Part shown: one piece after another, positions 1-64,000 of the stretch
Layout: every line of letters starts with the position of its first letter
How positions within the stretch are numbered: position 1 is the stretch's first letter
Assembly: GCA_963806185.1 (NCBI GenBank)
Contig: CAWDXE010000001.1
Location: 384,001 to 448,000, forward strand
Length of the DNA stretch: 64,000 nt
Source: an uncultured candidate division Zixibacteria bacterium
GTDB lineage: Bacteria > Zixibacteria > MSB-5A5 > GN15 > FEB-12
Reading direction: 5' to 3'
Notes under the pieces: model-generated
Databases searched by the model: none
The model's input: the letters and a program-made list of their open reading frames with translations, nothing else
Told to the model about the DNA's origin: nothing
Made by a program: the position numbers and the translations under genes

Positions 1-76
1 TTTTGTTCCCTTCAGTTCCTCGGACCTCTATATTGGCACCAGAACTAACCACTTCTTGGCGGGTATGTCAGTTGAA

Positions 77-1561
77 ATGAAGATCACACAATTGGTTGTC
101 AGGGCTATCGGGGCGAGTTTCGTAATCGCAGCCGTTATCATTTCGTGTGGCGACGAGAAAGCGGTCACCGCACGTTACGAACTTGAGAAGGCTTATTTCG
201 ACGCTGAGAAGCTCGCGGGCAAGACCAACATCAAACCCGAGCTCGTGGACAAGGCGATGATCGAGCAGACTCAGGCTGCTTTTGGCAACGTAGCCCGAAA
301 CGGTTTTGCCGCGCTTGCCACCGTTGATTCCGCGACAAAATCCAAGGAGTTCTTCGAAGTAGCTGACCTGACCTTTCGCGGCACCAGTCGCTACGCTCAG
401 TACCTGTTCGCCCAGGCGCAATTCGACTCGGTCAGTTACTGGCTCTCTCGATTGATTGCCGAAGTGCCGCTTTCCCGGGACCAGGCGATGACGACCTGGT
501 ATAATCTCGGGCAGGCTCATCAGTACGCCGGCCGGGGTGATTCGGCACTCACCAAGTACACCTATGCCGTCGAAACATTCTATCCGCCGATCGACGCCGA
601 CAGACAGGTGAACTACGACATTCTCAATCTTCCCATGCAGATCCACGGCTTGCTGCTGCAGGCGGAAGATACCGTGCGAGCGCGCCAATGGGAGGGGACC
701 GCCGACAAGTATTACGGCCGGATAACGACTGACTATCCCAATACGGAAATTGCACTCGCAGCTCAGGCCAATCTCGCCTCCGTTTATGATGCCTCCGGGA
801 ACTACACCCAGGCCATCGTAGCTCTCGCCAAAGTGATCGACTCCACCGGCCAGGTCGCTGTACCGGCCAGGCTGAAGATCGGCGATATCTACGCCTCAGA
901 ACTCGGCCAATCAGATCGCGCCATGCGTGAGTATGTGGAGACCGAGGCGCAATTGAAAGGCGGGGATACACTCTATCGACCGGTCATTCTTTTGAAACGC
1001 TCGATCATCCATCTTATGGATAAGGAGTACGCGGAGGCCCGTGAATTGCTGGTCACTCTGAAAGCAAAATATCCGAGTTACTTTGGCTCCAATCCGATCG
1101 CTCAATACAACATGGCCCAGACGTTTGATCTGGAAGGAAACTGGGAACGCGCCGAAACAGAGTACAAGTTTCTCATCACCAATTATGCGGGTTCCAATGA
1201 AGCCTTTGGCGCCTACCTCTATTTGATTGACAGCTACAAAAAGAAGGGGCGGACGACCGAAGCGGAGCAGTGGTTTGGCAAGGCGGAACGGGATTTTGCG
1301 CAACTGGCCACCTCGAAAGCCGGAACACCCCAGGAAGGGCTGGCCTTGGTCTTTACGGCCGAATTGTACCGACAGAAAGAAGATTGGCCCCGGGCAGCGG
1401 CGATGCTCATGCAGGTGTACGACAAGTTTCCCGCCACCGATCCCGGGCGGCGCGCCTTGGTGTCGGCAGCGGTCATTTATCGTGAAAAACTGAATAACCC
1501 GGCCAAGGCCGACTCCCTGATCGAGGTTCTGAAGCAGGCAGCCTTGACGGCGGCCTCATAA
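77..1561 (+). CDS. TPR-repeat lipoprotein (BamD/YfiO-like repeats)
   Basis: Signal peptide with lipobox-like IISC; repeated TPR-like helices (AQANLASVY, ARLKIGDIY, AQYNMAQTF, KYP motifs). Start could be 65 or 77. Confidence 0.8.
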   Translation: MKITQLVVRAIGASFVIAAVIISCGDEKAVTARYELEKAYFDAEKLAGKTNIKPELVDKAMIEQTQAAFGNVARNGFAALATVDSATKSKEFFEVADLTFRGTSRYAQYLFAQAQFDSVSYWLSRLIAEVPLSRDQAMTTWYNLGQAHQYAGRGDSALTKYTYAVETFYPPIDADRQVNYDILNLPMQIHGLLLQAEDTVRARQWEGTADKYYGRITTDYPNTEIALAAQANLASVYDASGNYTQAIVALAKVIDSTGQVAVPARLKIGDIYASELGQSDRAMREYVETEAQLKGGDTLYRPVILLKRSIIHLMDKEYAEARELLVTLKAKYPSYFGSNPIAQYNMAQTFDLEGNWERAETEYKFLITNYAGSNEAFGAYLYLIDSYKKKGRTTEAEQWFGKAERDFAQLATSKAGTPQEGLALVFTAELYRQKEDWPRAAAMLMQVYDKFPATDPGRRALVSAAVIYREKLNNPAKADSLIEVLKQAALTAAS

Positions 1562-1626
1562 GCCCGGAAACCTGGCCGATATCCGGTGTACAAGAGATAG
1601 TTAATCTGAATCTGCCTGGAGGAGTA

Positions 1627-2205
1627 ATGAAATCTTTTGGTAAAGTATCTTGGACTCTCGTGACACTGCTGGTGGCAGTTGCTGCCATCACCGCTTCGGC
1701 ACAAACCGACCCTTTCGGAAAAACCGACACGGTTTATGCTGAGGTGGCCAAAATCAGTGAGAACACCTGGACGATTACGGTATCCTGCTCAAACGATGAG
1801 AACATCGTGGGGATGTCGATCCCGCTCAAAATGACCGCCGGCTTGAACCGAATCGTCGCCGATTCCGCCATATACACCGGCGGACGTGTGTCCCACTTCT
1901 CGTACCTCGGCTTTCGGCCCGATACCGCTATTCAGTGCGTCACTCTCGGAATGATCGCCAATCTCGCGCCGACTAACAAGACACTCGGGCCGGGCAGCGG
2001 CCGACTCGTTACCGTGTATGTGTCTTCCCTCGAAGAGAAACCGATCGAGAAACTGGAAGTCGATACTACCACCACCCATCCGAGCAATTCGTTGCTCGCG
2101 ATTGCCGATTCTCTGCAGGGTAATCCGCCCGACACAACGAGAATTATCGACATGGCCAAACGTCAAATCGTCCCGGCGTTTGTCATGCGGCGTTCCGGCA
2201 AGTAA
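1627..2205 (+). CDS. Secreted protein, possible cohesin-like beta-sandwich domain
   Basis: GGAGGAG RBS; signal peptide ending ASA-Q; beta-rich pattern TITVSCSNDENIVGMSIPL...LGPGSGRLVTVYV resembling cohesin-like domains (by eye). Confidence 0.65.
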   Translation: MKSFGKVSWTLVTLLVAVAAITASAQTDPFGKTDTVYAEVAKISENTWTITVSCSNDENIVGMSIPLKMTAGLNRIVADSAIYTGGRVSHFSYLGFRPDTAIQCVTLGMIANLAPTNKTLGPGSGRLVTVYVSSLEEKPIEKLEVDTTTTHPSNSLLAIADSLQGNPPDTTRIIDMAKRQIVPAFVMRRSGK

Positions 2206-2228
2206 CCGTCTCTGCGCCGATCAAGTCT

Positions 2229-2260
2229 GCCGCCGGCTCTTGCGAGTCGGCGGCTTTTTT
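2229..2260 (+). terminator. Rho-independent terminator
   Basis: GCCGCCGGCTC-ttgc-GAGTCGGCGGC followed by TTTTTT. Confidence 0.85.
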
Positions 2261-2311
2261 GTCGCCGCGCCACCCCTTGAATCTCCGACACAATTTGACT
2301 ATTTTGTCGCT

Positions 2312-3292
2312 ATGAGTGAATCGCTGGTCCATCCGGTCACGGGCAAGCCCCTCGACGTGACCGCCCTCAGCGCGCCCCTCGAAGCATTGCGCGACTGCAC
2401 CTGTTGCCCCCGCAACTGCCACGCCGATCGATTCGGCGACAAACTTGGTTTCTGCCAGAGCGGCACCGGGTTCTCCATCGGCTCAATCTGCGCTCATCGC
2501 GGTGAGGAACCGGTCATATCCGGCCAACATGGAATCTGCAACATCTTCTTCACCCGCTGCAACATGCAATGCCTGTACTGCCAGAATTTTCAGATCAGCC
2601 GACGCCAGGGGATGATTGAAGAGAAGAAGTCCACCCTGCCCGAAATCATCGGGCAAATCGAGAGCGTCCTCGCTGGCGGCTCTCACGCGGTCGGTTTCGT
2701 CTCCCCTTCGCATTTTATTCCGCAGGTACAGGTGATTATCAATACCCTGTCCGCCCGGGATCGCAAACCTACCTACGTCTTCAACACCAGTTCGTATGAC
2801 AAAATAGAGACGATCAAAGCTCTTGAAGGCACGATCGACGTTTGGCTCCCCGATCTCAAATATATGGATGAGAAGATGGGACGGGCTTACTCGGACACGC
2901 CCGATTACCCGGCAATTGCCTGTGCCGCCATCAAGGAGATGTTTTACCAGAAGGGATCCAATATCTGGCTGGACGACAACGACTGCATAACGTCAGGCCT
3001 GATTATCCGTCATCTTGTTCTGCCCGGCCGGGTGGAGAACAGCAAGAAAGTGCTCCAGTGGATCGCCGACGAACTGTCTCCGTCCGTGCACGTCTCCCTC
3101 ATGTCGCAGTACCACCCGACCGCACCAGTGGCCAACCATCCCCGACTCGGCCGCACGCTCATGGTGGACGAATACCACGAAGTGCTGGAGGAATTCGACC
3201 GCCTCGGTTTCCACCGCGGCTGGGTCCAGGAACTCGATAGTCCCACCAGTTACCGACCCGATTTTAAATTCGACCATCCGTTCGAACGATAA
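2312..3292 (+). CDS. Radical SAM protein, PflX-like
   Basis: N-terminal CxxCPRxC, H.GEEP.ISG motif, CNMQCLYC radical SAM motif, LPDLKY, IRHLVLPG, SLMSQYHP. Confidence 0.85.
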   Translation: MSESLVHPVTGKPLDVTALSAPLEALRDCTCCPRNCHADRFGDKLGFCQSGTGFSIGSICAHRGEEPVISGQHGICNIFFTRCNMQCLYCQNFQISRRQGMIEEKKSTLPEIIGQIESVLAGGSHAVGFVSPSHFIPQVQVIINTLSARDRKPTYVFNTSSYDKIETIKALEGTIDVWLPDLKYMDEKMGRAYSDTPDYPAIACAAIKEMFYQKGSNIWLDDNDCITSGLIIRHLVLPGRVENSKKVLQWIADELSPSVHVSLMSQYHPTAPVANHPRLGRTLMVDEYHEVLEEFDRLGFHRGWVQELDSPTSYRPDFKFDHPFER

Positions 3293-3303
3293 CAGCCCAA
3301 AAC

Positions 3304-3334
3304 AAAAAAGAGGGCCGCTGACGCAGCCCTCTTT
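3304..3334. terminator. Bidirectional terminator between convergent genes
   Basis: AAAGAGGGC...GCCCTCTTT hairpin with an A-tract on the left. Confidence 0.75.
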
Positions 3335-3353
3335 AGCATTGGTTACTCGCTGA

Positions 3354-3998
3354 TTACTTGCGAATCTTGCGCACAATGCCCGTGCCGACCAACCCAAGTC
3401 CCATCAGGAGCATGGTGGCCGGTTCCGGTACGCCGCCGGGCGGCGTGACGCCGGTGGCGTTACCCGACATGTTGTCTGCGGTCCAGTAATTGCCGGTATC
3501 GTGCATGAGAACATACGCGATGTTATTTGACCCCGACGAAACCGTTAAATAACTCAAACCGACATTATTACCCTGAGAATACAGGTTTGATCCGCCGACA
3601 ACCTGATCAATCAAATTGTCGTTGACGTCGTACGCTTCGAGATAGAACGACGAGGACGACGAGTAGCCGGTGGTGAAGAAGCCGCCGTCTTTGTTGATAA
3701 AGTCAATGCGGCCGCTACCCTGCGTGGTACCCAGGAAGGTCGAGACGTTGCCGCTGATCCAGTAACTTCCGGACCCGGTACCATTATCACTGCGGGCATT
3801 GTAGTTCCCCGTGGTGATATCAGCGTAAATCCAGTCGTAGCCGTCAGTGGTTGTAAAATTCAACCCGGTGATATCATTGGCTACCGCCTGTCCGTCTTTC
3901 CCCAGGCCATTCTCGAAGTTTACGTTCCAGGCGAAGCTCGAGCCGGCCAGGACGAAAACGACGAATAGCGATAAGAACACTTTTCCGACCCTTACCAT
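3354..3998 (-). CDS. PEP-CTERM sorting-domain protein
   Basis: Signal peptide; Gly/Ser/Asn-rich body; C-terminal VPEPATMLLMGLGLVGTGIVRKIRK (PEP, TM helix, basic tail); GGAGGAG RBS before ATG 3998. Confidence 0.92.
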   Translation of the reverse strand: MVRVGKVFLSLFVVFVLAGSSFAWNVNFENGLGKDGQAVANDITGLNFTTTDGYDWIYADITTGNYNARSDNGTGSGSYWISGNVSTFLGTTQGSGRIDFINKDGGFFTTGYSSSSSFYLEAYDVNDNLIDQVVGGSNLYSQGNNVGLSYLTVSSGSNNIAYVLMHDTGNYWTADNMSGNATGVTPPGGVPEPATMLLMGLGLVGTGIVRKIRK

Positions 3999-4070
3999 TG
4001 CTACTCCTCCGATACGATTGTTGAGTGTGTGAGAACCGAGTTCTGCTTTGTAAACCAACGATAAATAGCG

Positions 4071-4086
4071 AGCAATTTTGGTGCCG
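4071..4086 (-). promoter_or_regulatory. Sigma54 -24/-12 promoter of the PEP-CTERM gene
   Basis: Minus strand CGGCAC-CAAAA-TTGCT matches GGCAC-N5-TTGC. Confidence 0.75.
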
Positions 4087-4182
4087 TGTGAGCGGGCGTT
4101 GGCGCACAAGAGGATATGAGAGGTCCGGGTAGTCTATATTGCAGAAGTACCGCAACTCATTGCAGTAATCGTGAGCAAAAGG

Positions 4183-4761
4183 TTACGAACTTCGACCGCG
4201 ACGCGTGGCCCGCGCCGGGCGAAGGTGTGACGCGACGTGTGGGGGTCTGGATGTTCGATGCTGTGCGACCGTCAGCTCACCGGGAGTGGCCGTCCGCCGC
4301 GGCTTGCGTACGACCCGGCTCTGATGCCCCGGTTTGGAATTGAGTTCGAGGTAGTTGGCGATACATATGTCCCAATCCAGAAACCGCATGACGCTTGCGA
4401 CTTCGCGTGCGACAACGGCGGCTTTGCGGAGTTGGCTGATTTCGTCGCCCAGTGTCTCCGAGTTCAGCCAAACCGGCTTGCCGGTCTGCTGGCAAGCAGA
4501 AGCGATTATGTACCGCTCGATATATCGCGCTCGTTCGTAGGCCTCGGCTGATCGTATCAACCGGACCGCTCGGTCGATGACATGGATGAGCGATAGCCGG
4601 TAATTCAGTGAAACCCTGAACGTGACCAGATACTGATCCCCCCCAAGCGCCTGCACGTTTTCCTCGCGGATATGCCGGAACACGTCGCGAGCCAGGTGCA
4701 GTGCTTCCGCGGGGGAATCGGCTTCCAGGAATATTCGTCCGCGATTGTTGACGAATTCCAT
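4183..4761 (-). CDS. Hypothetical protein
   Basis: ORF of about 192 aa filling the gap between genes; no recognisable motif; start could be 4794. Confidence 0.6.
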   Translation of the reverse strand: MEFVNNRGRIFLEADSPAEALHLARDVFRHIREENVQALGGDQYLVTFRVSLNYRLSLIHVIDRAVRLIRSAEAYERARYIERYIIASACQQTGKPVWLNSETLGDEISQLRKAAVVAREVASVMRFLDWDICIANYLELNSKPGHQSRVVRKPRRTATPGELTVAQHRTSRPPHVASHLRPARATRRGRSS

Positions 4762-4902
4762 TACCGCTTCTGCATAAGTAAATTTATAGATCATCCCTAT
4801 TCTATTACGTCGGCCAAAAAGGCCACGGGATTGAGGTCAAATTTGCCCGGATCCTATTGGAATTGATATGGTTAGAAAACGACAGGCGGGCGCCGGGAAA
4901 AC

Positions 4903-5457
4903 TCAGGCCAGTTCGACTTCGTGAAGCCGCTTGTAAATCGGACCCTGAGGAGTCAGCGTTGATTGAAATAGCACCAGACGATCGAGTCTGAACTGCTTCT
5001 TTTCAAGCGCGTACGCTTGAATGGCGCGAGGCAAATCATCTAGCTTGTGGTCGTCTTTCACGCGCCCGAGCGTCAAATGAGCCTTAAACGACTTTTCTTC
5101 CGGTTCATACCCGAAGTCTCTGGCCAGTTGCTCGGTCGACCTCGCCAACCCATTGAGATGCCCGGTTGTCTCGCGCAGGCCCACCCAGATGACGCGCGGA
5201 CGATTCACATTGGGAAATGCCCCCAGTTGGCTCAGCTCACCTTCGATCGGGCCACCGGCCCGGCCGATAGTGTCCAGACCATTGCTTATCCGGACAACCT
5301 GTTCAGAATCAGTTTCCCCAAGGAACCGAAGCGTGAGATGAATGAGTCGCGCCTCCACCCATTTTACACCGTCGTCGCGTCGAGCCAGATCCCCGGCGAT
5401 CCTTCCCATATACTTCTCGATATCCTGGGGCAAGGGGAGAGCAATGAAAAGGCGCAT
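4903..5457 (-). CDS. thpR: RNA 2',3'-cyclic phosphodiesterase
   Basis: MRLFIAL start, two HxT motifs (HLTLRF, HLTLGR), SxLTPxGPIY; ATGA overlap with cinA. Confidence 0.92.
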   Translation of the reverse strand: MRLFIALPLPQDIEKYMGRIAGDLARRDDGVKWVEARLIHLTLRFLGETDSEQVVRISNGLDTIGRAGGPIEGELSQLGAFPNVNRPRVIWVGLRETTGHLNGLARSTEQLARDFGYEPEEKSFKAHLTLGRVKDDHKLDDLPRAIQAYALEKKQFRLDRLVLFQSTLTPQGPIYKRLHEVELA

Positions 5458-6698
5458 CAGACGATATCCAGGATTTCGCGCCGAAGCAGTTCGAGCGCCG
5501 AATAAACCGCCCGCGACCGATTGACGAGTCGGTCGCGACCGTACATAAACTTTCCGGCATAGGATCGATTGGCCGTGGCAACACCAACAAAAGTCGTGCC
5601 CACCGGTCGGCTCTCCGTGCCCCCGTCGGGGCCGGCAATTCCGGTGACCGACAGCGCATAGTCGGTTCGCAGAAGTTTTCGCACCCCCTCTGCCATGGCT
5701 ATCGCGCACGCCTCGGACACCGCTCCGTGAGTATTAATGATTTCCGGCGTAACCGAGAGTTGGTGAATCTTGACCTCATTGGCATACGCTTGTACGCCGC
5801 CGACGAAATAGGTCGACGAGCCCGCCACTGATGTTATCGTCATACCCAATTGCCCGCCCGTGCAGGATTCCGCGACACTGAGCGACTTGTTGTTATCCGC
5901 CAGCAGATGTCCGATCACATCCTCAAGCGTATCGTCATCGTACCCGTAAATATACTTCCCCGCCCGCTTCTCGATATGTTGAGCCACTGCCCGCGCCTTG
6001 TTAGATGTCTCGTCGTCGTTTTCTCCGTAGGCCATGATCCGCAAGTCGACGCCGCTATACCCCGGCAGGTAGGCCAATCGCACGCCTGGCTCCAGACTCA
6101 GTCCCGGCACGATCAACTCGGCCAGGGCTGACTCGATTATCTGAGTAGTTCGCAGCTTTCTCACGGCCAGAGAAATTCGCTGCGTGTTAGCTTTGAGATA
6201 TGGCACGACCTCGTCGACCAGTACTTGCTTCATTTCTCTCGGCACGCCCGGAAGGGAAACGAAGATGCGCCCCATCTCGTTGATGCAGATGCCCACGGCC
6301 GACCCGTGCTTGTTGGCGAAAAACAGCGCCCCCTGGGGCAGAAGCGCCTGATTCTGATTGATGGCCGGCATCTGCAGGCCTCGCGCTTCATAGCGCTGCT
6401 TGATCTCGGCCAGAATGTCTTCGTGAAATACGAGATTGCGCTTGAACACTTTCACGATCGCCCGTTTGGTCAGGTCGTCGTCGGTCGGCCCAAGCCCTCC
6501 GGTGGTGATGACGACCGACGCTCGCTTCAGCGCCAGACGAAAGGTCTCTTCCATCGACTCGATATCATCGCCGACACTCGACTGCCAGCGAACTGACAAA
6601 CCCATTTCCGTCAGCATCTCGGCAATAAACGCAGCGTTCGTATCAACCGTATGTCCGGTCAGTACCTCGTCGCCGATCGTGATAATTTCAACATCCAT
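5457..6698 (-). CDS. cinA: Competence/damage-inducible protein CinA (MoCF domain plus NMN deamidase PncC domain)
   Basis: IGDEVLTG..DTN, GGLGPTDDD, LPGVPREM, AESCTGG, TGIAGPDGG. Confidence 0.93.
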   Translation of the reverse strand: MDVEIITIGDEVLTGHTVDTNAAFIAEMLTEMGLSVRWQSSVGDDIESMEETFRLALKRASVVITTGGLGPTDDDLTKRAIVKVFKRNLVFHEDILAEIKQRYEARGLQMPAINQNQALLPQGALFFANKHGSAVGICINEMGRIFVSLPGVPREMKQVLVDEVVPYLKANTQRISLAVRKLRTTQIIESALAELIVPGLSLEPGVRLAYLPGYSGVDLRIMAYGENDDETSNKARAVAQHIEKRAGKYIYGYDDDTLEDVIGHLLADNNKSLSVAESCTGGQLGMTITSVAGSSTYFVGGVQAYANEVKIHQLSVTPEIINTHGAVSEACAIAMAEGVRKLLRTDYALSVTGIAGPDGGTESRPVGTTFVGVATANRSYAGKFMYGRDRLVNRSRAVYSALELLRREILDIV

Positions 6699-6715
6699 AC
6701 ACCGACCTCGGGCCT

Positions 6716-7171
6716 TTAGCGCCAATTCATTAGCAACAGGATGATCTGCACGACAATATTCGTCTGAATGCCCGCAGCCACGTCGTCCATCATCACACCC
6801 CAGCCACCGGGCAGACTCTCCAGTTTTCGGGCCGGCCACAGCTTGATTACGTCAAACACTCTAAAACCGACCAGCGCGATAAGATAATTGGTAATCGAGA
6901 GCGGCACAAAGAGTACTGAAATGAACATCCCCGCCCATTCGTCGATCACAATCTTCCGTGGATCGTGTCCCCAGAATCGCTCGCAGTACCCCGCCGCCCA
7001 CACCCCCGCTGCCATAGTGATGGCTAGAGCAATCCAGAGTGCCAACGGGCTGTGCCCCAACCAGAAATAGGCCAGCACCCAGGCCGGCAAGGTACCGATC
7101 GATCCGGGTACCAATGGGAAGTATCCCGACCAGGCACCCGTGGCAATGAACTTTGCGGCAGCGTCTTTCAC
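6716..7171 (-). CDS. pgpA: Phosphatidylglycerophosphatase A
   Basis: PGSIGT, DPRKIVIDE, FRVFDVIKLWP, GGWGVMMDD motifs. Confidence 0.92.
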   Translation of the reverse strand: MKDAAAKFIATGAWSGYFPLVPGSIGTLPAWVLAYFWLGHSPLALWIALAITMAAGVWAAGYCERFWGHDPRKIVIDEWAGMFISVLFVPLSITNYLIALVGFRVFDVIKLWPARKLESLPGGWGVMMDDVAAGIQTNIVVQIILLLMNWR

Positions 7172-7178
7172 CAGGCTC

Positions 7179-7766
7179 TTACCTCAAAACTGAACGGATC
7201 ATGTAGAAGTACTTAATGCCGTAGTCTATTCCGGTCCACACGGTGACGACCGCCGCCAACCACATCAGCGAATTGAACCAGAAGAAATAGTCAAAGTGAG
7301 CCAGTTGCGGAACCACGATCTGGAAATGGGTCAGTGCACTCGTCAGGCTCACATAGGCCATCACCAGACTGACCACCGTCATCTGTAGAAACGTTTTTAC
7401 TTTCGCCGCCCAGGTCGGCGGAATAATCACACCCTTGTAAGCGGCCAACAGCCGAAGGCCGGTAATGGCGAATTCTCGGCCGACGATCAGAGCGACCGGC
7501 AGTGGCGACGTATATTTCAGGGAGATGAAGCAGATCAAGGCCGATGAAACCAGGATTTTGTCCGCCAGCGGATCCATAAATTTACCGAAGCCGGTAATAA
7601 TGCCGTATTTGCGCGCATAGTAGCCGTCGGCCAAATCGGTCAGCGATGCCACGATAAACAGAATCAGACCCACCAGCCGCATATAGAAATTGTCCAGCAA
7701 AAAGAAGAACATGAAGATAGGTGACAGGACAATGCGGATGAGCGTCAGGAGATTGGGCGTATTCAT
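7179..7766 (-). CDS. pgsA: CDP-diacylglycerol--glycerol-3-phosphate 3-phosphatidyltransferase
   Basis: PNLLTLIRI; CDP-alcohol phosphotransferase motif DLADGYYAR...GKFMDPLADK. Confidence 0.93.
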   Translation of the reverse strand: MNTPNLLTLIRIVLSPIFMFFFLLDNFYMRLVGLILFIVASLTDLADGYYARKYGIITGFGKFMDPLADKILVSSALICFISLKYTSPLPVALIVGREFAITGLRLLAAYKGVIIPPTWAAKVKTFLQMTVVSLVMAYVSLTSALTHFQIVVPQLAHFDYFFWFNSLMWLAAVVTVWTGIDYGIKYFYMIRSVLR

Positions 7767-7917
7767 GCGAGGGGAAGGTAGGAAGTTGCAGCGAAGGTGT
7801 CAACAACCACCGGCCTCCCCGTGGCCAATGTTGTTCTCGCGCTGGCTGAGCCGTGCCGTTCAGCGACACCACCCCTCCGCTGACCGGCGCACCACTCTTT
7901 GGTTACGTGGCCGAGGT

Positions 7918-8301
7918 CTAAACCGTGGCTATCATCTCGATCTCGATACGAACATCCTTGGGTAGCCGTGATACCTCGACGGTCGATCGCGCGGGCGGCG
8001 CCGCTTCGAAATAGGTGGCGTACATCTCGTTTACCACTGCGAAGTCCTTCATATCCGCCAGGAAAATCGTCGTCTTCACGACATCGGAGAAACTCGCTCC
8101 GCCCGCCGCGAGCAGCTGACTGATGTTGTCCATCACGCGCTGACATTGTTCACCGGCCGATTTACCGACGATCTCGCCGGTCCCGGGATCCAGGGGGATC
8201 TGGCCGGAGAGAAACAACAATGAACCACCGGTGATTTTGATTCCTTGTGAATATGGCCCGATCGCCTGGGGGGCCTTGTCGGTCTTGATGATCTCTCTCA
8301 C
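7918..8301 (-). CDS. ridA: RidA/YjgF family enamine deaminase
   Basis: APQAIGPYSQ, SGQIP, PARSTVEVSRLPK..IEIE; GTG start after GAGGAGG. Confidence 0.9.
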   Translation of the reverse strand: MREIIKTDKAPQAIGPYSQGIKITGGSLLFLSGQIPLDPGTGEIVGKSAGEQCQRVMDNISQLLAAGGASFSDVVKTTIFLADMKDFAVVNEMYATYFEAAPPARSTVEVSRLPKDVRIEIEMIATV

Positions 8302-8366
8302 GTGCACCTCCTCGGAATCCCGGTATATACACCGTTCTCAAGGCGGCGACAATCGAAAACTGATGG

Positions 8367-9140
8367 TCAGGGCAGAGCCGTCGTCCGCTCCGAACAGTTT
8401 AGGTGAATCACGCGTCGAAGAGTCGCGAGCAATTCCGTGTTCTTGAACGGCTTCTGGAAGTAGGCATCCGCACCGGCCGCAATCGCCTGTTCGGCCGCAA
8501 ACTTGCCTGAGAAACCGGTGATGAGAATGACCGGGATGTGATCGTGCGCCTTCTTGATTTCCACCATCAGGTCAAGCCCGCTCATGCCGGGCATCATGAT
8601 GTCTGATATCACACCGTGGACGGTGCTTGACTTCACGATATCCAGTGCCTGGTCCGAAGAGGCGGCGGTCCTGACGACAAAGCGTTCCGACTCCAGAATC
8701 GTCGTCATATATTTTCGAATAGTCTCTTCGTCATCCACTACCAGAACCACTCTTCGCCCATTGGCCAGCAGCCGGGTGACTTTGGCGACAAACATATCCT
8801 CAGCCATCGGCAAGGCGAAGATCGCGTCCGCTCCAAGTTCGAGACTCTGTCGCACCGTGAGGTGATCCCACTGCGTGCTTGTCATGGCCACCGGATACCA
8901 CTGAAACCGGGGGTTCTCTTTGACACTCTTCAGAAGTTGAAATCCACCCTCACGTGGTGTAAGGACATCGATGAGTATTAAGTGTATGGAACCGTCCGCC
9001 TCCAGAATACTCAAGGCATGGCGAGCGGAATCAGCGACGACGACCTCAAGATGGGCCGCAGCCAGCGGACCTTTGATCGTCGAGAGATTCTCGTTGCTGG
9101 ACTGAAGCACCAGCGCTTTTATAGATTCGAAATTTCGCAT
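8367..9140 (-). CDS. Tandem receiver-domain response regulator (degenerate REC plus intact REC)
   Basis: C-terminal REC with VVDD, SDIMMP, ITG, KPF; N-terminal REC-like domain lacks the acidic pair and KP. Confidence 0.85.
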   Translation of the reverse strand: MRNFESIKALVLQSSNENLSTIKGPLAAAHLEVVVADSARHALSILEADGSIHLILIDVLTPREGGFQLLKSVKENPRFQWYPVAMTSTQWDHLTVRQSLELGADAIFALPMAEDMFVAKVTRLLANGRRVVLVVDDEETIRKYMTTILESERFVVRTAASSDQALDIVKSSTVHGVISDIMMPGMSGLDLMVEIKKAHDHIPVILITGFSGKFAAEQAIAAGADAYFQKPFKNTELLATLRRVIHLNCSERTTALP

Positions 9141-9192
9141 AGGTGATCCTGCAGCCACTCTTCCCCCTGATCAGTTTCGGTTGCCGATTCCC

Positions 9193-10176
9193 TTATAGAT
9201 CCGCCAGCGCCGTCGGCCCCATTAATTCGACGAACGCGCGCAACAGCGGTTCATCGTACGCCCCCTTGAGCGAGAACATGAGTTTCAGCGCCGGATACGT
9301 GTCCATAGCGTGCTGATAGACTCGCTCCGTCGTCATCGCATCGAACGAATCGGCAATGGCGACAATTTTGGAATAGACATGCATCTCATCGAGCGACAGA
9401 CCCGAGGGATATCCCCGTCGGTCTCCGCGCTCGTGGTGCTGAAGCACGGGATAATAACAACTGGTGTCAATCAGGTTGGTTTCCCCCAGGATCTCCACGC
9501 CCCATTTCGGATGCTTTTTCAGAATTTCGAATTCGATCGGCGTCAACGCCCCGCGCTTGTTCAGTATACGCTCCGAAATCTTTGCCTTGCCGACGTCGTG
9601 CAACAGCGCCCCTACGCCCAGCTCGTGCAGGAATTGTCCGTCTTTCAGGCCGCATTGGATGGCCAGGGCGATTGAAAACGTGCACACGTTGACCGAATGG
9701 GTATAGGTGTAGTAATCAAATGAGGTGATTTGCATCAGACCCTGAAAAGTGTCCCGACCGGTCAGAATGTAATTGACCGTGTTTTCCACCAGATCTTTTG
9801 ACCGCTGTATATTCTCACCATAGGTCGGGTTGGCCAGGACATCCTTCACCAGATTGGTGGAGGTGTCGTAGAGGATGCCGGCTTTCTTTACCGGCTCGAC
9901 TGACGGGTCGACCAGAATCTTGTTGAGATTCTGCTCGATATATAGCTGGTACTTTCGTTTGGACTCAGCCGTGACAAACAACTTGTCCACCCGGTTGTCC
10001 ATCAACTTCTGGCGCGTTCGATCGGTGAAGGGAAGATTGGCCGAACGATAAAGCACAAGTTCGGTGTTGATCTTGATATAGAGGTCAAAATCCAACACCG
10101 AATCCACGCGCAGTGAATCCAGGAATATCGGAATATACTTCTGGTCGGTCCTGGCCTTAATCAGTGTCGAGGACAT
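9193..10176 (-). CDS. HD-GYP domain cyclic-dinucleotide phosphodiesterase
   Basis: HSVNV, LLHDVGK, KHP, HHERGDRRGYP, IADSFDAMT. Confidence 0.9.
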   Translation of the reverse strand: MSSTLIKARTDQKYIPIFLDSLRVDSVLDFDLYIKINTELVLYRSANLPFTDRTRQKLMDNRVDKLFVTAESKRKYQLYIEQNLNKILVDPSVEPVKKAGILYDTSTNLVKDVLANPTYGENIQRSKDLVENTVNYILTGRDTFQGLMQITSFDYYTYTHSVNVCTFSIALAIQCGLKDGQFLHELGVGALLHDVGKAKISERILNKRGALTPIEFEILKKHPKWGVEILGETNLIDTSCYYPVLQHHERGDRRGYPSGLSLDEMHVYSKIVAIADSFDAMTTERVYQHAMDTYPALKLMFSLKGAYDEPLLRAFVELMGPTALADL

Positions 10177-10273
10177 AGAGCTCTCTTGTACACTCCCTGC
10201 ATGCGGACATCGGCCCAAGCTTGTGCACATCGAATCTCTTTAGGTATCGGCAGTTACAGGGTTCGACTGCAGG

Positions 10274-10304
10274 AAAAAAGAACCCCGCCGGTAACGGGCG
10301 GGGT
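10274..10304 (-). terminator. Rho-independent terminator
   Basis: ACCCCGCC...GGCGGGGT stem followed by a T-tract on the minus strand. Confidence 0.75.
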
Positions 10305-10336
10305 CAAGAGCAACCGCAAGGAGGATGGGAAGTTGG

Positions 10337-10957
10337 CTAAGCGCCAATGTTCTTCACCGACTGCAATACCGATTGAAGTCGAACCGTGATGTCGGATAGT
10401 ACTTTGGAGTAGCGCTTCAGCAACTCGGAATACTGCCAGCGCATCTGGAACGCCTGCTCCGGGAAATCGAACATTTCGAGCAGCGTAACCTTGTATATCT
10501 CGTCCATGTACTTGATGACGTAAAACGGATACTCCGTCACGTTGGGGTCATTTACCTCGCCCTTGGACAGCCGGTCACGGTATACCTCTACTTTTTCCAA
10601 CACAACTGTGCCAAAACACCAGGGCGTCATTACTACGCCCAGATTCGAACCATCCGTGTAAAACCGGCGAATCGTCCGCAGGAGCAGATCAATGATGACA
10701 GCCTTGCTTCGATAGTACGCAACGGATTCCGAACGGTTGGACGGCGTGGAGAGGATCTTGTCGCGGAGGATTTCGCGCTGTTGACTGGCACGATCATAGG
10801 TGGTGCGCAAAAATGAGTAATAATCCTCGAAATAGACTTTGCTGTTTTCTGAAAGCGACATAATGTAGTAGCCGTTCTCGTCCTTGCGCACCTTCGGTTC
10901 CTGGATACCAGCTAACCGTTCTGGTGAGAAGCCGCGTAGGAACTTGCCATCTAACAT
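10337..10957 (-). CDS. Hypothetical protein (206 aa, Tyr-rich, probably helical)
   Basis: AAGGAG RBS, own terminator, sigma54-like promoter upstream. Confidence 0.8.
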   Translation of the reverse strand: MLDGKFLRGFSPERLAGIQEPKVRKDENGYYIMSLSENSKVYFEDYYSFLRTTYDRASQQREILRDKILSTPSNRSESVAYYRSKAVIIDLLLRTIRRFYTDGSNLGVVMTPWCFGTVVLEKVEVYRDRLSKGEVNDPNVTEYPFYVIKYMDEIYKVTLLEMFDFPEQAFQMRWQYSELLKRYSKVLSDITVRLQSVLQSVKNIGA

Positions 10958-10996
10958 TGTCGTCTCCTTGCTTCAGTTTCTTCTGATACCTGATTG

Positions 10997-11138
10997 AGCA
11001 TACGCTATGCCGTTTCCGCAATATGCGCAGGCCACCGACATACTCGTCCGCACCAGTATATAGATCAAGGAGTTAGCTCGTATATAGGCGATGCACAACT
11101 CTGCTCTGGCCGCGCAGAAAAATGCACAGAACGATGCA
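10997..11138 (-). promoter_or_regulatory. Sigma54 promoter with IHF-like site and candidate upstream activator sites
   Basis: Minus strand CGGCATAGCGTATGCT (GG-N10-GC) at 10997-11012; GATCAAGGAGTTA at 11063-11075; repeated GCA-N6-TGC sites at about 11090-11138. Confidence 0.6.
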
Positions 11139-11330
11139 GGGAAGAATTGAAAACAACAATCTGCAGCGACTTGCGACCTGATCGAGACAACGCAACTGGT
11201 GACTTTTCCACCAAAACCGCCGAGAAATGGACGGCCCGACATCTTGGACATAAATATCTGCTGAGTTGCTGTCCGATAATTGGAAATAGGAAAGTGAGAA
11301 TCACCCTAAGCATACCTCTCAGGAGTTGAT

Positions 11331-11537
11331 ATGAGCGCGCGCCCCCTTAAGGCCAAACCGCGACGGTGGCAGGTAAGCAATAAGACAGAGAAGATGGGTC
11401 ACCGCAAGGAAGTGGAAATCGATTCTGCCGTAGAACACAAACAGAAGCGCGGTCGACGCCAGGCTTGGAGGGAAACCCGCGATCTGATCAGGCAGTTACC
11501 CATCGCCGATCTGATTGAAAACGATCTCGAACCGTAA
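11331..11537 (+). CDS. Small basic hypothetical protein
   Basis: AGGAG RBS before ATG 11331 (alternative start 11394); followed by a strong terminator. Confidence 0.55.
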   Translation: MSARPLKAKPRRWQVSNKTEKMGHRKEVEIDSAVEHKQKRGRRQAWRETRDLIRQLPIADLIENDLEP

Positions 11538-11569
11538 TAGTGCCGGAAAACCAGTTGACCACTTCGTCG

Positions 11570-11602
11570 GGCGCCTCCAGCTGGAGGCGCTTTTTTTCTT
11601 TT
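11570..11602 (+). terminator. Rho-independent terminator
   Basis: GCGCCTCCAG-CTGGAGGCGC palindrome followed by TTTTTTTCTTTT. Confidence 0.85.
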
Positions 11603-11674
11603 GACAGAACCGATCCCTTCTGCGTTAATGAACTGGGAACTGTTCACACATTGCACAGCACAATCGGGTGACCT

Positions 11675-13252
11675 ATGGCACATTCATACAGATCATGTCT
11701 TCTCGCCGTACTTTCTTTGACTCTGCTGGCCGGTCTGGTCGGCTGTAACAGTGATGATGGCGGCGTCGCCCCCGGACCAATTCTCAATCTCTCCACTGCC
11801 AGTCTCGCCTTCACGGGTGTTGCCGGCGGCGCCAACCCACCTTCCCAACGCGTTACCGTTACGAATGGCGGCACCGGGGACATGACCTTTACCGCGACCA
11901 AGACCGCCGCCTGGATCAGCCTCGTGCCGAATACCTCAAATACCATATACGTCGAAGTGTATACGACCGATCTCGACGCGGGCGAATACAACGACACTAT
12001 CATTGTCAGTTCCCCGCAAGCATCCAATTCGCCCAGGCGAGTGGCGGTCAAACTGACCATCGCCCATGGTTTGGCGGTCAACCCGGGTAGTTTCCGATTC
12101 ACGGCCTTGCGAAACGGCGACAATCCGCCCGTCAAAAAACTGGCTATTATTAACAATGGCGGAGGGGGGATCGACTACACCATTACCGGCACCGGCTCCT
12201 GGATCACGCTTTCCAAAGTAGCAGGTGTGGCCACCGATACAGTCGAAGTTGGTGCGGCTTCCTCGACGCTCGCCAGTGGTGTTTATTCAGGACGGCTTAC
12301 CGTCGCCTCGCCACAGACGGCCAATCAGGTTATCGTCACCTGCTCGCTCATGGTCAGTTCATGGGATCGCCAGGAGTTGGGCCTTTACTTCGATTTGCGC
12401 GATGTTGATTTTGTCGATGCTGCCCACGGTTGGCTCACCGGGTTTATCGGCAACAATCCCGGACACGTCGGCGTGATTATGGCCACGAGCGACAGCAGTC
12501 GCACATGGCAGCAGGTCCATTTGGAAAATAATACCAATATGGGCGGAATATCCATGATCGATGAAAACAAGGGCTGGGCGGTGGGCGACAGCGCTGTACT
12601 GCTCAAGACCATTAATGGCGTCGATTGGACTCGCGTCACAGACCTCCCGGTCGCCGACTCCATCAATCTCTGGCACGTGCTCTTCGTTTCCGCGAACAGG
12701 GGCTGGATCATCGGCACCAATGGCACCATTCTTCATACGAACGATGGCGGCACGTCCTGGCTTCCCCAGAATAGTTCAGTCGACGTATCTCTGGCCGGCG
12801 TTTACTTTGTCGATGAAAACGAAGGTTGGATCGTGGGAAACAACGGCAGAATCCTTCACACAACGCTGGCCGGACATGATTGGACTTTGCAGGCAAGCGG
12901 CACTATCAGCGATCTCTGGGGCATCTACTTCGCCGACAGCCAGAACGGTTGGGTAGTCGGCCGGGACGGAATCCTCTTGCACACTACCAATGGCGGCCAA
13001 AACTGGTTGAGTTCATTTCCCGGACCCACGGTCCAGTTTCAACAGATCACCTTTGCCGACGATGCGCTGCATGGGTGGATAGTCGGCCAGACCGGCACAA
13101 TTATGTATACTGCTGATGGCGGAGCGACATGGAATCAGCAATTGACTGGCGTGACTAACTGGCTGTTTGACGTCCACTTTTTTGACACCAATAGAGGTCT
13201 TGTCGTCGGCCAGGAAGGTCTGGTCCTCAAGACGCTTGGCGGCGGATTCTAG
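11675..13252 (+). CDS. Lipoprotein with BACON/Ig-like domains and a Ycf48/BNR-repeat beta-propeller
   Basis: Lipobox LVGC; two Ig-like repeats (WISL, WITLS); repeated F.D...GW.VG..G.ILHT.DGG..W units. Confidence 0.85.
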   Translation: MAHSYRSCLLAVLSLTLLAGLVGCNSDDGGVAPGPILNLSTASLAFTGVAGGANPPSQRVTVTNGGTGDMTFTATKTAAWISLVPNTSNTIYVEVYTTDLDAGEYNDTIIVSSPQASNSPRRVAVKLTIAHGLAVNPGSFRFTALRNGDNPPVKKLAIINNGGGGIDYTITGTGSWITLSKVAGVATDTVEVGAASSTLASGVYSGRLTVASPQTANQVIVTCSLMVSSWDRQELGLYFDLRDVDFVDAAHGWLTGFIGNNPGHVGVIMATSDSSRTWQQVHLENNTNMGGISMIDENKGWAVGDSAVLLKTINGVDWTRVTDLPVADSINLWHVLFVSANRGWIIGTNGTILHTNDGGTSWLPQNSSVDVSLAGVYFVDENEGWIVGNNGRILHTTLAGHDWTLQASGTISDLWGIYFADSQNGWVVGRDGILLHTTNGGQNWLSSFPGPTVQFQQITFADDALHGWIVGQTGTIMYTADGGATWNQQLTGVTNWLFDVHFFDTNRGLVVGQEGLVLKTLGGGF

Positions 13253-13471
13253 TCTCACCGGTCTCGATTTTCGCCCTGTCGCAAATCGTCTTCTCCAACG
13301 GCCGATACCGGGTGGAATTCCGGCCGGAACCCCGGGCAACATCTTGCCCCGCACATCGTATAGTGGTAAGTTTGCATACGTGACAAAACGATCCGGATGG
13401 AACATACATGCTGCCGCCGGCATGCCTAATCACTGGCCGGCAAGGATGACAGAAAGGAAACGAACAAGAGT

Positions 13472-14773
13472 ATGCGTCAGGTATTAACTGCCACCGCCGC
13501 GGCCTTGCTTCTGGCGATCTCCGCCATGGCCGGCGCCGCTCACGACTGGCAGATCACTCAACTGGACAACGGCCTGAAAGTGATGATCCTGGAAAATCAC
13601 CAGGTCCCGCAGGTCAACATCTCAACGACCGTGAAAGTGGGCGCCAAGAATGAGTCCGATTTTTTCGACGGCGCCACCCATTTGCTCGAACACCTCATTC
13701 TCTTTCGGGGGACTGAGGAAATGAACGGCGATGAATTGGCGGCGGCCATGAAACAGCATGGCGCGTATTTTAACGGCTACACTTCTTCCGACTGGACCGA
13801 TTTTGTCATCACGCTGCCGAAAGAACACGAGGAATTCGCTTTTAAGATTCATGCCGATATGCTCTTCCGCTCCGCCTTCTCAGCCGAACAAATGGACAAA
13901 GAGCGCCAGGCGGTCAATGAAGAAATCAACATCTCCGAGGATAACCCGTTCGGCAAGGCCTACCGAACGTCCGTCGTCAAGGTCTACGGCAAACACCCAT
14001 ACGCAAAAAACGTCCTCGGCACGAAGGAAAATGTCAACAGTGTCCCCAGAGACTCGGTGTATGCTTATTACAAACGGTATTACGCCCCCAATAACATGAC
14101 CATGGTCGTCGTGGGTGATATCGACGCCCGCCAGACCCTTGAGCTGGTGAAGAAATATTTCGCTGCCGTCCCGCGCGGTGAGACGGCTGCCGATCGCTAC
14201 GCCGATCCGCCCAAACGGGACTCCGTGGAAACGATCAATATTCCGAAAGACGTCAATCAGGGATACCTGATGATGATGTCGATCGGCCCCAAATCCGACA
14301 GCCCCGATCAGTTTGCCCTCGACCTGATGGCCACCGTGCTCGGCAACGGCGAATCAAGCCGCCTTTCGAAGAAGTTGCTCGACGAACAGCGACTCGTCTA
14401 CTCTGTCGATTTCTCGTTCAACACGTCCAAATACGAAGGCACGCTATACGCTACGGCAACACTTGATCCGGCCAAAATGTCCGACGTGGAAACAGCTATC
14501 AATGCTGTAATCGCCGACGCTAAAAAGAACGGTTTTACCGAACAGGAACTGCGCAAGGCGAAAAACAAAATCAAGACCGCTCACTTCGCATCAATCGAAC
14601 GCGGCCTCGATCTCGCCGATAAATACGCCCAGTACGACTCCTTCATCGGCTGGCAGTTCGTCGAGACCTATCCGGACAACGTGGAGAAGGTCACGCTGGC
14701 GCAGTTGAATGACGTCGCAAAGCGTTACTTGAACACCGACTCGTATGTCAAGACTATGGTGGTGCCGAAATGA
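13472..14773 (+). CDS. M16 (insulinase) zinc peptidase, catalytic subunit
   Basis: Signal peptide, LDNGLKV, HLLEH, YYAPNNM, SSRL. Confidence 0.92.
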   Translation: MRQVLTATAAALLLAISAMAGAAHDWQITQLDNGLKVMILENHQVPQVNISTTVKVGAKNESDFFDGATHLLEHLILFRGTEEMNGDELAAAMKQHGAYFNGYTSSDWTDFVITLPKEHEEFAFKIHADMLFRSAFSAEQMDKERQAVNEEINISEDNPFGKAYRTSVVKVYGKHPYAKNVLGTKENVNSVPRDSVYAYYKRYYAPNNMTMVVVGDIDARQTLELVKKYFAAVPRGETAADRYADPPKRDSVETINIPKDVNQGYLMMMSIGPKSDSPDQFALDLMATVLGNGESSRLSKKLLDEQRLVYSVDFSFNTSKYEGTLYATATLDPAKMSDVETAINAVIADAKKNGFTEQELRKAKNKIKTAHFASIERGLDLADKYAQYDSFIGWQFVETYPDNVEKVTLAQLNDVAKRYLNTDSYVKTMVVPK

Positions 14774-16092
14774 GAAAATTCAATGTGTATACGGCCATGA
14801 TCTTCGTCGTCGCCTTGCTGACCGTGCTGACGGTTGGTCTGTCGGCCAAGTCGGTCACGATCGGTCCCGATGGGTACGGAACAACCGTTCTCCCTAATGG
14901 CGCGAAGATTATCGTCAATGTCGACAAGAGCACCTCGCTTTCTGCTGGTCGCATCCTTTTTGGCGGCGGCGCGCTGACCGAGAATGCGGACAACAACGGC
15001 ATCAGCAACCTCACCATCAACATGCTGTTGAAAGGGAATGGCCGCCTCAACGCAGCCGAGATCACTGAACAACTCGACTTCCTCGGCGCCACCGTTTCGG
15101 CCGACTGTTTCCGCGACTATTCGGCCATCTCGTTCGTCTGCCTCACGGAGAATCTCGAGAAGGTATTGGGGATCATATCCGACTGCCTCACTTCCCCGAC
15201 TTTTCCTGAAGATGAATTGGTCAAGCTGAAGGGGCAGGTCGAGGGTGAAATCAAAGCCACCAACGACAATCAATCGGCTGCCTCCAACATGCTCTTCTGG
15301 AAGACGATCTACGGACCAAGCGGCTACGGCCTTCCGGTGCTTGGCACGCAGGAATCGATGTCGCGGGCCGCAGTCGACGGTATTCGCGCCCATTACAAAA
15401 ATTACCTGGGCGGAAGGAACATGATCGTCGCCGTCGCGACTGATATGGATGGCGACAAACTCTCGACGTTGCTCGAGAAGACACTCGGACCTATCAAGAG
15501 CGATGCCGCCGAAGTGGCCCCGCCGATGGTCGGTCGGCAGACCGACCGCAACGGTTTCATCTCCTATGACCGCAACCAATCATACGTCTACATGGGGTAC
15601 GTACTCGACAAACTGGCCCCTATGGAAATGACGTATCTTGGTTTGACCAACCAGGTCATGGGCGGGCCGGTCGGCTCGCGGCTGTGGGGTCTCCGCCAGA
15701 CGGAAAAGCTGGCCTACGACGTCGGTACGCAAGTCCTTCCGAATAGATTCGTGACTGTCTTTCGCGCCCGTATCGGCACTGACACCACCAAGGTCCGGCA
15801 AGCCCTCACCTCGCTCAACAGGGAGTGGAGTCGCTTGAAGACTGACGGTGTGACCGAACAGGAATTCTCCGACGCGAGGATGAACTACAAGAACAGCCTC
15901 ATGTTCGGCATCGATATCAAAACCAATCGCGCGAACAACATGGCCACCTTTGAATATTTGGGGTACGGTTACCGCTATTACCTCGATCAACTCGCGAATA
16001 TCAACACTGCTTCGCTCGCGGAGGTCAATGACTTCGTGAAAGCTAAACTGCAGGATGATCGCCGCTATCAGTCTATTGTCGGAAAACAATAG
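14770..16092 (+). CDS. M16 peptidase partner subunit (non-catalytic)
   Basis: M16 fold with HxxEH replaced by NLTIN; SRLW.LR..EKLAY motif; ATGA coupling with the upstream gene. Confidence 0.88.
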   Translation: MRKFNVYTAMIFVVALLTVLTVGLSAKSVTIGPDGYGTTVLPNGAKIIVNVDKSTSLSAGRILFGGGALTENADNNGISNLTINMLLKGNGRLNAAEITEQLDFLGATVSADCFRDYSAISFVCLTENLEKVLGIISDCLTSPTFPEDELVKLKGQVEGEIKATNDNQSAASNMLFWKTIYGPSGYGLPVLGTQESMSRAAVDGIRAHYKNYLGGRNMIVAVATDMDGDKLSTLLEKTLGPIKSDAAEVAPPMVGRQTDRNGFISYDRNQSYVYMGYVLDKLAPMEMTYLGLTNQVMGGPVGSRLWGLRQTEKLAYDVGTQVLPNRFVTVFRARIGTDTTKVRQALTSLNREWSRLKTDGVTEQEFSDARMNYKNSLMFGIDIKTNRANNMATFEYLGYGYRYYLDQLANINTASLAEVNDFVKAKLQDDRRYQSIVGKQ

Positions 16093-16118
16093 CGGGATTA
16101 TTTCAGGGAAGGTAAGAG

Positions 16119-16150
16119 GAGCCGCCGGACAGATCGTTCGGCGGCTTTTC
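16119..16150. terminator. Terminator between convergent genes
   Basis: AGCCGCCGGAC...GTTCGGCGGCT-TTT. Confidence 0.7.
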
Positions 16151-16159
16151 GCTATCGGT

Positions 16160-18363
16160 CTAGCCCACCAGCTTCAGTTTGGCGTACTTCGCCATGATCT
16201 TCTTTACGCCCAGTCCGGTGAACATGATTTCAAGACGCAAGTTCTCGCCGTAACCGTCGATCGAGAGGATCTTTCCTCTCCCAAAAGTCGGGTGTGCCAC
16301 GATCCGCCCGATCCGGAAGCCTGTCTCTTCCTCGACGTCGTAATAGACGCCCGACTGCGCCGGAGCCGGCTGCGGCTTGTACCCGCCACCGTTGCGCGCC
16401 GATGAGGGTTGGCGCTCCACGCCCGAATAATCGTAATTGCGTCCGGTGCGATAGTCGCGCACCTGGAGCAGTTCCTGCGGAATTTCGCGTATGAACCGAG
16501 ACGGTATCGATTCCACCTGCCCGAACTGATGCCGGCTGGCGCGCGTGGACAAGACCAGCCGCTTCTCTGCGCGCGTTGCCCCTACATAGAAGAGCCGCCG
16601 CTCTTCCTCAAGCTCCTGCTTCTCGGTCACCGTTCTCTGCAATGGGAAGAGCCCCTCTTCGAGTCCCACCAAATACACCGTCTTATACTCCAGCCCCTTA
16701 GCCGCATGAATCGTCATCATCGTGACCTTGTCGTCGGTTTCTTTCGCCCGTTCGACGTCCGTGAACAGTGAGATTTCCGATAGGTATTCAGCGAGGTGGG
16801 CATCCTGATGCGCCCGGGCGAAATCGGCGGCGCCCTCGACAAAAGCTTCGACGTTTTCCACTTTGGTCTGGCCGACAATCGGGTCCTCTTCCAGTAGCGC
16901 CGGGAGCATCTTGATTTCGGCAATCAGGTTGGCAATCAGAAGATCGGCCGACTGCGTGTCGGCGCGCTGACGAAAATTTTCGATCAGTTCGACAAACGGC
17001 TCAATCCGCTTTGCCTTTCCTGCCAGTTCCGGATACTGCCCTGCCTGCTGTGCCACCGTATAGCCTGAGATTCGCTCCCGCTTGGCGATCTCAAAAATAT
17101 CATCGATAGTCTTTTCGCCGAGTCCCCGCTTGGGGTAGTTGATCACTCGCCGAAAGAAATATCATCGCTCGGATTGATGAGCAGCTTCAGGTAGGCCATC
17201 AAATCCTTGATTTCCTTGCGCTGATAAAACAAGATGCCGCCCACGATCTGGTAGGCGATGCTCCGGCGGCGCAGCGCTTCTTCAAAAGCGCGCGACTGAG
17301 CGTTGGTACGATACAGAATCACCTGTTCGCTCAATCGATCCCCACCACCCACCGCGATACGGTCAACAATCCGAGCCGCTTCCTCGTCGGCATTGTCAGT
17401 CATCAACAGCTCGATCGGATCGCCGCCGTCGATATCCGTCCAGAGTGTCTTCCCTTTGCGCATCGCGTTATTGGCGATCACACTCGACGCCGCCTGAAGG
17501 ATGACTTTGGTCGAACGGTAATTCTGCTCCAGCTTGATAATCCGCGCGCTGGGAAAGTCCTTTTCGAAATCGAGAATATTACGGATATCCGCGCCGCGCC
17601 ACCCGTAAATCGACTGATCCTCGTCCCCTACGACGCAGATGTTGTGATGATCGTCGAGCAACGCCTTCAGCAGGAGGTACTGCGCATGGTTGGTGTCCTG
17701 ATACTCGTCGACCAGCAGATATTTGAATCGCTTGCGGTACCGTTCGCCGATCTGCGGTTCCATCGTGAGAAGCCGCACCGCGTTGTACAGCAGGTCGTTG
17801 AAATCCATCGCATTGCATTCGAGCAGTCGCCGCTGATACAGCGTGTAGAGCTGGGCCGTACGACTGTCGAAATACCCCGAGGCCTGCGCCGCGAATTGCT
17901 CCGGCGAAGTCATCTTGTCTTTCAACTGCGAGATTTTGCGAAGCTGCCCCTTGGCGGGGAATTGGCTGTCGGAAATATTCAGATCCTTGAGGCAGTTCTT
18001 CATCAAACGCTGGGAATCGTCATCGTCGAAAATCGTGAAATTGCTGGTATATCCAAGCGCTGCCGCCTCGCGACGCAGAAGCCGGGCACAGAACGAATGG
18101 AAGGTCGATACCTGCAAGTCGGCGATAGTTGTGCCGAGCAGTTGCCAGACCCGATCTTTCATTTCGCCGGCCGCTTTATTGGTGAAGGTAACCGCCAGCA
18201 TCTGATGCGGTTCGGCTTTGCGTTCGGTGAGGATATAGGCCAGCCGACGGGTGAGCACGCGGGTTTTCCCGGAGCCGGCGCCGGCAATAATGAGCAACGG
18301 ACCGTCGGTCTGACTGACCGCCTCGCGCTGCTCCGGATTGAGATCGTCAAGCAATCGGTTCAT
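16160..18363 (-). pseudogene. pcrA: ATP-dependent DNA helicase PcrA/UvrD split by a 1-nt frameshift (may be a sequencing error)
   Basis: AGAGSGKT, DEYQDTN, LEQNYRST in 17143-18363; TIHAAKGLE, EEERRLFYV and C-terminal HPTFG.G domain in 16160-17146. Inserting one base near 17152 restores NPSDDISFRRVINYPKRG. Confidence 0.88.
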
Positions 18364-18424
18364 GGTGAGGGGAATATAGGAGTGCAAATCGTCAGCGCAA
18401 TCGCGTTCGCACGTTACCGGCAAC

Positions 18425-19228
18425 TTACGCGCACAATTCCCCCCGTATCACCGTCACCGCCTGGCCGCCCAGCAGAATCCTGTCCCCGCGCACCCCCACT
18501 TTTACCACGCCGCCGCGTGCCGACGCCTGATAAGCCAGCAAATCGTCCTTCTCCAGTTTCGCCTTCCAGTACGGACCCAGCGTACAGTGCGCCGACCCGG
18601 TCACCGGGTCCTCGTTCACCCCCGCCCCCGGCGCGAAAAAGCGGGAGACAAAATCATACGTCTGTTCGCCGCGCGTGGTCACAATCACCCCTCGCACTGG
18701 CAACTTGCGCAACTGTCCGAAATCCGGGTCCAGACCGCGCACAATCGCCTCCGAACCAACCTCCACAAAATAGTCGTACGTGCTCTTCCCCACATACAAC
18801 GAATCGCTCAGCCCCAACGCCTCAAGCGCTCCCGTCGGAAGTTCCGCCGGGCTCACCGGACGCGCCGGGAAATCGAGTTCAATCCACGAGCCCTGTTTGC
18901 GGGCAGTCAGCACACCGCTCTTGGTATGGTAGTGAATAGTCGCGTCGCCCGGGACCCGCCCCTCCTCCCAGAGCAGGTGCGATGCTCCCAGGGTCGCATG
19001 CCCGCACAGGGCGACCTCCACCGCCGGGGTAAACCAGCGCAAATTGAACCCGTCGTCGGCCGGGTAGAGAAAGGCTGACTCCGCCAGATTCATTTCCCGT
19101 GCCACTCCCCTCATCCAATCCTCGCTTGCCGGTCCCGTCATCACGCATACGCCCGCCGGGTTTCCGAAAAACGGTTTGTCGGTGAACGCATCGACCTGGG
19201 CTATCGGTTGTTTCATACGTACACTCAC
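18425..19228 (-). CDS. PhzF family isomerase/epimerase
   Basis: VDAFT..PF.GNPA, EMNLAES, LCGHATL, EDPVTGSAH. Confidence 0.92.
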   Translation of the reverse strand: MSVRMKQPIAQVDAFTDKPFFGNPAGVCVMTGPASEDWMRGVAREMNLAESAFLYPADDGFNLRWFTPAVEVALCGHATLGASHLLWEEGRVPGDATIHYHTKSGVLTARKQGSWIELDFPARPVSPAELPTGALEALGLSDSLYVGKSTYDYFVEVGSEAIVRGLDPDFGQLRKLPVRGVIVTTRGEQTYDFVSRFFAPGAGVNEDPVTGSAHCTLGPYWKAKLEKDDLLAYQASARGGVVKVGVRGDRILLGGQAVTVIRGELCA

Positions 19229-21999
19229 TTTGCGGTCAGTTTGCCTGCTGTCACCGCCACATAGGCATCGGTACGGAAATAGGTCTCAACGACGCGCCGC
19301 ACGTCGGCCACAGTCACCGCCGACAGCTTCGCCGGTAACTGGCGATCGTACCCGATTGGCCGTCCCAAGTACTCGTCGACCGCCATATAGTAGGCCTGAT
19401 TTACGCGCGACAACTTCGCGCTCGCCAACCTTCCCCACACCTGATTGCGGGCCGTGGTCAATTCATCTATCGCCGGCCCCTCTTCCCGAAGGCGATCGGT
19501 TTGGAACAACAGGCCGTCAAACGCCTTTTGATAGTTGGCCGCCCCCGTCCCCATCGAGCTGTAATACCAGCCAAACGACTGATCAAACGACACCCCACTT
19601 CCAACCGAATACGCCAACCCATCCTTTTCGCGAAGCGTCGACCAGAGCCGATTGGAGAGTATCGTCGCCCCCAGCCAGAGCGGCACGGCATCGGCGTGTG
19701 CCGCCCCCGGCGCCACGCCGCCGAGATAGATATTGATCTGCTCCTTGTTGAGCTCGGTATGATCGGACTTGACTGTGTTCGGCGCGCCTGGTGGCTGAGG
19801 TACAGCATACGCATCGTTCGATTTCGCCAGGGTCCCAAACTGCTCACGAATCAACTTCATCGTCGTGGCTGTGTCCAGACTTGTGCTCACCGCAAGGATC
19901 ATATTCTCCGGGGCGTAGAAATGCCGGTGATGTGCGCGCAGATCGTCAATCGTAATGCTGCCAATTGACTGTGCCGTCCCCATGATCGGGCGAGCATAGG
20001 CTGATGAATCAAAAAGTGTCTTGTAATACAGGTCGCGCGCGACTGCCGACGGCGACGTACTTTCCCGACCGATCACGCTCATCATCCCCTTGCGAACTTC
20101 CTCGACCGCCGCCGAATCAAATCTCGGATTGGTTATCATATCAGCCACGAGGGCTATCCCTTGAGGTGCAAGTTTGTCAATCGTCTCCAGTTTCACAAAC
20201 GAAAACTGCCGCGTGGTGTATTGATCATCGTAGGGAATCCAGGGGTTGTCATACAGGGTCAGATTGCCCCCGATCTTGGCCAGCTCGCGCGATAAATCCG
20301 CCGCCGATCGGGTCGTCGTCCCCTTCTCCAGACACCGATTCACGAAGTCAGTGATTCCCCCTTTGTCCGCCGGTTCGTTGGCCGTTCGATTCCTTCCGAG
20401 AATAGCGAGTCCGAATACTTTGCTGAACGGCGACTGTTTGATGAGCACCGTAAGCCCATTCGGCAACTGCGTACGAGAGTACACGGCGTTGTCGGTAGAT
20501 TTGAGAGGAACATCTTCGATTTTCGGATAATCAAGCTTTACCCGCACAGACTTCTCTTCAGGCCGAAATTCCGCGGTCGCGAAGTAGCCGGTAACTTCCT
20601 CAGTCGTCAGTCCTGCCGGGATGTAAAGCGCCTCCGATGAATCGACTGGCGGGCGAACGGTTGTCACGATGTAATTGGGATTATCAAACCAGACCCTTGC
20701 CGCCTCTTTACAATCCGCCCAGTCTATCTCACCAAGCATCGACGGATACTGCTCAATGAAATCCCACCCCTGAGTCATCAACGGCGAAGCGATCATAAAC
20801 CCGTAGTAGTGCAGTTTATCGGAGTTGAAAATATCTTCGCAGAGCACGCTCGTCTTGATCCCCTCCAGTGCACTCTGGTCGGCGGCAACCGTCGAAAGCG
20901 ATTTCATCACGCCGACGACTGTAGTGACGATTGAGTCGCGAAGCTCCGGCCGGTCGGTCACGACGTTGATATCCAGCCGACTCAACTCCGGATAGGTGTT
21001 GAGCGACACACCTACCTCGGTCGCCAACGGAAAGACCCCATTGACAAGCGCCTTTTTCAGCGGGGATATCTCATCAAGGGTCAGATACCTCGCCAGCATG
21101 TCTACCGGCAGATAATACTGCGTCTTGTAGTGCGGCGCCGGGAATGAAAAATTGATATAGGTGGAGCTTACATTGGCCACCGTGTCGAACCGGTTCGCTC
21201 CGTTGACCGGCGGAATCATCTTGCCCGCTTCTCTTGTCGGCAATGTCCCCTTCGGCGCCTTGCCGTAAATTTGCCTGACCAGCTTGGTCATATCTTTCGT
21301 GGCGAAATCACCGATCACCAGCAGAGTCATGTTGTTCGGGAGATAATACTTTCGCCAATACGTCATGATGGCTTCGCGCGGAATATTCTCGATAAATGCC
21401 TTGTACCCCAGAACCGGGCGGTCGTACTCTGTGTTGGCATATGCCTTGTCAGTGAAGAACTCCTCGGCCGGAGCACCAGGTGCATCGGCGTCACGATTGA
21501 TTTCTTCTATGACCACTTTTCGTTCCTTCGCCAATTCGGTCTCGGGAACAGTGGAATTGAAAACCATGTCCGTCTGCGTCGTCATCGCCATATCGGCAAA
21601 TTGACTAGGCACGAGTACCAGGTAGGCGGTGAGGTCTTTCTGGGTAAAGGCGTTGATGTATCCGCCCACGTCACGAATCGACTTGTCGATCTCCTCGCGT
21701 GAACGGTACACCGTGCCGTCAAACAGCAGGTGCTCCAACAAGTGCGTTATGCCATTCTCATACTTCGCCTCGAATTTGCTCCCCGACCGGACAAACAGAA
21801 TTGCCGCCGTTAGACCGGACCCCGGTTGCGGCTTGAGGATTACCTGCATCCCGTTGTCGAGCTGGAGCGTAGATGGTTTCTCTTCGGCGAAGGAGATCCC
21901 AGTGACAGTGAGTGCAAGAATGGTGACAATGAGCCACAGACGGCAAGACGTCATCTGTTTTTCAAGTCGATTGGTGACCGAGTCCGACCGAAGATTCAT
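19225..21999 (-). CDS. Single-chain (fused) M16 zinc peptidase, secreted
   Basis: Signal peptide, HLLEH in the N-half, second inactive M16 half (LPNG, LRE.DGLAY); AGGAG RBS. Confidence 0.9.
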   Translation of the reverse strand: MNLRSDSVTNRLEKQMTSCRLWLIVTILALTVTGISFAEEKPSTLQLDNGMQVILKPQPGSGLTAAILFVRSGSKFEAKYENGITHLLEHLLFDGTVYRSREEIDKSIRDVGGYINAFTQKDLTAYLVLVPSQFADMAMTTQTDMVFNSTVPETELAKERKVVIEEINRDADAPGAPAEEFFTDKAYANTEYDRPVLGYKAFIENIPREAIMTYWRKYYLPNNMTLLVIGDFATKDMTKLVRQIYGKAPKGTLPTREAGKMIPPVNGANRFDTVANVSSTYINFSFPAPHYKTQYYLPVDMLARYLTLDEISPLKKALVNGVFPLATEVGVSLNTYPELSRLDINVVTDRPELRDSIVTTVVGVMKSLSTVAADQSALEGIKTSVLCEDIFNSDKLHYYGFMIASPLMTQGWDFIEQYPSMLGEIDWADCKEAARVWFDNPNYIVTTVRPPVDSSEALYIPAGLTTEEVTGYFATAEFRPEEKSVRVKLDYPKIEDVPLKSTDNAVYSRTQLPNGLTVLIKQSPFSKVFGLAILGRNRTANEPADKGGITDFVNRCLEKGTTTRSAADLSRELAKIGGNLTLYDNPWIPYDDQYTTRQFSFVKLETIDKLAPQGIALVADMITNPRFDSAAVEEVRKGMMSVIGRESTSPSAVARDLYYKTLFDSSAYARPIMGTAQSIGSITIDDLRAHHRHFYAPENMILAVSTSLDTATTMKLIREQFGTLAKSNDAYAVPQPPGAPNTVKSDHTELNKEQINIYLGGVAPGAAHADAVPLWLGATILSNRLWSTLREKDGLAYSVGSGVSFDQSFGWYYSSMGTGAANYQKAFDGLLFQTDRLREEGPAIDELTTARNQVWGRLASAKLSRVNQAYYMAVDEYLGRPIGYDRQLPAKLSAVTVADVRRVVETYFRTDAYVAVTAGKLTAK

Positions 22000-22083
22000 A
22001 GACTATCTCCTGTTTTTGCAATAGGTTAACGTAATATCTGCCGATATACAAATCAAGTTGTTCAGTATTCTGATGATTGACTA

Positions 22084-22548
22084 ATGACGACGAGCATGTA
22101 TATTGGTCGGATTATGATCCTGCGCCATCTCTGGACATTCACTTTGGCTTCGATCCGTATGGTACTGGTCGGGGCGGTCGTGTTGGCGGTCGGACTGTCA
22201 GGTGCCACGGCGGCACATCGAATCTATTTCGAAACTGCCAGGGCACAAGCCGCCATTGCCGCCGAGCAGGCCAAACTTGTGCCACAGCCAAGTGAAACCG
22301 CCGCACAGGGAACGATGGCCAAAGGCTCCGGCCCTTCGTCGGAACAGGCGGCCTTCAGCACCCCGGTCGGCGTTGGCCCCGAAAGGGACACCCGCGTCCG
22401 CGGCACACTGCCGGTCTCGTCCGACTCCTACTCAGCAGTCATCATTCAATCCGAATATACTCCCCCGCTTAACTCCTCCGGCATGGTCTCGTCGCGTCTG
22501 GCAGAGCAGTTCACGCTGCTCGGCGCCAAGCCGTCCGGCACCATGTAA
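22084..22548 (+). CDS. Membrane-anchored or secreted low-complexity protein upstream of secDF (candidate leader/arrest peptide)
   Basis: Hydrophobic VLVGAVVLAVGLSGATAA segment, Ala/Ser/Pro-rich linker; co-oriented and ending 87 nt before secD; start uncertain. Confidence 0.6.
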   Translation: MTTSMYIGRIMILRHLWTFTLASIRMVLVGAVVLAVGLSGATAAHRIYFETARAQAAIAAEQAKLVPQPSETAAQGTMAKGSGPSSEQAAFSTPVGVGPERDTRVRGTLPVSSDSYSAVIIQSEYTPPLNSSGMVSSRLAEQFTLLGAKPSGTM

Positions 22549-22635
22549 TCTGTCTCACCGCGCCGACGCATCGGCGCCCGACGATTGAATTGCAGTGAAT
22601 TCTAACGTTTAACTTTTTCTCTGAAAGGGTATGCC

Positions 22636-24366
22636 ATGTCCAGCCAAAAATGGCGCCTTGGCCTGACTATCGTCATGGTCGTCGTGGCGCTCCTGGCGTT
22701 CTGGAACACCTTCAAACTGTGGACCATGGACGACACAGCCAAGCAGCAGCTTCAGGAGCGTGATCCTGGGGAATTGCTGAAACTGCAGCAACGAGCCATC
22801 CGCTTGGGACTTGATCTCCAGGGCGGCATTCACGTTGTCCTGCGAGTCAAAACCGAAGAACTCGGGCCGAGCGAGCGCGACGGCGCCACCGACCGCGCGA
22901 TTCAGATCATTCGCAATCGTATCGACGGGCTTGGCGTCGCCGAACCGCAGATCGTGAAGCAGGGCGATGACCGTATCGTGATCGACCTCCCCGGCTACAC
23001 CGACGCGAATCGCGCCGAAGACCTCATCGGGCAGACCGCCCAGTTGAAATTCAAGCTGTTTGAAACCTACGAAAATGCTTCGCTGCTTCTGGCCCGGATG
23101 GACACTGCCGCTTCACAATCGCTGCGGGGCAAATCCTCGGACTCGTCTACCGCAGCACCGGCCAAACCGGCTACTACATCCGCCTCCGCCGACAGCGCCA
23201 AGAAGGCCGAGGATGTCCTTGCTCAGTTGATGGGTGATACGTCCAAAGCCCACAAAGACTCTGCCGGAAAATATGACTTCGATGAAACCAGCGGCTCGAC
23301 TGTCGACGAAAATCCTTTCACCAGCCGCATGCAGGTATCGCTTTATGCTCAACGGACCAACATGAATTGGCCCGGCTGGGAAGTGAATGCGAAAGATCGC
23401 CCGCTTCTGGAGCGCTGGTTGGAATTGCCCGAAGTCAAACGGCTGATCCCGGCCGATGTTCAATTTTGCTGGTCGACCCGGAAGGAAATTCGGCAGGCGC
23501 GCGAAGTATACGATCTCTACTTGCTGAAACGGAAAGAGGAATTCCCCGGCAAGGCACTTGAAGGGATCGCTCTCGGCAAAGGACAAATGAACGAATTCTC
23601 CGTCGACTTCCAGCTCAGCGGTGACTTTGCCGCCCGCTTTGCCCAGTTGACCGGCGCCAACATCGACCGGCCGCTCGCGATCGTCATCGACGATGAAGTC
23701 GAATCGGCCGCTTTTATCCACTCTAAAATCCGCAACCGCGGTCAGATCACGATGGGTTCGTCAGCCTCCATCGACGACGCCCGCAATCTGGAAATCGTGC
23801 TGAAAGCCGGCGCCCTCCCGGCTCCGGTGGAGATCATCGAAAAGAACGTCGTCGGAGCGACGCTCGGAGAGGACTCCATCAAGAAAGGCCTCCTGTCGTC
23901 TACGGTCGGGTTGTTGTTGGTCTTGCTGTACATCGGATTCTACTACCGGGTATCGGGTCTGATTGCGGACATCGGTCTGATGTTCAACCTCTTCTTCCTC
24001 CTGGCCATCCTGGCGGGATTGGGAGCAACACTCACCATGCCGGGCATCGCCGGTATTATTCTAACCATTGGTATATCCGTAGACTCAAACGTTCTGATTT
24101 TCGAACGCATTCGTGAGGAATTGCGCACCGGCAAGACGGTCCGAAAAGCCATTGATGCCGGGTACGAGCGGGCGTTTGTGACCATCCTGGATTCACACGT
24201 GACTACGCTTATCACGGCGGGCGTACTGTTCCTGTTCGGCTCTGGCCCGGTCCGCGGTTTTGCCGTCACGTTGTTCTGGGGTGTTACGATCTCCCTGTAC
24301 ACCGCGTATGTCGTCACTAAGGCGATATTCGATATTCGCCGTGCGTATGCGCGCATCAGTATCTGA
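22636..24366 (+). CDS. secD: Protein translocase subunit SecD
   Basis: LGLDLQGG, RIDGLGVAEP, LKAGALPAP, TMPGIAGIIL, VDSNVLIFERIREE. Confidence 0.96.
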   Translation: MSSQKWRLGLTIVMVVVALLAFWNTFKLWTMDDTAKQQLQERDPGELLKLQQRAIRLGLDLQGGIHVVLRVKTEELGPSERDGATDRAIQIIRNRIDGLGVAEPQIVKQGDDRIVIDLPGYTDANRAEDLIGQTAQLKFKLFETYENASLLLARMDTAASQSLRGKSSDSSTAAPAKPATTSASADSAKKAEDVLAQLMGDTSKAHKDSAGKYDFDETSGSTVDENPFTSRMQVSLYAQRTNMNWPGWEVNAKDRPLLERWLELPEVKRLIPADVQFCWSTRKEIRQAREVYDLYLLKRKEEFPGKALEGIALGKGQMNEFSVDFQLSGDFAARFAQLTGANIDRPLAIVIDDEVESAAFIHSKIRNRGQITMGSSASIDDARNLEIVLKAGALPAPVEIIEKNVVGATLGEDSIKKGLLSSTVGLLLVLLYIGFYYRVSGLIADIGLMFNLFFLLAILAGLGATLTMPGIAGIILTIGISVDSNVLIFERIREELRTGKTVRKAIDAGYERAFVTILDSHVTTLITAGVLFLFGSGPVRGFAVTLFWGVTISLYTAYVVTKAIFDIRRAYARISI

Positions 24367-24380
24367 CAGAAAGGTATGCC

Positions 24381-25307
24381 ATGATTAAACTAATAGGTGA
24401 AACTAACATTGACTTCATTGGGCTGCGAAAGTACGCCTTCATGTTCTCGGGGGCTCTTGCCGTTCTCGGCATTGTGGCCTTCCTGATGGTCTTCCTCGGC
24501 AAAGCCAACATGGGCATTGATTTCGCCGGCGGCGTCATGGTCCAGGGCCACTTTGCCAGCCCGGTCAGTATTGGCCAGGTCCGCGACGCCGTCACCAGCG
24601 AATTCGCGGACGCACAGATCAATCAGGTCGAGGATTTCCAGGTCCCGAATACATTCATCATCAAGACCAAGCGCCCGGCGAACGAGGCCGAGGGCCGGCA
24701 GCGCCTGACCCAGATCACCGACCTGCTAAAGACGAAATTCCCGGGGAATGCTTTCACGATTGTCTCGGAACACGTGATCGGACCGGCTGTCGGTGAGAGC
24801 TTGCGAAAGGATGCCCGACTTGCCGTGATCATCTCGGTTCTGGGCATTCTTGGCTATATCGCCTTGCGTTTTGACTTCCGCTCCGGAGTGGCGGCAACGG
24901 TAGCGACATTTCACGATGTACTCGCCGTCTGGGGTGTCTTGTGGCTTTTCGGCCTGGAATTCGACACGCTGGTCGTCGTCGCTTTGCTCACCCTCGCCGG
25001 ATACTCGCTCACCGATACGGTCGTAGTCTATGATCGTATCCGCGAAAACCTCCGAAAGGTCCGCGCCAAAGGCGAATTCGTGAATACGGTCAATCGATCG
25101 ATCAACGAAACGCTGTCGCGTACGATCAATACCTCGATGACAGTCATGATCGTGGTGGTGATTCTTTTCCTGTTTGGCGGCGAAGTTCTGCGGAGCTTCT
25201 CGCTGTCAATGATCCTCGGCGTCATCGTCGGCACCTACAGCTCGATTTTTGTCGCCAGTCCGATTATCGTCGAGTGGGAAGCGCGTTCGCCGCACAGATT
25301 CAAATGA
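24381..25307 (+). CDS. secF: Protein translocase subunit SecF
   Basis: GIDFAGG, IGPAVG, HD, GYSLTDTVVVYDRIRE, GTYSSIFVA. Confidence 0.96.
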   Translation: MIKLIGETNIDFIGLRKYAFMFSGALAVLGIVAFLMVFLGKANMGIDFAGGVMVQGHFASPVSIGQVRDAVTSEFADAQINQVEDFQVPNTFIIKTKRPANEAEGRQRLTQITDLLKTKFPGNAFTIVSEHVIGPAVGESLRKDARLAVIISVLGILGYIALRFDFRSGVAATVATFHDVLAVWGVLWLFGLEFDTLVVVALLTLAGYSLTDTVVVYDRIRENLRKVRAKGEFVNTVNRSINETLSRTINTSMTVMIVVVILFLFGGEVLRSFSLSMILGVIVGTYSSIFVASPIIVEWEARSPHRFK

Positions 25308-25332
25308 CCTCTTGATTTCGTTTTCCATGAAC

Positions 25333-25366
25333 GAGCCGTCCGATTTACCGGGCGGCTTTTTCTTTT
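25333..25366 (+). terminator. Rho-independent terminator
   Basis: GAGCCGTCC...GGGCGGCTT followed by TTTCTTTT. Confidence 0.8.
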
Positions 25367-25448
25367 GCCCTATTCCGTCTGAATCGTTGACAGCACGATT
25401 CCACTGTGTTTATTGCGGGCAAGAGCAGACTGTTCTGCGAGTGTTAAT

Positions 25449-26792
25449 ATGGATGTAGTCACTCTCTCCCGGCTTCAGTTCGCCATCACCATTGGTTTCC
25501 ATTACCTGTTTCCGCCACTCAGCATTGGGCTGGGTCTCCTGCTGGTCATAATGGAAGGGATGTACCTCCGCACGCGAAACGAGCTGTACCACCGTCTGAC
25601 CAGGTTCTGGGTTCGCATCTTCGGTCTTATCTTTGCCCTCGGCGTAGCCACCGGCATCGTCATGGAATTCCAGTTCGGCACAAACTGGTCCACCTACTCG
25701 CGCTACGTCGGCGACGTCTTCGGCAGCGCGCTCGCCGCCGAAGGAGTGTTTGCCTTCTTTCTGGAATCAGGCTTTCTCGCCATACTTCTGTTCGGCTGGA
25801 ATAAGGTCGGCCCGCGTATGCACTTCTTTTCAACCATCATGGTCTGTCTGGGAGCTCACTTCTCAGCCATCTGGATCGTCGTAGCCAACTCCTGGCAGCA
25901 GACGCCGGCCGGTTTTCATATCGTAGAACACCTGGGGGGCTCCCGGGCTGAGATCACTGATTTCTGGCAAATGGTCCTTAACCCGTCGTCGGTGGATCGC
26001 GTCTGGCACGTCTATATGGCCGCCTGGCAGGCGGGAGCATTTCTGGTTCTTTCGGTCAGCGCCTGGTATTTAATCAAACACAAGTATCAGGATTTCGCCC
26101 GTGCCTCGCTCAAAATTGGACTCATCGCGGCCGTAGTCGCTTCATTGCTGCAACTAGTGAGCGGGCATTCCAGCGCCAATAATGTAGCTGAGTACCAACC
26201 GGCCAAGCTGGCCGCCTTCGAAGGACATTACGCTCCCCACTCCCCTGCCGACGCCTACTTGTTCGGTTGGGTCGACGAGGAAACTCAGACGGTCACGGGC
26301 GTCAGGATCCCCGGCCTTCTTAGTTACCTGATATCCGACGACTTCAACACTCCTGTCACCGGGCTGAAGGCGTTTCCATATGATGTCTGGCCGCCCGTGA
26401 ACTTGACCTTCCAATCGTACCATGCGATGGTCGCCATAGGCTTCATTTTGATCGGCGTCTCTATGCTCGGTGTTCTGCTCTGGTGGCGAAAGAAGGTTTT
26501 TGCCAGCCGCTGGTACCACTGGATCCTTGTCTTTTCAGTGCTGGGTCCCCAGGCGGCCAACCAGCTGGGGTGGATGACCGCTGAAGTCGGTCGACAACCG
26601 TGGGTTGTCTACGGCCTCTTGCGCACCGAAAGCAGTGTGTCGCCCTCGGTGACCGCGGGTGAAGTGATTACGTCAGTCGTGATGTTTGGAATCATCTACC
26701 TGTTGCTGGGAGCATTATTCGTTTATCTGCTGAACGATAAAATCCAACACGGCCCCGGTGAACTCTCCACCGAGGGAGGTCAGCGAGCCTAG
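25449..26792 (+). CDS. cydA: Cytochrome bd ubiquinol oxidase subunit I
   Basis: LSRLQFA...[30 protein letters not shown]. Confidence 0.96.
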
Positions 26793-26793
26793 T

Positions 26794-27810
26794 ATGGACC
26801 TGAATACCGTCTGGTTCATTCTCGTCGGCGGTCTGCTCGCCGGGTATGCCATCCTCGACGGCTTCGACCTCGGCGTCGGCGCCCTGCACTTGTTCACGAA
26901 TACTGACGCCGACCGACGCCTGATGATCAACACCATCGGCCCGGTCTGGGATGGCAACGAGGTCTGGCTGGTCACCGGCGGCGGCGCCCTCTTTGCCGCC
27001 TTCCCGGAAGTGTACGCGACCGCCTTCTCCGGTTTCTATCTCGCCTTCATGTTGCTGCTCTTTGCCTTGATCTTCCGGGCCGTCGCCATTGAATTCCGCA
27101 GCAAGCAGGAGCAACGCTGGTGGCGGCAATTGTGGGATGTGTCATTCTCAGCCTCGAGCATAGTCTCGGCCCTGCTGATCGGCATTGCCCTGGGCAATAT
27201 CGCCTGGGGTATTCCGCTCGACACCCGGCACGAATATGCCGGAACGTTCCTGAGTCTCATCCACCCCTATTCGATTTTGCTGGGCATCACCACCGTCGCG
27301 CTGTTCATGATGCACGGCGCCATTTACGTCGTACTCAAGACCGAGGGCGACATGCATGACCGTGCTCGCATGTGGGTTCGCAACGGGATCATCTTCTTCA
27401 TTATCTGTTACGCCGCCACCACCATGTTCACTCTCCTCTACGTCCCGCACATGACCGAGTATATCAAGGCGCACCCAATGCTCTTCGTCATTCCGCTGCT
27501 CAACATTCTCGTGATCGCCAACATCCCGCGCGAAATACATCACGGCCGCGATTTTCTGGCTTTCCTCTCCTCTTGCGTGGCGATGCTCCTCCTCCTGGTG
27601 CTGTTCGGCATCGGGATGTTCCCCTATCTTATCTACTCCGTGCCCGATCCGAACAACAGTCTGACCATCTACAACGGTGCGTCCTCGGCGGCCACCCTGC
27701 GCATTATGCTCTGGATAGCGGCACTGGGCTTGCCGTTGGTGCTGTCCTATACCATCAGCATTTACTGGATATTTCGGGGAAAAGTGAAAATCGAGTCAAC
27801 CAGCTACTGA
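26794..27810 (+). CDS. cydB: Cytochrome bd ubiquinol oxidase subunit II
   Basis: LDGFDLGVG, GPVWDGNEVWL, AAFP, R.VAIEFR. Confidence 0.96.
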   Translation: MDLNTVWFILVGGLLAGYAILDGFDLGVGALHLFTNTDADRRLMINTIGPVWDGNEVWLVTGGGALFAAFPEVYATAFSGFYLAFMLLLFALIFRAVAIEFRSKQEQRWWRQLWDVSFSASSIVSALLIGIALGNIAWGIPLDTRHEYAGTFLSLIHPYSILLGITTVALFMMHGAIYVVLKTEGDMHDRARMWVRNGIIFFIICYAATTMFTLLYVPHMTEYIKAHPMLFVIPLLNILVIANIPREIHHGRDFLAFLSSCVAMLLLLVLFGIGMFPYLIYSVPDPNNSLTIYNGASSAATLRIMLWIAALGLPLVLSYTISIYWIFRGKVKIESTSY

Positions 27811-27822
27811 GGCCGGTGTCGT

Positions 27823-28149
27823 TCAGACGCGCGGCCGCCAGAGATACTTCTTGAGGTCGATCTGACCCTCGGCCCCGACGATCACTTTCTCGCGCCTGAG
27901 CAGTTCTCTCTGCAGCTCAAATCCGCCACCCGGAGGTAAGGCAATCCGGCCCAGCCGATTGATGATTCGATGCCACGGCAGCCGTTCCGTGCGGGACTTG
28001 GTGTTGAGCAGCCGGACCACCTGGCGCGCGCCTCGAGGACTCCCCGCCATGGCGGCAATCTGCCCGTACGTGGCTACCTTTCCTCGCGGTATCTTCTTGA
28101 TAATCCGCACCGCCTCATCGGTGAATGAGTCGCCTGAGCCTGTCTGCAT
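27823..28149 (-). CDS. Alkyltransferase-like (ATL/YbaZ) DNA-binding repair protein
   Basis: IPRGKVATYGQIA, ARQV, PWHR (Trp at the catalytic Cys position of MGMT). Confidence 0.88.
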   Translation of the reverse strand: MQTGSGDSFTDEAVRIIKKIPRGKVATYGQIAAMAGSPRGARQVVRLLNTKSRTERLPWHRIINRLGRIALPPGGGFELQRELLRREKVIVGAEGQIDLKKYLWRPRV

Positions 28150-28324
28150 ACCTGCTATACAAACGCGAAATCGCAAAAAAGGCAAGCCTGTAAAAGAACC
28201 TGACGACCGGGGTCATGGTTGTGTATCTTACAGATCGACTTAGTGTGAATTCGAACCTTTTTTCGGGCAGACTGTACACCGTGCCGGTGCCCGCAGATTG
28301 AGGCTGACGAGACAACCTGGAAAT

Positions 28325-31171
28325 ATGCAGAACGACCCGCCCGACAACGAATCAACTCGTGCTATCTCAATTCTGGGACCGGGAACTATGATTTCCCGGT
28401 ACAAAATCATCAGTCGCCTGGGCTCCGGCGGCATGGGTGAGGTTTTCGTCGCCGAAGACACCACCCTGCGCCGGCGGGTCGCTCTCAAGTTCCTCGCCCC
28501 CACCCTTTCATCCGACCCGATTCTGCGCCAGCGCTTCCTTCGCGAAGCACAATCGGCCGCCGCCCTCAATCATCCGAATATCATTACCATTTTCGAGGTA
28601 GCCGAACACGGCGAACGAGTCTTTATCGCCATGGAATATGTCGAGGGCCGGACCCTGCGTGAAATCATCGATCTCGGCCAGATTACACCGCAGGATGCCA
28701 TCGCGCTTGCCGTGCAGATCTGTGACGGCCTGCAGGCGGCCCACAAGGCCGGGTACGTCCATCGCGACATCAAACCGCTCAATATTATAGTCGACCCGTC
28801 CAACCGGGTGCGCATTCTTGACTTTGGTCTCGCCAAAGCGGTTGGCGATGTCCAGCTCACCCAGGCCGGCAGTGCCTTGGGGACGGTCCAGTACATGTCA
28901 CCGGAACAGGGACAGGGAGCGGAACTGGATCATCGAAGCGACATCTTTGCCGTTGGCATCGTGCTCTACGAAATGCTTTCGCGCAAGCTACCGTTCCAGA
29001 AGAACAATATGGCCGCGACCATTTATGCCATCATTACCGAGCCCCACCCCCCCTTGCCGCCGCACGTGATTGCCCGCTTTCCGAATATTCAGACGATTCT
29101 CGATCGTGCTCTCGCTAAGCCGGTCGACCAACGCTATCAGTCAATCTCCGACATGGGCGCCGAGCTGCGTCAATTACTGGGCGGCGAGCATACGCAAACG
29201 ACTATGGCCGGACTTGCCGTTCAGACCATGGTCCCTCCGACGCCGCCGAAGCCCAAATCACTCGCCGTGCTTCACCTGAGGAACATGGGCTCGCCTGATG
29301 ACGACTTCTTAAGTTACGGTATCACGGAAGATCTCATCGTCGATCTCACGCGCGTCGGCACCATTCGCGTTGCTCCTATGCGGTCGATCATGCGCTTCAA
29401 GGACAGCGACGCCGACGTGAATGAGATTGCGACCAAGCTCAATGTCGCCTACGTGCTCGACGGATCTATCCACAAGTCGGCCGGCGGCCTCCGCATATCG
29501 GCGGAACTGATCAATGTCGAGGACGGCGCCAACCTCTGGGCCGAACGATGGCAGGAGCCACTCGAGAACCTGCCCCGCATCAAACGCCTTCTCCTCTCCG
29601 CCGTCACCCAGGCGCTCGATATCGGACAGACTATTATCCGGGTCGCTGAAGTTGGAAAAGCCGTGGCGGAAGATGCGGGCGCATACGAACTCTATTTGCG
29701 CGGCAAGTATGCCTTCGACAAGAAGAAAGACAAAGCCGACGTCGAGTCGGCTCTTTCACTCTATCGAAAAGCTCTGGCTATGGAACCCTCCCTGCTGGCT
29801 GCACGGGTCGGGATCGCCGAAATCCTGCTTTACCAGGGACTTTTCGCAGATGCGCGCGTCGAAATTGATCTCGGATTGACGGAGGCCGAAGCAAAGAACC
29901 TGCATTCCGAACAGGCTCATCTGCTTCGTCTGATGGCTAAGTTTCATGTGCAGCATGCCCAGTGGGACGCGGCGCGCGCGTCAGCCGATCATGCTCTCAC
30001 ATTATCTCGGAAACTCGGCGACCTCTCCGGCGAGGCCGAGTCGCTGGGCATCCTGATTTCTATATTCCAGCAACAAGCCAGGTTCGACGACACTTTGCCG
30101 CTATTCGATCGCGTTCTCGAAATCAGCCGCAAGCTCGACGACCGCGACAAAGCGGCCGAGGCTCTGAAAAATATGGGTGTGGCATATTCGCGTAAAGGAG
30201 ACTACGGACGCGCGCTTGATTTGTACGAGGAAGCGCTGGAACTCGCTCGCCAGGTGGAAAATCTCTCGCTCCAGGCAGCCTGCTTGTCCAATATCGGAAA
30301 TGTCTCCTACTTCAAGGGTGACCTCGATAACGCTCTGCGCAACTACGGCGAAGCGCTCGCCATCAACAACCGCCTCGGCGATCAAGGCGGCACCGCCCGC
30401 CAAAGTCTCAACATGGGGCTGGTCCATCTCCAGCGCGGGCAGAATCGCGAAGGATTAGAGTTGCTGAATACCGCCGCAACTTTCTTCGAGGCCCTTGGCG
30501 ACAAAGTAAATTTCTCCATGACTCTCTCCAATATCAGCCATCTCAGTCTGACGCTTGGAGAAATCGACAAGTCACGCAACGCCGCCGACCGGGCATTGGC
30601 TATAGCCGAGGAGAACAACCATCCGCTGTCCCTATCGACGGCTCATCACCGACTCGGCGCCATCAGCCTTCACGTGATGGATTACGATAACGCCTCTCTG
30701 CACCTGCATCGAGCCATGGAGATTGCCGAAGGCGCGAAGATGAGCCGTAACGTCGCTACTCTTCAGGTCAACCTGGCCGAACTGCATTACCATCGCCGGC
30801 AATTCGACTTCTCCCGCAAACATGCCGAGCGGGCCCAGACGATTTCGCGCGAGATCGGCGACAAAGTGACGTTGATTCTGGCTGAAGCCTACCTCGCCAC
30901 GGCGGCGGCTGCGGAAGGACTCTTCCACGCCGGCACCAAACAGCTGCGACAGGTCTTGGGAAAGGCCAAGGAGATTGGCGACGCCAACGTCGCACGCCAA
31001 ATCGAAATTCTGCTTGGGGAAGTGCTCTACACGCGCGGTCGTGGAGCCGATCAGAACGAAGGGAAAGCAATCCTGCAGCACGCGCTGATTCAGGCGACAT
31101 CCGATGAGATATCGCCCGAAATCAGTCGCATCAGTCGTGTCCTGGACGCCCCCCCCGATCAACCGGCGTAG
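28325..31171 (+). CDS. Hanks-type Ser/Thr protein kinase with TolB-N-like domain and TPR repeats
   Basis: LGSGGMGEV, VALK, HRDIKPLN, DFGLAK, GTVQYMSPEQ; SLAVL...GITEDLI domain; many TPRs; no TM segment. Confidence 0.92.
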   Translation: MQNDPPDNESTRAISILGPGTMISRYKIISRLGSGGMGEVFVAEDTTLRRRVALKFLAPTLSSDPILRQRFLREAQSAAALNHPNIITIFEVAEHGERVFIAMEYVEGRTLREIIDLGQITPQDAIALAVQICDGLQAAHKAGYVHRDIKPLNIIVDPSNRVRILDFGLAKAVGDVQLTQAGSALGTVQYMSPEQGQGAELDHRSDIFAVGIVLYEMLSRKLPFQKNNMAATIYAIITEPHPPLPPHVIARFPNIQTILDRALAKPVDQRYQSISDMGAELRQLLGGEHTQTTMAGLAVQTMVPPTPPKPKSLAVLHLRNMGSPDDDFLSYGITEDLIVDLTRVGTIRVAPMRSIMRFKDSDADVNEIATKLNVAYVLDGSIHKSAGGLRISAELINVEDGANLWAERWQEPLENLPRIKRLLLSAVTQALDIGQTIIRVAEVGKAVAEDAGAYELYLRGKYAFDKKKDKADVESALSLYRKALAMEPSLLAARVGIAEILLYQGLFADARVEIDLGLTEAEAKNLHSEQAHLLRLMAKFHVQHAQWDAARASADHALTLSRKLGDLSGEAESLGILISIFQQQARFDDTLPLFDRVLEISRKLDDRDKAAEALKNMGVAYSRKGDYGRALDLYEEALELARQVENLSLQAACLSNIGNVSYFKGDLDNALRNYGEALAINNRLGDQGGTARQSLNMGLVHLQRGQNREGLELLNTAATFFEALGDKVNFSMTLSNISHLSLTLGEIDKSRNAADRALAIAEENNHPLSLSTAHHRLGAISLHVMDYDNASLHLHRAMEIAEGAKMSRNVATLQVNLAELHYHRRQFDFSRKHAERAQTISREIGDKVTLILAEAYLATAAAAEGLFHAGTKQLRQVLGKAKEIGDANVARQIEILLGEVLYTRGRGADQNEGKAILQHALIQATSDEISPEISRISRVLDAPPDQPA

Positions 31172-31195
31172 GGAATCATCACGACGTCGACAGCC

Positions 31196-32968
31196 TCACG
31201 GAATCAGTTTGACCGTGTCCGCCAATTCTACTTCGTAAAACTTGCCGGTTTTGGCCGCCGACAGGCTATCGCTCTGTAACGGCCAGTCGACTTGACGTGC
31301 CGCGCCGCCGAGCGGATCGCCGGAGAAACCGACAATCTGCCCATATGCTGTCGGAACAAAGAGCGCCGACATCTGGGGCCGCTGGATATACGTCACGGCC
31401 CCATTCCCATTTTGCGGGTGAGCCAGAGCTTCCAACACATAGGTGTGGGTACCCGGCGTTACGGTGAAAATCCGTTCCGATGACAAGTCAAAATAGTGCT
31501 GGCGACCGGGCGAGTCCATGTCGCCGGGACCGGATTGACGCGAGTACGGCCCGAGCACGCCGGCACTGGGCGATTCGGAAATCTGGATGTATGCCTGTGC
31601 CCGCTGACTCGTGCCATAGGCTTCAAGTGTCGCCAATCCTCGCACAATGACAAACCCCGCCGCCGGCACGGTAATAGTGACCGACGAGACCTGTTGCACC
31701 GTCGCCGTGTGCTGCGTCAGCAAAATCGCATCGGACGCCCATGTCGATGCCACCCCTGGTTCGTCGAGTATTTCCGGCGATCCGATCGCGTTCTCGGGCA
31801 GGTTTACCGACGAGTCGGCAGGCGCACCGGCGACCTCTAAACTTCCCTTCGGTTCGTTGGTGCCGATCCCCACTCCGCCCCGTGCTCGAATTATGAACTG
31901 GTCGTCACCCGTCGATGCAAAATCCTCGTCGAGCTGATCTGCCCAGACGAATGTTCCGTTGTGATTTGCCTTGGCGCGATGGCCGGCCGCATACGAGTGT
32001 TCACCGTCGGCATTGTTCTCCTGCCCGCCCGGCACCGCTCCATAATCTCCGGCGGCCTGATTGTCCAACCCCCCGCTCACCACGGCCCACGCTCCATCAA
32101 CCGTGTTATGCTCACCGCCGCCGATGGCACTCCCGCGGCCGTTGGCCGTATTATTCAGACCTCCGGTAACCGTGGACAACGGGCCATTGGTCACGTTGCC
32201 CGATCCACCGCCGATCGTCGACGAATCCCCGTTGGCGGTGTTCGCAAAACCAAGTACGGTCGTTTCAAGTCCATCGCTGCTGTTCTCGCCCATGGTGATC
32301 TGACCCTGGCTGACAATGTCGCCGTTCGGTTTGACGATGAGCGTGGTGTCCTGTTCATCAAGGCCGAAAAACACGATCGATCCATCCTGAATCTGAATCT
32401 TTTTCTGAAGCGCATTGGGCGACGATACCTTGGAGTCAACCGGTTCATAAAAGTCGAGCGATCCGCCGCCCGATGACCCCCTGCCAAAACCTATCTGCAC
32501 CGACGGTCCCGCGATGGCGGGCCGATGGAGCCCCGAACCCTCAGGCACGATCGTCAGCAGTCCTTCCATCTGGCCGCCGGTCGTGCCGTCGACTGTCGAC
32601 ACGCGCTGCGAGTACGCCACCGACGTCACCTGGGTCCGCGGTATGATCGATTCTCCATTGACACTAATCTCCAGCCATCGTTCCGGTGAGGCAAACACTG
32701 AGTCTGTCAGCGGTACCACACTTCCCAGGACGACGGCAAAGAGCCCGCCGGCAACCTGCACCGACGGATGCGTCTCGCTCCAGAGCGCCGTACCCTGGTC
32801 GGGAGAATTGAAGATTGAGAATGTCAGTGAATACGTGCTGTCAGCAACCACTTCCGTGCCGGCCTGCAGTTTCCCCTGATAGTTGATTACGTGTGGTACG
32901 GCTGCATGGACTGAGCAGCCAAACGTCGCCGCCAAAATCAGTCCTGACGCCAATCGGTGAAGCTTCAT
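31196..32968 (-). CDS. Secreted adhesin/tail-fibre-like protein with YadA-head-like GG..N repeats
   Basis: Signal peptide, VP..INYQGKL N-domain, roughly 15-residue (S/A)x(I/V)xGGxxNxxxG repeats, GTFVWAD, GGVGIGTNEP. Confidence 0.78.
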   Translation of the reverse strand: MKLHRLASGLILAATFGCSVHAAVPHVINYQGKLQAGTEVVADSTYSLTFSIFNSPDQGTALWSETHPSVQVAGGLFAVVLGSVVPLTDSVFASPERWLEISVNGESIIPRTQVTSVAYSQRVSTVDGTTGGQMEGLLTIVPEGSGLHRPAIAGPSVQIGFGRGSSGGGSLDFYEPVDSKVSSPNALQKKIQIQDGSIVFFGLDEQDTTLIVKPNGDIVSQGQITMGENSSDGLETTVLGFANTANGDSSTIGGGSGNVTNGPLSTVTGGLNNTANGRGSAIGGGEHNTVDGAWAVVSGGLDNQAAGDYGAVPGGQENNADGEHSYAAGHRAKANHNGTFVWADQLDEDFASTGDDQFIIRARGGVGIGTNEPKGSLEVAGAPADSSVNLPENAIGSPEILDEPGVASTWASDAILLTQHTATVQQVSSVTITVPAAGFVIVRGLATLEAYGTSQRAQAYIQISESPSAGVLGPYSRQSGPGDMDSPGRQHYFDLSSERIFTVTPGTHTYVLEALAHPQNGNGAVTYIQRPQMSALFVPTAYGQIVGFSGDPLGGAARQVDWPLQSDSLSAAKTGKFYEVELADTVKLIP

Positions 32969-33569
32969 AACGGTATGTTTCCCATCTCTGGCATAGTGTC
33001 ATCGCGAGTTTCGTGATCAGGGCATTCAAGGTACCCAGTGCGGAGATTCCTGCATTCTGTCGGCCACACCCCGACGCTTCCGAGAAGTCAAAGCCACCCC
33101 TCGTGACGGGTTGTATTCACCTGACCGATCGACTCAAATCATGGCGTCGCTCGATCACGCGCTAAATTCACGGTGTGCTTCTCTAAGAAAATATCGGCAA
33201 CGTCGATCTGTCAAGACTATTTTAGGAGGACGCACCGGTAACCGGGGTCGGGGCAGCACCCGGTCCCGGGAAGCGGTCCGGAGATGGTGAAAAAGGCGGT
33301 TAAGAATTATTTTTCGGGTGGGGGAGGCAACCAGGCCGTAAAGCGACAGTCCCCCTCCCCCCCAGTGTCGCGGTCGGCCGGCGCCTCCCAGTCACCCTTG
33401 CTGTGAGTGGGTCTCATGCGAGCAAGACCGCCCTCGAAGCGTGTGCCTTACCAATATCGGGAAGGCCACTGTCAGAATCCGGCAGTCTCAATTCAACTTT
33501 TTTTGATTACTGCCAAAATTCCCCCGCTTCGAGGCAATGCGCCAAGCCTGACCATCCAACCGGGGCAGT

Positions 33570-34184
33570 CTATACGATATCCACCTTGGAAATGCTCTTA
33601 AGGTCCTGAACCTCAATGGGTAACATGCTCTCGTCCTCCACCACCCATCCTTGGCTATACCGCAAACGAGGCCGACTAAACTCGATCTTTCTGCCGCTTC
33701 TGGTGGCAGTCTTGCTCTCCAGCCGCAACGACCACCGGTTAGCGATGGCAAGTTCGATCAAACTGGTGGTCAAGCGGTCAGAATAGTCGGGTCGACTGAC
33801 AGAGGTAGTCGTCACATCTTCGAGATTCGCGAGGACTTCTCCCACCAGCGCACAATCGGTACTCTGGATCTTCTCAATCAATCGAATGAAGTCCCGCCGG
33901 TATAACTCGTTTACATGCCGGCACATGAAACTGAGGGCACAAATGACCAACACGGACTCGGTGAGCGTGAGGTGATCCAATTTGAGATGCTGCGGCAACA
34001 GCAGTCGATACCCTTCCTGATCCCGATCGTAATAGACCGGGACAGTTGCCTCCGAAATGTCGGTGAGATAGCGGTAGGCCGTACGTGGGGCAATATTGCA
34101 GACGCTGCATATCTTTTCCAGACTAACCGGCTGAGAGCCGCTAAGCAGGTTTATCAGTCGTATGAGTCGCGAAAGTTTTGCCAT
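33570..34184 (-). CDS. Winged-HTH transcription regulator, WYL/PafB-like with degenerate WYL domain
   Basis: RLIRLINLL...PRTAYRYL..I...VPVY...GYRL N-terminus typical of YafY/PafBC; C-terminal PRLRYSQGWVV resembles an eroded WYL motif. Confidence 0.75.
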   Translation of the reverse strand: MAKLSRLIRLINLLSGSQPVSLEKICSVCNIAPRTAYRYLTDISEATVPVYYDRDQEGYRLLLPQHLKLDHLTLTESVLVICALSFMCRHVNELYRRDFIRLIEKIQSTDCALVGEVLANLEDVTTTSVSRPDYSDRLTTSLIELAIANRWSLRLESKTATRSGRKIEFSRPRLRYSQGWVVEDESMLPIEVQDLKSISKVDIV

Positions 34185-34236
34185 ATGTCAGTCCTTTTGT
34201 CGGGGCGGACGGGTTTGCCCGCCCCGCTAAATCCGT

Positions 34237-34476
34237 TTAGAAAGTCAACAATACCACCTCGACAACTCCGCCGATCACTACCCAGATCACGTCGGCAGAT
34301 GTTGCTTCAAGTCCGCCAATCGCTGCCGATTTTGGGGGAGGTGGCGTCTCGACAGGTGGCCCCCCCGAGGTTCCGTCAGCATACGCGGACTCAATGCCAA
34401 TCACCCCAGAAACGAGCAAGAAGCTCAGGATGAGAAGCGAAGTGAGCGCAGCCGTGACTGTTGCGCGACGATGCAT
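34237..34476 (-). CDS. Small secreted or membrane peptide (79 aa)
   Basis: AAGGAGG RBS; signal peptide with AYA-D cleavage site; Pro-rich linker; hydrophobic C-terminus. Confidence 0.75.
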   Translation of the reverse strand: MHRRATVTAALTSLLILSFLLVSGVIGIESAYADGTSGGPPVETPPPPKSAAIGGLEATSADVIWVVIGGVVEVVLLTF

Positions 34477-34522
34477 GATGCCTCCTTACAGGTTTCTCGT
34501 GAACCCGGTCTGGCAGATTATG

Positions 34523-34671
34523 TCAATCGTCGTGCCGTCTTTTCGACGCTAGAGCGGACACCGTATGCTGTTATTGTGCAATGCGTTAGATAAATTTCAC
34601 CGCTTTGCCTAAGGGGTGTCTTACCTGTGCGTGCGCTTGGTTACCACCAGTGTGACAGCAAGTCATTGATC
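34523..34671 (-). promoter_or_regulatory. Sigma54-type promoter (-12 variant TTGA) with IHF-like site
   Basis: Minus strand CGGCAC-GACGA-TTGA at 34523-34537; CAAGTCATTGATC at 34659-34671 is close to the IHF consensus YAANNNNTTGATW. Confidence 0.6.
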
Positions 34672-34740
34672 ACCTTATCTGACTCTGACCGGTTCAGCGG
34701 CAAGAATCCGGTAAACGGCAGACTTTGGGGAGTGCAAGAG

Positions 34741-37700
34741 CTAGAGCTCAATATGATACTTGAGCGCTTTTCTTCGAAAAGTCGACAGCGGCATGGCCAA
34801 CGATCGGGCGGCCCTTGACTGATTTCCATTCGCCTTCCGAAGTGCTTCCCGGATTTGGACCTCTTCCATGTTGGCAATCGCAGCCGAACCCCTGGGCGAC
34901 CTGGTGGATTTGATAATCTCGACCGGCAGAACGTTGGGTGTGATGGCCCGACCCGGCATGAGGATACACCAACTTTCGATTAATCGCTTCAGTTGTCGCA
35001 CATTGCCCGGCCAGGAGTAGATGGACAGTAAACCGATCGTTTCCGGAGTCAAAATCGGCGCCTGCCCACGGCTGAAAAGCTGAAGGAAATGATCTATGAG
35101 CAGCGGGATGTCACCAAGGCGCTCGCGCAGCGGGGGAATCTCCACGGTCACCGTATTGATTCGGTAATACAAATCCTGTCGGAATCGCCCACGTTCCATC
35201 AACTCGATCAGGTTCTTGTTAGTGGCGCAGACAAAACGGATATCTGTGTGCACAGGACGATTGCTTCCCACCTTCTCGTATTCCTGATATTCGACAACGC
35301 GCAGCAATTTCGCCTGGATCTCAAGCGGCATATCGCCGATTTCATCAAGAAAGAGCGTACCGGAATCAGCCGCCGCCAGTCGTCCCTCGCGCTCTACTAC
35401 GCCGGTGGCGACCCCCTTGGCAACGCCGAACAATTCACTCTCAACCATCGTCGGGGCCAGTCCCGCGCAATTCAATTTCACCATATTGCGCTTGCATCGC
35501 GGACTCAGGGAGTGGATGCGCTCGGCGATAATCTCCTTGCCCGTGCCGCTTTCACCCAGCAAGAGTACCGGCGCAGTCGTTTGGGCGATGCGATCGAGCT
35601 GCTCGAAGATTTCCGCGGTTTTCGGATCGCGGCTGATGAATTGGCCTGATTCGCCCAGATGTGCTAATCGTTTTTCAAGCTGGTCCGACTTGGTCAGCAG
35701 TATTCGGTATGACTGGGCATTGCTCAGAGCGACGGCCACCAGGTTTGCGATGGCCTGGATGTACTGGAGGTCGCTCGGTTCAAATAGTGAAGGAATGGTA
35801 TGGTGATCAAGATACAGCACGCCGAGCACCTGCCCTTCCACGGTCAGAGGCACGGCCGCTACGGAAAGAATATTATGAGCAATCACACTCTTGAGGGAAC
35901 GAGTGCGATTATCCTGGATCGCATTTTCCACGAGAATCGGCAGGGAATCACTGGCGGCGGTTCGCGGAATGGATCGGCTGAAATCGAGAATGTCGGCCAT
36001 GCTCTGATCATCGTCGCAGTTATACGACACGGCCGGCCGGAGTCCGGCGGCATTGCCCGTATTGAGTAAGATGACTCCCCGTTCAGCACCGGTTTGCTCC
36101 ACGGCATAGCGTACCAGTTGATACATCATTTTGGGATAGTCGTGTACGTCCTTGAGAATCGAAGAGATGCCATGGAACGAATCAATGAGGTGCGTCTGTT
36201 CATCTGCAGCCAGGGCGAGTTTGGCCAGGCTGGCTTCGATCTTCTCCAGCATAAGGGCGTTTTGCAGCTGTTTCGCGATCTGGCGCGCCTGCAAAAGGTA
36301 CTTTTTCGCGGATCTGGACCGCGATCCCTCAATATAGAAAGCACTCACTTCAATGGCGATCAACATCGCCCGGAACCGGTCCCCGGCCTGATTCAACTCG
36401 ACAAACGCCGATTTCCACCCTTTGATTTCGTCGCCCCGTTGGCCAATGTCTGACGGATACAGTAGAGTCGATAGCACGCGAAAGACCGGAACGTCGTGAT
36501 CAGAAATGACCGCGCGCAGTCGATCACGCCGGGCGCGCATGTTGTCATCTACGCTCTGCCCGCTGGCAACGATCTGAAATAGCCCGAGCGCGGCATAGAA
36601 AAAGCTCCCGCGTTCCAGCAGAACATCAATAATCGGATATACCGAGGCAGGATCGACGTCTCTTGCGTACACCAGGTCGCCGATTTTCTGTATCATATCC
36701 AACTCGGCGAGCGAGGTGATATCCTCGTACTGAGCGAATAGCTTACGGGCTGATTCAAGGGCCGATGAGAGTCTGGGCATGTCCCCTCGAATCAGGGCAC
36801 ATTCGGCCAGCACGTGATATGCCTTCCCCTCCAGGCTCGTCGGAGGAATGCTGCGCGCGATTTCAAGGGCGTGACTGCACGCCTCTTCGGCCAGCTTCAC
36901 CTCTCCTCGCCATAGCGCACAAAAGGCAGATATTTGATGGTAGTGGAGCAACTGCCCTGGATTGGCATTATTTGCTATTTCCACGTAGAATCGGCGAAGC
37001 CAGTAGTCGGCCTTGTTGATGTCACCCAATCGGACATAGGCGAGTATCAGGACGAGGCAGTTGGGAGCCAAGAGCGATCCCTGCTCCAGCTCGCCGGCCA
37101 TATTTATCGCGTTCTTGGCTGCACGTGCCGCTCCCTTGTAATCGGAAAGTCCTGTTTTGACCAGCGCAAGGGTCGAAAGCGCCGGCACAAGGACCTCATT
37201 CTTCATCGGCTCGGACAGGGCAACAGCCTTACCTAGATGCGCTGCCGCATCCAAAAACCTCCCCTGTCGCCAGTGCAGCACGCCGGAGGTGTACTCGGCC
37301 ATCGCCTCCAGGTCAACAAACCCCGCCTGCTGACTTCGCTGCCTGACCTCCTCAACCATTTCTTCTGCGGAAGTCTGCTCGTTGCCAATCATTCTTATCC
37401 AGGCCAGCGTGCGCATGAACCGGAGTTCCGAATGGAGATCGGAGTTTCTTCGCGCCACGGCAATTCCAATCTCCGCAAGTTCCCGGGCTGGGACAATATG
37501 GTCCAGTTTGATTTTTGTTTTCAGGACAAGCTGCAGACTTGACAGGTGCGCCTCCACGCTGCGCTCATCGTTCAGGACGCTGTCCAGCAGCGACTCGGCT
37601 TGAATCAAACGGTTTAGATTGTATGCTTCCGACGCAAGGTCGATGATCGCAGCCGGGTTGGCTGAGACTGCCGAGTCGTTTCCTACAACCTCACGGTACC

Positions 37701-38838
37701 TGTACAGGAAGGCCGCCTCAGTCCATTTCTCGGCACCATAGAATTCGTCGGATGGCAACTTCTGGTGCGCCTGGGAGCGATCACCCTGAACGACGGCGCG
37801 GAGACGATCGTAAATGTCAAGCAGGACGTCGTCGGCCGGATTGATCAGGAAGTGCGCTCCTGCGCGGGAAACTGCACCATGAGACAGCAGCCCCCGGATA
37901 ATCCTCATGGTCGTCCGATAGTGCTTTGCGGCCGAAGCCGTCAGCGCATTCATCAGTGTTTCGGTGATACCGAGCAGACGGCATCGCCGCCGCAGGAAGT
38001 TGTCTATTTCCGGTACCTTTTGCGAACGCGGCCCTCGGACGGATCGAAAATTGGAGAGCACAAATTGCCCGAAAAGTCGGGCACTTAGATGTTCGTACGA
38101 CTGCTGATCCACAACCTCGTTTCGCCGCAGAGCGGCTAGAATGTCATTCGGTCGCTTAAGATAGTCCGGATCGGACAGCTCGTCGGCAAGTCGTGTCAGT
38201 TTTCGGCAGTGTTCTGATGACAGCGCGTGCCCCTCGCCCCGGAGATATAAGTGCAACGCTACACCGAGCGAATACGCGTCGGACTGCGGCAGGACGGTTT
38301 GGTTGGCCAATATCTCCGGAGCAATGTGTCCCGGAGTGCCGAAGATATCGGCCTCGGGTGAATGCCCCGAAGGCAACAGGAAGTCCAGGTCAATGAGCCG
38401 CAATTCTGGTCCGCCAGAAGTACTGCGATACATGAAGTTGGACGGTTTCAGGTCGCCATGGACGACACCGGAAAGATGGAGGAAATCCAGTGCTAACGCG
38501 ATCGGGCCAAGACAGGTCATAGGAGTAAATGGAGAGAAATCATCCCCTAACGCGTGCCACGTGTCGGCGGGAAGCAAGGGATATTCGATTGCCACCCGGT
38601 CACCCGACCGGTACATAGCCACGGCCCGGTTAATCAACGATGATCTCATTGACCGCTGAGAATCCCATGATCGTACCAGTATTCGGTCAATCCGCTGGGG
38701 ATCGATTCCTGAGTCGGTCGCGGCTATTTTTACAAGTGCGGCTCTTCCCGTCCGACGATTCTCCGCAAGCCAGGACTCGACGTGCGAATTCGACGAGACC
38801 AATCGCACTGGTGAATATTCAGCAAACTCTTCTATCAC
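34741..38838 (-). CDS. Sigma54-dependent activator with N-terminal Ser/Thr kinase-like, TPR and GAF domains and C-terminal Fis-type HTH
   Basis: HGDLKPSN and GTPGHIAPE; TPR helices; GAF (AERG.I, AVPL...VLGVLYLD); GESGTGKE, LFLDEIG, FRQDLYYRI, WPGNVRQL; ALRKANGNQSRAARSL. Confidence 0.9.
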   Translation of the reverse strand: MIEEFAEYSPVRLVSSNSHVESWLAENRRTGRAALVKIAATDSGIDPQRIDRILVRSWDSQRSMRSSLINRAVAMYRSGDRVAIEYPLLPADTWHALGDDFSPFTPMTCLGPIALALDFLHLSGVVHGDLKPSNFMYRSTSGGPELRLIDLDFLLPSGHSPEADIFGTPGHIAPEILANQTVLPQSDAYSLGVALHLYLRGEGHALSSEHCRKLTRLADELSDPDYLKRPNDILAALRRNEVVDQQSYEHLSARLFGQFVLSNFRSVRGPRSQKVPEIDNFLRRRCRLLGITETLMNALTASAAKHYRTTMRIIRGLLSHGAVSRAGAHFLINPADDVLLDIYDRLRAVVQGDRSQAHQKLPSDEFYGAEKWTEAAFLYRYREVVGNDSAVSANPAAIIDLASEAYNLNRLIQAESLLDSVLNDERSVEAHLSSLQLVLKTKIKLDHIVPARELAEIGIAVARRNSDLHSELRFMRTLAWIRMIGNEQTSAEEMVEEVRQRSQQAGFVDLEAMAEYTSGVLHWRQGRFLDAAAHLGKAVALSEPMKNEVLVPALSTLALVKTGLSDYKGAARAAKNAINMAGELEQGSLLAPNCLVLILAYVRLGDINKADYWLRRFYVEIANNANPGQLLHYHQISAFCALWRGEVKLAEEACSHALEIARSIPPTSLEGKAYHVLAECALIRGDMPRLSSALESARKLFAQYEDITSLAELDMIQKIGDLVYARDVDPASVYPIIDVLLERGSFFYAALGLFQIVASGQSVDDNMRARRDRLRAVISDHDVPVFRVLSTLLYPSDIGQRGDEIKGWKSAFVELNQAGDRFRAMLIAIEVSAFYIEGSRSRSAKKYLLQARQIAKQLQNALMLEKIEASLAKLALAADEQTHLIDSFHGISSILKDVHDYPKMMYQLVRYAVEQTGAERGVILLNTGNAAGLRPAVSYNCDDDQSMADILDFSRSIPRTAASDSLPILVENAIQDNRTRSLKSVIAHNILSVAAVPLTVEGQVLGVLYLDHHTIPSLFEPSDLQYIQAIANLVAVALSNAQSYRILLTKSDQLEKRLAHLGESGQFISRDPKTAEIFEQLDRIAQTTAPVLLLGESGTGKEIIAERIHSLSPRCKRNMVKLNCAGLAPTMVESELFGVAKGVATGVVEREGRLAAADSGTLFLDEIGDMPLEIQAKLLRVVEYQEYEKVGSNRPVHTDIRFVCATNKNLIELMERGRFRQDLYYRINTVTVEIPPLRERLGDIPLLIDHFLQLFSRGQAPILTPETIGLLSIYSWPGNVRQLKRLIESWCILMPGRAITPNVLPVEIIKSTRSPRGSAAIANMEEVQIREALRKANGNQSRAARSLAMPLSTFRRKALKYHIEL

Positions 38839-39170
38839 GTTGATGACTGAAATACCTGATGTCTCCTTACCCTAGAATATAGCCAAATAGGGCAATCAGC
38901 AAACCTTATTGACAGAGTGGAATCGCTTCTCCGTTTCACTCGTGGCCGGACTCATGCCATACGGTCCAGCCCATTTCCCGGCGGCGGCGTGCCGGGTTCC
39001 AGTGCACGGCCGGCCGCCTCGGGGCGAGCCAGTGTCATTGCCGCTTGGAAATCGGCCTGATTTGACTATCTTGAGTCATATCAGGAGACGGTCTTCGCCG
39101 GCGTCTACGCACACAGGCGCGCGACGTACCCAGGTCATATACAACATTGTGAGTTGATGGCGAGTTCATC

Positions 39171-41726
39171 ATGAAGGCTTTCTGGCCGGCCCAGGTATCG
39201 AACCCAAGTCCAGTGTGCTTCCGACCCCGAAAACAGCACGGCGATATCTATCGTCCATGCCTCCGTGCCCTCCTGCTGGTTATTGTCTTTTACAGTTTCG
39301 CTTTCGCCAGTTCCGGAATCACCGCCTGGAATAACCTGACCACCAAACCAAACCTTGATCTCATCGAAATGCCGGATGCCCACTGGGTAGCCGCCTTTGA
39401 CGCGGATGGTGACGGCAATGACGAATGCTTCGGTTGGCAATCCGAGCTGTACTTTGTATTCTCCGGCGACTTACGGACGAACATGGCATCGTGCTGGATC
39501 CGGAACATCGAGGGCGTATCCGCAATCTTCGGGGCCGAAGACTCTCTCCGCGCGTTGACTCTGAGAACCCTGATCGGCGACACGTTCAGGTACTACCTTC
39601 TGACGTGCTCTCGATGGACGGATTCCTCGGCGTGTCTTGATGAGAACAAGCCGACGCTTGTTCGCTCCCCGGAACGCATCCAAGGGCACGTTCGTGGCGA
39701 TTTCACTCCGGCCCTCTCCTGTGATGTCAACGGCGACTCCGTGTCTGATCTGATCGGCTTGGTTAATAGTGGTAAGTACGCGCTCCAGCCTCGCGGCGTG
39801 CGCGTTATCGACGGCAAGGACTACTCGCCGCTTTGGGAACGCTGCTTCGGCCAGTGGCCAATGGATCCCCGGTTGCTTGATCTTGATCAGGATGGCACTC
39901 CCGAAATCGTGGTCGCCGGAAATTCGGTCTCCAATGGCAGCACGGCCAACGGCTTCCCTGACTCGATCTGCTATCTCTTTGCGTTCGACTTGCACGGTCG
40001 TGACTTCTGGCCCCCGATTCGGCTCGGCGGATCGCTGACATATGCACGTTTTGCACCAATGCCGAACCAGCCCAAGGTCGACCGCAAACTGGTAGTTGTC
40101 ACGCGGTCCTTTCAGGATGACCAACCTCAGGGCGCCATGATGATTAACGCCCGTTCCGGACAGATAATTGCCCGCCTTGATCACTCTCCAGGCTTCGGCT
40201 CGCTCATGATCCTGCCCAACACGGATACGAACGCACGAATCTGCGCCGCCACCGTCGACGGCTCCATACTGCTTCTCGACGATGAGCTCGGAATTCGCCG
40301 ACAGGTCACGTCGGCATCAGAAGAGCCGTTCATGCTCCGCGCCCCCATGGACATCGACAACGATTCAATCAGCGAAATCGTCGCGTCCAGGGGAAATGCC
40401 GTCTGGCTGTTCACCGCCACCCTTGATTCCGTTTTTGTTCATACTTTCGATGCTCCGGTCTCCGGTCTGTTTCCCATGCGATGCGTGAGTGGCTCCGGCT
40501 GCCGGTTCATCATTCAGGTGAAAGAGCATGCCTTTTCCGCCAGGGCCTCGCGAATCAGAAAGAATCTCGCCGAAATGGTGCCGCCGGTCGTCCAGGGTAG
40601 CGTCGCTTCCATCCTTTGTCTGAGCGTGATCTTCGTCTTTGTCCAGCGTCGACGCTATTTGTCCTTTCTCAACGTCGTCTTCAATGACAATTCACGGATC
40701 ATCATCGCTCTGGACAGCCAAACTCGAATTTTCCGGATCAACGAGGGCGCGCGCAAATTCTTTGGTCCCAAGGCCCAATCCCTCATGGGAAAACCACTGT
40801 CGGCCATCGACGACGATAATCGCTATGCAGAACTCATTGCCGCCATTCGGGACTTCTCGGGTGGAAGAGAATCGTCAGCTCAGTGCGAACTGCGCATGCT
40901 GCACCGCGGAAGCCCGCGAGAGATGCTTCTTCAGCTCACCAGACTCGGGCGGGGACGTCTGTTCACAGGCACCGATATTATTCTCACGATGCAGGACATC
41001 ACCAGAGTCACTCAGGAGAAACTGTATGAGAGCTGGGACGTCTTTTGGCGCGGACTGGCCCATGATTTGAAAAAGCCGCTCGCGCCCATGCGCCTGTTCC
41101 TCCAGGACCTGGGGCGGCGACTCAATGATAAGACCGTGGAGATCGATCACATCAACGCCCGCTACATCGAACCGGCGCTGCAACAGCTCGACTTGATGAC
41201 CCGCCTGATCAATCGTGTCCCCCGTGCAACTGATGCTGAGTCCGCGCCGCGATCCCGCATCGGCCTCGATGAAGTCCTTACGTACGTCGTGAGCATCAAA
41301 CGATCGACTCTCCCCGAGCACATCACCCTGAACCGATCCGGCTCGTTGGAACCTGCCTGGGTGAACGGAAATCGGGACGACCTCACGCGTGTCTTTATGG
41401 AACTCATCGACAACGCCGTCAAAGCGCTCGGCACAAATCACAAGGGCAGGATTACGCTTTCCTGTCGTCAGGACAACGGGGACGCCCGCGCCGTGCGCGT
41501 TGAAATTGAAGACGACGGTGGCGGGATAAGCACTCAGCTTCTCCCCCGCATCTTCGAGCCCGGCGTGACCACCGGCGGCTCCGATCACCAGGGACTGGGT
41601 CTCTTCACCGCCCGAAGAGTCGTCACACAGCATGGTGGCCACATCGAAGTTCGCAGCCAGGAAGGTGGCGGCACCGTATTTGCTGTCATATTGCCCGCGG
41701 ATGGAGCGGAGGTCCCTTGTGAATAA
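39171..41726 (+). CDS. Sensor histidine kinase with extracellular FG-GAP-like propeller, TM, PAS and HATPase domains
   Basis: DxDGDGxxE/D repeats; TM helix; AHDLKKPL H-box; ELIDNA, EDDGGG, IFEPGVTT, GLGL. Start uncertain. Confidence 0.88.
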   Translation: MKAFWPAQVSNPSPVCFRPRKQHGDIYRPCLRALLLVIVFYSFAFASSGITAWNNLTTKPNLDLIEMPDAHWVAAFDADGDGNDECFGWQSELYFVFSGDLRTNMASCWIRNIEGVSAIFGAEDSLRALTLRTLIGDTFRYYLLTCSRWTDSSACLDENKPTLVRSPERIQGHVRGDFTPALSCDVNGDSVSDLIGLVNSGKYALQPRGVRVIDGKDYSPLWERCFGQWPMDPRLLDLDQDGTPEIVVAGNSVSNGSTANGFPDSICYLFAFDLHGRDFWPPIRLGGSLTYARFAPMPNQPKVDRKLVVVTRSFQDDQPQGAMMINARSGQIIARLDHSPGFGSLMILPNTDTNARICAATVDGSILLLDDELGIRRQVTSASEEPFMLRAPMDIDNDSISEIVASRGNAVWLFTATLDSVFVHTFDAPVSGLFPMRCVSGSGCRFIIQVKEHAFSARASRIRKNLAEMVPPVVQGSVASILCLSVIFVFVQRRRYLSFLNVVFNDNSRIIIALDSQTRIFRINEGARKFFGPKAQSLMGKPLSAIDDDNRYAELIAAIRDFSGGRESSAQCELRMLHRGSPREMLLQLTRLGRGRLFTGTDIILTMQDITRVTQEKLYESWDVFWRGLAHDLKKPLAPMRLFLQDLGRRLNDKTVEIDHINARYIEPALQQLDLMTRLINRVPRATDAESAPRSRIGLDEVLTYVVSIKRSTLPEHITLNRSGSLEPAWVNGNRDDLTRVFMELIDNAVKALGTNHKGRITLSCRQDNGDARAVRVEIEDDGGGISTQLLPRIFEPGVTTGGSDHQGLGLFTARRVVTQHGGHIEVRSQEGGGTVFAVILPADGAEVPCE

Positions 41727-43086
41727 GCCCGTGATTTTGGCCATTGACGACGACTTGAACTTTCTGGCCGCCCTGCAGGTGGTGCTACAGGATCAATACG
41801 ACCTGATCCAGGCAACATCAGGTGAAATCGGCCTGCAATTACTCAAGAAGAACCGGGCAAACACTGTCCTGCTTGACGTCAACCTTCCGGGCTCAGACGG
41901 AATCGTCATACTTGGCTCAATTCGGGAGATGTTCCCCGGCCTTCCCGTTGTCATGGTAACCGCCGAAAAGCAACTGGCCGTGGCAGTTGATGCAATCAAG
42001 CGAGGCGCCTTCGATTATCTTGATAAGCCGGTCGATCGTGATCGCCTCCTGACCACCATTCGCAATGCACTGGCGGTCGAAGCCGGGGAGCGAGAACGCG
42101 CCGCCTTGATCGATATTGCCAAACGGCTGTATCCGATCATCGGAGACAGTCCTGCCATGCAGCACGTCCGCGAATTTGCAGCCAAGGTGGGCCCTTCGGA
42201 TCTCCCGGTCCTTATCACGGGCGAGACGGGTACCGGCAAAGACCTTGTAGCCAGACTGATACACTACTCCAGCCGGCGCGCAAGCTTGCCATTCATCAAA
42301 CTCAATATGGCCAGTGTTCCGGAGGACTTGCTCGAATCGGAACTGTTCGGCCATAGGCGGGGAGCCTTTACCGGCGCGGTCGCTGATCGAGAAGGTGTCT
42401 TCCGCGCGGCCGAAGGCGGCACACTTTTTCTCGACGAGATCGGACTTGCTTCCCGTCGCATGCAAGGCAAAATCCTCGAGGCGGTCGAGAACAGGGAATT
42501 TGCGCCGGTCGGCGCTAACCAGAAGATCAAAGTGAACATTCGCATCGTCACGGCCACCAATAAAGACCTCCGGGCCGAAATCCAGGCCGACCGCTTCCTT
42601 CTCGATTTGTACCACCGCATCGCCGCCCTCGCCATTGACATTCCGCCACTGCGAGAACGGCTGGAGGACATTATTCAGATCGCCGAACACTACCTCGCCC
42701 TGGGTTCCGCCGAATTGCAGGCCCCCCCACGGTCGTTCGCCCCGGAGACGAGACAGCTCCTCCTCGATCATTCGTGGCCGGGAAACGGCCGGGAATTGAA
42801 GGGAACGATTATGGCTGCCTTACTTTTCTCTGATGACCAGGTGATCGAGCCGGAGGATATCGCCATACATCTCCACCGCGCTCCAGGTAAGGCCTTGAAC
42901 GGCGACCACTCCCTGTATCACAACCTCCGCACTTGGGAGCGCGAGTTTATAAGCAGGGCACTCCTCGCGTGCGACTACGATATCCCTAAGACAGCCGCCT
43001 TGATTGGTGTCCACAGAGTCACGCTGTACAAGAAGCTGAGAACACTGAACCTCGAAATCCACAACTCCACCCAAGAGAAACTGTAA
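41719..43086 (+). CDS. NtrC-family sigma54 response regulator
   Basis: REC (IDDD, LLDVNLP, KP), GETGTGKD, canonical GAFTGA, HTH; GTG start overlapping the kinase stop, GGAGG RBS. Confidence 0.93.
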   Translation: MNKPVILAIDDDLNFLAALQVVLQDQYDLIQATSGEIGLQLLKKNRANTVLLDVNLPGSDGIVILGSIREMFPGLPVVMVTAEKQLAVAVDAIKRGAFDYLDKPVDRDRLLTTIRNALAVEAGERERAALIDIAKRLYPIIGDSPAMQHVREFAAKVGPSDLPVLITGETGTGKDLVARLIHYSSRRASLPFIKLNMASVPEDLLESELFGHRRGAFTGAVADREGVFRAAEGGTLFLDEIGLASRRMQGKILEAVENREFAPVGANQKIKVNIRIVTATNKDLRAEIQADRFLLDLYHRIAALAIDIPPLRERLEDIIQIAEHYLALGSAELQAPPRSFAPETRQLLLDHSWPGNGRELKGTIMAALLFSDDQVIEPEDIAIHLHRAPGKALNGDHSLYHNLRTWEREFISRALLACDYDIPKTAALIGVHRVTLYKKLRTLNLEIHNSTQEKL

Positions 43087-43531
43087 CCGATTGGCTACAA
43101 AACTCCCCGCGATGGTGCCGTTCGGCAACAGCAATTGTGGCTGTTTCACCACCTTGGCTCAAATCAACCTAATCAACTGCTTGCCAGTCAACGACAACAA
43201 AACCGTGATCCGACGCGCACACCATTTGCTTGTATGCTCGCTGACTTCAGACGTGAAGTGAAATTTGTCGTGCTCTCATTTGTCGCGAAAGCATGCTTGA
43301 CGTCGGGCGGAGATTATGAAACGCGATGGTCGCTGCGAAAATAGTTTCCTGACGATCACCGGCTACAAAAAGAAGCTCAGAGGTGGGATGTGATGTAGGG
43401 TTCCAGATTAGAATCGGCTCGGACGATCAAATCTCCTCCGAGTGTCGGCAACCGGTGGTGCTATGTGTGCTCAGCGCTACCGGTTGTATTTTTTTCTAGA
43501 TTTTCGAGCAGCAGGCGTCTCTCAGTCGATG

Positions 43532-44302
43532 TCAATGGAGGTGGATCAGGAGTGCCGCTCCGGCATTGCCGCCGCTGGTGACTGGAGAGATTCCCAGGTT
43601 GCGGGTCAATCGATTTCGGCCTACCACTTCATGGGCCACTATGTTCCCCAGAAGACAGCCCGCGACCACATCGCTGATGTAGTGTTTGTTCTCCTGAAGC
43701 CGCGACAACCCGACATATCCGGCCACCGCCTCGGCGGCGATTCCGGGTATCGTGCCGTAGCGATTGGCAATCACTCCGGCGGTCGTAAAGGCCATGGTTG
43801 AGTGGCCCGACGGAAACGAGTAGGGTGCGCCATCCGGTCGACGGCGGTTGGTTGCCACTTTCAGTCCGGTCGATAGGGCGCCTGAAATGACGAGTGCACT
43901 GAATAGATCGGATCCCAGTCCGGCCATCTCCTCACTATGCCCAATCTTGCCTATTGAATACAAAGAAATAGCCGCCCCGATGTGAACGATACCGTTTCCC
44001 AACACGTTCCCTGCCTCAAAAACGTGATCCACTGCAATACGATTCGTCCAGGAGCGATAAGGATGATTGGTCTCGTCGTCAAATACGGACGGGACAGCCC
44101 CGAACATGAACAATCCTCCCCAAAAGCGCGGCTGTTGCCCCAGAGCCGTGACATTGCCGGCAAGATCGGAAAACAGATTGGAGGAAATAGCCAAACGGCT
44201 GTCGGCGCTCCACGTCGACGTGGCCGACACCAGGATTGAAAACAACATCGTCGTACAAAAACGCACGGCAGCACTCCTTCGGGGTTTAGCCGACTCTTTC
44301 AA
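43532..44302 (-). CDS. PAP2-family phosphatase
   Basis: K...R.RP, SFPSGHS, SRL...H..SDV..G motifs. Confidence 0.88.
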   Translation of the reverse strand: MKESAKPRRSAAVRFCTTMLFSILVSATSTWSADSRLAISSNLFSDLAGNVTALGQQPRFWGGLFMFGAVPSVFDDETNHPYRSWTNRIAVDHVFEAGNVLGNGIVHIGAAISLYSIGKIGHSEEMAGLGSDLFSALVISGALSTGLKVATNRRRPDGAPYSFPSGHSTMAFTTAGVIANRYGTIPGIAAEAVAGYVGLSRLQENKHYISDVVAGCLLGNIVAHEVVGRNRLTRNLGISPVTSGGNAGAALLIHLH

Positions 44303-44463
44303 TCCTTTGGCAAATCGGCAATTGTCTCAGGCACCGCCACCCGGGCGGGCACCAGTCTTATAATGCCGGTCATCCCCGAAAGTTTCTGGAATAGTATCCT
44401 GATATGGTGATTGTAGCTCCAGACAGTCTCCGTCTGGCATCGATGATTTAGTCGGAATCTCCA

Positions 44464-46143
44464 CTACGGCTTGCGTTCCAGCAGTCGCCAGGTGTCGGAA
44501 TGTTCGATTTCCTGGAAGTGTATTTCGAAGTATGGCCCGTACACCTCAAGCATCCGTTCCACTGTTCCCCCGCAACAACCTCCATCATCCTGGTGCAGGA
44601 GCGGAATCATCACGAGATTGACATTGGCGAAAATGGTATCCGGAGCCGGCAGCCCGTTCGCGCTGACCGAGAAATTGATATCCCACCAAAGGGGGACTCC
44701 CTTCGGAGGCACCAGTTGCAGGGCAAACGAAAACGGGTCGGTGAGAGCGACGACGAACAGCTTTGACTCAGATGTCACGTGGCGGCGCAGGAGCGCGATG
44801 CCGTCATTGATGCGCGCCGGGACATCCTTCGCCCGCCAATAGGCAGTCTGCCATTCGCTGGTATGGGGGATGACGAAGTCACGTAACGGTTCGGCACCAA
44901 AGCGCTGGCTGGCCGGAGCCCCGTGATCGCGGTATGATTTCCACTTCGTGGCCAGATACACGCTCCGGCTGTCCTTTGCCATCATCGGCAGGGCAAAGAC
45001 CGGAATGGCAATCAGCAGCACCAGTATGTAGGAGAGTTCCGACGCCGACAGGGGGCCGGTATGCTCTTGCTCAAGCCTCCGCGAGACGAATTCAATCAGA
45101 ATTACACACGCTGCGAAGAGCAGGGGAAGATCGGCTCCTTCTACGGCGTTGCCGGCCGCGATAAAGAACGTTGCTCCGAGCATAAACGCAATCGCTACGG
45201 TTGTTCTCACCTTCTCGGACATCCAACGGGCCCGGCGCGTGTCACGCACAGGTGTGATCATCGTCACGAGCCACAAGAGCAAGAGTGCGTAGATCGAGTG
45301 CAGGTTTGCTGAGAGACTGTTCTTCAGATACTGAATGCGGTGCCCCAATGACTGCGCTTCGGCCGCTGTCCGCAAATCGGCGATATAGTCGAACGAACTG
45401 ATATTGAAGAGGAGCTTCACGCCGAGACAAAACAGGACAAACGTCCCTGCCGCATAGAGAAAAACACGCCACCTGTCAGGATACATGACGACACCCAACG
45501 CGCACGCCCCCACCCCAACGACGAAATAGCTGATTTTGCAGAAGAATAGGAGAGCCAGCAGACCGCCGATCGATATTCCCTCAAGCAGCAGTGTTCGCCT
45601 GCCGGTCGTGCGCGGCTCGATGAACAACTGGATCACCAGCACCGACAACAATACCCAGCTATAGCGGTTGTAAATCATCGCATAAGTTGTCACACCCGGA
45701 TCATATCCCAGGGGCCGGGCGGCGACAATCAACATGCAGACAAAGACGGTGAGAATACACGACATCATACCGGACAATCGGCTGTACGCCACCCACCACG
45801 TCCACGGTACGATGACCGCGAGAAACAAGAGATTCCCGCAAGCGATAGCCATGGTCGACGGGCCGCAGAGTCTCATGCCGATCGAAATGAGGACGTACGT
45901 CAATGATCCAATCGGGTTGTAGAAATCGGTGTGGGGTATGAGCCCGCTGTGCACCGCCCATCCTCCCTCCAATAAGGTAAAGACATCCCACGGGGCCATG
46001 ATGTGGATCGCACCGTTCCTGAGCGTGAGAATCGCCAGCAGAAGCACCGGCACGGTCGTCAACGTTAGCCAGAGTACCGGTGAGGCTTCAAAGGGTTCTA
46101 TGGCGCGATTCGTTAAGCGTCGTATCAATTTCACATAGCCCAT
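44464..46143 (-). CDS. Polytopic membrane protein (possibly GT-C glycosyltransferase-like)
   Basis: About 11-13 hydrophobic helices, N-terminal WD...G..PHTDF..PIG loop, soluble C-terminal domain. Confidence 0.7.
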   Translation of the reverse strand: MGYVKLIRRLTNRAIEPFEASPVLWLTLTTVPVLLLAILTLRNGAIHIMAPWDVFTLLEGGWAVHSGLIPHTDFYNPIGSLTYVLISIGMRLCGPSTMAIACGNLLFLAVIVPWTWWVAYSRLSGMMSCILTVFVCMLIVAARPLGYDPGVTTYAMIYNRYSWVLLSVLVIQLFIEPRTTGRRTLLLEGISIGGLLALLFFCKISYFVVGVGACALGVVMYPDRWRVFLYAAGTFVLFCLGVKLLFNISSFDYIADLRTAAEAQSLGHRIQYLKNSLSANLHSIYALLLLWLVTMITPVRDTRRARWMSEKVRTTVAIAFMLGATFFIAAGNAVEGADLPLLFAACVILIEFVSRRLEQEHTGPLSASELSYILVLLIAIPVFALPMMAKDSRSVYLATKWKSYRDHGAPASQRFGAEPLRDFVIPHTSEWQTAYWRAKDVPARINDGIALLRRHVTSESKLFVVALTDPFSFALQLVPPKGVPLWWDINFSVSANGLPAPDTIFANVNLVMIPLLHQDDGGCCGGTVERMLEVYGPYFEIHFQEIEHSDTWRLLERKP

Positions 46144-46289
46144 GAGGTCGCCTGTTGGTGTCGATTTTCCAAGAAGTGATAACTTCGGTCCAAGATAGTC
46201 ACAAACCGGCCCTTTGCCAAGTGCAGTATGGTACCAGGCGGTTTGGCCGGGCCATCCCGGCAGGGAGACGTCGTGCGGGCACTTGATAC

Positions 46290-46322
46290 AAAAACGGCCC
46301 GGCAGGATTGCCTGCCGGGCCG
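46290..46322 (-). terminator. Rho-independent terminator
   Basis: CGGCCCGGCAGG...CCTGCCGGGCCG followed by a T-tract on the minus strand. Confidence 0.8.
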
Positions 46323-46352
46323 ACTGTCATGGTCCAAATCGCCGACCGCCCG

Positions 46353-47675
46353 TCATAGACAGGGAGGCAAATCCATGTAGGTGAGGAATAGATGGAAGAT
46401 CAGTGCGGTAAGATCACCAATGTCCACCCCGCCAATGCCGTCACAGTTTGCTTCTCCCTCGCAACACAAGGGTTGAAAGGTGATAAACAGATTGTCAATG
46501 ATGGCAGTTAGATCACCGATGTCCACACCCGCGTAACAGTCAGCGTTACCCGTCATTCCCTCGCAACACGGGAGCAGATTGAACAGGACCGAGACACTGT
46601 TGCCATTCTGGTTGGCCGCCGCCATGTCCGGCATAATATCGTTGTTCAACCTGGCACAATAGACGGACATCGTCCCGCTGCCGGCGGCAAAATCCTCCTT
46701 GGCGGCAAAGGTCGCATTACCGTTGTTTTTGAACACCGACACACTGCTGCCGGTATAATTGGCCACGGCGATATCGATGTCTCCATCGATATCCAGGTCG
46801 GCGCAAAATACCGACGTCGGTGCGTTTCCGGTGGCATAATCCGTGCGCGCAGCGAACGATCCGTCACCGTTATTCTTGAATATCCCCAGCGTGCTCACTC
46901 CATAATTGGCCACCGCCAGATCAATATCGGTATCACCGTCAAAATCGGCGCCGTGGACTCCTCGCACGCCCGTGCCGCAGACATAGTCCACCTTCGCGGC
47001 GAACGTGCCATCTCCATTATTCTTGAGAATCGAGAGCGACGGACTGGAGCCGCTGCAGGCTATCGCCAGGTCGATATCGGTATCGCCGTCAAGGTTGGCG
47101 CAGTACACCACCCGTGGCGCACCGGCGGTTGCGTAATCGGACTTGGCCGCAAACGTCCCGTCACCGTTGTTCTTGAGGATAGATACAGTCGACGCCGAGT
47201 AGTTGGTTACTACAATGTCGATATCGGCATCGCCGTCAACATTGGCACAGACTACCGACCGAGCCCCGCCGCCACCGCCATAGTCGACCTTCGCGACAAA
47301 GGTCCCGTCGCCGTTGTTCTTAAAGACTGATACCGTGTTGCTGGTCAGGTTGGCTGCCACAATATCCATATCGGTATCGCCGTCGACATCGGCACAGTAG
47401 ACCGAGGTCGGCAAGGTACCGGCAGGGTAATCGACCTTGGCGGCAAATAAACCGGTACCGCCGTTCTTGAATACCGAGATACTGACACCGGTATAATTGG
47501 CCGCCACCAGATCTCGATCGCCATCACCGTCGAGGTCGGCCGCAAAGACCGAATACGCACCGCTGCCGGTGGCATAATCTGTTTTCCCGCCGAATGACTG
47601 AGCCAATAATTGGCCGCTGCTTGTGAGTAGAGTGAGTAATGCAATAACCGGCAGTACTCTGATTCCTGTGGACAT
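46353..47675 (-). CDS. Secreted FG-GAP/VCBS repeat protein with C-terminal dockerin-like domain
   Basis: Seven A(D/N)xDGDxDxDI/L repeats of about 49 aa; C-terminal CC.G..GN.DC...VDIGDLT duplicated motif. Confidence 0.9.
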   Translation of the reverse strand: MSTGIRVLPVIALLTLLTSSGQLLAQSFGGKTDYATGSGAYSVFAADLDGDGDRDLVAANYTGVSISVFKNGGTGLFAAKVDYPAGTLPTSVYCADVDGDTDMDIVAANLTSNTVSVFKNNGDGTFVAKVDYGGGGGARSVVCANVDGDADIDIVVTNYSASTVSILKNNGDGTFAAKSDYATAGAPRVVYCANLDGDTDIDLAIACSGSSPSLSILKNNGDGTFAAKVDYVCGTGVRGVHGADFDGDTDIDLAVANYGVSTLGIFKNNGDGSFAARTDYATGNAPTSVFCADLDIDGDIDIAVANYTGSSVSVFKNNGNATFAAKEDFAAGSGTMSVYCARLNNDIMPDMAAANQNGNSVSVLFNLLPCCEGMTGNADCYAGVDIGDLTAIIDNLFITFQPLCCEGEANCDGIGGVDIGDLTALIFHLFLTYMDLPPCL

Positions 47676-48013
47676 CTATGACCCCCGGACTAAAGGTAGT
47701 AGATCTCACATCGATATGAGTAAGTATGCTCGATGAGCTCGGACGAAACGAGACCTGACCGACGGCATCACGCCGCGTGAGACAGCTTCCCTGCAGGACA
47801 TCCTGGATCTGTCCCGAACCCGATCTCAGTCGTACCATAAATATAGGCAGCGCGGGCCATTTTGTCAATGAGATCAATCCGGCTGGCGACGGGACAAACT
47901 CGTGTCCAGCAGTTGGGTATGCGGCCTGATCCGCTTTGGTGATCAATCCAAAACCTTGACTTTACCCGCTGGGTAGCTACCATTGCCTGCATAACGACAA
48001 GGGGAACCGGGTC

Positions 48014-48883
48014 ATGGCAATTGATAAGGATGAAAAGCACATTGTACTCGTGTCCGACGGTACCGGCGGCACCGCCCAGCGCCTGACAGATGCGGCCCTG
48101 GCGCAATACGACGGCTCAGGCGTACAGTACAAAGTGAGTCACGTTTATGCACAGGTCCGTACGCGGCTGCAGGCGGACAACATACTCAAGCATCTCGATA
48201 GCTCCTGCATGGTCATCTTTACGATCGTTGAGGAGGGCGTGCAGGCATACTTTCATCAGCAGCTCGAGGCACGGGGAATTCTGCACTACAACGTCATGGC
48301 CTGGGTGCTCCGCAAATTCACCCAGTTCCTCGGGGTCGACCCGCACTACCGGCCGGGGATGGCGTTGAAGATGGACGATGCGTATATGCACTGGGTCCAG
48401 GGAATTGATTTCACTCGCGAACACGACGACGGTTGCGGTAACCGCCTGAGTCAGGCAGAACTGGTCCTGGTTGGACCTTCACGGTGCGGCAAGACTCCGC
48501 TTTCCATGTACATCGGAAGCCTTTACGGCGTATGGGTGGCCAATATTCCCATAATCCCGGATAAGCAGTCGACCCGCAACTTGTTGGAGCGGCTCGAGCC
48601 GGTCGATCCGAAGAGAATCGTGGCGCTCGACATTCTGCCGGAAGAATTGCACTGGCATCGCACCGAGCGCGCCGAACGGCTTGGCCGCAAGGCGGGACCG
48701 ACCGCGCTCACCGAGTACAGCGACCCTGCCTCAATTCGGCAGGAGGTCTTTTACTGTCGGCGCCTGTATGAGCAGCAGAAATGGCATGTCGTCGACACTA
48801 CGCGTCGCGTGGCTGAGGAAATCGCCGAGCAGATTCTCACCACCATAGGACATCCCGATACTCTGTCCTTCCACCGAACTTGA
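48014..48883 (+). CDS. PEP synthase/PPDK regulatory protein (kinase-pyrophosphorylase family)
   Basis: VSDGTGGTA, IDF...HDDG, GPSRCGKTPLSMY, VANIP, DTT...EEIA. Confidence 0.85.
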   Translation: MAIDKDEKHIVLVSDGTGGTAQRLTDAALAQYDGSGVQYKVSHVYAQVRTRLQADNILKHLDSSCMVIFTIVEEGVQAYFHQQLEARGILHYNVMAWVLRKFTQFLGVDPHYRPGMALKMDDAYMHWVQGIDFTREHDDGCGNRLSQAELVLVGPSRCGKTPLSMYIGSLYGVWVANIPIIPDKQSTRNLLERLEPVDPKRIVALDILPEELHWHRTERAERLGRKAGPTALTEYSDPASIRQEVFYCRRLYEQQKWHVVDTTRRVAEEIAEQILTTIGHPDTLSFHRT

Positions 48884-48906
48884 GTAATTCGGTCGACCCG
48901 CTGGGG

Positions 48907-48945
48907 GAAAAAAGAACGACCCGGCCAGTCACCCGGCCGGGTCGT
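48907..48945 (-). terminator. Terminator between convergent genes
   Basis: ACGACCCGGCC...GGCCGGGTCGT with an A-tract on the left. Confidence 0.78.
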
Positions 48946-48966
48946 CTGTACACTCCGATCCATCTA

Positions 48967-51087
48967 CTATGGACAGGACGGGAGCGGAGTGAAGCTCAAA
49001 AAGAGATTGTCAATCAGCGCCGTCAAATCCCCTATATCGACCCCACCGATACCATCACAATTCGCTTCCGCCACACAACAGAGCGGCGTAAACGATACGA
49101 AAAGATTGTCAATCAGCGTGGTCAAGTCGCCGATATCGACGCTATTCGCAGGATCGCAGTCGACATTGCCGGTCGTGCCGACACAGCAACCGCCCGTCCC
49201 TCCCGTAATGACGAACGAAAGGTCAAGTGACGTAGTAAACACCGGCGGCTCGTGTAAGTCAATCCACGGGTTCAACAGGACAATTGGTCCCCCTTGCCGA
49301 ATTCGGGCCGTCCCGGTTGTGGATCCCGATCTTCCCGCGAACGGACCCGTCGACGCTCCCACAAAATCGATGCGATAGGTGATATCAAAGAAGCTCTGAA
49401 CATTCCACTGGGCACCCGCTTGGGTGAGGGTCGTGTTCCCCGGGCTGGGCATGCCAAATCCGGTTCCTGCGGTAATGCGCAACAAATCAAAATCAGGATC
49501 ACCGGTAATCTGTCCCTGCGTGAAGATTAAGTCGGTCGCAAACGACTGCGGCGACGTGAACGGTGCACGCGGCGCCGTGTGGATCATGTTATTGGGTAGT
49601 AACATGTTTACCGTGCGCGTGTAACCAAAGTAGGCTCCTGTACCATTCATCTTGAGCTGCAATTGCGCAAAGAATTGAGATTGCGTGCCCCCCAATCCCC
49701 CGCCCGGCGTTTCCACTACGCCGCCGATCGAGTGAATCTCCGACGTAAATTCGACCGTACTTAGCGGTGGTAACCCGTCGATCATGTACATCAAGTCATT
49801 GTTGTCAAACGGACAGATAGCCGGTTGTGTGGCTGTCCCAAAACCGTTGTCGGGAGCAACGCAGGTCCCGGCAGGTGGCAATGGCCGGTAGACGCCGTCA
49901 TCATTGTAGTGGTCAAGCGTCGATTTCCATCCCCACCGACGCCCGGCCGTCGTGTCGGCCAGTTCCGCTGAGATGCTCAGCCAATAGACAGTGCCAACCG
50001 TCTGCGAAAACCACTTCACCGGCTCCAAAAGAACATCATACTGCCAGTATTCGTTGTGATCAGACATGAGGTAACCCGGTGCGAACGGATCATACCACCC
50101 TTCAAACACGCCGGGCGTGAGCGGAGTCATCACATACTCCTCGACCGTGTCGGCCCAGAGCAGGGTTCCCGGATGGCTGTACGGCAAATCGACGCCGGCC
50201 GGCACATCTGAGTAGATCTCAAGATAGAACCGCTTGATCGGCTCGCGTTGTCCGTTGAGAAACGATCCCCAGAAGTGCAGATCTTTGACCGGTCCGGTCT
50301 CCGAGCTGGTCCAGTCGTCGGCCAGCCGATGGGGCCACGTCGCGAGCACGTCCCACCCTTTCTCATCCGGGTGTTGCGGGAAATGCATCTTGTGAGCATC
50401 GCCCGGTCTCCATCGAGGACATCCCTGGTACAGTCTGATTTGATCGGTCGTCGAACCGGACATGCCGGCCAATGATCCGGCCGGCGCACCGATGAAATCG
50501 ATGCGGTAGGTGATGTCGAAGAAGCTCTCGACGGAATAGTCAAATCCGGATTGGGAGAATGTCGTATGGCCTGGGCTGGGCATACCGAAATCATCACCGG
50601 CGGTAATCCGCAGCAAGTCAAAATCAGGGTCACCCACAATTTGTCCTTGATGTTGTGCGAGGTAACCGTCAAACGGCTGAACTATCGCCAGCGGTGTTCG
50701 GGCTGCATTCTCAAACTTGAGCGTCACCGGAATCATGACAAATCGCGAGAAACCCGCGAGCACACCGGTACCGGTCATTTGCATAGCCAGCGTCGCGTTT
50801 GCGTTGACTGTCTCTCCCCCCATCGGGCCACCCGGAACGCTTATAACGCCGGTGAAGTTGCTCAGAGCTGCCTGGACCTCTATGGTGGTTCCGGCCGGCA
50901 GACCATCCACGATATGCATGGTGTTCCCACAGCACGGTTCATAAGGGCACAGTGCCGGGAAATCCGCTGTTCCCCCGCCATTCTCCGGTGCCGTGCATCC
51001 CGAACAGGGTACTGATGGCTGGCCCATCCCCCGCGTCGCCAATAACAAGATTACCCCCACTCCCGCCGCCCATCGCATCACTCTCAT
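48967..51087 (-). CDS. Secreted multidomain protein with a duplicated ~200-aa domain and C-terminal dockerin-like domain
   Basis: GGAGG RBS before ATG 51087, signal peptide; two copies of C.AP.NG.GTA..PA.CP...GDPDFDLLRITAG..FGMPSPG...SFFDITYRIDF flanking a KMHFPQ.PD..GWDV domain; dockerin-like tail. Confidence 0.85.
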   Translation of the reverse strand: MRVMRWAAGVGVILLLATRGMGQPSVPCSGCTAPENGGGTADFPALCPYEPCCGNTMHIVDGLPAGTTIEVQAALSNFTGVISVPGGPMGGETVNANATLAMQMTGTGVLAGFSRFVMIPVTLKFENAARTPLAIVQPFDGYLAQHQGQIVGDPDFDLLRITAGDDFGMPSPGHTTFSQSGFDYSVESFFDITYRIDFIGAPAGSLAGMSGSTTDQIRLYQGCPRWRPGDAHKMHFPQHPDEKGWDVLATWPHRLADDWTSSETGPVKDLHFWGSFLNGQREPIKRFYLEIYSDVPAGVDLPYSHPGTLLWADTVEEYVMTPLTPGVFEGWYDPFAPGYLMSDHNEYWQYDVLLEPVKWFSQTVGTVYWLSISAELADTTAGRRWGWKSTLDHYNDDGVYRPLPPAGTCVAPDNGFGTATQPAICPFDNNDLMYMIDGLPPLSTVEFTSEIHSIGGVVETPGGGLGGTQSQFFAQLQLKMNGTGAYFGYTRTVNMLLPNNMIHTAPRAPFTSPQSFATDLIFTQGQITGDPDFDLLRITAGTGFGMPSPGNTTLTQAGAQWNVQSFFDITYRIDFVGASTGPFAGRSGSTTGTARIRQGGPIVLLNPWIDLHEPPVFTTSLDLSFVITGGTGGCCVGTTGNVDCDPANSVDIGDLTTLIDNLFVSFTPLCCVAEANCDGIGGVDIGDLTALIDNLFLSFTPLPSCP

Positions 51088-51456
51088 ACTGCCTCCTGAC
51101 ATTGTTTGGCCCTCAAACGATTGCGCGCGCCGACCTAAGGCCGGAAACCAATGGAAACAGGCCGCCACGTTGAGACGTGGCGTCAGTCCATTTGCGATAT
51201 ATGATCAACACCTATTTCGAATTTAGAAGGAGGGCGAAGAAAATCCGCCGGTGATACAGTTACAATGTAAGCGAAAGCCTGCGCACGTCAAGGATAAAAT
51301 GGACCCGAATACATTGCGATGCCGCACGGCAACCGCATCCGATTGAGCGGCTTGGAGTAAACGTCCATAAACATTCGCAAAATTGAGCAGCCCCCCGGCG
51401 AGTTAGCTTCGTTGCACTTACGCCCCTGGAACGAGGGCTTGAGAGAACGCCGGCAA

Positions 51457-51485
51457 TAGAAAAGGCCGCACCGAAGTGCGGCCTC
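51457..51485 (-). terminator. Rho-independent terminator
   Basis: AGGCCGCAC-cgaa-GTGCGGCCT with an adjacent A-tract. Confidence 0.8.
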
Positions 51486-51512
51486 TGTGTCAGATTCAAT
51501 TGCGCGGCCCAA

Positions 51513-52922
51513 TCAGGGCGTGTATCTTTTCTTGAACTCCTCGGCCGCTTTCTTTCGCGCCGCCTTGACCTCTGCCGGCTCTTTGCCTGTGAACCACCTG
51601 TGGGCATCCATGTCGAGCATTTTCAATACGAGTTGTTCAACCTCTTCAGCCGCCGCTGCTCTGGCTCCTCCGGATGCCTTGGCCCGCTCGATCAATTCCC
51701 TGGTTTGGGGGATGAATTCCATGTAGAATCGCTGGGCCACCTCGAACATCCCGTGCCACTGCGTGTAGTCGGGAGCAAACATCGCCGTGCCCATGCGGGC
51801 GCGCCGACCCTCATGGTGCCACAGCAGGTAGTACGTCCACTCCAACTCCTCGTCGAAGTCGGTGTCCGCGGTAAGGAGTCCGGCCGCTCGCAGCTTGGTA
51901 TAAATGGCCGTGGCCGGTTGGGCGAACTTGTCGTTATACATGCCAACGAGACTGTCGTACTGCTGGTAGAAATTGTCGACATAGCTCGACGTATGGCAAT
52001 TGCTGCAGACCAACTTCATGTCGCCACGGCGAGCTTCCCACGACTTCACTTGTTTACCCGCTTTGATCGCGGCGGCATCGATCTTTTGCGACACTGCCGG
52101 CCGAAGTGTCCAGCTGATCCTCGCTCCCACGTCATGCGTCAACGGCAGGTCCTTGGTCGCGGACATATGACAGGTTGCGCAGGTGGGAGCGGCAGAATAA
52201 TCGATCCCCACCACCCACGACGCCGAGGACAGATTCATCCGATCGATGTTTGCATAGTAGGCGATCCCGTGTTTGGACTCCTCGTAAATCTCTTTCTGGG
52301 GATGATCAGGGCCGAGGTGGCATTTGCCGCAGTTCTCCGGCTGTCGCGCCAGCGCGGCGTCAAACGAGTGGCGACTATGGCAGGCGGCGCATGAGCCCCT
52401 GGACCCATCCGGATTGATCCGACCAATCCCCGTATTCGGCCATGTGGCGGGGTCGAGTGTCTTGTCATCATTGATCTTGATTTCCGAACCGTGGCATTGT
52501 TTGCAGCCGCTGATGGCAGCCATCGGACCTTCAACTACTTCGCCCAGCATGTTGTCGAGCGAACCGAGAATTGTCCCGGCTGCGGCATGGTGCGATGCCT
52601 CGAACTCATTGAACTCATTCACGTGGCACTTCGCACAATCCTTGGGCGATACGATCACCGAAATCGTGTACCCGTTGTGGTCGACGGCATCGAGATCCTT
52701 CGGGTCGGCGGCGTGGCATTCGTAACATCCGACATCCGCTCCGTAATGGCGGCTGTGCCGCCATTCTTTGACCAGTCCCGCCATGTCCGGTTCGTGGCAG
52801 GTGATGCAGGCCGTAGATTGTTCTGAAAGTGCTGTCGGCACCATCCTGTCCGCTCGGACAGACAGTGTCATGCAGAGAATCAACAGCCCAATTGACACGG
52901 ACCACTTACCGTCAAATCTCAT
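51513..52922 (-). CDS. Octaheme cytochrome c, hydroxylamine oxidoreductase family
   Basis: Signal peptide; eight CxxCH motifs; CH.GPDHPQ.EIY.ESKHG, APTCATCH, WHHEGRR, PDYTQWHG. Confidence 0.9.
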   Translation of the reverse strand: MRFDGKWSVSIGLLILCMTLSVRADRMVPTALSEQSTACITCHEPDMAGLVKEWRHSRHYGADVGCYECHAADPKDLDAVDHNGYTISVIVSPKDCAKCHVNEFNEFEASHHAAAGTILGSLDNMLGEVVEGPMAAISGCKQCHGSEIKINDDKTLDPATWPNTGIGRINPDGSRGSCAACHSRHSFDAALARQPENCGKCHLGPDHPQKEIYEESKHGIAYYANIDRMNLSSASWVVGIDYSAAPTCATCHMSATKDLPLTHDVGARISWTLRPAVSQKIDAAAIKAGKQVKSWEARRGDMKLVCSNCHTSSYVDNFYQQYDSLVGMYNDKFAQPATAIYTKLRAAGLLTADTDFDEELEWTYYLLWHHEGRRARMGTAMFAPDYTQWHGMFEVAQRFYMEFIPQTRELIERAKASGGARAAAAEEVEQLVLKMLDMDAHRWFTGKEPAEVKAARKKAAEEFKKRYTP

Positions 52923-53062
52923 GCGCGAATTCCTCCGTCATCCCGGTTTTGCAGTCTCGACCACCACTCATCAGCCGGCCGCATATCAATCACGTATTCC
53001 GTCGGCCGCGTTTGAGACCACCAGGCTCAAATCATGATCACAAAGGCGAACACAAGCAATGT

Positions 53063-53098
53063 AAAAAAGGCCACCCCTTCCGCTGAGTGAAGTGGCCC
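53063..53098 (-). terminator. Rho-independent terminator
   Basis: GGCCAC...GTGGCC stem followed by TTTTTT on the minus strand. Confidence 0.6.
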
Positions 53099-53319
53099 GG
53101 GAGACCGCGTTCATCGGTCGACGGTTGATATTCGTTTGTGTTGCAGGGAAAACGCTCCGGCGGTGGCCGGTAGGAAAACATCCACATTCGACCATCTGGG
53201 TTCTATCCCTCCCCAAACAGCGCCGAGCCGGAAACTATGGCACGACAGGAATCACTAACGGAACATTATCGATTTCGATAACCCCATTGGCAAGTCACGA
53301 CTGTAATGTGGCGTCCATG

Positions 53320-53433
53320 TCATTCAACCTTCTTCGGTTGTTTATCCTTCCGGACCTGCTCCTCGTGATCGTGCTTGCTCTTCTTCTGCTTCTGCGTCTT
53401 TTCCTTATCTTTCTTTCCACCTTTATCACCCAT
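53320..53433 (-). CDS. Small Lys-rich protein MGDKGGKKDKEK... (37 aa)
   Basis: AAGGAG RBS; translation MGDKGGKKDKEKTQKQKKSKHDHEEQVRKDKQPKKVE; too short to appear in the ORF track. Confidence 0.7.
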   Translation of the reverse strand: MGDKGGKKDKEKTQKQKKSKHDHEEQVRKDKQPKKVE

Positions 53434-53619
53434 AGCCAGACTCCTTTTGTCGTGGTGTTTAAGGTCGTGTCACTATCAAACCGAATTTACGCATCGCACA
53501 GCGGCCTGTCCGCACGAGGCCGGTGACCTGAGATATGATTCGGCAAAAGTCTTTCCGCCCGGATGTCAACCGGACTCTTGGCCGTCGCGAACTCGCACGA
53601 TGACCTCCACGACGCTCCA

Positions 53620-55179
53620 CTACGCCAGTTTCTGCATGGCCGTCTTGGGCAGGGCATTTTCTGTCGCCCACAGGTATGCGTTCGGGTCGTGGCGAATCGC
53701 TCCTTCGGGCAGCCAGTTCCAGAACTCACCCAGATCGCGCCGGATTCTTTGGACAAAATACTGCGGTATCTCCAGCGTTTCCTGCTCGAAGAATCGTCGA
53801 AATGAACGGTCGCTTTCGAATCGGTTCCGCATCTCCGTATAGTGGGCGATTCGACTGAACCGCTCCGATGATAGTCCCCGTACGACATTCAGCAATCTGG
53901 GAATCGTCTCGCCGTTGGCCACGAACCGCCGGGCAATCATGCCTGAGGAAAACGAGTGCCTGGTTACGTCGATAAGGTGATCGTAAAACTCCGGCCACGT
54001 GTAGTGCTTCGGTTTGATGTTCATCTGCGCATTGGTGAGGAACGAAAACGGAACCGGCAGCACCCGGTTCAGACGCTGGAAAGCCAGATTCTGCGGTGCC
54101 GCCTGTCCGAAAGCCGAGAGAACGGAATACGCCGGAAAAGCGCCTGGCGTGAGATCCAGAAACCGCTTGGTGAGCGCAAACGGCTCCTGTCCTTCATCGC
54201 TGTCCAGTCCGAAAATGTGATTGGTCTGCACATACGGAATGTGGCGAAGAATCATGCGGACCTGTTCCGATACCCTCCGCACCTTTTCCATCCCGGTCGC
54301 TTCTCCCGTCCTCGATTTCTTGCCCATCTCGTACCACGATTCAATTCCGGGCAGCAGAGCTTTGAAACCGTTGCGCTTAAGTCGCCGCACGCGCGGCTCA
54401 GACAAGAGCGAGAGCGTCGACTCGGCAATGAAGTCGATTCGTCCCGGCGGCACCACTTCCTCGATGGCGTCCATGCATTGATCGAACCGGACGCCGAAAT
54501 TTGGATCGTGCCACGCTACTCGCGGGTGTTTCAGCTTCGTGAGGAGAAAACGAAGATCCGCCTTCATCTGCTCCATGTCCATCGGTTGAAATGGTACCGA
54601 CGAGTCGATACAAAAATCGCACGAATACGGACACCCGAGACTGCTCAGGAGCGGAACGATCTTTATGAAGGGGGCCTTGCGCAGAGTCTGCTCGATGAAT
54701 TTCCACCGCTCGCCCACGCCGGGCAGTTTAACCGGATGGTGATCGGCCGATAGGTGTATCCCCAGCGGTCGGTGTGATGAGCAATCCCGAAGCACGTCGT
54801 GAACCAACGCCTGATCGGTGAATCCGAGCACATAATCAAAGTACTTCAATGCATCCTGCGGGTAACACCGTGCGTGCGGCCCACCCAGCGCGGTGACGGC
54901 GCCGCGCGACCGAAACAGATTGCTCAACGCATAGGATAAAAGGGCTGCTTCAGTGAATGAACTGATGAAGACGAGATCAACTCCCGCCGGCAATTCCTCC
55001 AGGAGATTCTCCCGCCCCGTGTAAGTCACCAGAGTGACGTCGTGCCCTTGCTCCTCGCACCATGCCGCCACAACCTGCGGCATGATACTGACAAAATTCG
55101 CTCCCATCACCCGCATCCACATTGTTCGCGTGGGTGCTTTTGCCACGAGATCGATGATACCGATCGAAAGTTTCCGCAA
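53620..55179 (-). CDS. B12-binding-domain radical SAM protein
   Basis: GGPHA cobalamin-binding motif, SLGCPYSCDFC, DPNF, PGIESW, IFGLD; TTG start after GGAGG. Confidence 0.87.
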   Translation of the reverse strand: MRKLSIGIIDLVAKAPTRTMWMRVMGANFVSIMPQVVAAWCEEQGHDVTLVTYTGRENLLEELPAGVDLVFISSFTEAALLSYALSNLFRSRGAVTALGGPHARCYPQDALKYFDYVLGFTDQALVHDVLRDCSSHRPLGIHLSADHHPVKLPGVGERWKFIEQTLRKAPFIKIVPLLSSLGCPYSCDFCIDSSVPFQPMDMEQMKADLRFLLTKLKHPRVAWHDPNFGVRFDQCMDAIEEVVPPGRIDFIAESTLSLLSEPRVRRLKRNGFKALLPGIESWYEMGKKSRTGEATGMEKVRRVSEQVRMILRHIPYVQTNHIFGLDSDEGQEPFALTKRFLDLTPGAFPAYSVLSAFGQAAPQNLAFQRLNRVLPVPFSFLTNAQMNIKPKHYTWPEFYDHLIDVTRHSFSSGMIARRFVANGETIPRLLNVVRGLSSERFSRIAHYTEMRNRFESDRSFRRFFEQETLEIPQYFVQRIRRDLGEFWNWLPEGAIRHDPNAYLWATENALPKTAMQKLA

Positions 55180-55200
55180 CCTGTGTCCTCCGATGTGCTG

Positions 55201-55806
55201 TTATGATATTGAGGCGCTGCCCTTGGCCGTGCCTACGATGCGATCTTCGAGCTCAATCATGTACCGCGGAATTGATTGCCGGTACCTGGACAGGGCCGAC
55301 CTGACCGTGTCCTGACTGGCGTCGGTGATGAAGGCAATTTCGTCATACGAGAATTGCTCTCGAAACCTGAGCAACATGATCAACCGTGACTGCGCTCTGA
55401 GCCGTGCTATGGCACCTCTGAACACGACGCCCGGAATCTCGTACAGCAACGACAGTCCTCGGCTATCGATCGGACTAAGATGAGATGGCCCGAGGCTGTC
55501 CCCTGGCCCGCCGGCCATTGCGCGGGACTGCGCGCGCAACCGTACGGGCTTGCGCTTTCGACTCCTGGAATCGCGAAATGTCCTTACCAGAACTCTGAAC
55601 AGCCGCACTTTGCTGTCGACTGCACCATCGGTGCGGTCCCACGAATGGTAGGCGGTAATCACCGCCTTGAAAACGAGGTACTCGGCGCGACTCCAGCGCT
55701 TGGTGAGCCAGAGAGCCATCCATAAGAGCGCGTCGATGTGAGGGAAAGCGGCTTCCTCGAATTTATTCCGTCGAGTCGCTATGGCAGTCATCATGGGTGA
55801 ACTCAT
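55201..55806 (-). CDS. ECF sigma-factor-like protein (degenerate)
   Basis: FE..A.PHIDAL...A..LT....AE.LV region-2-like start; L....R....L....FSYDEIA.......TVRS.LSR.R region 4. Confidence 0.7.
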   Translation of the reverse strand: MSSPMMTAIATRRNKFEEAAFPHIDALLWMALWLTKRWSRAEYLVFKAVITAYHSWDRTDGAVDSKVRLFRVLVRTFRDSRSRKRKPVRLRAQSRAMAGGPGDSLGPSHLSPIDSRGLSLLYEIPGVVFRGAIARLRAQSRLIMLLRFREQFSYDEIAFITDASQDTVRSALSRYRQSIPRYMIELEDRIVGTAKGSASIS

Positions 55807-56164
55807 CGCCTTCTTCTGGGGGGCCTCTCATATCCTGCGGCCATTTTTTGTGTGCGACATAGACTGACGCTAACCCGATTTCGCCTGTAAGCGAATCCAT
55901 CCGTTAGGGCTGCTAATCGTCTTTGTGGATTCAAAATACCCGGAATAAATGACCGATCAATGGGCCGAAGGATTGAAAAGAGAACTAGTCCTTTGGATTG
56001 ATACCCCACCGCCGCGAAGGATCGGGCATAATGCCGAAAGATGATAAGGCGTTGACCACCAACCACCAAGTGCATGCGCAGTCAACACTTCACGTCCTCT
56101 TCCCAGTGATGCCGGTAGAACTGTCTCAAGCTTTGCGAAGATAAAGCTGGGCGTTTGACCGTTT

Positions 56165-56190
56165 TGGTCGTATATATACATATACGACCA
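56165..56190. promoter_or_regulatory. Perfect 11-bp inverted repeat in a divergent intergenic region
   Basis: TGGTCGTATAT-atac-ATATACGACCA. Confidence 0.5.
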
Positions 56191-56343
56191 CCGAATCGAT
56201 CATTTCTCAAGCCTTGCTCTAACCCATCAATCCTTGTCAAATCTTTGATCGGGTGTCGTACGCGCATTGGCGCGATCGCAAAACTCCGACGGGACCCACG
56301 TCAGAGTCTTTTGCGAGTTCCTGCAATGAAAGGAAGATGCCAC

Positions 56344-56577
56344 GTGAATATCTATGTAAGCAACGTTTCCCCGGCGACCTCACTGTCGGATCTCCGGGGC
56401 TGCTTCGAAATCTACGGTGAAGTGACCAAAGCCACCATCAGCACGTACAAGGTCGAGGGCAAACCGCGACGCATGGGAACAATCCAAATGCCCTTCAACC
56501 ATCACGGCCTCGCCGCCGTTGCCGCCCTCCATGGCCGGGAATTGGACGGCGCTATGATTACGGTACGCGAAGAGTGA
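56344..56577 (+). CDS. RRM-domain RNA-binding protein (divergent)
   Basis: NIYVSNV (RNP2), F..YGEV, A..ALHG.ELDG..I.V.E; RNP1 eroded to RMGTIQM. Confidence 0.78.
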   Translation: MNIYVSNVSPATSLSDLRGCFEIYGEVTKATISTYKVEGKPRRMGTIQMPFNHHGLAAVAALHGRELDGAMITVREE

Positions 56578-56644
56578 CGCGACTCATTCGCAGGGTGACG
56601 ATGTCGCAGGTTCCTGCGGCCGGTCGTACCCGGAGAGGCAACTG

Positions 56645-56806
56645 ATGTTAATCGTAGCTTGGATCGTGTTTGGGGTAATTCCCGGTTTCCTCGCCTGCAC
56701 TCTCGCTGCCGTTACCGGCCGTCTGGCAATCTGGCAGCCACAGCCGAGCCACGAACTGTACCGCCCGGTCTGCGAAACCCATGACTATGGCAACCTCGGT
56801 CAATAG
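56645..56806 (+). CDS. Small membrane protein or GlsB/YeaQ-like fragment (53 aa)
   Basis: GGAGAGG RBS; MLIVAWIVFGVIPGFLA resembles GlsB/YeaQ/YmgE N-termini, the rest is unrelated. Confidence 0.35.
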   Translation: MLIVAWIVFGVIPGFLACTLAAVTGRLAIWQPQPSHELYRPVCETHDYGNLGQ

Positions 56807-57020
56807 CCGTCCGGATGTATCATTCCCGCTTCAGACCTGGGGATTAGTCCCTTTTTCAATCGTTTGGTCGATTCCGAATTCGACCAACCACCCTATACTG
56901 TTGCTTGCGAGTGTTGACTGATGAGTGGACGCGACGATCGCCGACCATGGGTCGCCTTCAACGTATATTCTACAAGCGTCCAATCCGTCCTGATCCACTG
57001 CTGGAAAGGAATGTCTAAAA

Positions 57021-59282
57021 TTGCGAAACGGAATCGACAGCTCGATCATCAAGCGCATTGCATTTGTCGGCAATTACCTGCCGCGCCGATGCGGCATCGC
57101 CACCTTCACCACGGATTTGTGTGAGGCCATAGCGGCCGAACGTGAGGGGACAACCTGTATTGCCGTTCCCGTCAATGACACCGATGTCGGGTACGAATAC
57201 CCTGCGCGCGTTCGCTTTGAACTCTCGGAGAAGGATATCGAATCGTATCGTCGCGCCGCCGATTTCCTGAATATCAATAATGTCGATCTTGTCTGCCTGC
57301 AGCACGAATACGGCATTTTCGGGGGGCGTGCCGGCAGCCACATTCTGGCTCTCCTGCGCGAACTGCGCATGCCGATTGTCACAACCCTGCACACCATTCT
57401 GGCCGAGCCGGATGCAGATCAACGATGGGCGCTGGAGGAAATCGCGAAGCTCTCAGACCGTCTCGTTGTCATGAGTCAGCGCGGCAAGGACTTTCTGACC
57501 GATGTCTACCACGTGTCCGCAAACAAAGTCGATCTCATCCCGCACGGTATCCCGGACGTTCCATTTGTCGACCCCAGTTTTCACAAGGATCTCTTCGGCG
57601 TCGAGGGTAAAATGGTCCTGCTCAGTTTTGGACTGCTCTCCGCGAGCAAGGGGATCGAAAATGTCATTGAGGCTTTGCCGGCGATTCTCGCTTTACACCC
57701 AAACGTCGTCTACATAATTCTCGGTGAAACTCATCCGCACGTGAAGGAGACGGACGGGGAAGCATACCGGCTCTCCCTACAATGGCTCGCCCGCGAGCGA
57801 GGCGTCGAAGGTAATGTCATCTTCTACAATCGGTTCGTCAGCCTGGAAGAATTGATCGAATTCATCGGCGCGGCCGACATATATATCACTCCCTATCTCA
57901 ACAAGGCGCAGATCACCTCTGGTACCCTGGCCTATACTCTGGGCGCGGGAAAGGCGGTGATTTCCACACCCTATTGGTACGCTGAAGAAATGCTCGCCGA
58001 AGAGCGAGGCGTTCTCGTGCCGTTTCACGATCCGGCTGCGCTCGCACAAAAGGTAACCGACCTGTTGAACGACGAAGCCGGCCGCCATGCGATGCGTAAG
58101 AGGGCGTACCTGTTCGGCAGGGAAATGATTTGGCCGGAGGTGGCGCATCGTTACCGCGAAACCTTCGAGCGCGCCCGGGCTGATCGTCGGCACTTCTCCA
58201 GCCCCGGATACACTGTCAAAGCCCTCGACAAGCACCCCGGCGAACTGCCCCCAGTGAAGCTTGATCACCTGCGCAATATGACCGACGAAACAGGTATCCT
58301 CCAGCACGCCATTTTCACGATCCCCAATTATCACGAAGGATATACGACCGACGACAATACCCGTGCCCTCATCGTGAGCGCGCTGCTTGAGGATCTGGGT
58401 AATCAGGATGCCTTTGACCTGGCCTCGCGCTACCTTGCTTTCATCTGGTACGCGTACAATGCCGATACCGGGCGCTTCCGTAATTTCATGACTTATCAGC
58501 GCACCTGGTTAGAGGCGAACGGATCGGACGACAGCCACGGTCGCGCCCTATGGGCACTGGGCACTGTGCTTGGTCGATCCAATACTCCTGCGCTTCACAG
58601 CATGGCCGGATGGTTATTTGAACAGGCGCTCCCCGCCATTCTCGGCACTACCAGTCCCCGTGCGTGGGGTTTTGCCCTTATCGGCATCCATGAATATCTC
58701 CGCCGCTTCGCCGGCGACCGTCGTGCCAGCCAGGTTCAGGAAGAATTATCCCAGCGACTCCTGTCCTTGTATGAGCGTTGTCGCTCCGACGACTGGTGCT
58801 GGTACGAAGAGGGATTAACCTACTGCAATGCCGTCCTTCCTCATGCGTCGTTGATCTGCGGACAGTCCATTCAGAGCACGGCCATGATCGATGCCGGACT
58901 GGAATCACTTGCCTGGCTCAGCAATATCCAACGGGCCAGCAAAGGGGGCCACTTTGTCCCGATCGGATCCAATGGCTTCTACCGCAAGAGTGGCGAACGT
59001 GCTCGCTTTGACCAACAGCCGGTCGAGGGCCAGGCGATGGTTTCTGCCTGTCTTGAGGCGTTTCGACTTACGAAGGATATCCGCTGGCGCAAAGAAGCCC
59101 AGCGCGCCTTTGAATGGTTCCTGGGCCGCAACGACTTGAACTTATCTATCTACGACCCAACCACGGGTGGATGTCGCGATGGTTTGCATCCTGATCGCCC
59201 CAATGAAAATCTCGGCGCCGAATCTACTCTGGCCTTTCTCCAGTCCCTGCTGGAACTCCGCCTGGCAGAGAACACTTTCTAA
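57021..59282 (+). CDS. Glycosyltransferase family 4 fused to a C-terminal alpha-helical glycosidase-like domain
   Basis: YLPRRCGIATFT, QHEYGIFGG, TSGTLAY..GAGK..ISTPYW; C-domain GILQHA, GYTTDDN, FDQQP, N.GAEST. Confidence 0.88.
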   Translation: MRNGIDSSIIKRIAFVGNYLPRRCGIATFTTDLCEAIAAEREGTTCIAVPVNDTDVGYEYPARVRFELSEKDIESYRRAADFLNINNVDLVCLQHEYGIFGGRAGSHILALLRELRMPIVTTLHTILAEPDADQRWALEEIAKLSDRLVVMSQRGKDFLTDVYHVSANKVDLIPHGIPDVPFVDPSFHKDLFGVEGKMVLLSFGLLSASKGIENVIEALPAILALHPNVVYIILGETHPHVKETDGEAYRLSLQWLARERGVEGNVIFYNRFVSLEELIEFIGAADIYITPYLNKAQITSGTLAYTLGAGKAVISTPYWYAEEMLAEERGVLVPFHDPAALAQKVTDLLNDEAGRHAMRKRAYLFGREMIWPEVAHRYRETFERARADRRHFSSPGYTVKALDKHPGELPPVKLDHLRNMTDETGILQHAIFTIPNYHEGYTTDDNTRALIVSALLEDLGNQDAFDLASRYLAFIWYAYNADTGRFRNFMTYQRTWLEANGSDDSHGRALWALGTVLGRSNTPALHSMAGWLFEQALPAILGTTSPRAWGFALIGIHEYLRRFAGDRRASQVQEELSQRLLSLYERCRSDDWCWYEEGLTYCNAVLPHASLICGQSIQSTAMIDAGLESLAWLSNIQRASKGGHFVPIGSNGFYRKSGERARFDQQPVEGQAMVSACLEAFRLTKDIRWRKEAQRAFEWFLGRNDLNLSIYDPTTGGCRDGLHPDRPNENLGAESTLAFLQSLLELRLAENTF

Positions 59283-59302
59283 TCCATGGAGATGCACCCC
59301 CA

Positions 59303-60244
59303 ATGAACAATTCGCACCCCGAACTCCTTCGGCGTCATAAACTCAATCCGATTCTAACTGCCGCCAACTGGCCCTATCCCGTCAACAGCGTCTTCAATCC
59401 AGGTGCCACGTTGCTGGGCGACGGCACAACGCTGTTGCTGTGTCGGGTGGAGGATCGGCGCGGACAGTCGCACCTCTGCGCCGCCCGCTCCGCCAACGGT
59501 GTCGACGGATGGCGGATCGATCCCCAACCGACGTTGCTACCGGACCCCAGGAATTTTCCGGAGGAGATTTGGGGTATCGAGGACCCGAGAATCACCTTCG
59601 TCCCGGAACTCGACCAATACGCCGTAGTGTATACTGCTTTCACTCGCGATGGACCAGGGGTGGCCTTGGCAACAACTGAAGACTTCCAGACATTCAAGCG
59701 CTTTGGGGTCATCATGTCCCCCGAGGACAAAGATGCGACTCTCTTGCCGCATCGTATCGACGGCCGCTGGGCTCTGATTCACCGTCCAATCAGCTCACCA
59801 AGAGCTCACATGTGGATATCGTATTCGCCCGATCTGACTCACTGGGGAGGTCACAAGCTCATGCTTGAAGCTCGACGGGGCGGATGGTGGGATGCAAACA
59901 AGATAGGTCTTTCGCCGCCACCGATAGAAACTCCGCAAGGCTGGCTGGTGATGTACCACGGTGTGCGATACACTGCCGCCGGCGCCATATATCGCCTCGG
60001 TCTTGCACTCTTCGACCTGAAGGCGCCCGAGGTATGTCTCAAGCGCTGCAATCAGTGGGTCTTCGGCCCCGAAGAACCGTACGAATTACATGGTGATGTA
60101 GGAAATGTTGTATTCCCCTGCGGCTATACCATTCTCCCCGACGGCGACACTGTCCACTTCTATTATGGCGCTGCCGACACGAGCATCGCGCTTGCGACGG
60201 GCAGTATACGTGCTATGCTCGATTGGCTGGACAAAGAAGATTGA
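59303..60244 (+). CDS. GH130-family glycosidase/phosphorylase
   Basis: NPIL, VFNPGA, EDPRIT, KDA, HRP, YHGV, GDVGNVVFPCG, YYGAADT. Confidence 0.88.
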   Translation: MNNSHPELLRRHKLNPILTAANWPYPVNSVFNPGATLLGDGTTLLLCRVEDRRGQSHLCAARSANGVDGWRIDPQPTLLPDPRNFPEEIWGIEDPRITFVPELDQYAVVYTAFTRDGPGVALATTEDFQTFKRFGVIMSPEDKDATLLPHRIDGRWALIHRPISSPRAHMWISYSPDLTHWGGHKLMLEARRGGWWDANKIGLSPPPIETPQGWLVMYHGVRYTAAGAIYRLGLALFDLKAPEVCLKRCNQWVFGPEEPYELHGDVGNVVFPCGYTILPDGDTVHFYYGAADTSIALATGSIRAMLDWLDKED

Positions 60245-60771
60245 TCTGAGATGGACTGATTGCGAAGCCATGTGCCATACAGTTGAACCTGACGCCATTG
60301 GACGACTCGCACGGGAGAATCTGCGTCCTTCGGTCCAATAGACACATACGGTAACGTAGTGCGGCCCGGAGATTGCGGACAATGCACGTCGAAACGTGGG
60401 GGACTCATACCCTTTAAGTTATCGCTAACTATCTGCTTGTCTAATTGCTGATCAACAAACGACAATAGCATGCTGGTGCCACTTTCCCCCAAGGCATGCA
60501 GTTCGACTCTTCTCCTCGATCGCAAATCTCAGTCCGGTCTACTGGAGGATTCCCTTGATGAAATCTTCTGTACGTTTTGACTCCGTTCGGTACGCATAGG
60601 TCGCTCGTTTGACTGAGACGAGATTTCAAAGCCAACATCTCAACAAAAGCCCGTCCGTGCCTGATTTTAGCTGACCCCACTCACGCCAACCTCCCCGTAA
60701 CAAATTGTTGCACTTTAGCTTGCCGCTTCTGAACCTCAGCGCGCAAACCAATCCAGTGCCTCCCTCGATCA

Positions 60772-60827
60772 GTTTCTTGAGCGCTTACGCATATATTTGC
60801 GGTTATGCGTGAGCGCTCACGTATAAG
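60772..60827 (+). promoter_or_regulatory. Tandem palindromic operator-like sites with a rightward promoter
   Basis: TGAGCGCTTACGCATA at 60778-60793 and TATGCGTGAGCGCTCACGTATA at 60804-60825; TATAAG at 60822-60827. Confidence 0.6.
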
Positions 60828-61078
60828 GTGTGAATCTTGAGAGCCGCTGCCAAACTGAAAGGGGTCGCACATGGATCAGCGGGCAACATGAAAACTAGAG
60901 ACTCCGTTACCACCGGTGCCAGCCGGGGACTGGAGATTGGGTAATGAGTCCTTCCATGAACGGCCGCTGAGAAAGCTATTCTTCACTGCCCGACAACAAC
61001 TTGGCGCCCTGTCTCAATGAGCTCGTCGCGCAACACCAAGGGTGGCAGGGAAGTTGAGAAACAGTCTAACGAGCGGGG

Positions 61079-62035
61079 ATGGTCGGAATGGGAAACAGGA
61101 CAGTTTTATTTGGGTGCACTGTCGCCATCGTGATTTGTTCGGTTCTGCCAGAAGCAGGATTGCGCGCAGCGATATCCACGCCAACCTCAGTCACGCTCAC
61201 CTGGACCGCGCCCGGAGATGATCACATTACTGGGCGGGCGTCAACTTACGATATCCGGTACTCCCTCGCGACAATCACCAGCGCCAATTGGGCCAACGCT
61301 GCCAGAGTGACTGGCATCCCTGCTCCGAAGGTGGCTGGTAGTGCTGAATCGTTCGAGGTCACGGGTCTGATCTCAAACACGGCTTACTACTTTGCGATGA
61401 GAGTCGGCGACGAAGTCCCCAATTGGTCGGCAATGTCCAACGTGATCAAGAAATCGACCTCGAAGGAGACCACGCCGCCTTCTGCGATCGCCAATTTGGC
61501 GGCCGGAAATGCCACAATTTCAAGCGTCGCCCTTACCTGGACTGCGCCGGGGGATGACGGCACCATCGGAACCGCCACCACCTATGATATCCGCTATGCG
61601 ACAGCCGCGATCACGACGGCCAACTGGGCGTCAGCCACCAAGGTGACAGGCATCCCAGCACCCAAGGTAACCGGCAGCGCCGAGAGCTTCACGATCGCCG
61701 GCCTGAGTTCCTCGACCAAATATTACGTTGCAGTCAAGACGGCTGATGAGGTTCCCAACTGGTCGTCACTCTCAAACGTACCTACGGTGACGACTTGCGG
61801 CGGCTTTTGTATCGGCACGTCAGGGAATGTCGACTGTTCGCCTGACGAGTCAGTGGATATCGTAGATCTAACGACCTTGCTCAGGTACCTGTTCGCCACA
61901 TCAGATACCGCTTGTATCTGCCTCGCCGAAGCCAATATCGATGTTGACCTCGCCAACAGCGTAGACATAGCCGACCTCTCACGACTGATCGACTACTTGT
62001 TCCTCTCACATAATCCGCTGTCCGCCTGCCTATGA
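61079..62035 (+). CDS. Secreted protein with two fibronectin type III repeats and C-terminal dockerin-like domain
   Basis: Two LTWTAPGDD...YDIRY...NW...DEVPNWS..SN repeats; C.G..GNVDC..D..VDI.DL duplicated motif. Confidence 0.88.
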   Translation: MVGMGNRTVLFGCTVAIVICSVLPEAGLRAAISTPTSVTLTWTAPGDDHITGRASTYDIRYSLATITSANWANAARVTGIPAPKVAGSAESFEVTGLISNTAYYFAMRVGDEVPNWSAMSNVIKKSTSKETTPPSAIANLAAGNATISSVALTWTAPGDDGTIGTATTYDIRYATAAITTANWASATKVTGIPAPKVTGSAESFTIAGLSSSTKYYVAVKTADEVPNWSSLSNVPTVTTCGGFCIGTSGNVDCSPDESVDIVDLTTLLRYLFATSDTACICLAEANIDVDLANSVDIADLSRLIDYLFLSHNPLSACL

Positions 62036-62161
62036 CCCTTGCCTACAGGCGGCTGAACGCGCAACACACCCGAGGGTACGAAGCCTCGTCTGACGGGCTT
62101 ACTTCCATTGGTAAGTCTGTGCCTGGTTGGAATTGACGAGTCAATGTGTCGGACTCGTCTG

Positions 62162-62407
62162 AAAAAACAACAGGAGTGGTGGAGGGGGATACCCGACTAA
62201 ATCGTCAGGCGGCTGGTAGACCAGCGCACACCACCCCTGTATATCCAAAGTGTTGCATGCATCCTCTGCCCACACCCCCTCGCGATCCCGGGAGAGTCCG
62301 TTCGGAAAAGGAGGACAGCCGCCGGGCAGGTGTCTTGTGTGCGAGACTGGTCCACCCGGTGGCTGCTCACGGGAAGTCTTTTTCCCAAAGGCTGTTGTCC
62401 CAATCTC
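62162..62407 (-). ncRNA. Candidate structured non-coding RNA (about 245 nt)
   Basis: Lies between a sigma70-like promoter and a terminator-like stem plus T-tract; several nested stems; no convincing ORF. Confidence 0.4.
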
Positions 62408-62412
62408 AAATC

Positions 62413-62441
62413 ATTATACGTGAGCGGTCACGCATAGTCCA
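62413..62441 (-). promoter_or_regulatory. Sigma70 promoter with palindromic operator in the spacer
   Basis: Minus strand TGGACT-N17-TATAAT; spacer ATGCGTGACCGCTCACG. Confidence 0.65.
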
Positions 62442-62645
62442 GTTTAAGTCTCTGCAGATTCAAGAAAGATCTGAAAGAAGATTCTTTGCAGGAGGAATTG
62501 GGATGTTAGAAGATATCACTCGGTCGCCGTAAGAACCAAGCGAGAAAACGGCCAAACATCAGCATCTGGCGAGCACTGCCCATAACCAACTTGGACCAAT
62601 CTACTTAGGGGATCGCGCTAAGCCGATCAGGGATCGACCGAACGC

Positions 62646-63086
62646 TCATTGAGGCTTCTTCTTCTTTGCCCACCGAGCCAACGCCGCCTTTCGTGCGGCA
62701 TCGCTCCGTTGCCTTTTCGTCAGAGTCTTCGCTCGGGCTTTGCCACCCTTGAGGCCGCCCAGTCTTCCCAAAAAGACCGCGGCGGGGTTTTTAGTCGAAC
62801 TACCGGAGGCGGGTCCATTTGAAGGCGATTCACTTGCAGGTGCGTCCGTATCGGTCGATACCGACTCATCCGTTGAAGTGGATTTCCCCGGCGGATTTCC
62901 AATAGCCGATTCATCGGCAGTAGTTTTGGAGGGTTTGCCGTTGGGATCGCTGGGAACTGTCCCGTCCTGAGGCCTCTCCTTGGCGGTCTCGTCCGCCCGC
63001 TGTCCATTTGCGGTTCGATCTGCCAGTGAATTCGCCAACTCGTCGTGGTCAGCATTTTCTGCGGATGGCCGCTCTTCCGTGCTCAT
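62646..63086 (-). CDS. Protein with disordered N-terminus and basic C-terminal KNPAAV.LGRLGGLKGGKARA motif
   Basis: C-terminal KNPAAVFLGRLGGLKGGKARAKTLTKRQRSDAARKAALARW. Confidence 0.8.
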   Translation of the reverse strand: MSTEERPSAENADHDELANSLADRTANGQRADETAKERPQDGTVPSDPNGKPSKTTADESAIGNPPGKSTSTDESVSTDTDAPASESPSNGPASGSSTKNPAAVFLGRLGGLKGGKARAKTLTKRQRSDAARKAALARWAKKKKPQ

Positions 63087-63173
63087 GCTCTTTTGCAGCT
63101 TGATGGGCTACTGCAGTCGCCGGGTTCCGGGTTGTGATCAATCTCATTGCGGGTGATCTCTTGTCTCTATTCA

Positions 63174-63202
63174 AACATAGTCACCAGTAACTCATCTGTC
63201 AA
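63174..63202 (-). promoter_or_regulatory. Sigma70 promoter
   Basis: Minus strand TTGACA-N17-TATGTT upstream of the 62646-63086 gene. Confidence 0.65.
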
Positions 63203-63267
63203 GGGGAACGGACAATCCAGCAGGACGTGTCGACAGGCAAGTCCATTATGCATGACGTGTAGCGGCA

Positions 63268-64000
63268 TCACTCCGTGCCCGGACTCTCCCCGATTACCAT
63301 CTTCACGCGATCGCCGGCCTTGAAGACGGCATCCGTTTGAGTCTGGTTGATGATGGCCAATGTCTCAAGCGAAGCCGACGATCCTGCTTGTTTAGCCAGA
63401 ACTCCCAGCGTCGACTCCGTTTTGACCGTCAATATCTTCAGGCGTTGCGGCTGCACCTGGAGGATTTTCGAATCGGTCAGGTGCCGGAAACTTCCCAACG
63501 AGCTGACAATGATCTGCTGATATTTTCCCCAGAGCTGCTCAGTTGTATAGCCAAGCAATTGGTAAACATGCCCCTTGTGTTCGACAAATGCCGCCTTACC
63601 CTGCAACACTCCCTGATCGGTTTGCGCCTGGAATTTTGCGGAAGCGGCGGGGAGGCCATTGACCTTGCCTGTCTCAAGGCGCTCGGCCGTCATTCCCTCC
63701 TGTGCGAAGAATTGCTTGGCCGCCGTCGCGCTGGAGTTTCCCTGAGCCATTGTGATTTGCAGTACCGCATCCTGGTTTGAACTGACTGCCGCCACAGCTT
63801 CGTTCTGATTCACCGTCTGCCAACTGGAAGGGAACTCGAACTCGAACTCGAGATCTGGCTGGTAGAAATGACTTCCGCGGAAGAAGCCGTCGCGCGGATT
63901 CTTACCGAATACCACACCATCGATACGTTTGAGATAGCTGTCCTGATTTACGGTTAAGCGATCCAGATTGAGCGTGAGGGTATCAACCTCCTTCTGAAAA
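63268..64000 (-). CDS. C-terminal part of a probable M48-family zinc protease with LysM-like tail (partial, runs off the window)
   Basis: YLKRIDG.VFG.NPR.G..F..P.L motif and C-terminal LA.IN......G...K; the catalytic region lies outside the window. Confidence 0.65.
   Translation of the reverse strand, partial: FQKEVDTLTLNLDRLTVNQDSYLKRIDGVVFGKNPRDGFFRGSHFYQPDLEFEFEFPSSWQTVNQNEAVAAVSSNQDAVLQITMAQGNSSATAAKQFFAQEGMTAERLETGKVNGLPAASAKFQAQTDQGVLQGKAAFVEHKGHVYQLLGYTTEQLWGKYQQIIVSSLGSFRHLTDSKILQVQPQRLKILTVKTESTLGVLAKQAGSSASLETLAIINQTQTDAVFKAGDRVKMVIGESPGTE

Follow-up and report, generated by a model that had tools for sequence, protein, structure and literature searches.

Three co-oriented genes on the minus strand of the window (the whole 64,000-nucleotide stretch of Zixibacteria DNA analysed here) form a real, conserved unit. 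A gene for a sigma-54 activator of 1365 residues (34741 to 38838) is followed by a small ORF for an exported precursor of 79 residues (34237 to 34476, ATG at 34476) and then by a gene for a short wHTH-WYL regulator of 204 residues (33570 to 34184). The cassette is apparently undescribed so far: a full-text search of the published literature, outside which most subscription journals lie, returned no paper on it. On balance we lean towards reading it as a signal-receptor circuit, in which RRNPP-like peptide signalling has been built on a STAND-derived sigma-54 activator.

Homologues were sought in 285 genomes of the phylum with the N-terminal 1046 residues of the activator as query, and the best of the listed matches gave 120 loci from 116 genomes, with 287 weaker matches outside the sample. 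Five of the 120 loci stop short of the region, so that 115 were evaluable. The small ORF was found by script in 109 of them (at L202 in the wrong frame), and inspection added the true genes of L202, L138 and L177; a small signal-peptide ORF is thus kept downstream of the activator gene in 111/115 loci. It is broken or shortened in four carrier loci (L112, L133, L177 and L202), and at L112, L133 and L202 the hydrophobic tail is lost while the signal and the N-terminal motif are retained. The gene is missing in four of the 115 loci (L104, L110, L159 and L156), the first three of which come from one genus and keep the activator without it. A short HTH-WYL copy lies within 2.6 kb in 101/106 loci. 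A preliminary description had proposed this gene order, and the positions it gave for the genes, promoter, ribosome-binding site, small ORF and hairpin all proved correct, on the minus strand. Outside the operon, comparison of the family loci showed no conservation of outer neighbours or output genes. A divergent FG-GAP histidine kinase, considered as a peptide sensor, was rejected, as it lies near none of the 120 other loci. The host, an uncultured sediment bacterium, has a single full-length activator copy in its genome. Named homologues are mostly from Zixibacteria (two labelled Zixibacteria, one Acidobacteriota), and most of what a profile search recovered from 1.84 billion representatives was the same protein type of 1350–1450 aa, with no names or context.

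The window precursor consists of a signal peptide (residues 1–33), the mature start DGTSGGPPVE, a Pro/acidic linker and a hydrophobic tail that has no basic residues, and an AAGGAGG ribosome-binding site (34481 to 34487, minus strand), with similar sites in relatives, precedes its gene; the earlier reading of this ORF is confirmed by sequence pattern and by the homologues. The family keeps the plan at a mean column identity of only 16%: signal peptide, cleavage before Asp/Glu-Gly, Gly/Pro start, acidic linker and hydrophobic tail. Of 109 sequences, 74 have Ala and 16 have Gly immediately ahead of the first Asp/Glu, and in 75 the residue after it is Gly. Judged by pattern and not by SignalP, the signal is of the Sec/SPI type, with a basic start, a hydrophobic core, Ala/Gly at −1 (90/109) and Ala/Val at −3 (74/109). 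The best-kept part of the peptide is its mature N-terminal ten residues (identity 0.74 vs 0.52–0.56, from 39 close pairs that are not independent). On the basis of this conservation and of the TPR divergence described below, these first ten residues after signal-peptidase cleavage (34348 to 34377, minus strand) are the predicted signal. No second cleavage site after them is conserved in the family alignment, and the peptide has no match in Pfam, NCBIfam (108 members scanned) or the ESM Atlas.

Three metatranscriptomes from three studies each contain one contig of a close relative, covering only the small ORF. Aligned end to end, the contigs span 34234–34499, 34235–34496 and 34294–34499. Their upstream ends lie 12–15 nt inside the predicted transcription start (about 34511), in line with the start just past the −12 element that had been anticipated. 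Two of them end at 34234–34235, near a GC hairpin without U-tract (34201 to 34226, minus strand), itself upheld by folding energy (−23.3 kcal/mol, z −2.76). This hairpin, between the peptide and HTH-WYL genes, recurs in many relatives, though not in all, and is likely an RNA 3' stabiliser or an attenuator. The contigs hint at a discrete transcript from near 34511 to the hairpin, although they are unstranded and could derive from library DNA; the DNA run beside them has no record at the small-ORF region. Differences from the window fall mainly at third codon positions (11/18, 9/10 and 6/7), and the amino-acid changes affect residues 36–43, plus one at 62. The absence of RNA contigs over the activator and HTH-WYL genes was not counted as low expression, and RNA depth in other bins was discarded as short matches to the AAA domains of other organisms.

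We then compared divergence of the TPR region with that of the peptide in 16 disjoint close pairs, 11 of them unsaturated by a cut-off chosen after looking at the data. With this post hoc cut-off, all five unsaturated pairs with at least two changes in the mature ten showed excess silent divergence of the TPR region (0.096 to 0.211), against none of the other six (−0.022 to 0.058; p 0.002), so that the suggested co-variation of TPR and peptide was indeed observed as co-divergence. TPR divergence followed the mature ten (rho 0.77) better than the tail (rho 0.42); it also followed the signal peptide (rho 0.71), and exchange of the whole gene could therefore produce the co-divergence. The five saturated pairs showed no TPR excess, and two of the five pairs with excess belong to one genus. 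The excess silent divergence resembles the pattern left after allele exchange.

A second line of evidence came from another phylum, that of bacterium BMS3Bbin03, which is unclassified at NCBI and which we take to be KSB1. Five of its 151 genomes, and one metagenome contig, carry a long activator with the same promoter and a signal peptide, but here the precursor consists of the signal peptide and exact copies of a nine-residue core, [SQ]GP[RV]DIPVG, with three-residue spacers and no tail. The core is present in three copies at L324, eight at L328, eight at L325 (across a frameshift), at least five at L327 and six at L388; the counts come from five of six loci, the sequence of L326 ending before the repeats. 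The repeats begin at the cleavage site in three precursors, and they end at the stop. A metagenome scan with a repeat-type activator yielded one true relative among 3 loci. In a quick tree of 49 xVATGV rows, which took in 3 of 18 long-class rows after filtering, the AAA domains of the repeat-type activators grouped with the Zixibacteria ones (SH-aLRT 94, below 95). Repeat precursors and Zixibacteria peptides have no clear common sequence beyond their Gly/Pro/Asp content. The tandem cores would nonetheless support a signal role for the small protein.

The return of such a signal to the cell has to be considered with the transporters of the host. RRNPP peptides re-enter cells through Opp. No OppA-type binding protein (SBP_bac_5) was found in this genome, which is 82% complete, and its carriers number 8/107 among family genomes and 69/285 in the phylum. 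The usual import route, Opp, thus appears to be missing in the host, whose genome encodes three OPT loci and one POT.

The lack of OppA would equally suit another reading, which we hold to be rather unlikely, namely that the small protein is an output, a minimal, abundant, tail-anchored envelope O-glycoprotein, and that the activator senses a cytoplasmic ligand via TPR or GAF, as in RpoN-driven PEP-CTERM systems. The O-glycosylation-type motif D[ST][AILVMT] occurs in 77 of 108 linkers (20 when shuffled), although not in the window peptide, and genome-wide it is 1.75-fold represented in exported proteins and 0.93 in cytoplasmic ones. The conserved hydrophobic tail, the RNA contigs confined to the small ORF and the GAF residues, which are invariant across the family, argue in the same direction. 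The available part of PMC11969387 gives D(S/T)X as the O-glycosylation motif of Bacteroidota. An envelope glycoprotein, however, leaves the exact, multi-copy, tail-less cores unexplained, and the TPR region diverges with the N-terminal residues better than with the tail. PEP-CTERM proteins are recognised by a PEP motif, a membrane helix and a basic cluster at the C-terminus. The cassette peptide lacks the PEP motif, the basic cluster (Lys/Arg in the last eight residues in only 16/109), a folded domain and any family match, exists as one copy per genome and is paired with a one-component activator; it is not a PEP-CTERM protein. With PEP-CTERM and PrsK-PrsR, as presented in the accessible parts of PMC1569441 and PMC9850573, it shares an RpoN-dependent exported low-complexity protein with a C-terminal hydrophobic segment that is likely glycosylated.

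The signal-receptor circuit requires a receptor, and the activator offers a plausible one. Pfam places in it Pkinase (residues 27–202), TPR_MalT/TPR_12 (459–687), GAF (903–1040), Sigma54_activat (1068–1232) and HTH_8 (1322–1361), and no membrane segment was found in it (best 19-residue hydropathy 1.76), which agrees with the cytoplasmic kinase-TPR-GAF-AAA+-Fis HTH architecture first described. Across 83 sequences, kinase residues K37, H127, D129, N134 and D150 are invariant (83/83), and the Walker A/B motifs, the arginine fingers and the loop Thr are conserved, being (nearly) invariant. The TPR-GAF structure model (pLDDT 90) is similar, at modest scores, to peptide-binding solenoids of the LGN type. 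The TPR profile matches the peptide-binding TPRs of LGN, kinesin light chain, NprR (1e-16) and RapF (5e-15), but it also matches MalT, AfsR and PH0952, none of which is a peptide receptor. Activators of relatives are about 1350–1750 aa long, with a long class of 1620–1750 aa. An AAA_16 STAND domain is present in 3/3 long relatives scanned and in 0/2 short ones, and Pfam detected none in the window activator; this distribution indicates that the STAND ATPase of the long relatives has been lost in the clade of the window. In 14/18 long relatives an AAA-only gene with altered Walker B lies between the peptide and HTH-WYL genes. With MalT, AfsR, PH0952 and the NLR-like Avs proteins the family thus shares a MalT-type TPR sensor and, in the long relatives, AAA_16, but the window protein has no STAND domain, a sigma-54 output and no defence context that we could see; it is not a STAND receptor.

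The third gene had been described as HTH/WYL-like. Its model does match the WYL regulators DriD (Foldseek E 1e-8), PafBC, BrxR and CapW, with a wHTH, a helical bundle and an Sm-like fold, but Pfam detects no WYL domain in it; in the family, HTH_11 is found in 81/84 proteins and Pfam WYL in 4/84, the long-class L196 protein scoring above the cut-off. When the HTH-WYL profile was run against the sequences of solved structures, nothing significant was returned. By hhalign (99.3%) the short protein aligns with the 318-aa WYL protein of the same genome (G000:C7), with a nearly identical HTH, and it is a truncated, WCX-less paralogue of that full-length protein. The basic ssDNA-binding stretch, [RK]x[FY][RK]xxR as read off the full-length paralogue, is present in 0/84 proteins, the short clade having lost it, and long-class copies keep RxFRL. 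Since the ligand-binding stretch is degenerate in the clade of the window, damage sensing by the WYL domain, suggested at first, is doubtful. HTH-WYL proteins without WCX are a known class B in the available part of PMC6789036, and the short protein shares this layout, as well as the fold, with DriD, PafBC, BrxR and CapW (PMC6789036, PMC10853764, as far as these sources extend here); it differs from them in the RxFR stretch, which the short clade has lost, and in its expression, which starts at a sigma-54 promoter and follows a peptide gene.

A palindrome TGAC-N7-GTCA precedes recA in 14/22 loci and parallels the DriD box CGAC-N7-GTCG given in the available part of PMC10853764. With a matrix built from the 14 recA promoters, such DriD-type boxes were detected upstream of the activator gene in 30/106 loci (0 in shuffles), most of them between −140 and −160, so that in part of the phylum the cassette is tied to a probable DNA-damage regulon. 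There is none before the activator gene of the window. Beyond the HTH-WYL gene a box occurs in 13/88 loci, and one lies there in the window (33468 to 33486, 86 nt past the gene, 15.4 bits), where it may serve either this cassette or the next gene.

These boxes, together with the WYL-family gene within the operon, the STAND ATPase of long relatives and the mosaic make-up of the TPR blocks, which is also seen in immune receptors, could point to an alarm: the TPR, of STAND descent, would recognise phage or damage ligands as a pattern receptor, and neighbouring cells would be warned by the exported peptide via a different, unlinked receptor. We find this improbable, as no recurring defence genes appeared among 573 clustered neighbouring ORFs (16 representatives scanned), the clade of the window has lost the STAND domain, the box is missing before the window's activator gene, and co-divergence of TPR and peptide would not be expected.

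As to how the signal-receptor circuit would be switched on, the promoter region is well conserved. A −24/−12 element, CGGCAC-N5-TTGA (34523 to 34537, minus strand), supports the position and the wiring to the small ORF of the sigma-54-like promoter reported earlier, with one refinement, the −12 being TTGA and not TTGC. GGYA-N6-YTG is found 15–110 nt upstream of the small ORF in 86/109 sequences, vs 1.69 in shuffles, and in relatives the promoter lies about 200 nt past the activator stop and about 60 nt before the small ORF. An EM motif, atTTgCCa..TtgCC, was recovered at −215 to −140 from 81 sequences (log-likelihood 268 vs 48 shuffled); its tandem TTGCC repeats, near −190, lie in the window just past the activator stop (34690 to 34722, minus strand, 9.8 bits), and a weaker inverted copy is near −105 (5.7 bits in the window). 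The repeats are a likely upstream activator site, to which we infer that the activator binds, and their spacing to the activator stop is fixed across relatives. The site named IHF-like (34579 to 34594, minus strand) is only a partial match to the IHF consensus, but its position is conserved: the motif tAA....TT occurs at −60 or −45 (range −60 to −30; log-likelihood 221 vs 54 shuffled; window copy 10.5 bits). The genome carries one rpoN. Short-clade −12 elements mostly read TTGA or TTGT, long-clade ones TTGC; a match of TTGA to the GVATGV loop was rejected, since TTGA/TTGT also precede unrelated genes and long xVATGV relatives use TTGC. Identity of the TTGCC site with the recA motif was likewise rejected (recA promoters 7.7 vs 7.0 shuffled, 23 sequences), the recA box being a different palindrome, of which exact copies occur in 0/109 activator-peptide spacers. 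A regulon from the TTGCC matrix was dropped as too loose (513 genome matches above 13 bits).

An AAA+ domain with Walker A/B and arginine finger, a C-terminal HTH, a linked −24/−12 promoter, upstream sites and rpoN are all as in enhancer-binding proteins, and the GAF-AAA+-Fis HTH core, upstream sites and IHF-like site are shared with NifA, NorR and FhlA. The sigma-54 contact loop is, however, GVATGV and not GAFTGA. In the family the loop is xVATGV-like with broad variation (GVATGV, NVATGV, KTATGV and others), and in other phyla a −24/−12 site lies within 500 nt downstream of xVATGV activators in 27/80 loci, vs 0/25 for GAFTGA controls from one other phylum. The same variant GVATGV loop is found in DVUA0100, for which the available part of PMC4641369 gives predicted sigma-54 targets and no experiment. 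All NCBIfam scores of the activator are far under the cut-off (nifA 310 vs 529), 880 extra residues form the kinase and TPR regions, and the target is a peptide gene behind the activator's own stop; the activator is not a canonical enhancer-binding protein. That its degenerate loop cannot engage sigma-54, the giant protein being a kinase or repressor and a different one of the genome's roughly twenty sigma-54 activators driving the promoter in trans, would accord with the wide variation of the loop and with the inactivation of model sigma-54 activators by loss of the loop Phe, but is very hard to reconcile with the conserved loop Thr, Walker A/B and arginine fingers, the fixed spacing of the sites to the activator's own stop and the promoters that follow xVATGV activators in other phyla.

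Against the signature of RRNPP systems set out in the available part of PMC10075063, the cassette has four of five traits: a propeptide of 10–100 aa (79 aa), a Sec/SPI signal (by pattern), a receptor with TPRs and adjacent genes (111/115); the fifth, a receptor of 250–500 aa, is not found, the activator having 1365. Because receptor length and Opp both fail, the cassette is not an RRNPP member. With aimR-aimP-aimX, where the regulator gene comes after the propeptide gene, it shares a regulator gene that follows the peptide gene. A small Sec-type propeptide adjoins a cytoplasmic TPR protein as in Rap-Phr, NprR-NprX, PlcR-PapR and AimR-AimP (PMC10075063, in the part available), and the receptor likely drives the propeptide gene. 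The cassette differs from these systems in its large receptor with kinase, GAF, sigma-54 AAA+ output and STAND ancestry, in its diderm host without Opp, and in that the active part is predicted at the mature N-terminus, with an acidic linker and hydrophobic tail behind it.

In the circuit that we propose, the cytoplasmic activator would turn on the sigma-54 promoter that follows its gene, acting through the variant xVATGV loop from the TTGCC sites with IHF looping. Export of the small protein would be followed by cleavage by signal peptidase, a protease may free a short peptide from linker and tail, and the first ten or so mature residues could return to the cell through an OPT-family transporter. 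There the strain-specific peptide would bind the TPR solenoid of the activator, so that the loop feeds back positively. The short HTH-WYL protein, made from the same transcript, probably relays or damps the response at the DriD-type boxes of its full-length paralogue without sensing ssDNA, and in long relatives the AAA-only gene without normal Walker B is probably a second brake. A wider proposal, which we put forward only tentatively, is that these kinase-(STAND)-TPR-GAF xVATGV activators form a family of intracellular peptide receptors in their own right, distinct from RRNPP, that arose in diderms from NLR-like STAND proteins. They would read their own exported N-terminal peptide with pherotype-like swaps of TPR/peptide alleles and Opp-free import, and feed into a DriD-type DNA-damage regulon via the truncated WYL protein, kin being told of DNA damage or density.

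PMC10075063 describes peptide signals that are read by cytoplasmic TPR receptors in Gram-positive Firmicutes and their mobile elements. If the proposed circuit is true, diderms have a peptide signalling of their own, in which a sigma-54 motor is coupled to an NLR-like sensor, and a large share of this widespread, uncultured phylum makes use of it. Such a circuit would also provide many natural receptor/peptide pairs for specificity studies and point to something that bacterial OPT transporters may carry.

The cassette, in which a sigma-54 activator is followed by a −24/−12 promoter, a small ORF with a signal peptide and a short HTH-WYL gene, is not uniform among the loci that carry relatives of the activator. 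At three loci of one genus (L104, L110 and L159) the peptide ORF has been lost and the HTH-WYL gene shortened while activator and promoter were kept; at L159 the activator is also split. Downstream of the second activator copy at L156 come a promoter and, where the peptide would be expected, an ORF whose product carries HExxH and is presumably ImmA/IrrE-like. In one genus (L375, L376 and L385), recA lies within a few kb of the cassette.

Looking at the other genes of the window, a histidine kinase of the FG-GAP type and a sigma-54 response regulator (39171-43086, plus strand) are divergent from the activator; this pair was absent beside the other cassettes when looked for there. A second kinase-TPR protein of 957 aa (28298-31171, plus strand) and an exported protein of 590 aa with Gly-rich repeats (31196-32968, minus strand) are also encoded, and relatives of the latter are present beyond three other cassettes. 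The UvrD/PcrA helicase appears as two ORFs overlapping by 4 nt (16160-18423, minus strand), a split that is a frameshift or an assembly error.

Multi-copy precursors with 3-8 cores [SQ]GP[RV]DIPVG lie downstream of kinase-STAND-TPR-GAF activators in the repeat-type loci (L324-L328 and L388); we looked for a short HTH-WYL gene in one genome of this group and found none. In Thermoanaerobaculia and their kin (L204, L214, L215, L217, L235, L240, L262, L264, L276, L280 and others), a 500-aa activator with the contact-loop variant GVATGV is followed by a canonical −24/−12 promoter and a 50-aa hydrophobic ORF, whose C-termini resemble LLQLYLTF or LTRVLIQL; we take the genes beyond it to resemble RsbW/RsbV partner-switching parts. 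At one Desulfobacterales locus (L234), the sigma-54 promoter downstream of the GVATGV activator precedes seven tandem paralogous proteins, exported, Cys-containing and of about 120 aa each.

Elsewhere in the source genome (G000), a full-length WYL gene is followed by a DriD-type box and a second short HTH-WYL gene (C7:584255-586000; L081 and L082); the full-length protein is probably a damage regulator accompanied by its own truncated paralogue. Near-identical ACTGACAG-N3-CTGTCAGT boxes (C6:138437, 205943 and 226578; C3:47792; C5:126487) are found upstream of recA and three paralogous lipoprotein-like genes.

Across the whole genome, the motif D[ST][AILVMT] was enriched 1.75-fold in 216 exported-type ORFs, compared with 0.93-fold in 357 cytoplasmic-type ORFs. 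This suggests that O-glycosylation like that of Bacteroidota may occur in the window's phylum.

Follow-up and report, generated by a model that had tools for sequence, protein, structure and literature searches.

IS1-family elements that carry passenger genes reportedly fall under the tIS concept of Siguier and colleagues, and invertible cassettes of promoters or genes are familiar from the fim switch and the shufflons. In the IS1 element of Escherichia coli, the N-terminal part of the frameshift transposase, InsA, represses the transposase promoter, and it binds both this promoter and the two terminal repeats (PMC12903888). Exaptation of mobile-element parts in prokaryotes is presented as an established theme in PMC8987985, which also gives Hin/hix as an invertible cassette system.

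The locus described here lies in a stretch of 64,000 nucleotides, referred to in its entirety as the window, from a genome of the phylum Zixibacteria. A first-pass annotation had pointed out three copies of a 22-bp palindrome, two of them in convergent promoters around a gene for an Fn3 protein, and had proposed either a shared operator for a regulator, or an invertible or non-autonomous element that had captured the gene and had the palindromes as its ends or recombination sites. Below, G000 denotes the window's genome (3.65 Mb, 82% complete), other G-numbers denote genomes of the phylum, and L-numbers denote metagenome loci.

Results

Palindromic sites and promoters in the window

All three palindrome copies, two strong and one weaker, were confirmed at the positions originally given for them (Table 1). 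A 22-bp palindrome with a second copy at three mismatches or fewer arose in none of 100 first-order shuffles of the window, so the pair is not a product of chance. The palindrome is even, with an invariant central CG and no asymmetric core, and the weak copy is separated from its strong neighbour by 32 bp, centre to centre. A genome-wide motif scan, which the first-pass annotation had proposed, found just the two strong copies in G000 at three mismatches or fewer, the next-best matches having five; with a weight matrix derived from relatives, the strong sites scored 46 and 35 bits and the next site 16 bits. We rejected a genome-wide regulon in G000, as the strong sites number only two. A dif/Xer- or lox-type site, suggested by the inverted pair at 60778-60819, was also rejected, because this pair is a conserved double site upstream of a promoter, with a spacing of 30-33 bp in relatives.

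Table 1. Predicted and observed features of the locus, in window coordinates
Feature	Position	Strand	Description
Weaker predicted operator, upstream of P2	60772-60793		5 mismatches on the minus strand
P2 (rightward promoter)	60799-60827	+	-35 GCGGTT, 17 nt, -10 TATAAG; weakened copy of the transposase promoter
Strong palindromic operator (predicted)	60804-60825		TATGCGTGAGCGCTCACGTATA, 22 bp; occupies the whole P2 spacer
Leader of the Fn3 gene, about 250 nt	60828-61078	+	Conserved with L203 (E 8e-16); 4e-5 to L032
318-aa Fn3 protein	61079-62035	+	Hydrophobic N-terminus, two Fn3 domains, C-terminal dockerin-like domain
Second copy of phylum-wide structured RNA	62170-62240 (conserved core 62173-62237)	-	Downstream of P1
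P1-leader hairpin	62313-62368	-	Resembles the post-P1 stretch of relatives derived from the 78-nt repeat of the KNPAAV linker
P1 (leftward promoter)	62413-62441	-	TGGACT, 17 nt, TATAAT; copy of the transposase promoter, aimed at the RNA
Strong palindromic operator (predicted)	62415-62436		22 bp, reverse complement of the 60804-60825 copy with one mismatch; occupies the P1 spacer
Decayed upstream operator of P1	62447-62468	-	The half CTTTCTTGA is all that remains
KNPAAV/KGG small basic protein, 146 aa	62646-63086	-	Candidate operator-binding repressor; conserved domain 62649-62792
KNPAAV gene promoter	63174-63202	-	TTGACA, 17 nt, TATGTT; without operator, without terminal repeat upstream

The view that both strong copies sit in promoter spacers holds for P1, which passes a sigma-70 consensus scan (10/12; hexamers 16-18 nt apart), but less well for P2, whose GCGGTT-17-TATAAG does not pass the same scan. 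The P2 orthologue in L203 reads TCGACT-17-TATAAT.

A transposase-free module in the phylum

Among the 285 phylum genomes, 11 contain the site pattern and none contains a reversed control pattern. Its constant companion is a gene for a small basic protein with the motif KNPAAV-LGRLGGLKGG-ARA...RW, here called KNPAAV, which is found in 11 of 11 site-bearing genomes versus 49 of 285 overall and is present in a single copy in G000. The idea of a shared operator for a regulator is thus supported at the sequence level, with a candidate regulator encoded just outside the segment on which the first-pass annotation had focused. Searching with the KNPAAV protein added a twelfth module genome, G189, and five metagenome loci represent additional pieces of the module, L203 being an orthologue of the window's P2-leader-Fn3 unit.

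Each of the 12 modules keeps the KNPAAV gene together with one to three promoter-site units. The usual unit consists of a weak site, 8-11 nt, and a strong site between the -35 and -10 boxes, i.e. a promoter-fused double site. On visual inspection, 17 of the 19 units have an intact upstream site, which was not part of the search pattern that found the units; P1 of the window is one of the two exceptions. Within the units, conservation is 0.93 in the site versus 0.44 in the flanks, a difference that is partly circular since the units were found by the site pattern.

The arrangement of these parts varies. Four genomes (G097, G069, G064 and G067) have the tandem order KNPAAV - P1 - RNA - P2 - Fn3, whereas G000 and G184 are convergent; G056 has KNPAAV - P - Fn3, G068 has two promoter units 18 kb apart, and in G035 and G036 the Fn3 gene lies upstream and carries no site. 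The module of G063 is split over contigs, and no Fn3 gene was found on the fetched contig of G189. Counted by promoter copies, the units are head to tail in four genomes, 18 kb apart in one, single in three and facing in two. The convergent layout is one of several arrangements and not a switch.

Descent from IS1-family transposons

At more distant KNPAAV loci we found intact elements in which the site-promoter unit stands directly before a 280-aa transposase. This protein gives weak matches to DDE_Tnp_IS240 and DDE_Tnp_IS1 and is labelled 'IS1 family transposase' in GenBank, with a 'histone H1' upstream; in CP050295.1, the gene annotated 'histone H1' beside the IS1-family transposase is a KNPAAV homologue. 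The elements end in an 18-bp inverted repeat, GGTAGTGGGTCAGTTTGA, and perfect 8-bp target duplications were present at 14 of the 16 loci showing both ends (20 fetched). Their order is repeat, promoter, KNPAAV, variable cargo, (double) site and promoter, transposase, repeat, which, with its separate terminal repeats, makes the palindrome an internal feature and not an end. In most intact elements KNPAAV is a separate gene 0.5-3 kb upstream of the transposase, a second site lies at the KNPAAV promoter or start codon, and the cargo includes Panacea, BRO, P63C and tRNA-like genes. The terminal-repeat reading of the palindrome was rejected on these grounds, the ends of the parent being a different 18-bp repeat.

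The window holds both a KNPAAV gene and a transposase promoter with the palindrome, and we take this combination to identify its module as a descendant of an IS1-family transposon with passenger genes; the segment itself has neither a DDE transposase nor GGTAGTGGGTCAGTTTGA terminal repeats. The earlier suggestion of a mobile-element origin is thereby borne out for the promoter and site, which are transposon-derived, but not in the form of a cassette that captured a gene. In none of the module loci examined did we detect a transposase gene or a terminal repeat: a terminal repeat at the end position was seen in 0 of 14 module loci, and none within 4 mismatches near the G000 module. Neither tblastn nor a profile search found a transposase of the IS1-type family in G000, an assembly which, at 82% completeness, could lack a transposase or another regulator. 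G000 does contain two near-perfect matches to the terminal repeat away from the module; both overlap with ends of reading frames that look ordinary, and neither has a transposase close by. Fragments of the transposase gene are present in two of the 11 site-bearing genomes.

Remnants of the 5' end of the transposase gene are detectable behind P1 in G184, G036 and G189 (p 0.0005 versus shuffles, intact-element matrix) and behind P2 in G184 (p 0.003) and G068 (p 0.0015), and a decayed-copy matrix revealed others behind P2 of G097 and in G056. In the window, a weak remnant follows P1 (p = 0.0085 uncorrected, 19 tests), and none is detectable behind P2. The site and promoter thus come from the transposon; the transposase and the element ends have been lost, KNPAAV has been retained, and new genes lie downstream.

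The KNPAAV protein

Relatives of KNPAAV number at least 7,944 sequences. No Pfam family describes them: 14 families match at most 2 of 68 members at E <= 0.1, and the KGG stress motif, which we take to be PF10685, is not among these. A PDB sequence search returned 0 matches, and the clusters retrieved from the ESM Atlas were all either hypothetical or labelled 'histone H1 family'. The AlphaFold2 model has four helices (pLDDT 85, pTM 0.38), and comparison of its fold with 48,161 chains gave none at Z 5 or more. With no Pfam family, solved structure or fold match, and a pTM of 0.38, the prediction of DNA binding rests on context. As to the sequence itself, the N-x-x-A-x-x-L start of a helix presumably resembles the LacI hinge motif, and in one P63C protein the KNPAAV motif stands at the N-terminus, in the position that a Cro-like helix-turn-helix takes in another.

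In the window, the N-terminal part of the protein is an expanded acidic, Ser/Thr-rich linker. On the KNPAAV tree, 14 module genes lie on one side of a branch and 25 element genes on the other (83/83, not starred), and the module genes have derived traits in common, namely the acidic repeat linker, a leadered, operator-free promoter and the absence of a left repeat. Across the conserved domain, pN is 0.09 versus a pS of 0.75 (41 codons in 12 modules, 66 non-independent pairs, synonymous sites saturated), which indicates that the module gene is held under purifying selection.

Which protein binds the site

We then considered the association of site and small protein among the best 80 of at least 589 confirmed transposase loci, from many phyla, 66 of which could be typed for KNPAAV. 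A KNPAAV-type gene lies within 4 kb in 68 of these 80. The general site was defined as ATGCKTRANCGNTYAMGCAT with up to 4 mismatches (pattern and cut-off both chosen after seeing the data). Of the 43 elements whose small protein has the full NPAAV-LGR-GG motif, 34 have this site at the transposase promoter and 34 have it at the small-gene promoter; for the 23 others the counts are 5 and 3, with a background rate of 50 in 4000. Within the same best 80, the small-gene site covers the start codon in 23 cases and lies in the promoter in 14; in 13 of the latter 14 the protein start M-x-x-R-S is lost, so it is the DNA site, and not the protein start, that is kept. Gains and losses of the two sites coincide along the transposase tree (5.7 of 6 independent pairs, median p 0.03).

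Among 32 exact metagenome matches, a KNPAAV gene is present on the fetched DNA in 20 and an IS1-type transposase in 12, the remaining sites preceding a serine recombinase (three near-identical loci), DDE_Tnp_1 transposases (two of them confirmed by Pfam) or unknown ORFs. With KNPAAV thus more frequent than the IS1-type transposase and unrelated recombinases elsewhere, the small protein is the common partner. In some metagenome loci the partner is the C-terminal KNPAAV domain alone, the part that the window keeps.

These observations lead us to consider it rather probable that the palindromes are operators of KNPAAV acting as a repressor, reused after the transposase was lost. One could also argue that another protein is the binder, be it a host regulator, a cargo regulator or the N-terminus of a transposase supplied in trans, and that KNPAAV only co-travels. 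When independent pairs of the transposase tree are compared, KNPAAV type and site are not significantly associated (2.6-3.2 of 6 agree, p 0.25); a KNPAAV gene is absent from the fetched DNA of 12 of the 32 metagenome loci, mostly short ones, L198 having none in 2.4 kb upstream and L189 and L197 carrying an XRE-peptidase gene in that place instead; and one of the 11 site-bearing genomes has a full transposase elsewhere. We nevertheless regard such a binder as unlikely. An unchanged site recurs in many phyla and ahead of three recombinase families that are not related to one another, and transposase columns predict the sites less well (best p 8e-4 among 283 columns) than does the KNPAAV motif (1e-6). 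As for specific candidates, a LacI regulator was rejected, PF00356 being absent from G000 (82% complete), as was a two-component stress regulator, a response-regulator-like ORF lying near only 2 of 10 modules. Finally, G000 has no further sites and hence no host regulon for such a protein.

A second, less probable variant retains the origin and the binder but has KNPAAV activate transcription, or both activate and repress, from the upstream site and the spacer. It would account for the several P2 copies that keep both sites despite poor -35 boxes (GCGGTT, TAGCCT, TAGTCC, TAGTCT), and for the lack of an operator at the module KNPAAV gene, constant repression without a known inducer being hard to rationalise. 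However, intact elements place the site variously at the start codon, in the spacer or at the -35 box, and such freedom suits a repressor, the sites of which can shift relative to the promoter, and the spacer measures 17 nt, unlike the long spacer through which MerR-type activation works.

Genes downstream of P1 and P2

The leftward promoter faces a second copy of a structured RNA of about 70 nt, found in 208 of the 285 phylum genomes and without a match in Rfam 15. Its architecture comprises a closing stem, two hairpins, a CCCCCUCC strand and a U-rich tail. The fold is kept in the window copy (z = -5.5), and covariation is thin, with 3 of 20 pairs changed on both sides. The native copy in G000 (G000:C7:716615-716683) is preceded by a sigma-54-type promoter. 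Extra copies occur in nine module genomes; double matches in G111 and G171 are copies of the native site at contig ends, i.e. assembly ends. The SRP RNA of G000 is located elsewhere, and 6S RNA gave no match anywhere in G000, a null that does not count as evidence against a divergent 6S identity. The opposite strand looks SAM-I-like, but the U-rich tail and a U-G pair that never varies both point to an RNA on the strand described above, and the SAM-I reading was dropped for that reason. Between P1 and the RNA, the leader hairpin gives E-values of 5e-4 to L065 and of 0.004 to L199 and L061, and a profile of the 78-nt linker repeat did not detect it within the window.

The rightward promoter faces the Fn3 gene, whose leader is partly homologous to sequence following P1 in G035 and G036. 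Of the Fn3-dockerin cassette of 1.6 kb described initially, the Fn3 assignment is firm (Pfam fn3, 62.3 bits), whereas Dockerin_1 scores 17.3 bits, under its cut-off of 22.9, and the segment also holds the RNA. The protein is likely secreted or surface-bound, as predicted, and Fn3 homologues are present in 10 of the 10 module neighbourhoods compared. The two promoters do face each other as first described, but a single gene shared between them was not upheld; most likely P1 and P2 serve two separate targets, the RNA and the Fn3 gene.

Are the sites in use?

In the window, both hexamers of P2 and the upstream site of P1 are degraded, and the module is patchy (12 of 285 genomes), varied in arrangement and located in a shared accessory island, as part of which it may still be mobile. 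One may therefore wonder whether it is a relic, its sites being slowly decaying transposon promoters with little present function in G000. We think this improbable: the strong sites differ at a single position, although decay has left little or no detectable trace of the transposase sequence immediately behind them, the KNPAAV domain has been held while its synonymous sites became saturated, and the RNA copy has kept its fold.

The least credible reading, which we regard as very improbable, is that an Fn3 cassette, invertible or non-autonomous, has the palindromes as its recombination sites or termini: the strong copies are indeed inverted around the gene, G184 is likewise convergent, and G056 resembles one side of an inverted product, but G056 is explained equally well by deletion between tandem copies, the ends of the parent elements (an 18-bp repeat flanked by 8-bp duplications) are another sequence that the module lacks, the palindrome itself being internal and at promoters, inversion of 60804-62436 would flip gene and RNA together into a layout that is still convergent and so cannot give the tandem order of the four genomes above, two promoter copies face each other in just 2 genomes and run head to tail in 4, those of G068 are 18 kb apart, and the site has no asymmetric core and no recombinase among the adjacent ORFs. 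The latter statement refers to 8 nearby ORFs scanned with Pfam, those adjoining the module being a glycosyltransferase, a GH130 protein, the Fn3 gene, the KNPAAV gene and a protein with a PsbP-like end. In a sampling of reads (two runs, 0.05 share), the reads covered neither junction of 60804-62436.

Discussion

From the comparisons above we conclude that the palindromes are a real feature, that they are of transposon origin and likely serve as operators, and that they are neither cassette ends nor a new type of invertible element. The locus is a likely case of domestication of a transposon-derived control unit. In the repressor mechanism that we favour, the C-terminal helices of KNPAAV would bind the palindrome, probably pairwise on sites three helical turns apart, and bound KNPAAV would block RNA polymerase. 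Once the transposase had decayed, the promoter-operator would have been duplicated and set before new genes. The KNPAAV gene, having lost its own operator, would be produced steadily and would hold the promoters of the RNA copy and the Fn3 gene down until released; one could speculate that the new acidic linker has a part in this release.

More broadly, and tentatively enough that we would not call it probable, the KNPAAV proteins may be a hitherto undescribed class of minimal, helical, DNA-binding repressors, each of which travels with its operator as one portable unit between transposases and recombinases that are not related. Domestication of this unit in a single Zixibacteria lineage would have produced a small regulon, in which a steady repressor with an acidic repeat linker controls an Fn3 surface protein and an RNA copy, thereby giving the RNA, whose native copy has a sigma-54-type promoter, a second input.

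If correct, this would be a clear case of a transposon control circuit that has outlived its transposon and been rewired to other genes. A very large unannotated family, mislabelled as 'histone H1', gains a precise candidate binding site, with a domain of 45 residues and a double site of 54 bp, and the transposase-free module serves as a natural experiment for telling the two possible binders, small protein and transposase, apart. The analysis also brings to light a structured RNA that Rfam lacks and that 208 of the 285 genomes of this little-studied phylum contain. In the literature searched, to which subscription journals, ISfinder and TnCentral did not belong, no account of the KNPAAV protein or its site was found.

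Among known systems, LacI operators, the symmetric core of which is GTGAGCGCTCAC in the case of lac, are likewise even palindromes with an invariant central CG, but G000 has no LacI-family gene and KNPAAV has no sequence or fold match to LacI proteins. Invertible cassettes such as Hin/hix, fim and the shufflons are similar in that a surface-protein gene lies between two site copies of opposite orientation; they differ from the window, which has no adjacent recombinase and no asymmetric core and whose relatives have layouts that are not inversion products. With exapted elements (PMC8987985) the module has in common that a mobile-element component appears to be under purifying selection after the loss of mobility; the cases we drew from that source concern defence, recombinases, replicons and secretion, none of them a transposon repressor and operator reused for host genes.

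The closest parallels are found within the IS1 family. As with IS1 and InsA, the parent is an IS1-family element with 8-bp target duplications and a small protein proposed to repress the transposase promoter, an InsA-like role that the placement of the site suggests for KNPAAV. Unlike InsA, KNPAAV is encoded outside the transposase reading frame, by an unrelated gene of its own at the opposite end of the element, and the palindrome that it is proposed to bind lies inside the element and differs from the terminal repeat; the window, moreover, has lost the transposase and the ends. The module shares its small gene family, promoter and site with the IS1-family passenger elements exemplified by CP050295.1, and several modules still show 5' remnants of the transposase. 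Where those elements have a transposase, terminal repeats and an operator at the small gene, the window has none of these; instead, the linker of its small protein is expanded, its promoter-operators are duplicated, and a host RNA copy and an Fn3 gene are present.

Neighbourhood of the module

The transposase-free module of the window lies in an accessory island common to relatives (10 modules compared), where each island gene was found near 2 to 6 of the 10 modules. Domain search identified a glycosyltransferase and a GH130 gene, and we take further island genes to be beta-barrel-, DUF883-, BON- and peptidase-like. Upstream of P2, the rightward promoter, lie about 520 nt of non-coding DNA, for which comparison with 18 module loci gave no match (best E 0.27). 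The window has two further palindromes of 22 bp in which 10 or more of the 11 positions pair; one of them lies in the region where an RRM-domain gene starts. In another genome of the phylum set, G184, a unit of P1 (the leftward promoter), a decayed transposase start and the RNA described below are present as a tandem duplicate, the P1 units being spaced 739 bp apart.

Coordinates of the features (L, fetched loci; G000, genome of the window; C, contig)
Feature	Location
78-nt linker repeat of KNPAAV genes, examples	L061:150-370; L037:8585-8861
P63C proteins compared at N-terminus	L135:2838-3884; L089:4546-5640
70-nt RNA, native copy	G000:C7:716615-716683 (= L040:6616-6684)
70-nt RNA, module copy	window 62173-62237
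Palindrome with other partners	L187:2235-3225; L218:2002-2979; L213; L204:2487-3275; L191, L200, L207, L212
Accessory island around module	window 57021-60244; G000:C1:447268-459666
Non-coding DNA upstream of P2	window 60245-60770
Further palindrome, RRM-domain gene	window 56167-56188
Further palindrome	window 11570-11591
Tandem duplicate	G184:C27:32252-33045 (L030:6252-7046)

The 70-nt structured RNA

The 70-nt RNA, which has a predicted three-way junction fold and no match in Rfam, is present in 208 of the 285 phylum genomes, nearly all with one copy. Upstream of it, a sigma-54-like motif, GGCAY-N5-TTGC, was found for 10 of 13 native copies and for none of 10 module copies. The native copy is often preceded by what is presumably a thioredoxin-reductase-like gene and is followed by two genes that we assume to be sensor-kinase-like.

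Intact and rearranged elements

The transposase promoter of an intact element is often immediately preceded by a single tRNA-like gene or by two (L084-L089); in some of these genes the anticodon is unusual or the D-arm reduced. A second motif upstream of this promoter, AAACTGA-N5/6-ATGCTTGAC, was seen by eye in a subset of many loci (L119-L179), and is similar to the inner portion of the terminal repeat. One nested element (G121:C71, L091) has three terminal repeats and an internal deletion by which the beginning of the KNPAAV gene is joined to the end of the transposase gene.

The KNPAAV gene and the palindrome with other partners

Growth of the KNPAAV gene in the module has its source in a 78-nt repeat (26 aa, ANEQP-EE-VSGDST), which also lies behind P1 in five genomes and was found in 0 of 100 intact-element loci. 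P63C proteins have at their N-terminus either a KGG-ARA-RW motif or a Cro-like helix-turn-helix.

At 8 loci within L187-L218, which include metagenome matches, the same palindrome is found together with, depending on the locus, a serine recombinase, a DDE_Tnp_1 transposase, a divergent IS1-type gene or an unknown ORF, and a KNPAAV gene is present in most of these eight. Palindrome and KNPAAV gene together constitute a putative portable repressor-operator unit.
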